Virus record (IMG/VR): IMGVR_UViG_3300045988_010678 | Span: 1 to 5,679 of that record | Direction: 5' to 3' (one strand) | From: a virus | Length of the DNA stretch: 5,679 bases | Shown here: piece after piece, positions 1 to 5,679 of the stretch | Numbering within the stretch: position 1 is the stretch's first letter | Layout: each line of letters opens with the position of its first letter | Program-made: the position numbers and the translations under genes | The notes under the pieces: model-generated | What the model saw: the letters and a program-made list of their open reading frames with translations, nothing else | Told to the model about the DNA's origin: nothing | Databases searched by the model: none

Positions 1-55
1 CGATTCAACAAAATAAAAAACACTCAGCCCAGTATATATACTTGATAGTTACTGG
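1..55. repeat. Terminal direct repeat. Identical to 5625-5679, so this is the overlap of a circularly closed contig with a 5624-nt unit genome.
   Basis: A base-by-base comparison of cgattcaacaaaataaaaaacactcagcccagtatatatacttgatagttactgg at 1-55 and 5625-5679 gives an exact match. The window ends exactly at the end of the repeat. Confidence 0.95.
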
Positions 56-63
56 GCTGAGTG
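10..63 (-). terminator. Rho-independent terminator downstream of VP4
   Basis: There is a 14-bp perfect stem: 21-34 cactcagcccagta pairs with 50-63 tactgggctgagtg, with a 15-nt loop. On the minus strand it is followed immediately by TTTTTTATTTTG (complement of 9-20). It begins 10 nt after the VP4 stop at 73. Confidence 0.8.
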
Positions 64-72
64 ACACCAGGG

Positions 73-1092
73 CTAAAAAACGCCTTTTGCTTTGGACATC
101 TTCTTCTTCATGATTGCTTCTTTATCGGCCAGTTGTTCGGCATACTGTTTGTCAGTTTCCATGTTTCTTTCGATTAGGGATGCAATGGCTTTTTCTTGTC
201 GATACTGCTTGATTCTCCACGCCTTTTCAGGATTTTCAGCTTCCAGCTTTCGCCAATAATATTCTGGAATGGCTGCTCTCTTTCCGTTTGCCAGCTGGAT
301 ATATCCAAGTTGCCAGAGCCTTTCTTGGTGCTCTTGAAACCATGCGTCTCCGAGTCCTGGCTTTCGGCTCATCACGCAGAATGGCGGTCTGAGTCCCATT
401 TTCTTGTACTTGTCTTTGTCGTTTCCGTACAGCTTCTTGGTCACATACCCAGCTACGTAGTTATACGTTTCCGGCGTTGCTTGAGCTATATCTACTGTTC
501 CTTGTCCCCAGACTTTGACCAGTTTATCGCTCGTGTAGTGTCCAAACCTTGACAGTCTGTGAATCGGCTTTAAGTCGTCTGGATTCCACCCGTACAATAT
601 CATGTGATAGTGTGGTCTTGAGGTGTTGTCTCCATACTCTCCCGCTAGAAAGTACCTGAGAGGCCCGCTGACAGTCTTCCTGAGCCTTTTCATGAATAGC
701 TGTATATCTTCCACGCTTAAGGTTTGCACCGTTCTGGGACGCTCTGAGGCGTCTTTCCAGACGTTCACGCCTCCCTTGAAGATTTCCCCTGTTTCCGTGT
801 CCTGTGTTGGCACATGGTCGTCATCATAGGTTAGTGTGATGAACCAGATGCTTTCCTCGTTGTGACTGTATGCTTCTAGTTCCATTCTTGTGGCCCAATC
901 CTTGCGCTTGCGCAGTTTGCATCCTGTGCATTGTCCACATGGAATCATCATTACGTCTTTGCGGTACATCAAGTCTTCATACCGCATTTTGGTCTTATGT
1001 ATCTTGTTAAAAGAAGCGAGTGAGTATACTCGCCCACTCGCTTCTCTGTCGTGAGGTACATAAAACCGGATTAACGGTTTATTGCATCCCAT
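73..1092 (-). CDS. VP4: Replication initiator protein VP4 (HUH rolling-circle endonuclease, Microviridae gene A/VP4 family)
   Basis: 339-aa ORF with an ATG start. It carries RCR motif I FITLTY, motif II HUH as PHYHMILYG, and motif III with paired Tyr as YNYVAGYVTKK. It also has the N-terminal Cys cluster PCGQCTGCKLRKRKDWATR typical of gokushovirus VP4. The start follows the VP2 stop directly (TAAATG). Confidence 0.95.
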   Translation of the reverse strand: MGCNKPLIRFYVPHDREASGRVYSLASFNKIHKTKMRYEDLMYRKDVMMIPCGQCTGCKLRKRKDWATRMELEAYSHNEESIWFITLTYDDDHVPTQDTETGEIFKGGVNVWKDASERPRTVQTLSVEDIQLFMKRLRKTVSGPLRYFLAGEYGDNTSRPHYHMILYGWNPDDLKPIHRLSRFGHYTSDKLVKVWGQGTVDIAQATPETYNYVAGYVTKKLYGNDKDKYKKMGLRPPFCVMSRKPGLGDAWFQEHQERLWQLGYIQLANGKRAAIPEYYWRKLEAENPEKAWRIKQYRQEKAIASLIERNMETDKQYAEQLADKEAIMKKKMSKAKGVF

Positions 1093-1941
1093 TTATTTGA
1101 GTTTTCCTTTCCAAAATTCGATGTTTTTGCTTCCGATGAAGTCTCTCCCCGGTTTGTATTCGAGCTCATCTTTCTTCGGTTGTCTCCCTGCTCCTCCGCT
1201 GACACCACTGTTTAGGTTGCTGAGGTCGTTGAAAACGTCTTTGAATGCATTAAACGCTTTGTCTGCGCTTGTGTGTGACCAGCTTGTAGCGTCTCCGACT
1301 GCTTGTGCTGCGTTGTACCAGTTACTTTCGCTTTTGCTCCATGTGTTGTTGTGGTTCTGGCTTACTCCCAGAGCGCTTGCGCTAGCTGCACTGCTGCTTG
1401 CCAGACCCATGCTTGCCCCGCTGATAGTGGCTTGTGCGCCTCCTGGAGTGCTTGCTCCGCCCTGTTGGTATGCTAAGATAGGGTTGATGCCAGCTTTTTT
1501 CATGTCTTCTACAGCTCGCTGATAAGCTGTATCGCTCATTTGCTTTTGCCACGCTCTGGCTTTGGCTGCCTCTGCGCTGTTGTAGGCCATTGCTGCGTTG
1601 TTGCTTATCTGGTTATATACACCCTGAGTGATTGCCGCCATGGTGTTATAGCCCATTTGCTCGAATACGCTTTGACGGTTAAATTTCTGCTGGCTTTGCA
1701 TATTGCTTTGAATTGCCCCTAGCATACTGTTCCAGTCTTGCAGATTTTGTTCTCGGTTTACGCCGCTGGCGGCGCTGCTGTAGCCGCCTCCCTGGCTTGA
1801 ACTTTCGTTGTGCTGTGTGCTCCCTCCGTTGCTCTCCATCAGACTGCCGCCCAACACTTTGTTTATGAGTCCTCCGGCGATCGTCGGGAGTAGTTGTTTG
1901 CCGATTCCGAGTAGTGCGCTGCCGATTGCTGCTAACGCCAT
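1093..1941 (-). CDS. VP2: Minor capsid / DNA pilot protein VP2
   Basis: 282-aa ORF with an ATG start. It has a hydrophobic Gly/Ala/Leu-rich N-terminus (MALAAIGSALLGIGKQLLPTIAGGLINKVLGG) and a Ser/Gly/Gln/Asn-rich low-complexity body. It contains the conserved segment YQRAVEDMKKAGINPILAY, as I recall it from microvirus pilot proteins. It sits between VP1 and VP4, as in gokushoviruses. Confidence 0.85.
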   Translation of the reverse strand: MALAAIGSALLGIGKQLLPTIAGGLINKVLGGSLMESNGGSTQHNESSSQGGGYSSAASGVNREQNLQDWNSMLGAIQSNMQSQQKFNRQSVFEQMGYNTMAAITQGVYNQISNNAAMAYNSAEAAKARAWQKQMSDTAYQRAVEDMKKAGINPILAYQQGGASTPGGAQATISGASMGLASSSAASASALGVSQNHNNTWSKSESNWYNAAQAVGDATSWSHTSADKAFNAFKDVFNDLSNLNSGVSGGAGRQPKKDELEYKPGRDFIGSKNIEFWKGKLK

Positions 1942-1971
1942 AATAAAACAGCCCGGGGTTTTGCCCCGGGC
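1942..1971 (-). terminator. GC hairpin plus U-tract between VP1 and VP2 (attenuating terminator and/or translational structure)
   Basis: Stem 1951-1958 gcccgggg pairs with 1964-1971 ccccgggc, with a 5-nt loop. On the minus strand it is followed by TGTTTTATT and then directly by the VP2 ATG (1941). Confidence 0.6.
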
Positions 1972-1982
1972 TTCCCCCTTTC

Positions 1983-3662
1983 TTAGTGATGATCTACGAG
2001 TCCAGGAATACTGTACATCGGCATAGGTCTTACAGATGTGTTATCAATGACGGTGTCTATGATAAACTGCGGCTCGTTATCCACGGCCAGAGTCCTCTGG
2101 ATTTCGGAGTCTCCTTCCTTCATCCATGTCTGGCTTAATTTGGGAACTTCCTTGTAGTTGTCGCCGTAGTGCCAGCTGTCCAACGTCCCCGTTGCATTCG
2201 AACGGAACTTGCCGCTGATGCGGTTTGGCTTCATTCGGTACTCTGCCCAGGCTTCCTGATAACCAAAGGCCTGTTCATCTGTGCTCGTACCAGTGAGATA
2301 CAGCTCCTTCTTCAGAATGGCCTGCTCGCCCAGATTTGCGAAGACAGGATAGTAAAAGTCCAAATTGGTCTTGCGACTCCACATACGCTCCAAGCCCTGC
2401 TGGTAGGTATGGTCATGCCGGATGCAGCATACGCCGATAACAAAGCCGTGCTCTTCGAAGCTCTTGGTGAACATGTTCCCGTTGTACGGCGTAACACTGA
2501 TTGCCGCGGCGTTGCCCTGCGGACTTTCTTGCGTCGTGCCGCTGGTCTGGATGACCTGGCTCATGTTGATAGTGATGCGCGTACCGCCCAGGTACTCAGG
2601 AATTTGTACCGTTTTATCGCTGATTTTGGTATGGAACAGCGAATAAATCATCTCGCGGTAACGGCTGCCTCCGCGTGCTAACTGCTCGTAGTACTTTTGC
2701 ACCTGGAATGCCTGTCGCAGCTGGTTGATGGTCGTTGCTGTTACTGCGCTGAGGTCTGTGTAAAGCTTTTGGTCTACTCCTTCGTTTCCCGCTTCGTTGG
2801 ACCCGTAAATGTGCCATGTGTCACCCGAGTTTTCGCCTGTGGTTGTTTTGGGTTCTCCGACTATGGAATAGTTTTTGAAGTATACTGCATTTTCGTCGAT
2901 GACGCTACCGCTGTATGCTCTGATAGGTGCCTTGCCAGTCAGCGGAATGGTTACTGGTTCTCCCGACTTTTGTGGCGAAGGCATTGCGCTTGTGTAATAG
3001 TCGTGGTACTTGTTGACCGGAAGAGGTCTGCCGCCTGTGTATGCGTTCTGGAGAATATACTCCAAGTCCGGTGTTGCTGCGTCCATGCCCTTTGTTTCGT
3101 CGTCCGTGTAGTTTACGGTCGCGTCTGCATCGCTGTTGACGGCTGGATTGTCTACGTTCTGGTCTCGGAACCACTCCTGCCAGATCATGGCGTAGGCTCT
3201 AAACGGCAGTGCGTTAACGCTGAATGCGCTGTCAGTTCCTTTACTCACCTTGGTAGGAATGCCCATGTAGTCCATGATGCTTCCTTCGTACGGTGCCGGT
3301 TTGTCGGTCGAGCCAGTGACTTTGACCTGAGGAATGGTGTACTCCTGAGTCTGTGCCCACGGCTCGGTGTCGTTCTCGCCCATAAACCGCTTGAAGTTTT
3401 TCCAGATGATACGGCACGGTACGTTGAAGTAGTAAATATCCATGTAGCAGTTGTCCATAACTGGGAAGATAGGAGTTGTCATACGGATAATTGCTGCCTG
3501 GTCAATGCTGAAGGTATCGCCGGGTAACACTTCGTCCACATAGAACGGAATGAGCTGGCCTGCGTTCATGGTCAACTTGACGTCCTGCCGCCGTTTGAAG
3601 CGACTTCGCGTAATGTCCAGTCGCGGAACTTGGTTAAAACCTGCGTCTTTGTTCCTGTTCAT
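1983..3662 (-). CDS. VP1: Major capsid protein VP1 (Microviridae F/VP1 family)
   Basis: 559-aa ORF. It shows the N-terminal pattern FNQVPRLDITRSRF...NAGQLIPFYVDEVLPGDTF, the conserved core TINQLRQAFQVQKYYEQLARGGSRYREMIYSLF and a C-terminal PMPMYSIPGLVDHH. The SD sequence AAAGGAGGAA lies 9 nt upstream, and the start overlaps the VP3 stop as ATGA. Confidence 0.97.
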   Translation of the reverse strand: MNRNKDAGFNQVPRLDITRSRFKRRQDVKLTMNAGQLIPFYVDEVLPGDTFSIDQAAIIRMTTPIFPVMDNCYMDIYYFNVPCRIIWKNFKRFMGENDTEPWAQTQEYTIPQVKVTGSTDKPAPYEGSIMDYMGIPTKVSKGTDSAFSVNALPFRAYAMIWQEWFRDQNVDNPAVNSDADATVNYTDDETKGMDAATPDLEYILQNAYTGGRPLPVNKYHDYYTSAMPSPQKSGEPVTIPLTGKAPIRAYSGSVIDENAVYFKNYSIVGEPKTTTGENSGDTWHIYGSNEAGNEGVDQKLYTDLSAVTATTINQLRQAFQVQKYYEQLARGGSRYREMIYSLFHTKISDKTVQIPEYLGGTRITINMSQVIQTSGTTQESPQGNAAAISVTPYNGNMFTKSFEEHGFVIGVCCIRHDHTYQQGLERMWSRKTNLDFYYPVFANLGEQAILKKELYLTGTSTDEQAFGYQEAWAEYRMKPNRISGKFRSNATGTLDSWHYGDNYKEVPKLSQTWMKEGDSEIQRTLAVDNEPQFIIDTVIDNTSVRPMPMYSIPGLVDHH

Positions 3663-4138
3663 TCAGTGGCTTCCTCCTTTTTAGGCTCTTCAGGCTCTTC
3701 TTCCTGATAGATGCCCAGATTTTTTGCCCAGTCAACAGTTCCGAAACTTGCCACGAATTTATCGACGTCATTGTCGAACTTGAGTTTGATTTCCTTTGGG
3801 ATTTCATCCCAGATTTGCTCGGCCCGCAGCATGATGTTCTGAAGCTCCATCAGGTTTTCCGGCATCTCGGTTGCGTCTTGGAGTCCATTACCCATGTCTG
3901 GCACCAGTCTAGCTGCAAGGTCAGGGTCGATGGATGCCCGCCGGAGGATGTTTTCCAGCTTGGTCTCTTCCAGATAGCTGTCGATTTCTGCTTGCTGGTC
4001 GATGGTCTGGTCAAGCGTCAGCACTTTTTCGCCCTTCTTGTTGATTTGCCAAAGGTATGTCCGTCTGATGCTTTCTCCGGCTTCAGTGGCCTTTGCTGTT
4101 GCGGTTTCCCTGAAGTTACTTACTGAGCGATACGCCAT
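3659..4138 (-). CDS. VP3: Internal scaffolding protein VP3. The start is placed at the ATG at 4138, not the TTG at 4186 used by the ORF track.
   Basis: The ORF is in the gokushovirus VP3 position immediately upstream of VP1. The motif IPKEIKLKFDNDVDKFVASF resembles the conserved VP3 C-proximal motif, and the tail is acidic (YQEEEPEEPKKEEATE). The track start codon at 4184-4186 is TTG with no SD, whereas the ATG at 4136-4138 is preceded by AAGGAG with a 10-nt spacer. This gives a 159-aa product. Confidence 0.85.
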   Translation of the reverse strand: MAYRSVSNFRETATAKATEAGESIRRTYLWQINKKGEKVLTLDQTIDQQAEIDSYLEETKLENILRRASIDPDLAARLVPDMGNGLQDATEMPENLMELQNIMLRAEQIWDEIPKEIKLKFDNDVDKFVASFGTVDWAKNLGIYQEEEPEEPKKEEATE

Positions 4139-4352
4139 CGAAGATGTTCTCCTTTTCGTTCTCAAACAGGCCCGTTTTCTCGTCAAACTCTGCCAGGCGC
4201 ACTAACCGATAGTCGCTCGGAGTCTTGCTCATGATGTTCCGTTCATCAGTCAGCGCGATTTTGAAATTGCGTTCGGCCACTTTGTCGTCACGTTCGGTAA
4301 AGATGGTGATGTAACCCATCACGCATTTGTCGAAGATTCCGTATACGTTCAT
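4116..4352 (-). CDS. Small non-structural protein, VP5-like (product assignment from recollected family pattern only)
   Basis: 78-aa ORF with an ATG start, preceded by TAAGGAG and an 8-nt spacer. The pattern M.VY.IFD......I....D..A.R.F...........P.DY.L..L..FD..TG matches my memory of the gokushovirus ORF5/VP5 family. It lies just upstream of VP3, as VP5 does, and overlaps the VP3 start by 23 nt. Confidence 0.7.
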   Translation of the reverse strand: MNVYGIFDKCVMGYITIFTERDDKVAERNFKIALTDERNIMSKTPSDYRLVRLAEFDEKTGLFENEKENIFDGVSLSK

Positions 4353-4364
4353 ATGGTTGTCTCC

Positions 4365-4463
4365 TTACTTGAACCATTCTTTGATGATGTCGATTGCGAT
4401 TACAACTAATACTAACGCGCTTGCCAGAGCTGCCGTTGTGATTCCTGCAAATAGTACACTCAC
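4365..4463 (-). CDS. 32-aa single-pass transmembrane peptide (hypothetical; not in the ORF track)
   Basis: Hand translation from a GTG start gives (M)SVLFAGITTAALASALVLVVIAIDIIKEWFK followed by a stop, that is one hydrophobic helix plus an amphipathic tail. An SD-like GAGGGGG lies 9 nt upstream. The GTG overlaps the upstream ORF stop as GTGA. Its own TAA is embedded in the SD (TAAGGAG) of the next gene. Confidence 0.5.
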   Translation of the reverse strand: MSVLFAGITTAALASALVLVVIAIDIIKEWFK

Positions 4464-4561
4464 AGTCTGATGCCCCCTCTCATCGCTCCGCTTCCCAGGT
4501 TAATGGCCTTGGTCTTGCGTGCTGTCTTGTTGAAGATTTTTGCGTCTTTGGATTTTCGCAC
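4460..4561 (-). CDS. 33-aa highly basic peptide, candidate J/VP8-like DNA-binding packaging protein (not in the ORF track)
   Basis: Hand translation from the GTG at 4561 gives (M)RKSKDAKIFNKTARKTKAINLGSGAMRGGIRL followed by a stop. That is 10 K/R against 1 D. GAGGAG lies 4 nt upstream. An alternative in-frame GTG at 4579 would add MAKRSK. The C-terminal RGGIRL resembles the ...RGGIRF ends I recall for the chlamydiaphage and SpV4 ORF8 proteins. Confidence 0.5.
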   Translation of the reverse strand: MRKSKDAKIFNKTARKTKAINLGSGAMRGGIRL

Positions 4562-4562
4562 T

Positions 4563-4790
4563 TTACTCCTCTTTGCCACGGTTGATGTCCCTTCTGAGGA
4601 TTTCTACCTCAATTTCGTTCGCTGCCGCTTTTTTTCTAAACGCAAGGTCAACGTAATATTTTGCGTCTTCGATTGTTGCGGCCTTTCGAATCATACTGTA
4701 TGCGGCATCTATTGTCTTGTAGGTTTTCGTCAATTCCTGCATAAGGTTCTCGTCGGTCTGGTCTCTTACATTCCATGTTTTGTTCTCCAT
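4563..4790 (-). CDS. Hypothetical 75-aa protein (ORFan, predicted helical, charged)
   Basis: ATG start preceded by GGAGG with a 6-nt spacer. It is co-directional and tightly packed with its neighbours. I recognise no motif. Confidence 0.7.
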   Translation of the reverse strand: MENKTWNVRDQTDENLMQELTKTYKTIDAAYSMIRKAATIEDAKYYVDLAFRKKAAANEIEVEILRRDINRGKEE

Positions 4791-4791
4791 G

Positions 4792-4896
4792 TTAAGCCTC
4801 CGGTTCGTTTTCTGTTACTGCGTGGTAGATTTTGTCCAGCATTGCAAGGATTTTTTGGATGTTGTCAAACAGCGTTTTGATTTCTTGGAGAGTCAG
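4792..4896 (-). CDS. Possible 34-aa ORF with a non-canonical CTG start (tentative)
   Basis: An extended SD, GAAAGAGGTGA (complement of 4904-4914), has no ATG/GTG/TTG at usable spacing, but an in-frame CTG (4896) lies 9 nt after GAGG. The frame reads (M)TLQEIKTLFDNIQKILAMLDKIYHAVTENEPEA and ends in a TAA one base before the next ATG (TAAcATG). Confidence 0.3.
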   Translation of the reverse strand: MTLQEIKTLFDNIQKILAMLDKIYHAVTENEPEA

Positions 4897-4918
4897 AGCG
4901 ATTCACCTCTTTCGTAAA

Positions 4919-4947
4919 ATTATTTTTGTAAAAATAGAATTTGTGAG
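4919..4947 (-). promoter_or_regulatory. Putative sigma70-type promoter for the small-gene/structural operon
   Basis: On the minus strand: CTCACA (complement of 4942-4947), a 17-nt spacer, then AATAAT (complement of 4919-4924). It sits in an AT-rich gap just downstream of the 4985-5015 terminator and upstream of the strong SD at 4904-4914. The matches are only 4/6 and 5/6. Confidence 0.3.
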
Positions 4948-4984
4948 GAACACTTCTGTGCTGTTTAACTATTTGTTTTGTATC

Positions 4985-5015
4985 AAAAAAAAGGGGGATT
5001 GTCAACCCCCTTTTT
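4985..5015 (-). terminator. Rho-independent (potentially bidirectional) terminator ending the Cys-rich gene cassette
   Basis: The structure is A8 (4985-4992), GGGGG (4993-4997), an 8-nt loop, CCCCC (5006-5010) and T5 (5011-5015). On the minus strand the hairpin is followed by T8. The gene's stop codon (5002-5004) lies in the loop. Confidence 0.75.
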
Positions 5016-5184
5016 CCGGTCTTTTATTTCGTTCGTCGAGTTCCTTTTTGATTTCTTCGTATACGTATCTGCAACGTTTTCCTTCGACTTTGCATGGGCA
5101 GCTCTCACAATCCCCTTCACAATATTCGTATCTGTACTTCATGTAGATTAACTGTTTGTTACTTGTAAACCGTAAACTAGTCAT
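5002..5184 (-). CDS. 60-aa cysteine-rich hypothetical protein (C-x3-C-x2-C-x-C-x6-C, basic/acidic helical tail)
   Basis: ATG start preceded by AAGGAG with a 7-nt spacer. The sequence is MTSLRFTSNKQLIYMKYRYEYCEGDCESCPCKVEGKRCRYVYEEIKKELDERNKRPEKGG. The gene has its own upstream promoter candidate and its own downstream terminator. Confidence 0.75.
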   Translation of the reverse strand: MTSLRFTSNKQLIYMKYRYEYCEGDCESCPCKVEGKRCRYVYEEIKKELDERNKRPEKGG

Positions 5185-5214
5185 ATTGGTTCTCCTTTAC
5201 TGTGAAGCAGCTTG

Positions 5215-5243
5215 ATTGTACCGTATTTTTAGAAGAAAGTCGA
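5215..5243 (-). promoter_or_regulatory. Putative sigma70-type promoter for the Cys-rich gene
   Basis: On the minus strand: TCGACT (complement of 5238-5243), a 17-nt spacer, then TACAAT (complement of 5215-5220). The -10 element lies about 30 nt upstream of the ATG at 5184. Confidence 0.4.
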
Positions 5244-5284
5244 GATTTTTTTGAAAAAAAGTTAGAAGAATTTTGCATTGAAGG

Positions 5285-5322
5285 TCATGCGCTAGGCGCG
5301 GTGCGCCGTACGAAGAGCATGA
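5285..5322. repeat. GC-rich nested inverted repeat in the non-coding region
   Basis: The outer arms are tcatgc (5285-5290) and gcatga (5317-5322). The inner hairpin is ggcgc (5295-5299) pairing with gcgcc (5303-5307), with a 3-nt loop. Confidence 0.6.
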
Positions 5323-5360
5323 TGTAACTTTCCGGCCAGCTGCCGAACTGCCTCTAATTG

Positions 5361-5538
5361 AGTTTTCAACACTTTCAACACTTTCAACAGGTTTTCCACA
5401 AAAAGTTGCACAAATGGTTTTGTGCATATTGCTACACTTTCAACAATTCAACAAGTTTTCAACAAAGTTTTCAACATCAAAATGATTCATAAAATATTGT
5501 TCCATGGATAAAAATTTATAGTTTTCAACATTTCAACA
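5361..5538 (+). repeat. Iteron-like array of nine same-orientation TTCAACA copies, with a tenth at 5628-5634 (equivalent to 4-10)
   Basis: TTCAACA starts at 5365, 5374, 5383, 5439, 5447, 5458, 5470, 5524 and 5532. There is a perfect 9-nt tandem tttcaacac/tttcaacac/tttcaacag at 5364-5390. The 11-mer AGTTTTCAACA occurs at 5361, 5454, 5466 and 5520. The variant GGTTTTCCACA is at 5390-5400. Confidence 0.9.
5407..5426. other. Small perfect hairpin within the iteron region
   Basis: tgcacaaa (5407-5414) pairs with tttgtgca (5419-5426), with a 4-nt loop tggt. Confidence 0.6.
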
Positions 5539-5583
5539 CTCCCTACTACTGCTACTACAACAAGTAAATAATAAAATAATAAA

Positions 5584-5629
5584 AATCGTTCGTGCGCGTG
5601 CGCGATTTCGTGCGCGTGCGCGAACGATT
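5584..5629. repeat. GC-rich composite element: a tandem 17-nt direct repeat that also forms an imperfect 21-position inverted repeat
   Basis: ttcgtgcgcgtgcgcga occurs at 5589-5605 and 5607-5623. Each copy contains (CGTGCG)2CG, which is strictly alternating pyrimidine/purine. The outer arms aatcgttcg (5584-5592) and cgaacgatt (5621-5629) are perfectly complementary. The element is flanked by AT-rich tracts at 5562-5583 and 5631-5644. Confidence 0.9.
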
Positions 5630-5679
5630 CAACAAAATAAAAAACACTCAGCCCAGTATATATACTTGATAGTTACTGG
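5625..5679. repeat. Second copy of the terminal overlap (identical to 1-55)
   Basis: Exact 55/55 identity with the window start. Confidence 0.95.

Follow-up and report, generated by a model that had tools for sequence, protein, structure and literature searches.

A small cysteine-rich gene shared with tailed phages occupies a gene-exchange slot in a gokushovirus-like microvirus

ORF60, a gene encoding a cysteine-rich protein of 60 amino acids, occupies a gene-exchange slot of a gokushovirus-like microvirus, located between an origin-side element and the main operon. The gene is dispensable and variably present among related genomes. It is nevertheless a genuine gene under purifying selection, and its family spans ssDNA microviruses and dsDNA phages.

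The analysed stretch of DNA (hereafter the window) comprises 5679 bases of a gokushovirus-like microvirus in which every gene lies on the minus strand; all features described below are on this strand. In GenBank, the window is closest to gut Microviridae and Gokushovirinae recorded from human and pig faeces, at 80-84% identity. The genes identified were VP4/Rep (1092-73), VP2 (1941-1093), VP1 (3662-1983; Phage_F, E = 2e-146), the VP3 scaffold (4186-3659), VP5 (4352-4116), a basic 39-aa peptide (4579-4460), a 75-aa ORF (ORF75; 4790-4563) and ORF60 (5184-5002). The main operon has the order ORF37, ORF75, ORF39, VP5, VP3 and VP1. No integrase or lysogeny gene was seen in the ORF list or the profile scans of the window, and a comparison of the window with Rfam gave no credible match. 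The microvirus core families (Phage_F, Chlamy_scaf, Phage_ORF5, REP_ORF2-G2P and the basic DNA-binding peptide) matched other ORFs of the window and did not match ORF60. Hence, ORF60 is none of VP1-VP5 or VP8 as judged by the Pfam and PHROG core families, as had been proposed in an earlier reading of this DNA from its sequence alone (the sequence-only reading).

ORF60 runs from ATG at 5184-5182 to TGA at 5004-5002 and encodes the 60-aa protein MTSLRFTSNKQLIYMKYRYEYCEGDCESCPCKVEGKRCRYVYEEIKKELDERNKRPEKGG. A Shine-Dalgarno motif, AAGGAG (5197-5192), precedes its start codon with a spacer of 7 nt, and was kept as AAGGAG or AAGGAA at homologous loci. Together with ORF60 and this motif, the TCGACT-17-TACAAT element and the GC hairpin with its run of T that the sequence-only reading had described were all recovered at their places on the minus strand, and so were the five cysteines within 17 residues (C22, C26, C29, C31 and C38). 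The base composition of ORF60 differed from that of the surrounding genome (GC of 39.3% versus 47.5%, and GC3 of 0.41 versus 0.52-0.67 in the core genes), a difference that is indicative only, because the sequence is short. An antisense ORF of 57 aa (4978-5151) was rejected as a true gene, as conservation tracks the minus-strand frame.

We collected 35 related loci and mapped in each of them an origin-side element, CGCACCGCGCCTAGCGCATGA, the gene for a 64-aa protein, ORF60, and the downstream ORF37 and ORF75. The CGCACCGCGCCTAGCGCATGA element (5285-5305) is part of a small stem-loop and marks the upstream boundary of the slot, where homology with the relatives resumes. It was found with at most two mismatches in 31 of the 35 loci, including distant ones. 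The content of the slot varied strongly between these loci. It was empty in L024, L029, L032, L033/34 and L038, where the distance from the element to ORF37 was 137-183 nt. Others contained the 64-aa gene alone (L001, L027, L028, L030, L035 and L037), ORF60 alone (the window, L012, L015/26, L016, L013, L018 and L019) or both genes (L003, L004/5, L006-8, L009, L010/11, L014/23 and L017). Different genes were present in L031 and L036, and a third gene was present in L007. The survey of relatives at this locus that the sequence-only reading had suggested thus retrieved homologues of ORF60 in a slot of changing content. Retrieval of loci via ORF75, which is unbiased with respect to ORF60, yielded 16 loci, one of them cut off at the slot; ORF60 was present in only two of the other 15.

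Two pairwise comparisons delimit the exchanged segment. Alignment of the empty-slot locus L038 with the window breaks off at about 5254 and resumes at about 5013; this natural indel nearly matches the span 5002-5243 given in the sequence-only reading. In MG945657, the closest GenBank relative, homology with the window extended up to 5005 and resumed at 5280; an unrelated stretch of 277 nt, encoding a different 64-aa protein, replaced window positions 5006-5279. ORF60 is therefore an extra gene between elements that are adjacent in the empty-slot relatives, as is expected of a moron.

Upstream of ORF60, the putative accessory-slot promoter (P_acc; 5215-5243) would consist of TCGACT (5243-5238), a 17-nt spacer and TACAAT (5220-5215), with 9 of 12 matches. 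Within the window this element did not rise above chance in the promoter scan, which counted six promoter-like matches versus 5.8 ± 2.3 in shuffled sequences. The match is thus statistically uninformative by itself, and support must come from the relatives. A promoter-like element was conserved at the same position in at least 15 related genomes, usually in the stronger form TTGACT-17-TGnTACAAT, which has an extended -10 box. The slot of the relatives opens with this form or with TTGACA-17-TATAAT, followed by a conserved leader and by whichever gene comes first. The copy in the window is a weakened one, with TCGACT as its first hexamer and without the TG. This pattern suggests that the promoter, presumably of the sigma-70/sigmaA type, belongs to the slot and drives whichever gene or genes are present. 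The sequence-only reading had attributed to ORF60 a promoter of its own; a conserved promoter-like element does precede the gene, but it appears to be a property of the slot, where ORF60 is usually the second gene.

At loci with two genes, ORF60 came second and its ATG overlapped the end of the 64-aa gene (ATGACTAG). A full-length 64-aa gene that ends in the sequence found as a scar in the window, and overlaps the start of ORF60, was present in L003, L004, L009, L010, L014 and L017. The window retains about 38 nt of this gene (5214-5177), the 3' end encoding ...SCFTVKENQYD and the stop codon. This remnant is fused directly to the -10 box and holds the ribosome-binding site of ORF60. L015, L016 and L012 show deletions of independent origin, with breakpoints that differ, and L016 has lost the slot promoter entirely. 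The monocistronic cassette of the window is hence the product of a deletion inside an older two-gene module. The ancestor of this lineage probably carried two overlapping slot genes, the 64-aa gene followed by ORF60. When the 64-aa gene was deleted in the window, ORF60 came to follow the slot promoter immediately, in what would be a monocistronic unit of some 220 nt.

Downstream, the end of ORF60 coincides with an intrinsic-terminator hairpin (4985-5017), which comprises a run of A followed by GGGGG (5010-5006), the loop TTGACAAT, CCCCC (4997-4993) and eight T (4992-4985). The RNA of the segment GGGGG TTGACAA TCCCCC with the subsequent T8 has a calculated free energy of -16.9 kcal/mol (z = -2.4). 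The 5' arm includes the last two Gly codons of ORF60 and the loop includes its TGA stop codon, in line with the sequence-only reading that the stem encodes the last residues. Among 23 relatives, both sides of the stem changed at five of the eight pairs. Covarying cells numbered 34, versus 15 ± 4 in shuffles and 2-11 in slid controls. The stem variants were GGGGG/CCCCC, GAGGGA/TCCCTC, GAGGGC/GCCCTC, CAGGGC/GCCCTG, GAGGC/GCCTC and GAGA/TCTC. Hairpin and T-tract were jointly lost in L004, L007, L017, L018 and L030; because loss of the stem is accompanied by loss of the T-tract, an RNA terminator fits better than a hairpin that acts in DNA only. Termination of the slot transcripts is the most likely role of the hairpin and T-tract as judged from these patterns. 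For the hairpin, an additional or alternative role in the packaged ssDNA is conceivable, such as that of a signal for priming the complementary strand.

The hairpin and T-tract were also present in relatives with an empty slot, and the hairpin was absent in four loci that do carry ORF60 (L004, L007, L017 and L018). It is therefore a feature of the viral backbone. The loop of the hairpin holds a candidate -35 box of the next transcription unit. This putative main-operon promoter (4977-5005) overlaps the terminator. Its TTGACA (5005-5000) sits in the loop and overlaps the stop codon of ORF60, its 17-nt spacer consists mostly of the T-tract, and TGaTACAAA (4985-4977) includes the -10 box at 4982-4977. 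In the 23 relatives the loop motif TTGAC(A/G) was nearly invariant (TTG invariant, the next AC at least 90% conserved). A -10 box of the form TATAAC, TATACT or TACAAA, often preceded by TG, followed it after 17-18 nt, irrespective of the content of the slot. The last base of this -10 box is non-canonical (TACAAA, TATAAC), and the promoter scan of the window did not call the putative promoter. Loop TTGACA, T-tract and TGnTAcAAa together look like the promoter of the main operon. At the sequence level, the arrangement has the layout of a promoter-coupled terminator, with a -35 box in the stem-loop, the T-tract as spacer and a -10 box directly after it. In L015, a change from TTGACA to TTGCCA removes the stop codon of ORF60 and extends the protein by eight residues.

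The sequence-only reading had described ORF60 as an autonomous, moron-like cassette. Its moron-like part holds in several respects, since the gene is optional, compositionally distinct and horizontally spread, and is located ahead of the core operon with a putative promoter before it and a terminator-type hairpin after it. The autonomy does not hold, because the terminator and, apparently, the promoter are shared fixtures of backbone and slot. In particular, the terminator that had been assigned to ORF60 occurs in empty slots too and carries what looks like the -35 box of the operon that follows.

Homology searches placed ORF60 in a family of its own. A first search retrieved six clusters of homologues with 63-90% identity, all on contigs of microvirus size and with all five cysteines invariant. 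A HMMER scan of 1.84 billion representatives yielded 10 additional, more distant members, and a profile search expanded the family to 51 clusters encoding proteins of 49-99 aa. In an alignment of 49 sequences, C26, C29 and C38 were invariant, whereas C22, C31, P30, L12, Y17, E48, L49 and R52 were at least 90% conserved. One member (P0052) lacked the segment C22-D25 and yet retained C31. No frameshift was found among 14 genomic copies of ORF60. Neither frame disruption nor loss of cysteine conservation, which the sequence-only reading had named as observations that would speak against it, was thus encountered in these copies and sequences. The median pairwise dN/dS was 0.24 (62 pairs). In view of the 51 clusters, the conserved cysteines and this low ratio, a chance ORF was rejected.

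ORF60 could be a decaying neutral passenger, the functionless remnant of the older two-gene module, in which case the finding would shrink to an ordinary small hypothetical gene. The deleted upstream partner, the weakened promoter of the window (TCGACT, TG lost) and the many relatives that have lost ORF60 would all suit such a decay, and so would a dN/dS of about 1 or higher among the closest relatives. The closest pairs differed by 0-3 synonymous versus 9-12 non-synonymous substitutions, which are too few to test for positive selection; this excess suggests that recent constraint outside the core has been weak or diversifying. However, frame, start codon and ribosome-binding site were intact across the copies of ORF60, the cysteines were conserved, and the long-range dN/dS was 0.07-0.5. 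Furthermore, a packaging-constrained ssDNA genome of 5.7 kb should purge useless DNA fast, and the clean deletions in relatives show that it can. We therefore regard a functionless passenger as very unlikely.

AlphaFold2, run with an alignment of 49 sequences, predicted a helix (residues 9-21), a loop with the cysteines (22-37) and a second helix (38-54), with a pLDDT of 77.9. All cysteines were placed in one loop in the AlphaFold model, and no known zinc-finger fold was matched. The codons of the cysteine cluster (residues 22-38; 5071-5121) encode the spacing C-x3-C-x2-C-x-C-x6-C, a putative metal-binding loop between two helices. Database searches gave no relatives of known function. Neither ORF60 nor its homologues reached the threshold of any family in Pfam, PHROGs, NCBIfam or PADLOC, and sequence and profile searches of the PDB with ORF60 returned only cysteine matches at chance level. 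Foldseek searches of the PDB with two ORF60 models gave nothing below E = 3, and the sole match in BFVD was a homologue of ORF60 with the spurious automatic name 'Hui1'. The ORF60 of the window did not match the Pfam families DUF5417 and FeoB_associated. Nine of the 49 family members had sub-threshold matches to these families, covering only 12-19 residues of the cysteine motif. The 10 members that were scanned singly reached at most 14.7 bits (best E-value 0.001), compared to Pfam cut-offs of 23.9 and 27 bits. The profile searches and structure prediction that had been proposed for the 60 residues thus gave no known family or fold, and a predicted order of helix, cysteine loop and helix.

No signal peptide, hydrophobic segment or leader/core architecture was found in ORF60. 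A protein that lacks a signal peptide is expected to be cytoplasmic, which makes a disulfide knot unlikely, and a secreted disulfide knot was rejected for this reason. Four to five cysteines in one loop, with the above spacing and without a signal peptide, indicate a cytoplasmic metal site. Of the two kinds of domain offered by the sequence-only reading, the metal-binding one is thus favoured and the disulfide-knotted one is unlikely. According to the structural model, ORF60 is a helical hairpin with a Cys4(5) knuckle as its turn; a metal ion is most likely bound there. Zinc is the most probable metal, with an Fe-S cluster as a less likely alternative.

The dense Cys/Asp motif of the loop also occurred in cellular proteins. 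It was shared with small proteins from Clostridia MAGs, as 11 residues in a scan of genome contigs and as 10 residues (CDGDCESCPC) in the tblastn matches, and was sometimes tandem in these proteins. They were not counted as homologues of ORF60, because hhalign profile-profile alignment covered 11 columns only, and their relatives bore no names. This motif, together with automatic labels on homologues that suggest toxin- or inhibitor-like cysteine-rich folds, might point to an exported or modified peptide: a toxin or bacteriocin with a disulfide knot, or the precursor of a RiPP that a radical-SAM enzyme of the host would mature. However, those labels ('Hui1', 'Kunitz' and 'polyferredoxin') contradict each other and stem from sub-threshold cysteine matches, and the 11 aligned columns are all that connects ORF60 to the cellular proteins. 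Moreover, both flanking helices are conserved, no maturase or exporter was found near ORF60, and the features of an exported or leader-bearing peptide are lacking. An exported peptide is hence extremely improbable.

Homologues of ORF60 were also found outside the microviruses. Contigs of about 15.5 kb that resemble phi29, with a protein-primed DNA polymerase B, a phi29-type connector and an SPP1-type holin, carried a homologue as the third gene of their left-end early operon, behind a TTGACA-17-TATAAT promoter. On a tailed-phage contig of 59 kb, a homologue was located in a cluster of small genes, and the same stretch contained ANT/pRha, Mrr-like, LPD11, DnaB and Lar genes. In tblastn searches, the 64-aa gene and the other slot genes had no homologues in the dsDNA-phage loci; ORF60 alone was shared. 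Two microvirus copies (P0025 and P0018) were 71-73% identical to tailed-phage copies and 48-49% identical to the ORF60 of the window, and P0025 was located on a divergent microvirus (L019) with 52% VP1 identity. These copies are nearer to those of tailed phages than to the window's, which implies that ORF60 has moved between phage types. Judging from the strong ribosome-binding sites, the sigmaA-type promoters and the phi29-like carriers, the phages with ORF60 probably infect Firmicutes.

This distribution bears on the target of the protein. The sequence-only reading had considered a regulator acting on the adjacent iterons, which may be stated more broadly as a small zinc-finger regulator directed at the phage itself, acting on the iteron/origin region or on the overlapping promoter-terminator as a switch of replication or of the main operon. 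Small Cys4 proteins are often nucleic-acid binders. The repeat-rich non-coding region and the conserved origin-side element lie directly upstream of ORF60, which would be transcribed ahead of the main operon. In addition, the ORF60 protein of the window is mildly basic (pI 8.6), so that this copy might bind DNA or RNA. The family, in contrast, is acidic (median pI 5.5, minimum 4.3), and no helix-turn-helix, ribbon-helix-helix or known zinc-finger fold was matched by ORF60. Most close relatives keep the non-coding elements and the main promoter and yet lack ORF60, and homologues occur in the phi29-like and 59-kb tailed-phage contigs, where tblastn found no microvirus slot genes. Because the gene is missing in most relatives, present in unrelated dsDNA phages that lack these elements, and belongs to a mostly acidic family, regulation of the iterons is disfavoured, and we consider a phage-directed regulator of any of these kinds quite unlikely.

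Since the family is acidic to neutral, dispensable, and also found in phi29-like and larger tailed phages, in their early or accessory regions, we infer a host or competitor protein as the target. ORF60 would thus bind such a protein early in infection, rather than the DNA of the phage, in host takeover, anti-defence or exclusion. The gene neighbours of the homologues weakly suggest an anti-defence role.

A more specific version holds that ORF60, expressed from its own promoter, is a superinfection-exclusion or inter-phage competition factor against related microviruses or against phages of the same host. This would agree with its variable presence among co-circulating close relatives, with the richness of the closest pairs in non-synonymous changes, and with its occurrence in different phage types that possibly share hosts. 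Microviruses carry exclusion determinants in a hypervariable region of the pilot protein, according to Kirchberger et al. 2021 as cited in PMC9239249. This known microviral determinant, however, is part of VP2 and not a separate gene, and the substitution counts are too small for a test of positive selection. Moreover, the window phage lacks an integrase or lysogeny module, so that a standing exclusion function would be of less obvious benefit. Exclusion as the specific function is accordingly unlikely.

Our preferred explanation combines several steps: a gene in an accessory slot encodes a metal-stabilised helical hairpin, and this hairpin attaches early in infection to a protein of the host or of a competitor. 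In the window, a slot with its own promoter would express ORF60, and the backbone hairpin with its T-tract would end the slot transcripts and start the main operon as a promoter-coupled terminator. We lean towards this chain as a whole. Confidence is far higher for the reality of the gene and the architecture of the slot than for the whole chain, and lower for the target. A bolder version, in which ORF60 represents a new family of small metal-binding proteins that shuttles between ssDNA microviruses and dsDNA tailed phages of gut Firmicutes, disabling a host defence or seizing a host machine early in infection from within a dedicated plug-in slot, is a tentative and rather doubtful proposal.

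Under this bolder version, the plug-in slot, with its slot promoter and promoter-coupled terminator, would let a microvirus of 5-6 kb gain, swap or lose genes while the core operon remains undisturbed. In the human gut, microviruses rank among the most abundant phages. The locus offers a way to test gene flow across virus realms and what may be a compact natural example of a promoter-coupled terminator. With its 60 residues, ORF60 is a candidate host-interaction factor small enough for direct biochemistry and for genetics with synthetic microvirus genomes. Three aspects are new: an accessory slot resolved in a microvirus lineage, including its alternative occupants and the scars of deletions; the apparent overlap of the end of a gene, a terminator and the next promoter; and a small cysteine-rich family common to ssDNA and dsDNA phages. 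A literature search on cysteine-rich or moron-type genes in Microviridae returned nothing specific.

Morons, as reportedly described by Hendrix and colleagues for lambdoid phages, are extra genes with their own promoter and terminator, located between genes that are adjacent in relatives. ORF60 resembles the morons of tailed phages in being extra and dispensable, at a position that close relatives leave unoccupied, and in having a GC content below that of the core genes. Likewise, it has a promoter-like element upstream and a hairpin with a T-tract downstream, and homologues across unrelated phages. Unlike in morons, promoter and terminator seem to belong to the locus or the backbone, and the slot holds alternative genes and two-gene combinations. 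The lysogenic conversion by prophage-expressed morons is, furthermore, inapplicable to an ssDNA microvirus of 5.7 kb without evident lysogeny.

Small accessory proteins of about 65 aa and unknown function have been reported from microviruses (Kirchberger, Martinez and Ochman 2022, mBio, PMC9239249). [quoted passage not shown] ORF60 resembles these small proteins in that it is in the same size class, equally without an assigned role and patchily distributed, and now and then links divergent lineages of microviruses. In contrast to these proteins and to the reported isolation, the ORF60 family also occurs in phi29-like and 59-kb tailed-phage contigs. Our comparison goes beyond the survey in resolving the architecture of the slot, with its putative promoter, apparent coupled terminator and deletion scars.

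Promoter-coupled terminators, in which the stem-loop holds the -35 box, the T-tract is the spacer and the -10 box follows directly, have been described in bacterial chromosomes and tested experimentally (Fletcher et al. 2026, bioRxiv 10.64898/2026.08.19.745784). Window positions 5017-4977 have this layout. Unlike the cases of Fletcher et al., ours is a putative one, drawn from sequence and comparison, and is located in a phage genome; its hairpin, moreover, extends over the final codons of ORF60 and the stop.

For the protein itself, the WhiB-like Fe-S proteins and the DksA/TraR-type zinc proteins offer a comparison; both are small metal-binding regulators with four cysteines that bind proteins. 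By analogy, ORF60, which is likewise small, predicted to be largely helical and built around four conserved cysteines, may plausibly bind a protein as well. It differs from both groups in having no sequence or fold match to them and in its cysteine spacing, C-x3-C-x2-C-(x-C)-x6-C.

In the related locus L038, the variable accessory slot that holds ORF60 (the gene for the 60-aa Cys-rich protein) in the window is empty. Comparison of this locus (positions ~570-600) with window positions 5254-5013 placed the deletion joint at TTGAC. It looks as if the entire content of the slot was lost through microhomology between two -35 boxes, TTGACT in the slot promoter and TTGACA in the putative main promoter. 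At the end of the ORF60 homologue in L015/L026 (IMGVR_UViG_3300022758_000104), TTGACA in the hairpin loop was replaced by TTGCCA, which removes the stop codon, extends the homologue by 8 residues and also weakens the putative -35 box. This single change shows a triple overlap of coding, predicted terminator and putative promoter signals.

The window also retains the 3' end of another accessory gene, encoding a basic 64-aa protein (5214-5177, minus strand), of which complete copies are present in relatives. The gene is intact in L003, L004, L009, L010, L014 and L017, and also in the closest GenBank relative, MG945657, where it occurs alone. Searches of Pfam, PHROG and PADLOC gave no matches to this gene, and no homologue was found in the dsDNA-phage loci that carry ORF60 homologues. 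Other occupants of the slot encode proteins of 65 aa (MRKPRLSENTIGKLEIYGH...) and 59 aa (MKQKEYKFLAKISYKDGKEE...); a 3' remnant of the gene for the former persists in genomes classed as 'empty'. A family match was sought for both proteins and found for neither. These observations come from the slots of L031 and L036, the remnants in L024 and L029, and positions 126-305 of L007.

The upstream edge of the slot is marked by a strongly conserved element, CATGC...GGCGC-ACC-GCGCC...GCATG (about 5317-5281, minus strand). Its 21-nt core was recovered with at most two mismatches in 31 of the 35 related loci, including divergent microviruses. The element is a candidate stem-loop of an origin or single-strand origin; its folding energy, taken alone, was unexceptional (z = -0.8). 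The non-coding region contains TTTCAACA-type repeats, described as iterons in the sequence-only reading, and a GC-rich repeat or palindrome (two copies of cgtgcgcgtgcgcga), at 5350-5540 and 5587-5626. Parts of this region are conserved, at 75-90% identity, across many gut gokushoviruses that are divergent elsewhere (hits H9-H20).

A conserved small gene of ~34 codons (LTLQEIKTLFDNIQKILAMLDKIYHAVTENEPEA*; 4896-4792, minus strand), found in every related locus checked, separates the putative main promoter from ORF75, the 75-aa ORF of the main operon. It is absent from ORF lists because the only in-frame start of the window copy is a CTG, located 7 nt downstream of GAGGTG. Other copies contain an in-frame GTG (L010 and L012) or ATG (MG945136), and the sequence differences among its copies look synonymous. 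Directly past VP1 and ahead of VP2, the strongest terminator-like hairpin of the whole window (1972-1950, minus strand) combines nine pairs, eight of them GC, with a T-rich tail, which suggests that the genome has a second transcriptional boundary here.

The CDGDCESCPC motif of the ORF60 protein recurs, often twice in tandem, in small acidic proteins of 73-91 aa encoded by Clostridia MAGs (Oscillospiraceae and Acutalibacteraceae; L021 5804-6025, L022 5361-5636, and L020). These proteins, likewise uncharacterised, share only 11 alignable columns with the ORF60 family of phages, and their genes have a gene for a Dam-like methyltransferase on one side and an AbrB/MazE-like gene on the other.

Follow-up and report, generated by a model that had tools for sequence, protein, structure and literature searches.

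A repeat module of gut gokushoviruses with the layout of a bacterial chromosome-origin unwinding unit

We analysed a 5,679-nt stretch of viral DNA (positions 1 to 5,679 of IMG/VR record IMGVR_UViG_3300045988_010678; hereafter the window) whose intergenic region carries a dense array of the heptamer TTCAACA. Judged from sequence, this array probably represents about ten co-oriented DnaA boxes in a module of about 211 bp that is built like the basal unwinding system of chromosome origins. The module occupies 5363-5574 of the window, and its AT-rich tract runs on to 5586. Gokushoviruses rank with the most abundant DNA viruses in the mammalian gut; to our knowledge, next to nothing is established about how they replicate, and none of them has a defined origin. 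The type of element found here is known from bacterial chromosome origins, and within the open-access literature it is apparently new in Microviridae: we found there no report on Microviridae or gokushoviruses with DnaA boxes or trios, and no DnaA-trio in any phage.

The genome and its TTCAACA array

The window is a gokushovirus genome, and its nearest GenBank records are faecal gokushoviruses from human, pig and monkey. When the window was compared with itself, bases 1-55 proved identical to 5625-5679; this 55-nt terminal direct repeat indicates an assembly overlap, so that the window represents one circular genome of 5624 nt. Every recognisable gene lies on the - strand, with GGAG-type Shine-Dalgarno sequences in five of the seven genes, and the non-coding region extends from about 5185 across the junction to 72. 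The genes are the following.

1092..73, - strand: VP4/Rep (PF23343)
1941..1093, - strand: VP2
3662..1983, - strand: VP1 (Phage_F)
4138..3659, - strand: VP3 scaffold
4352..4116, - strand: VP5
4790..4563, - strand: orf75, a small ORF without a family, with a good Shine-Dalgarno site
5184..5002, - strand: orf60, a Cys-rich small ORF without a family, with a good Shine-Dalgarno site

The orf60/orf75 stretch is a variable small-ORF region of these phages. A further frame, ORF76 (5427..5197), overlaps the left end of the array and was rejected as a gene: its counterparts in relatives range from 0 to 134 aa, and it has neither a ribosome-binding site nor a family. To the left of the module, 5285-5350 forms a GC-rich block with hairpin potential (TCATGCGCT…AGAGCATGA), which is kept in the window's clade and in three further genomes (L027-L029, VP4 identity 42-43%); other relatives have another GC-rich block in its place. 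Among the exact VP4 protein matches no integrated form was found, all of them being contigs of about 5.6 kb.

An exact search on both strands returned 12 matches to TTCAACA in the window, starting at 4, 5365, 5374, 5383, 5439, 5447, 5458, 5470, 5524, 5532 and 5628 on the + strand and at 4528 on the - strand. Because the ends of the circular genome overlap in the assembly, the match at 4-10 is the same copy as that at 5628-5634, and the circle has in truth 10 + strand copies and one - strand copy. As all genes lie on the - strand, the coding strand reads the repeat as TGTTGAA. Across 200 dinucleotide-preserving shuffles the heptamer occurred 1.09 times on average and 6 times at most, and none of the 200 reached 12. 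A k-mer count further made it the commonest 7-mer of the genome.

The first-pass annotation had described nine copies in a single orientation within 5365-5538, and the exact search finds precisely these, in a window where about one copy would be expected; the k-mer enrichment scan that it had proposed places TTCAACA first among all 7-mers, far beyond the shuffles. Its finer description holds as well, namely four copies extended to AGTTTTCAACA (at 5361, 5454, 5466 and 5520), a 9-nt tandem (5363-5389), neighbour spacings of 8-12 nt (start to start 9, 9, 11, then 8, 11, 12, then 8) and a single inverted copy elsewhere in the genome, at 4528 on the - strand, with no other. The tenth copy that it had placed at 5628-5634 is present, with the correction that it is also listed at 4-10 through the end overlap; this copy is not kept in relatives. 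The variant TTTTCCACA at 5392-5400 is a further member of the array.

Searches with general collections added little to this picture. At a permissive threshold, Rfam gave two sub-threshold chance matches over the whole window, none of them within the array, and a plasmid collection searched in distant mode held nothing matching 5355-5580.

Box profile and architecture of the module

The elements of the module, with its two neighbours to the right, are listed below; the DnaA-box and trio labels are putative.

5363..5400, + strand: DnaA-box cluster 1, with TTTTCAACA at 5363, CTTTCAACA at 5372, CTTTCAACA at 5381 and TTTTCCACA at 5392
5407..5426: perfect 8-bp palindrome TGCACAAA-N4-TTTGTGCA, between clusters 1 and 2
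5437..5476, + strand: DnaA-box cluster 2, with CTTTCAACA at 5437, AATTCAACA at 5445, TTTTCAACA at 5456 and TTTTCAACA at 5468
5477..5521: AT-rich spacer, fixed in length and variable in sequence
5522..5538, + strand: tandem box pair, TTTTCAACA (5522-5530) abutting the 8-bp TTTCAACA (5531-5538)
5539..5542, + strand: C-rich 4-bp spacer CTCC, at the GC-cluster position
5543..5557, + strand: five DnaA-trio-like trinucleotides, CTA CTA CTG CTA CTA
5558..5565, + strand: CAACAAGT, directly after the trios (the - strand reads ACTTGTTG)
5562..5586: AT-rich tract AAGTAAATAATAAAATAATAAAAAT, the predicted unwinding element
5584..5629: GC-rich alternating purine-pyrimidine quasi-palindrome (TTCGTGCGCGTGCGCGA twice), a neighbour of the cassette and not part of it
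23..61 (also 5647-5679 and the junction): hairpin with a stem of 12-14 bp, right after the VP4 stop codon

Taken with its flanks, the repeat reads TT(T/A)TC(A/C)ACA, and its copies are mostly TTTTCAACA or CTTTCAACA. We reduced 145 module-bearing microvirus genomes to 74 non-redundant modules and profiled six aligned box positions. The profile (T.48 T.82 T.88/A.11 T.99 C.93 A.86/C.14 A.99 C.98 A.84) corresponds to TTWTCMACA and agrees with the Mollicutes DnaA-box consensus TT(A/T)TC(C/A)ACA (PMC3322544). Over the 74 modules, box variation is essentially limited to positions 1, 3, 6 and 9; one box, for instance, appears across relatives as TTTTCAACA (37), as the canonical TTATCCACA (16), as TTTTCCACA (5) and as TTATCAACA (2). 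The permitted changes are the degenerate positions of the DnaA-box consensus, which is the strongest indication that DnaA would be the reader of the repeats. Nine boxes within at most one mismatch of the consensus lie in 5363-5538, and the largest such cluster in 500 shuffles had four. Cluster 2 is the most conserved block of the module, and its box at 5456 reads TTATCCACA in 16 of the 74 non-redundant relatives. The box at 5392 matches TTWTNCACA exactly; most of the others carry A at position 6, a mismatch to this E. coli-type consensus. In E. coli terms most of the phage boxes would be weak sites, and we count this against the DnaA reading.

In the basal unwinding system, a pair of DnaA boxes steers DnaA onto adjacent 3'-GAT-5' trios by the unwinding site, and under the published search rule a box must be followed within 16 bp (spacer peak 10-13) by three or more trios of the form 3'-NAN-5' (PMC8287927). 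The phage unit conforms to this rule. On the + strand, 5522-5586 reads TTTTCAACA, TTTCAACA, CTCC, CTA CTA CTG CTA CTA, CAACAAG and TAAATAATAAAATAATAAAAAT. The box at 5522 has one mismatch to TTWTNCACA and none to TT(A/T)TC(C/A)ACA, where the rule allows two. The second, weaker box at 5531-5538 has the same orientation, toward the trios, and reads TTTCAACA or TTTCCACA in relatives. From the upstream box to the first trio there are 12 bp (the 8-bp box plus CTCC), as in most relatives scored, and the spacer 4-mer is GC-rich in most relatives, not all (GCCC, GTGC, ACCT, TACT). The trios read 3'-GAT GAT GAC GAT GAT-5' on the - strand; across the 74 non-redundant modules only trio 4 varies, trios 1-3 and 5 being constant or almost so. 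The AT-rich tract at 5562-5586, which begins inside the last trios, has the lowest stability of any 25-mer in the genome, and in relatives the AT content of the next 12 nt has a median of 0.96. A strict architecture scan hit the module and no other place in each genome in which the unit scored, and it hit nothing in 500 dinucleotide shuffles of the window.

Two features of the unit count against the DnaA reading. In some relatives no more than about 13-15 nt of AT-rich sequence follow the trios, and CAACAAGT is almost invariant over the 74 non-redundant modules, which exceeds what the degenerate trio rule needs and is not explained by a DnaA unwinding model.

We compared the phage unit with published bacterial ones, whose tables (Tables S1 and S2 of PMC8287927) are given 3'→5' and were converted to the top strand here. 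The B. subtilis unit consists of TTATCCACA, AATCCACA, GGCC, CTACTATTACTTCTACTA and TTTTTTATA with a spacer of 12, the part after GGCC beginning CTACTATTAC, and the C. botulinum unit consists of TTATTAACA, TATCAACA, AGCC and CTACTACTACTACTACTA, that is (CTA)6, again with a spacer of 12 (PMC8287927). The B. subtilis trio strand is independently given as 5'-CTACTATTACTTCTACTA (PMC10201434), and the C. difficile trio as 5'-CACCTACTACTATTACTACTATGA (PMC7561715). Like the B. subtilis incC boxes 6/7 with their trios and the predicted C. botulinum and C. difficile oriC2 units, the phage unit has a co-oriented pair of 9 and 8 bp, a 4-bp GC-type spacer, a 12-bp register, CTA-type trios with matching strand and direction, an AT-rich tract immediately past them and more boxes upstream at a fixed distance. 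Unlike them, it sits on a 5.6-kb ssDNA phage with its own rolling-circle Rep and not by dnaA/dnaN, all ten of its boxes are co-oriented and mostly TTTTCAACA, and CAACAAGT is invariant past its trios. The phage element is oriC-like, not an oriC: an oriC lies on a chromosome, typically near dnaA and dnaN, and is where chromosome replication starts, whereas this element lies on a 5624-nt phage genome between VP4 and the small-ORF block.

The distance between the upstream boxes and the trios is equally regular. Cluster 2 lies exactly 88 nt from the trios in 114 of the 145 genomes, and the constancy of this distance despite sequence drift points to a geometric constraint, for example helical phasing of the upstream boxes, as described for the upstream boxes of B. 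subtilis (PMC6669920). The spacer at 5477-5521 has a central palindrome, CCATGG (5502-5507) in the window and of the AACGTT type in most relatives, and may be a site for a DNA-bending protein.

Some other host protein, such as a response regulator or a nucleoid protein, might instead read the TTCAACA direct repeats, with the resemblance to DnaA boxes being coincidental. The departure of most copies from the E. coli consensus at position 6 would fit such a reader, as would (TTCAACAA)n arrays upstream of unrelated Bacteroidota genes, which show that the word can serve otherwise. Yet the variants in relatives fall exactly on the degenerate positions of the DnaA consensus, including the switches to TTATCCACA, and the full unit agrees position by position with the published units and arises in none of the 500 shuffles, so that we regard this alternative as improbable. 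Among the three readings that the first-pass annotation had offered for the array (VP4, a host protein such as DnaA, or the Cys-rich protein), the box profile and the layout of the unwinding unit favour host DnaA as the putative reader.

Spread, orientation and inversion

The module occurs in more than 119 IMG/VR contigs, all of 4-6.2 kb, and in 145 of the 147 genomes with VP1 and VP4 homologues, at VP4 identities of 32-100%. Its nucleotide identity is 75-90% even where protein identity is 34-55%, and the position of the array is kept in 20 of 20 close relatives, which answers the suggestion that relatives be aligned. Three arrangements were seen.

TTCAACA on the noncoding strand, downstream of VP4: 109 genomes, VP4 identity to the window 41-100%
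TTCAACA on the coding strand, between VP2 and VP4: 30 genomes, VP4 identity 32-38%
TTCAACA on the coding strand, downstream of VP4: 6 genomes, VP4 identity 45-56%

Independence of orientation can be seen directly in one pair of genomes (L030 and L023), in which a 211-bp segment is exactly inverted in place with both flanks collinear. The inverted segment spans the first box (TTTTCAACAC…) to …CAACAAGTTATATAATA, equivalent to 5363-5574 in the window; one breakpoint is therefore the left end of cluster 1, and of the AT-rich tract only the first ~10 nt lie within the invertible cassette. The occurrence of both orientations, together with the in-place inversion, makes it unlikely that the module acts strand-specifically as single-stranded DNA or as a fixed promoter. 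Since the orientation of the hairpin at 23-61 is fixed while the module inverts, the module is independent of the packaged or transcribed strand and most likely acts on duplex DNA. A dif-type site for XerCD, of the kind associated with temperate gokushoviruses, was considered and rejected, as even the closest match to dif of E. coli or B. subtilis differed from it at 11 of 28 positions.

These arrangements bear on the possibility that the module is a complementary-strand origin, that is, a single-stranded structure for host primase or primosome as in G4 or phiX174. CTA repeats are preferred initiation triplets of some Gram-positive primases, and those of the module, in a non-coding region, would suit such enzymes. 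On neither strand, however, does the module fold better as a single strand than shuffles (z +0.75 and +1.14), the only part that folds being the small 8-bp palindrome at 5407-5426, and stable conserved hairpins are absent from it. Moreover, the module is inverted relative to the genes and the hairpin in 36 of the 145 genomes, so that, if the packaged strand is fixed, the module strand within it would be the opposite one in some of the phages. We give a complementary-strand origin very little credence.

The same data speak to phage-encoded readers, with the repeats serving either as iterons for VP4, the Cys-rich 60-aa ORF or another small ORF, in the manner of plasmid or CRESS Reps, or as operators. 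The array does lie in a large intergenic region with an AT-rich tract adjoining and a hairpin about 90 nt off. But the box is constant over VP4 identities of 32-100% and the cassette moves separately, so that there is no co-variation with VP4, as the first-pass annotation had proposed to look for; VP4 binding sites are disfavoured because the box sequence is kept even at VP4 identities of 32-55% and the cassette is both inverted and relocated. Operators of the Cys-rich ORF fare no better, since orf60 has a homologue in only 8 of the 145 module-bearing genomes; orf75 has one in 93 of the 145, and ORF76 is not conserved. A plasmid-type initiator, looked for among the encoded proteins of the window, was absent. 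Rep iterons would keep a fixed orientation beside a nick-site stem-loop, whereas here the hairpin is constant and the module is found both ways round. A phage-protein reader is accordingly very improbable in our estimate: what stands of the first-pass proposal is a non-random, origin-like array beside an AT-rich tract, and what falls is its framing as plasmid- or CRESS-type Rep iterons.

The hairpin itself is a neighbour of the module, not a part of it. Its loop, TATATACTTGATAGT on the + (noncoding) strand, carries TACTTGAT and is invariant, while the stems differ with compensatory changes; it was found in 112 of the 115 genomes in which the module follows VP4. The AT-rich end of the module faces the conserved hairpin in 139 of the 145 genomes, and a T-run follows the hairpin on the - (coding) strand. 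The hairpin may be the VP4 nick site, for which it is a better candidate than the array, and/or a transcription terminator. A comparable structure in Chlamydia phage Chp2 is a 14-bp intergenic hairpin with the loop TCTACTTGATC, on the coding strand in that case.

The Rep of phiX174, a member of the same virus family with a homologous HUH Rep, cuts between CAACTTG and ATA, and the phiX174 origin is a 30-bp gpA recognition sequence, CAACTTG and, past the cut, ATATTAATAAC, which lies inside gene A and has no DnaA boxes. The ACTTG motif of phiX174 is found in this genome too, both in the hairpin loop (23-61) and in the - strand reading of 5558-5565, where ACTTGTTG resembles both the hairpin-loop motif and the phiX174 cleavage site; the TTCAACA array, on the other hand, has no phiX174 counterpart. 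The putative VP4 cuts would be TACTTG|ATAG in the hairpin loop (40-49, + strand) or ACTTG|TTG (5565-5558, - strand). Since ACTTG, as the candidate site of VP4 cleavage, lies on the noncoding strand in this clade, these phages might package the antisense strand.

The quasi-palindrome at 5584-5629 lies between the AT-rich tract and the hairpin, and could form Z-DNA or a cruciform; relatives have (CG)n or CGTG runs there. In the genome with the inverted cassette (L030), it stays with the hairpin and not with the cassette.

Neither a box cluster nor an unwinding unit was found in SpV4, Chp2, phiMH2K or the further genome L021. Their lack of the module marks it as an acquired accessory of a large gut clade and not as the family's basic origin.

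Possible role, host and wider occurrence

From this anatomy we infer a mechanism in which host DnaA would fill the three box clusters on the double-stranded replicative form. The terminal pair (5522-5538) would place a DnaA-ATP oligomer, which would extend over the C-rich spacer onto the - strand trios and melt the adjacent AT-rich tract. The resulting bubble could be used in either of two ways: host helicase and primase might load on it, so that the replicative form would be copied in a DnaA-dependent, theta-type or primed manner, or it might present single-stranded DNA to the phage Rep, VP4. Tentatively, and with clearly less confidence than we place in the box assignment, we suggest that the module is a portable, orientation-independent unit of a gut gokushovirus clade that starts replication of the double-stranded form through the host initiator, in parallel with or upstream of VP4 rolling circle.

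If true, this would mean that a virus borrows the chromosome's origin-opening device and not just host polymerases. Phage DNA synthesis would then be tied to the DnaA-ATP cell-cycle state of the host, and plasmid-like persistence of a 'lytic' microvirus could follow. The module also gives direct tests a short stretch of defined DNA and a specific host protein to work with, and its 211 bp, tried by evolution both ways round, would be a natural minimal origin cassette that could inform work on minimal bacterial origins.

The boxes could also bind DnaA without the module being an origin. As a sink, the module would titrate DnaA and thereby stall host initiation or de-repress DnaA-controlled genes; as a switch, it would let DnaA regulate phage transcription. 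E. coli datA, a DnaA-box cluster outside oriC, titrates DnaA in this way. With about ten boxes on each copy, a multicopy replicative form would suit a sink, and the module lies upstream of the first gene block in 109 of the 145 genomes. Neither function, however, needs trios, a GC spacer and an AT-rich tract in a 12-bp register, yet these are the most conserved parts. As far as we know, datA lacks a trio and AT-rich unwinding unit in register, and the phage module differs from it in having one. The cassette is found both ways round and also between VP2 and VP4, and in a promoter/terminator scan promoter-like sites in the region were no commoner than in shuffles. A possible role in pure titration or regulation fails to explain the conserved trios and the register, and we consider the sink or switch unlikely, though less so than the other alternatives weighed above.

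Other small circles carry DnaA boxes beside an AT-rich region, among them oriC plasmids or minichromosomes, RK2 oriV and P1 oriR. Origins of the RK2 oriV and P1 oriR type have one to four DnaA boxes together with iterons for their own initiator. In contrast, the phage has no such initiator and carries a whole unit of the chromosomal type, trios included.

The host is probably a Firmicute, perhaps clostridial, because five of the seven genes have GGAG-type Shine-Dalgarno sites and the closest published unit is clostridial; boxes of the type seen in Clostridia, together with strong Shine-Dalgarno sites, thus hint at the host group. Two module-bearing contigs had been binned into Prevotella and Bacteroides MAGs, binning being unreliable for 5-kb contigs.

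No chromosome origin with both conserved blocks at this spacing turned up among 185,579 bacterial species genomes, which gives no support to a capture of the module from a host origin. The scan gave 13 matches, of which two were microvirus-sized contigs and the rest unrelated (TTCAACAA)n arrays; ten of the 13 genome matches to the box-pair pattern were in Bacteroidota. These (TTCAACAA)n arrays are tandem, of 3-12 units and sometimes in inverted pairs (L037-L040, Bacteroidota MAG contigs), and they immediately precede unrelated genes in genomes of Bacteroidales and Cytophagales.

Similar units were seen in viral contigs of 7-160 kb from IMG/VR (L167, L174, L208 and others of L166-L209). The word TTATCCACA with CTACTACTA 9-14 nt after it was present in 44 viral contigs scanned out in this way, where a rough estimate put chance at about 10, and by eye more than 20 of the 44 show the full architecture of tandem box, GC cluster, CTA trios and AT-rich tract. 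The neighbouring ORFs checked there encode a phosphoesterase, an ExoX-like protein, a cell-wall hydrolase and family-less proteins, with no dnaA or dnaN among them. These viral contigs suggest that chromosome-type unwinding units may be more frequent in phage and provirus DNA than has been described.

Follow-up and report, generated by a model that had tools for sequence, protein, structure and literature searches.

A candidate origin-unwinding cassette of DnaA boxes and DnaA-trios in the non-coding region of gut gokushoviruses

Why should a small phage that encodes its own rolling-circle initiator also carry an array of repeats resembling the DnaA boxes of bacterial chromosomes? Microviridae are thought to depend on an HUH Rep together with host fork proteins, and the locus described here raises the question of whether host DnaA acts on their DNA as well. 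The window, by which we mean the whole 5679-nt stretch of DNA analysed, is a complete circular gokushovirus genome (Microviridae) in which positions 1-55 duplicate positions 5625-5679 (terminal redundancy), so that the unit length is 5624 nt. All recognisable genes lie on the minus strand (Table 1), and the repeats occupy a non-coding region of approximately 550 nt that extends from the small ORFs to the VP4 stop. The rolling-circle motifs of VP4 are intact (FITLTYD, HYHMILYG and YVAGYVTKK), and any function of the cassette at this site would therefore supplement Rep rather than replace it.

Table 1. Genes, repeats and structural elements of the window
Feature	Positions	Strand	Description
Stem-loop	21-63		14-bp stem, loop TATATACTTGATAGT with phiX174-ori-like CTTGATA; just past VP4 stop
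VP4/Rep	73-1092	-	
VP2	1093-1941	-	
VP1	1983-3662	-	
VP3	3659-4186	-	
VP5-like	4116-4352	-	
Small ORFs	4563-4790 and 5002-5184	-	
DnaA-box cluster A	5363-5400	+	Four tandem boxes: TTTTCAACA 5363-5371, CTTTCAACA 5372-5380, CTTTCAACA 5381-5389, TTTTCCACA 5392-5400
8-bp hairpin	5407-5426		TGCACAAA/TTTGTGCA; lies in the spacer separating clusters A and B
DnaA-box cluster B	5437-5476	+	Four boxes: CTTTCAACA 5437-5445, AATTCAACA 5445-5453, TTTTCAACA 5456-5464, TTTTCAACA 5468-5476
AT-rich spacer	5477-5521		From cluster B to the proximal box pair; sequence variable among relatives
Tandem box pair of the BUS-like module	5522-5538	+	TTTTCAACA 5522-5530 and (A)TTTCAACA 5530-5538; starts 8 nt apart
G/C-rich gap	5539-5542	+	CTCC, 4 nt, between proximal box and first trio
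Five DnaA-trios	5543-5557	-	Bottom strand 3'-GAT GAT GAC GAT GAT-5'; top strand CTA CTA CTG CTA CTA
Predicted DNA unwinding element (DUE)	5558-5586		Conserved CAACAAG, then A+T tract GTAAATAATAAAATAATAAAAAT
G/C-rich alternating palindrome and direct repeat	5584-5629		TTCGTGCGCGTGCGCGA twice; flanks the cassette
Solitary weak box	5626-5634	+	GATTCAACA; repeated at 2-10 via terminal redundancy

A one-directional box array and an adjoining trio element

The sequence-only reading of this DNA had described an exact relaxed DnaA box, four copies of a related iteron and nine boxes in total. The exact match to the relaxed consensus, TTTTCCACA, is present at 5392-5400, and the four copies of AGTTTTCAACA end at 5371, 5464, 5476 and 5530 as described. 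The plus-strand array is real but its size had been underestimated, the 9-mer count giving 11 boxes in the plus orientation (variants of TTTTCAACA and the one exact TTTTCCACA) and none in the reverse orientation. Taken singly, the TTWTNCACA match is at chance level (0.49 expected per window, and at least one in 85 of 200 shuffles). The heptamer TTCAACA has 12 copies in the window where 1.09 would be expected, a count reached by none of 200 shuffles. Eleven of these 12 copies are on the plus strand, ten of them distinct and within 5365-5634, while the eleventh (4-10) is an assembly duplicate of 5628-5634.

The adenine at position 6 of these boxes departs from the E. coli/B. subtilis consensus TTWTNCACA. 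Across 147 unique phage cassettes position 6 is A in 1034 boxes, C in 179, G in 5 and T in 4, and boxes at homologous positions alternate only between TTCAACA and TCCACA, the same two variants that are found in bacterial origins. Five relatives have an exact TTTTCCACA as their proximal box, and in four others the fourth box of cluster A (5392) is TTTTCAACA. Phage genomes carry a mean of 8.5 boxes, of which 98 % point in one direction, toward the trios (777 forward versus 13 reverse). Other box families were considered and set aside. Spo0A boxes (TGTCGAA) would require, in reverse complement, a G at position 6, which is present in only 5 of 1222 boxes, and the Spo0A-box array of phi29 is not matched by the phage boxes; by-eye comparison with XerCD/dif-like, LexA (Cheo) and CodY boxes gave no convincing match.

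Beyond the array lies a trinucleotide repeat followed by an AT-rich tract (5543-5586), which the sequence-only reading had overlooked. On the plus strand, positions 5522-5586 read in order TTTTCAACA, TTTCAACA, CTCC, CTA CTA CTG CTA CTA, CAACAAG and TAAATAATAAAATAATAAAAAT, an arrangement like that of the basal unwinding system (BUS) of bacterial oriC, which consists of DnaA boxes 6/7, DnaA-trios and an AT-rich region (Richardson 2016/2019, Pelliciari 2021). The published BUS rules call for a box that departs from the consensus or species motif at no more than 2 positions, optionally a second one (usually in tandem and in the same orientation), a spacer 0-16 nt long (commonly 12-13, with a G/C-rich gap of ~4 nt) and, on the opposite strand, at least three consecutive central-adenine trios (3'-NAN-5', consensus 3'-GAT-5'). 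Under these rules the window contains exactly one site, with a spacer of 12 nt and 5 trios, 4 of which are perfect 3'-GAT-5', and this geometry appeared in 0 of 2000 dinucleotide-preserving shuffles. The first box of the pair, TTTTCAACA, has 2 mismatches to TTATCCACA and none to the Oscillospirales word described below, and the second, ATTTCAACA, has 3 (limit 4). The top strand of the trios carries four 5'-TnnT-3' motifs, of the DnaD recognition element type, and the stretch 5564-5586 is 96 % A+T. Each sequence element by which an oriC BUS is recognised (box pair, spacer and gap, at least three trios, AT-rich region) is found here. Since the site belongs to a gokushovirus, with VP4 on one side and the small-ORF/VP5 block on the other, and is not beside dnaA/dnaN, we describe it as a BUS-like module and not as a chromosomal oriC.

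In related phages the trio element varies as DnaA-trios would be expected to. Among 45 unique cores selected by homology the gap is 4 nt long in 43, trio 1 is invariant as CTA, and 179 of the 180 trios at places 1-3 and 5 have a central T on the top strand. At the fourth trio this base varies, being T in 17 cores and G in 28, so that on the trio strand the central base is A, or C at this one trio, and never G or T. In biochemical work the first three trios have proved both necessary and sufficient, and C, but not G, T or U, can stand in for the central adenine. This agreement between natural variation and trio biochemistry is hard to explain unless DnaA reads the trio strand. The A+T content at +23 to +52 averages 71 % in 91 genomes.

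Conservation and mobility among gut phages

Matches to the non-coding region came from 49 GenBank phage records, every one a gut gokushovirus, from faeces of human, pig, monkey, dog, lemur and other sources, and for several records the megablast match is confined to 5362-5477. The 14 relatives that were read all share the order cluster A, variable spacer, cluster B, AT-rich spacer and box pair, and in all 14 the pair is followed by a G/C gap of 3-4 nt, CTACTACTACnnCTACAACAAG and an AT-rich tract. A pattern search of IMG/VR, with matches largely from one dataset, gave 120 loci. Ninety are gokushoviral, with VP1 37-86 % and VP4 29-94 % identical to the window, and the other 30, mostly single-box matches with no pair and in ordinary coding-like contexts, served as a negative control. 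Two loci, L169 and L250, hint that dsDNA phages may also carry BUS-like modules. Because columns covered by the pattern are conserved by construction in sets selected with it, the key counts were redone on homology-selected sets. In sets assembled by VP1 homology, 58 of the 63 close relatives have the cassette, as do 29 of the 37 more distant ones, against 0 of 740 shuffled genomes. Some full-length relatives (L256, L281, L302 and L323) are without it, and the cassette is thus not essential for the clade. The relatives' boxes often have 3 mismatches to the E. coli consensus, so that a BUS scan based on the consensus alone misses many of them and a motif in the phages' own dialect is needed; BUS scans of divergent species likewise use species-specific box motifs (DoriC, Pelliciari).

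The cassette also moves with respect to the genes around it. TTCAACA is dominant in every class of VP4 identity, from below 40 % to above 70 %, and one relative (L138) whose VP4 and VP1 are only 44 % and 50 % identical to those of the window nevertheless shares a 217-nt cassette at 92 % nucleotide identity. When two further relatives, L009 and L010, are aligned, the core of about 210 nt matches plus/plus while both flanks match plus/minus, corresponding to an inversion in situ, and in another lineage the cassette sits between VP2 and VP4 rather than after VP4 as here. The inversion and the two genomic positions fit a self-contained element that acts as duplex. The BUS-like module runs opposite to the gene direction in 80 genomes and in the same direction in 10, across several VP1 classes, and this 80:10 bias could mean that its role is strand-specific and not purely that of a duplex.

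Searches beyond the phages and for other functions were negative within their scope. A search of 72,556 plasmids gave no cassette matches, and an Rfam scan (E <= 1) that covered the full window assigned the cassette to no family, returning two sub-threshold chance matches that both lie outside it. The two ORFs that overlap the region, 5197-5427 (minus strand) and 5358-5492 (plus strand), were rejected as coding, as variable columns are spread evenly over codon positions (33/27/32) and indels are not multiples of 3; tblastn matches to ORFs of the cassette region reflect only conservation of the DNA. A conserved ORF of 75 aa with no assigned function lies near the cassette.

Correspondence with chromosomal origins

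The B. subtilis origin reads TTATCCACA, AATCCACA, GGCC, CTACTATTACTTCTACTA and an AT-rich stretch, its trio stretch after the GGCC gap beginning CTACTATTA, that of S. aureus reads TTATCCACC, AATCCACA, GCAC and CTACTACTATTACTA, and the gaps of Firmicutes are GGCC, GCAC and GCGC (Pelliciari et al. Table S1). The trio element of C. difficile is CACCTACTACTATTACTACTA. In these origins the TTATCCACA boxes read 5'-3' on the strand that carries 5'-CTA-3', and the trios bound by DnaA are on the opposite strand. The phage module resembles the BUS of Bacillota oriC, above all that of dnaA-dnaN (incC/oriC2) origins, in the 8-nt offset of its boxes, which B. subtilis boxes 6 and 7 show as well, the 4-nt G/C gap, the spacer of 12 as in B. 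subtilis, S. aureus and Listeria, the presence of at least three bottom-strand 3'-GAT-5' trios, the AT-rich tract, the upstream box arrays and the TnnT (DRE-type) top strand. It differs in that it resides on a 5.6-kb ssDNA phage with a rolling-circle Rep, away from dnaA/dnaN, in that it is compact (~210 nt), mobile and invertible with boxes in one direction, and in a conserved phage-specific tail, CTACAACAAG.

A scan of bacteria with the phage-derived pattern TTTCMACANNNNCTACTACTA, using one genome per species, found at least 120 loci. Real origins, complete with the box pair, the gap, the trios and the AT-rich tract, make up most of the matches listed, and most have a DnaA C-terminal signature 200-1000 nt upstream; the listed origins include those of Streptomyces, cyanobacteria, Acidobacteriota and many gut Clostridia. 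In three gut MAGs, two of Oscillospiraceae (L035 and L057) and one of Ruminococcus (L049), dnaA upstream of the site was confirmed by Pfam, and the ORF downstream is a Pfam-confirmed dnaN in L035 and L057 and falls beyond the fetched 8-kb stretch in L049. The phage module aligns in register with all three origins, whose spacers are crowded with gttTTCAACA boxes plus gttTTCCACA. The Ruminococcus origin holds 23 TTCAACA versus 9 T[CT]CACA, and an array like cluster B (agttTTCAACAagttTTCAACA...) recurs in it.

In six pooled dnaA-dnaN spacers of the Oscillospirales type the commonest 9-mers are TTTTCAACA (32), GTTTTCAAC (28), AGTTTTCAA (24) and TTTTCCACA (16), the second and third being shifted forms of TTTTCAACA that together with it make up the phage 11-mer AGTTTTCAACA. 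Set against oriC sequences of the probable host clade, a check that the sequence-only reading had itself called for, TTTTCAACA turns up as the commonest origin word of Oscillospiraceae/Ruminococcus, and the position-6 A variant is there a native origin word and not a weak relative. This rank, together with the TTCAACA/TCCACA alternation in relatives, upholds the earlier proposal that the iterons are relatives of the DnaA box. From similarity of the origins and gut provenance only, we infer that the host is a gut member of Oscillospiraceae/Ruminococcus.

The DnaA proteins encoded at these gut origin loci carry DHST[VI]xY where those of E. coli and B. subtilis have DHTTVxH, corresponding to T435S and H439Y, both at residues that contact bases. 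TTCAACA makes up a fraction of 0.31-0.63 with DHST[VI]xY versus 0.01 with canonical DnaA, in a small sample that includes exceptions and is uncorrected for kinship. The signature is consistent with an altered DnaA box specificity. Arrays of TTCAACA are also found in Mesoaciditoga (L100), another lineage. Alignment of phage and bacterial origins by blastn gave matches at the level of motifs only, 36-69 nt long, and recent capture from a host origin is accordingly without support.

Proposed action of the cassette and competing explanations

The architecture of the cassette is directly supported, as are its conservation among relatives, its identity with that of chromosomal origins and the lack of dependence on the phage Rep. 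On this basis positions 5363-5586 are probably an origin-unwinding cassette of host type, carried by the phage and active on its double-stranded replicative form. DnaA-ATP of the host would bind the one-directional arrays of TTTTCAACA and TTTTCCACA on the duplex, oligomerise from the box pair at 5522-5538 over the 4-nt gap onto the bottom-strand trios at 5543-5557, and melt the adjoining AT-rich tract (5565-5586), opening 5558-5586. The melted region would give entry to host helicase loaders (DnaD/DnaB/DnaI-DnaC in Bacillota), leading to DnaA-dependent initiation on the replicative form beside the rolling-circle replication driven by VP4. The outcome may be theta-type amplification, maintenance of the replicative form, assistance to Rep or mainly a diversion of DnaA. 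We have good confidence that the cassette would serve as a DnaA-bound unwinding module; that it is a true firing origin is a more tentative proposition, which we hold at somewhat short of even. With the rolling-circle Rep of the phage intact, the need for a second initiation system is not obvious. It is a possibility, though one that we lean against, that gut gokushoviruses of a large clade possess a functional, DnaA-fired mini-oriC, their replicative form replicating in theta mode as a host-controlled minichromosome timed by DnaA-ATP.

A full-text search of a literature library found no paper that ties Microviridae or gokushoviruses to DnaA boxes or DnaA-trios. We know of no earlier natural case of a virus with a DnaA-box/DnaA-trio origin, and the cassette would to our knowledge be the first. 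It bears on how gokushovirus DNA synthesis is initiated and on the years-long persistence of gut microviruses, and a second, DnaA-dependent mode of replication or persistence could be tested with a fragment of ~230 bp. If the mini-oriC reading is true, the phage could have a plasmid-like carrier state that needs no integrase, beside Rep-driven rolling-circle production of progeny ssDNA, and the match between the cassette's box dialect and the host origin would make the dialect a host tag readable from sequence. The cassette also represents a compact natural BUS in which natural variation mirrors trio biochemistry, provides a sequence-based clue to the host (Oscillospiraceae/Ruminococcus) of abundant gut phages that lack a cultured one, and points to an Oscillospirales DnaA-box dialect (position-6 A) that is possibly tied to Ser/Tyr at the equivalents of E. 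coli T435/H439.

Four other explanations were weighed against an unwinding cassette. The cassette might bind DnaA without firing, either titrating DnaA (perhaps also DnaD) away from the host origin or coupling early phage transcription to the DnaA-ATP level of the host. Clusters of DnaA boxes are titration or regulatory sites in known bacteria (datA, the B. subtilis DnaA-box clusters), each phage genome has 8-11 boxes and its replicative form is multicopy, and the leftward gene block is downstream of the boxes, with a promoter-like site, though a weak one, at 5243-5215. Neither titration nor repression, however, needs trios in BUS register, a central base restricted to A or C, or an AT-rich tract, all of which are conserved, and promoter control is hard to square with both orientations and two positions relative to the genes. 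The promoter/terminator scan was not above shuffles, with 3 promoters found versus 1.9 expected, and we judge a sink or switch of this kind to be unlikely. Alternatively, the packaged ssDNA might expose the trio strand to DnaA, or the TnnT complement to DnaD, and so recruit a primosome for complementary-strand synthesis. The orientation bias relative to the genes (80 of 90) speaks for such a signal, as does the fact that DnaD binds ssDNA opposite trios and at single-strand origins promotes helicase loading. Against it, at least three lineages have the opposite orientation, DnaA needs duplex boxes in cis to load onto trios and direct-repeat boxes cannot pair in ssDNA, and far stronger ssDNA structures adjoin the cassette at 21-63 (z = -7.6) and 5584-5629 (z = -3.8), which makes a single-strand signal distinctly improbable.

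The two remaining explanations are less credible again. If the repeats were iterons for a phage protein, VP4 Rep or a small accessory protein, their likeness to DnaA boxes would be coincidental. Direct repeats near a putative Rep nick hairpin are typical of Rep-binding iterons, and the conserved 75-aa ORF nearby could encode such a protein, yet the box sequence does not co-vary with VP4 across 29-94 % identity, chromosomal dnaA-dnaN origins contain these very words and the BUS geometry too, and the cassette relocates and inverts independently of VP4 and of the putative nick hairpin, so that we give this explanation very little credence. The sequence-only reading had proposed instead that a DnaA box presented on the hairpin at 5407-5426 is an A-site for an ABC primosome on ssDNA. 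Its observations stand: the perfect 8-bp inverted repeat TGCACAAA/TTTGTGCA (5407-5414/5419-5426) begins 6 nt past the exact box, and TGTGCATAT, which comprises one arm and the adjoining flank, agrees with TGTGGATAA in 7 of 9 positions. The model built on them fares badly. The stem contains no DnaA box, the best match of 7/9 lying partly outside it, and as ssDNA the hairpin folds at -9.1 kcal/mol (z = -1.9), equalled by 12 of 200 shuffles. At the homologous site the hairpin is absent in L003, L005, L007 and L008, weak in L006 and replaced by an unrelated palindrome in L011. Being direct repeats, the boxes cannot become double-stranded in ssDNA, and the exact box by itself is at chance level. 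With a hairpin this weak and poorly conserved, A-site priming is unsupported and ranks as the least plausible of the explanations. The hairpin scores as a weak, non-conserved terminator-like site on the minus strand and is probably outside the core mechanism.

An unwinding cassette also sets the locus apart from other systems that it partly resembles. In the A-site a DnaA box is made duplex within a hairpin stem and directs the ABC primosome (Masai and Arai). The phage locus shares with it DnaA and an ssDNA replicon but differs in that its boxes are direct repeats and the sole nearby hairpin is boxless and not conserved. In the theta origins P1 oriR, pSC101, RK2 and F, iterons bind a plasmid-encoded Rep and DnaA is auxiliary; like the phage, these bring repeats together with DnaA box(es) and an AT-rich region in a single compact origin, whereas in the phage the repeats are themselves DnaA boxes, trios are present and there is no theta initiator gene. 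The complementary-strand origins of phiX174, G4 and M13 (PriA n'-site, DnaG hairpins, RNA polymerase hairpin) are ssDNA structures. They come from viruses of the same family or lifestyle, which share the need to recruit host replication proteins, but they are read at the single-strand stage, and the phage cassette has the anatomy of duplex unwinding. The DnaA titration loci (E. coli datA, B. subtilis clusters) are similar in being box clusters outside oriC, but trios in BUS register together with a DUE are not known from them. The Rep-binding iterons of RCR plasmids, geminiviruses and CRESS viruses co-vary with the cognate Rep, unlike the phage boxes.

Two structures next to the cassette are better candidates for signals at the single-strand stage than the hairpin at 5407-5426. 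The stem-loop at 21-63, which folds at -16.5 kcal/mol (z = -7.6), is likely the nick hairpin of Rep (VP4) and is a neighbour of the cassette, lying outside it. The palindrome at 5584-5629 folds at -21.6 kcal/mol (z = -3.8) and remains on the VP4 side in genomes in which the cassette is inverted.

The cassette as a moving module

Between the comparison loci L009 and L010 (602-812), the cassette of ~210 nt is inverted in situ while the genomes are otherwise collinear, and in one other lineage (entries named L007 and L011) it lies between VP2 and VP4. The cassette behaves as a recombining module. The structures that flank it, together with neighboring small ORFs, are collected in the table. Most relatives have some version of the G/C palindrome on the cassette's VP4 side, with the AT-rich tract to one side of it and the VP4-side hairpin to the other, and this palindrome keeps its orientation where the cassette is inverted; it may act as an origin for the complementary strand or form a cruciform. 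On the other side of the cassette, the sequence of the imperfect hairpin is kept in the closer relatives (L001-L005, L013, L014), its fold being weak (z = -1.8).

Features flanking the cassette and following the VP4 stop (window coordinates)
Feature	Position	Strand	Sequence or structure	Context and occurrence
Stem-loop	21-63		14-bp stem, loop 35-49; very stable, z = -7.6	directly past the VP4 stop
CTTGATA	41-47	+		within the loop of the stem-loop
75-aa ORF	4563-4790	-		67 of 120 IMG/VR loci searched (90 of the 120 are gokushoviruses)
60-aa ORF	5002-5184	-	Cys-rich	adjoins cassette; only 3 loci
Imperfect hairpin	5285-5322		G/C-rich, TCATGCGCT...AGAGCATGA	upstream of cassette
G/C palindrome	5584-5629		alternating purine-pyrimidine, also a direct repeat (TTCGTGCGCGTGCGCGA x2); -21.6 kcal/mol

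The stem-loop following VP4

The stems of the hairpin past the VP4 stop co-vary between relatives, while its loop is kept as ACTTGATAG. An 8-mer, ACTTGATA, is common to this loop and to the phiX174 origin (CAACTTG^ATATT). Of the 90 gokushovirus genomes, 81 have the CTTGATA motif antisense to their genes, and 7, which belong to two divergent lineages, have it on the sense strand; in the L190 group it falls inside the VP4 match. The base bias of the window identifies the + strand as the T-rich one (T 33 %, A 19 %).

DnaA-box usage in bacteria and BUS-like sites in other viral contigs

Helix 5 of Oscillospiraceae/Ruminococcus DnaA reads DHST[VI]xY (bacterial loci L035, L049, L057, L018, L067 and L114), whereas the E. 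coli and B. subtilis proteins carry DHTTVxH, a difference of T435S plus H439Y at two residues that both contact bases. TTCAACA boxes, the variant with A at position 6, account for 31-63 % in the origins of DHST[VI]xY loci versus 1 % with canonical DnaA. This may point to a DnaA-box dialect that is paralleled in the DnaA protein, in a small sample with exceptions (L113, L123). A Mesoaciditoga sp. MAG (L100, ~2470-2800) also has an 11-box TTCAACA array plus a basal unwinding system (BUS; TTTTCAACACTTTCAACAGTACCTACTACTACTA), and thus the A-at-position-6 dialect is not restricted to Oscillospirales. This array adjoins a GroEL-like ORF, as judged from its N-terminal sequence, and not dnaA.

BUS-like sites with box pairs (e.g. 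ATTTCCACATTTCCACAGGCACTACTACTACTAC) were also seen in non-microvirus IMG/VR contigs of 13-38 kb (L169:3682, L250:~9822, L192/L216 and L249), the L169 site being upstream of a Prim-Pol/PriCT_1 gene and that of L250 located at an HTH_36 ORF. DnaA-trio origins may occur in further phages too.

Small ORFs and genome ends

For the 75-aa ORF, neither a Pfam nor a PHROG family was found. The window carries a terminal redundancy of 55 nt (1-55 = 5625-5679), which is a product of assembling a circular genome, and the unit length is 5624 nt; the TTCAACA occurrences at 4-10 and 5628-5634 are one single copy.

Follow-up and report, generated by a model that had tools for sequence, protein, structure and literature searches.

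The DNA analysed here, called the window throughout, is the whole stretch of 5,679 nt. It is circular, with bases 1-55 identical to bases 5625-5679, giving a genome of 5,624 nt. The phage is a gokushovirus, a small circular gut phage, and every gene lies on the minus strand of the window. The replication initiator VP4 was located at 73..1092 of the minus strand (Pfam PF23343 REP_ORF2-G2P, E = 6e-18). Its stop codon is separated by 10 nt from a first hairpin (hairpin 1; + strand, 21..63, repeated at 5645-5679 and beyond), which consists of a 14-bp stem formed by CACTCAGCCCAGTA and TACTGGGCTGAGTG and of the loop tatatACTTGATagt. Read on the minus strand (63..21), hairpin 1 is terminator-like, placed after the VP4 stop codon and followed by T6. 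Directly 3' of hairpin 1 on the + strand, a GTGACACC box (61..68) was found, which is kept beside the ACTTGAT hairpin in both sense-type and antisense-type genomes. A second, GC-rich hairpin (hairpin 2; + strand, 5584..5629) lies 15 nt from hairpin 1 and about 90 nt from a TTCAACA iteron array, with AT-rich tracts on either side. These tracts are an A-rich spacer between the two hairpins (+ strand, 5630..5644) and, 5' of hairpin 2 on the + strand, an A-rich stretch (5562..5583) that was unstructured as judged from fold and sequence. The gene-strand face of the latter is a T-run after the GC hairpin, which is not kept across the wider clade. The nine-copy iteron array (+ strand, 5365..5538) is conserved in relatives and offers candidate binding sites for Rep or a regulator. 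A scan for TTCAACA yielded 12 matches against 1.09 expected, and 10 copies on the + strand fell within 5365-5634, where about one would occur by chance. The tenth copy (5628-5634) overlaps both the end of the right arm of the GC hairpin and the spacer. In relatives, other GC hairpins were found inserted between hairpin 1 and the iterons. The sequence-only reading had interpreted the GC element and its surroundings as a candidate origin or nick-site structure. For a non-coding module with iterons and a phiX174-like nick motif, the term replication-control region is reasonable, while a nick site within hairpin 2 itself is unlikely.

Hairpin 2 pairs 5584-5604 with 5609-5629 around the loop ATTT (5605-5608). 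Read directly from the sequence, the + strand forms 21 pairs, 17 of them Watson-Crick and four G·T (5593·5620, 5596·5617, 5599·5614, and 5602·5611). The arms are the two exact copies of the direct repeat TTCGTGCGCGTGCGCGA (+ strand, 5589..5605 and 5607..5623), for which Tandem Repeats Finder reported a period of 18, 1.9 copies, 100% matches, and a score of 70. Each copy contains a 14-nt core of strictly alternating pyrimidines and purines (5591-5604 and 5609-5622). No other run of this kind occurs in the window, where 0.33 were expected by chance; at least two were present in 14 of 200 shuffles. Folded as single-stranded DNA, the + strand reached -21.6 kcal/mol (z = -4.0; 0 of 200 shuffles as good), compared with -15.5 kcal/mol for the minus strand (z = -1.6; 12 of 200 shuffles as good), in which the intact stem is limited to the outer ~9 bp. 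In its 184-nt context, the + strand formed two clean hairpins (z = -8.6). All numerical statements of the sequence-only reading on the repeat, the alternation, the pairs, and the iteron overlap were correct when rechecked, and the strand-asymmetric hairpin it described is real. With the covariance models of Rfam 15, nothing was detected in or near 5562-5644, and only two chance-level matches appeared elsewhere (E about 0.5).

The origin idea was originally to be given up if relatives sharing VP4 lacked the element. The hairpin was found at the same position in 18 of 18 close relatives with sequence downstream of VP4 (86-96% VP4 identity). In these relatives it had accumulated many transitions and 2-nt indels, its loop read ATTT, ATTA, ATTC, ATCA, CTAT, CTTT, or TCTA, and its flanks were nearly invariant. 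A total of 277 Watson-Crick pairs and 81 gene-strand A·C appositions, equivalent to G·T on the + strand, were counted in 19 distinct sequences; none of these sequences carried a gene-strand G·T inside the GC core, and a gene-strand T was seen only opposite A in the homologues. For 22 homologues, 98.6% of the cells were found paired on the + strand versus 72.4% on the gene strand, despite a per-column sequence identity of only 82%. Compensatory changes, proposed earlier as a check, were observed in seven pairs, comprising 21 cells in which both sides had changed (none of 500 shuffles matched this). In 24 of 25 genomes, the T-rich strand had the lower DNA minimum free energy, with a mean of -20.5 versus -14.3 kcal/mol. 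The core was free of transversions in the homologues and the alternating pyrimidine/purine pattern was retained, since the pairing constraint tolerates transitions only. Hairpin 2 is a real, evolutionarily maintained DNA hairpin in a non-coding control region, and selection on it acts on structure, not on sequence. A covarying structure with drifting sequence is also what would be expected of a complementary-strand origin. In the sister clade (L199-L205), the hairpin was present in L202 only; it is therefore dispensable or replaceable.

The one-sidedness of the mismatches extended beyond the clade of the window. In 14 further microvirus lineages, 62 of 63 non-Watson-Crick pairs were G·T on a single strand per hairpin, the lone exception being one other-strand G·T at the outer edge of the L173 hairpin. 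The G·T-bearing strand was gene-sense in seven of these lineages and antisense in the other seven. The well-paired strand was invariably (16 of 16 genomes) the one rich in T at four-fold sites, with a T-A skew of +0.51 to +0.80 in one group and of -0.40 to -0.76 in the other. All 9 genomes with the strict motif had the ACTTGAT-loop hairpin on the well-paired strand, and a relaxed motif added three further co-oriented genomes (L176, L177, and L178). Such a fold on one strand in a set orientation is expected of a complementary-strand origin, provided that the strand in question is the packaged one. We are aware of the fact that many of the compared loci came from a single metagenome (3300045988) and that the VP1 tree was a rough neighbour-joining tree.

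The ACTTGAT-loop hairpin is conserved across gokushoviruses. Eighty genomes were sampled on the basis of VP1 only, and the T-A skew was taken as an indicator, though an imperfect one, of which strand is packaged. In 63 of these genomes, the ACTTGAT-type hairpin was oriented in line with the sign of the skew, with six exceptions. All six showed a sense-strand hairpin with a moderately negative skew (-0.32 to -0.41), and an antisense hairpin combined with a positive skew occurred nowhere in the sample. The cultured phage phiMH2K had a skew of -0.33 and no clear hairpin. Two controls were included: phiX174, whose sense strand is the viral strand, showed a skew of +0.81 and ACTTG^ATA on the sense strand, and Chp2 a skew of +0.37 with the hairpin on the sense strand. 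In 12 genomes, the GC hairpin lay to one side or the other of the ACTTGAT hairpin, at distances from ~10 nt up to over 1 kb. Given this variable distance to the nick-type hairpin, the GC hairpin behaves as an autonomous single-strand element, like complementary-strand origins.

On the + strand, the loop of hairpin 1 reads ACTTG^ATAG, which is to be compared with the phiX174 nick site ACTTG^ATA (origin CAACTTGATATTAATAAC, annotated nick at 4306). Hairpin 1 is the better nick-site candidate. Its loop resembles the phiX174 viral-strand origin (CAACTTG^ATATTAATAAC) and the hairpins at HUH nick sites, while hairpin 2 has neither a conserved loop motif nor a fixed spacing to hairpin 1. The loop and stem of hairpin 2 vary freely between close relatives, and it is probably not the VP4 nick site. 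A AACTTGTTGTAG box on the gene strand, just beyond hairpin 2, was considered as a sense-strand nick site and rejected: it is conserved solely in the window clade and in L199-L205, resembles the iterons (AACTTGTTGAA), is preceded by a TATAAT-like box, and is more likely a promoter, leader, or iteron feature.

Part of the asymmetry has a mutational explanation. A C-to-T bias on the T-rich strand alone predicts an approximately 3:1 excess of T·G over C·A, and the asymmetry is therefore partly mutational rather than selective. As a sole cause, mutation bias was rejected, as C·A was far rarer than the ~3:1 ratio predicts and gene-strand T stood only opposite A. C·A on the T-rich strand was all but missing, although four-fold site frequencies put its share under neutral drift at about 13% of the pairs. 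The polarised singleton spectrum of VP4 from 18 relatives gave mixed signals, with few events and a polarisation bias.

The one-sided G·T pairing suggests that the phage packages the strand opposite its genes. The sequence-only reading had taken the minus strand as the virion strand, which is probably wrong, as the G·T asymmetry, the ACTTGAT strand, and the T-richness at four-fold sites favour the + strand. Three points are inferred: VP4 nicks at ACTTG^AT, the virion contains the + strand, and hairpin 2 primes complementary-strand synthesis. The + strand is most likely the one nicked by VP4, displaced, and packaged, because it is T-rich at neutral sites and carries the ACTTG^AT loop. In the proposed scheme, VP4 would nick the + strand at ACTTG^AT in the loop of hairpin 1, displace it by rolling-circle synthesis, and package it; in the window clade the packaged strand would be antisense to all genes. 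C-to-T drift on this single strand would turn C-G pairs into tolerated T·G wobbles, and the opposite change would create C·A mismatches that would be purged. Tolerance of the former and loss of the latter would leave arms of CG/TG dinucleotides and the one-sided asymmetry. At the single-stranded stage, hairpin 2 would stand out as a stable duplex that single-strand binding protein leaves uncovered, with A-rich unstructured DNA on both sides, and would mark the site where host enzymes begin complementary-strand synthesis. We give a probability of about 0.5 to hairpin 2 acting through its structure as a signal on the single strand that is displaced and packaged, most likely one for starting complementary-strand synthesis. 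The same even odds apply to the wider proposal, that the origin module is inverted relative to the genes in the window genome and in several large gut gokushovirus clades. VP4 would there nick, displace, and package the mRNA-complementary strand, making these phages negative-sense Microviridae, with several flips that each reversed the genome-wide T/A skew and with the GC hairpin as the complementary-strand initiation signal on the packaged strand. An inverted module of this kind would cover about half of the 80-genome sample chosen by capsid protein alone.

By analogy, the role of hairpin 2 would be like that of the phiX174 primosome-assembly hairpin and of the G4 complementary-strand origin hairpins. 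Complementary-strand synthesis of phiX174 begins at viral-strand intergenic hairpins (work cited in PMC9865509, section 3.8). The phiX174 primosome assembly site (the n'/PriA hairpin between F and G) and the G4 origin hairpins are, like hairpin 2, stable non-coding hairpins of Microviridae. They act on the packaged single strand, depend on orientation, and rely on structure over most of the sequence, properties that would hold for hairpin 2 as well. They share no sequence similarity with it: the stem of hairpin 2 is an alternating (YG)n duplex with a T-rich loop of 3-4 nt, whereas the phiX174 and G4 elements are a branched hairpin of 55 nt or a set of three hairpins that includes a CTG start site. 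The ssoA and ssoU origins of rolling-circle plasmids and the minus-strand origins of f1/M13 are likewise strand-specific folded DNA of the displaced strand, separate from the nick site, and sso-type origins are exchanged, gained, and lost as cassettes. In contrast to hairpin 2, where motifs of this kind are absent, these origins use promoter mimicry or conserved motifs such as RS_B and CS-6. Unlike in phiX174, ACTTGAT in the window clade stands on the strand antisense to the genes. The control-region inversions of animal mitochondria offer a parallel to the proposed module inversion, with origin orientation and the sign of the neutral-site skew flipping together in several lineages; replicon and mechanism differ, and the comparison is an analogy only.

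Hairpin 2 might alternatively be part of the double-strand origin, either as a structure nicked by VP4 or as a cruciform or Z-DNA element of the supercoiled replicative form that aids AT-rich melting. Cruciform extrusion is classically associated with GC inverted repeats embedded in AT-rich DNA, and hairpin 2 fits this description. It also lies close to the ACTTGAT hairpin and the iterons, and its two 14-nt alternating runs are of the type regarded as Z-DNA-prone (at least about 12 nt, rich in CG/TG). Nevertheless, we regard this explanation as unlikely. A nick-site hairpin should show a conserved motif and a fixed position, whereas neither loop nor stem of hairpin 2 is conserved, which leaves no fixed nick motif, its distance to the nick-type hairpin differs widely between genomes, and most of a sister clade manages without it. 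A cruciform requires both hairpins, yet about 23% of the pairs are mismatched and tolerated on the complementary arm. To the Z-DNA reading of the earlier note, the comparison of homologues added nothing, as the alternation is accounted for by transition-only change under the pairing constraint.

A selfish or neutral GC quasi-palindrome without phage function, arising by (CGTGCG)n duplication and slippage or spread by recombination, was weighed as well. The core CGTGCGCGTGCGCG-loop-CGTGCGCGTGCGCG was found in about eight unrelated microvirus lineages at differing genome positions, gain and loss occurred inside tight clades, the inserted GC hairpins of relatives would fit such an origin, and microsatellites of the (GTGCGC)n type abound in other DNA, viral as well as bacterial. 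This explanation also appears improbable. It does not account for near-complete pairing at 82% column identity with compensatory double changes, for a C·A fraction well below the value calculated for neutral drift, or for a core without transversions. Moreover, the apparent conservation in distant viruses is partly an ascertainment effect of BLAST and pattern searches. The recurrence of the exact core in distant viruses is in part due to similarity-search ascertainment, and in part probably due to hexamer slippage or duplication.

Hairpin 2 could further be a second, tandem intrinsic terminator of the VP4 transcript, with RNA release at the U-run. It shares with Rho-independent terminators a GC inverted repeat followed by a gene-strand T-run downstream of the last gene, and it follows the terminator-like hairpin 1. 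Folded as RNA, the gene strand reaches -25.1 kcal/mol (z = -3.0), with UUUUUAUUAUUUU coming after the hairpin, and the same T5 run stands after the hairpin in most close relatives. An intrinsic terminator would keep its RNA stem on the transcribed sense. In the relatives, however, pairing had decayed to 72.4% of the cells on exactly this sense and was kept on the other strand, with all mismatches being A·C, unlike a selected RNA stem. A terminator scan of the window did not call hairpin 2, the wider clade keeps the hairpin without the T-run, with sequences such as TATAATATTAAC coming next, and other microviruses have no T-run on either side of theirs. With its 14-bp stem and T6, hairpin 1 already fills the terminator role. 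We consider terminator function a doubtful explanation of the hairpin, which may play a secondary terminator role in the window and its closest relatives. Neither termination nor Z-DNA formation is the primary role of hairpin 2.

Hairpin 2 might instead fold within a + strand transcript that runs antisense over the 3' end of VP4 and serves as a regulator or primer. This is very unlikely: G·U pairs in any + strand nucleic acid would suit the asymmetry and a weak sigma-70-like + strand site (5468-5495) faces the hairpin, but promoter-like matches were at chance level (6 seen versus 5.8 expected), the + strand lacks a U-run after the hairpin, Rfam gave no match, and the genome-wide four-fold T-richness of the same strand would stay unexplained.

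Several other identities were considered and set aside. For a host-derived repeat, a core-pattern scan of 185,579 bacterial genomes was uninformative: apart from one MAG laden with repeats, it yielded only (GTGCGC)n microsatellites of high-GC bacteria, since the N{2,5} loop of the search pattern had admitted continuous microsatellites; the long viral contigs matching the core pattern were likewise microsatellites, not hairpins. A protein reading the GTGCGC hexamer, present four times, is unlikely, since close relatives vary the core freely. GTGCGC, which resembles the XerC arm of E. coli dif, brought a dif-like XerCD integration site into consideration. It was dismissed on inspection, as by eye neither an 11-6-11 organisation nor an AT-rich XerD arm was seen. 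The dif motif of enterogokushoviruses spans 28 bp, an 11-bp arm, a 6-bp spacer, and an 11-bp arm, like the host dif (PMC7062461).

Our literature searches turned up no account of hairpin 2, of any origin hairpin in gokushoviruses, or of a microvirus that packages the antisense strand. The family Microviridae is regarded as positive-sense throughout. A survey of 81 genomes stated that complementary-strand genes had not been reported in the family, save one unknown gene that the survey itself described from a single genome (PMC3394797). If the folding, nick-motif-bearing, T-rich strand does enter the virion, the non-coding strand is what a major group of human and animal gut phages packages. Virome libraries of single-stranded DNA made strand-specifically, as well as strand-specific probes and qPCR, would then need a different reading, and the strongly bimodal third-position codon composition of gokushoviruses would be accounted for. 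Virion strand and origin would become assignable in thousands of uncultured genomes from the orientation of the ACTTGAT-loop hairpin and the wobble-bearing hairpin, and hairpin 2 would be a first candidate for the gokushovirus complementary-strand origin. Even if the polarity inference fails, hairpin 2 provides a clean natural case of strand-specific structural selection, in which wobble pairs are tolerated on one strand only.

The first 55 bases of the window were found exactly repeated at its end (1-55 and 5625-5679); the genome in the window is therefore circular, with 5,624 nt and a terminal overlap. All long ORFs are located on the minus strand, here termed the gene strand: VP4, the replication initiator (1092..73, Pfam REP_ORF2-G2P), a VP2-like ORF of 282 aa (1941..1093), the major capsid protein VP1 (3662..1983, Phage_F, E = 2e-146), a scaffold protein of the Chlamydia-phage type (4186..3659) and ORF5/VP5 (4352..4116). 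The genome is that of a gokushovirus-like member of the Microviridae, with closest database relatives from human, pig and monkey faeces at no more than 84% genome identity. Terminator-like hairpins with T-runs were observed on the gene strand at 1950-1972 directly 3' of VP1 (AGCCCGGGGCAAAACCCCGGGCT), at 4994-5010 (GGGGGTTGACAATCCCC) and at 5407-5426 inside the iteron region (TGCACAAAACCATTTGTGCA). A GC-rich imperfect palindrome in AT-rich surroundings (ggtcatgcgctaggcgcggtgcgccgtacgaagagcatgac, 5286-5330, + strand) lies within a 76-aa ORF (5427..5197); the relative MG945657 (84% overall identity) has it with a single T-to-C change close to the 3' end.

The GC hairpin occupies 5584-5629 of the + strand. 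Its description in the sequence-only reading was reproduced: exact tandem copies of TTCGTGCGCGTGCGCGA are present at 5589-5605 and 5607-5623, each with one strictly alternating pyrimidine/purine run of 14 nt, the sole two such runs in the window. As ssDNA, the + strand pairs 5584-5604 with 5609-5629 around an ATTT loop; of these 21 pairs, 17 are Watson-Crick and 4 are G·T. Folding of both strands as ssDNA also bore out the proposed strand asymmetry, with -21.6 kcal/mol (z = -4.0) for the + strand versus -15.5 kcal/mol (z = -1.6) for the minus strand. Folded as RNA, the minus strand reached -25.1 kcal/mol, with a U-run directly 3' of the fold. The iteron TTCAACA was found in 10 copies on the + strand (5365-5538 and 5628-5634; approximately 1 expected), the tenth overlapping the right arm of the GC hairpin as claimed. 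These iterons are kept in many gut gokushoviruses, even beyond genome-wide DNA similarity, and are reversed relative to both hairpins in one genome (L015).

Close relatives were defined as 18 IMG/VR genomes with VP4 86-96% identical and sequence downstream of VP4. All 18 share VP4 and the GC hairpin, and all show the same layout 3' of the VP4 stop. On the gene strand a near-invariant first hairpin, CACTCAGCC[A/C]AGTA - loop - TACT[T/G]GGCTGAGTG, is followed by the GC hairpin, an AT-rich tract, a conserved box ACTTGTTGTAG..GTAGTAGTAG and the iterons. The flanks of the GC hairpin are near-identical, while the hairpin itself carries many transitions and 2-nt indels. With 19 distinct sequences paired from the loop outwards, 277 Watson-Crick pairs were counted, together with 81 that read A·C in the gene strand and thus G·T in the + strand, and 2 other mismatches. 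Gene-strand G·T pairs were absent from the GC core (3 at the outer fringe), gene-strand T stood opposite A only, and several independent G-C to A-T double changes were detected. A formal covariation count, covering 22 homologues and their inner 16 pairs, found 98.6% of cells paired on the + strand, with 7 pairs (21 cells) changed on both sides, versus 72.4% on the gene strand, with 8 pairs (24 cells) changed; 0 of 500 shuffles reached either result. Of 25 genomes, 24 had the lower DNA folding energy in the + strand sense, with means of -20.5 versus -14.3 kcal/mol. The asymmetry is therefore no one-genome quirk, and it is an evolutionarily maintained property.

The neighbouring first hairpin (21-63, + strand, box to 68; also at 5645-5679) has a 14-bp stem, the loop tatatACTTGATagt and a 3' GTGACACC box, and reads CACTCAGCCCAGTA-tatatACTTGATagt-TACTGGGCTGAGTG-ACACC at 21-68, antisense to the genes. 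It is also terminator-like when read on the gene strand, downstream of VP4 and followed by T6. Distant gokushoviruses carry on the gene-sense strand a hairpin with the loop ACTTGAT(G) followed by GTGACACC, for example GCACAGTT-acctACTTGATGt-AACTGTGC-tagGTGACACC, and cultured Chlamydia phage 2 likewise has its ACTTGAT hairpin on the sense strand. This element, recognised by [A/T]CTTGAT in its loop and (G)TGACAC(C) 3' of its stem, is present in approximately 70 gokushovirus-like genomes. The ACTTGAT hairpin stems are near-perfect: apart from 5 G·T on the motif strand and 1 A·C, all pairs (668) are Watson-Crick. The loop resembles the phiX174 nick site ACTTG^ATA (viral-strand origin CAACTTG^ATATTAATAAC, annotated nick 4306), but in the window clade it lies on the antisense strand. 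Just past the GC hairpin on the gene strand, a box ACTTGTTGTAGnnGTAGTAGTAG(A/G)G (window 5541-5565, + strand) is conserved in L181-L205, L207, L227 and L234. In the wider clade a TATAAT-like hexamer precedes this box by 6-7 nt. The box has the look of a promoter plus leader, or else of an iteron that has degenerated (cf. AACTTGTTGAA within the array).

The sequence-only reading had proposed the GC hairpin as a candidate origin or nick-site structure. The neighbourhood fits an origin, yet as the nick site, a cruciform or a Z-DNA element the GC hairpin is an unlikely candidate, as its loop and spacing are variable and one-sided mismatches are tolerated. A need for a cruciform would penalise T·G and C·A changes alike, and such a pattern was absent.

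The core CGTGCGCGTGCGCG-loop-CGTGCGCGTGCGCG recurs elsewhere in the genomes of very distant microviruses, as detected by BLAST and an exact-pattern scan; in part this recurrence reflects ascertainment by similarity search. In Dulem virus 200 the core lies directly 3' of the capsid gene, in a capybara microvirus it follows the gene for the minor capsid protein, and in two pig-faeces genomes it stands 3' of VP5. In a blackfly microvirus (L003, 161-189) and one IMG/VR genome (L019, 3360-3388) the GC hairpin overlaps the 3' end of Rep as annotated or predicted, so that either the annotation runs too far or the hairpin is tolerated in coding sequence. The regular core pattern is far commoner than random T placement would yield, and hairpins may be born via tandem duplication of a wobble-self-complementary unit. 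Among 80 genomes selected by capsid protein only (L181-L260), 22 carry the alternating GC hairpin, nearly all with VP1 identity of at least 53% to the window and a homologous location of the hairpin. Of the sister clade L199-L205, only L202 has it; therefore it has been gained and lost. The stretch between the first hairpin and the ACTTGTTGTAG box, which holds the GC hairpin, appears as an insertion hot spot, with extra unrelated GC-rich hairpins (such as GGGGGTAGGCCTATCGGCCTACCCCC and GGCACTTGTGAG..GTGCC) in L187, L189, L190, L193, L194, L197, L202 and L234. Such insertions and the patchy distribution would suit a selfish or neutral quasi-palindrome, which is nevertheless improbable given the maintained pairing. 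Long (GTGCGC)n microsatellite arrays were also noticed in unrelated long viral contigs and high-GC bacteria (L005, L008, L011, L014, L017, L018, L020-L031; L053-L132). Dozens of them on many contigs of the 'Metamycoplasmataceae' MAG CBDHHR01, odd for this taxon, may reflect contamination or mis-binning.

In 14 further lineages, 62 of 63 non-Watson-Crick pairs were G·T on one strand per hairpin, the sole exception being one other-strand G·T at the outer edge of the L173 hairpin. The G·T strand also bears a T-rich loop (TTT, ATTT, ATTA or TAT). It is gene-sense in 7 lineages and antisense in 7, a split that a function tied to transcription direction could not explain. A tandem terminator for VP4 would account for the T-run of the window and the relatives closest to it, but is quite improbable, with pairing degraded on the transcribed sense (72.4%) and the T-run lost in the wider clade.

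The G·T strand was the ACTTGAT strand in 9 of 9 strict-motif genomes (3 more with a relaxed motif). In all 16 genomes assessed at four-fold degenerate sites it was also the T-rich strand, with a coding-strand T-A skew of +0.51 to +0.80 where the G·T strand is sense and -0.40 to -0.76 where it is antisense (window -0.45; coding strand A 33.3%, T 19.2%). Across the 80 genomes the coding-strand skew was bimodal (about +0.5 to +0.8 or -0.4 to -0.7), and ACTTGAT hairpin orientation agreed with its sign in 63; an antisense hairpin with positive skew was found in none of the 80. phiX174, which packages the sense strand, shows +0.81. Given six exceptions (L236, L238, L244, L246, L256, L258) and phiMH2K at -0.33, the skew is an imperfect proxy for the packaged strand. 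A hairpin folding in an antisense RNA would leave this genome-wide skew unexplained and is very improbable. The antisense type falls at 3 or more separate places in a rough VP1 tree, with one sense-type clade nested among antisense-type clades; within this approximate tree, the pattern suggests several flips of orientation. The polarised substitution spectrum (VP4 singletons, 18 relatives) gave mixed signals, with too few events and polarisation bias.

Judged from sequence comparison, with many of the loci from one metagenome, the simplest account of the pairing, distribution, polarity and skew data is that VP4 would nick the + strand at ACTTG^AT, then displace and package it, so that this strand would exist as ssDNA. 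The packaged strand of the window clade would be antisense to the genes, and the earlier assignment of the minus strand as virion strand is probably wrong, as the G·T, ACTTGAT and T-rich strands are all the + strand. C-to-T pressure on the packaged strand would cause its T-richness and, within the GC hairpin, convert C-G pairs to tolerated T·G wobbles; the opposite change would create C·A mismatches on that strand, which would be removed. Four-fold site frequencies predict T·G in approximately 41% and C·A in approximately 13% of pairs under neutral drift, versus approximately 23% and 0% observed; therefore pairing selection acts on the + strand beyond mutation bias. The distance to the nick-type hairpin varies across lineages from 10 nt to >1 kb; thus the GC hairpin would act as an autonomous single-strand signal. 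Its most likely role, by analogy with intergenic hairpins of other Microviridae, is initiation of complementary-strand synthesis. One such precedent is the G4 origin. The other is the phiX174 primosome assembly site, as described in section 3.8 of PMC9865509.

In the literature search, neither the GC hairpin nor any origin hairpin of gokushoviruses was found described, nor was antisense packaging in Microviridae. According to Roux et al. (2012; PMC3394797), Microviridae genes on the complementary strand had gone unreported except for one unknown gene, which they describe from one genome. The GC hairpin itself is a structural hairpin of an ssDNA phage genome, a kind already known. Confirmation of the antisense-packaging polarity would come as a real surprise to the field.
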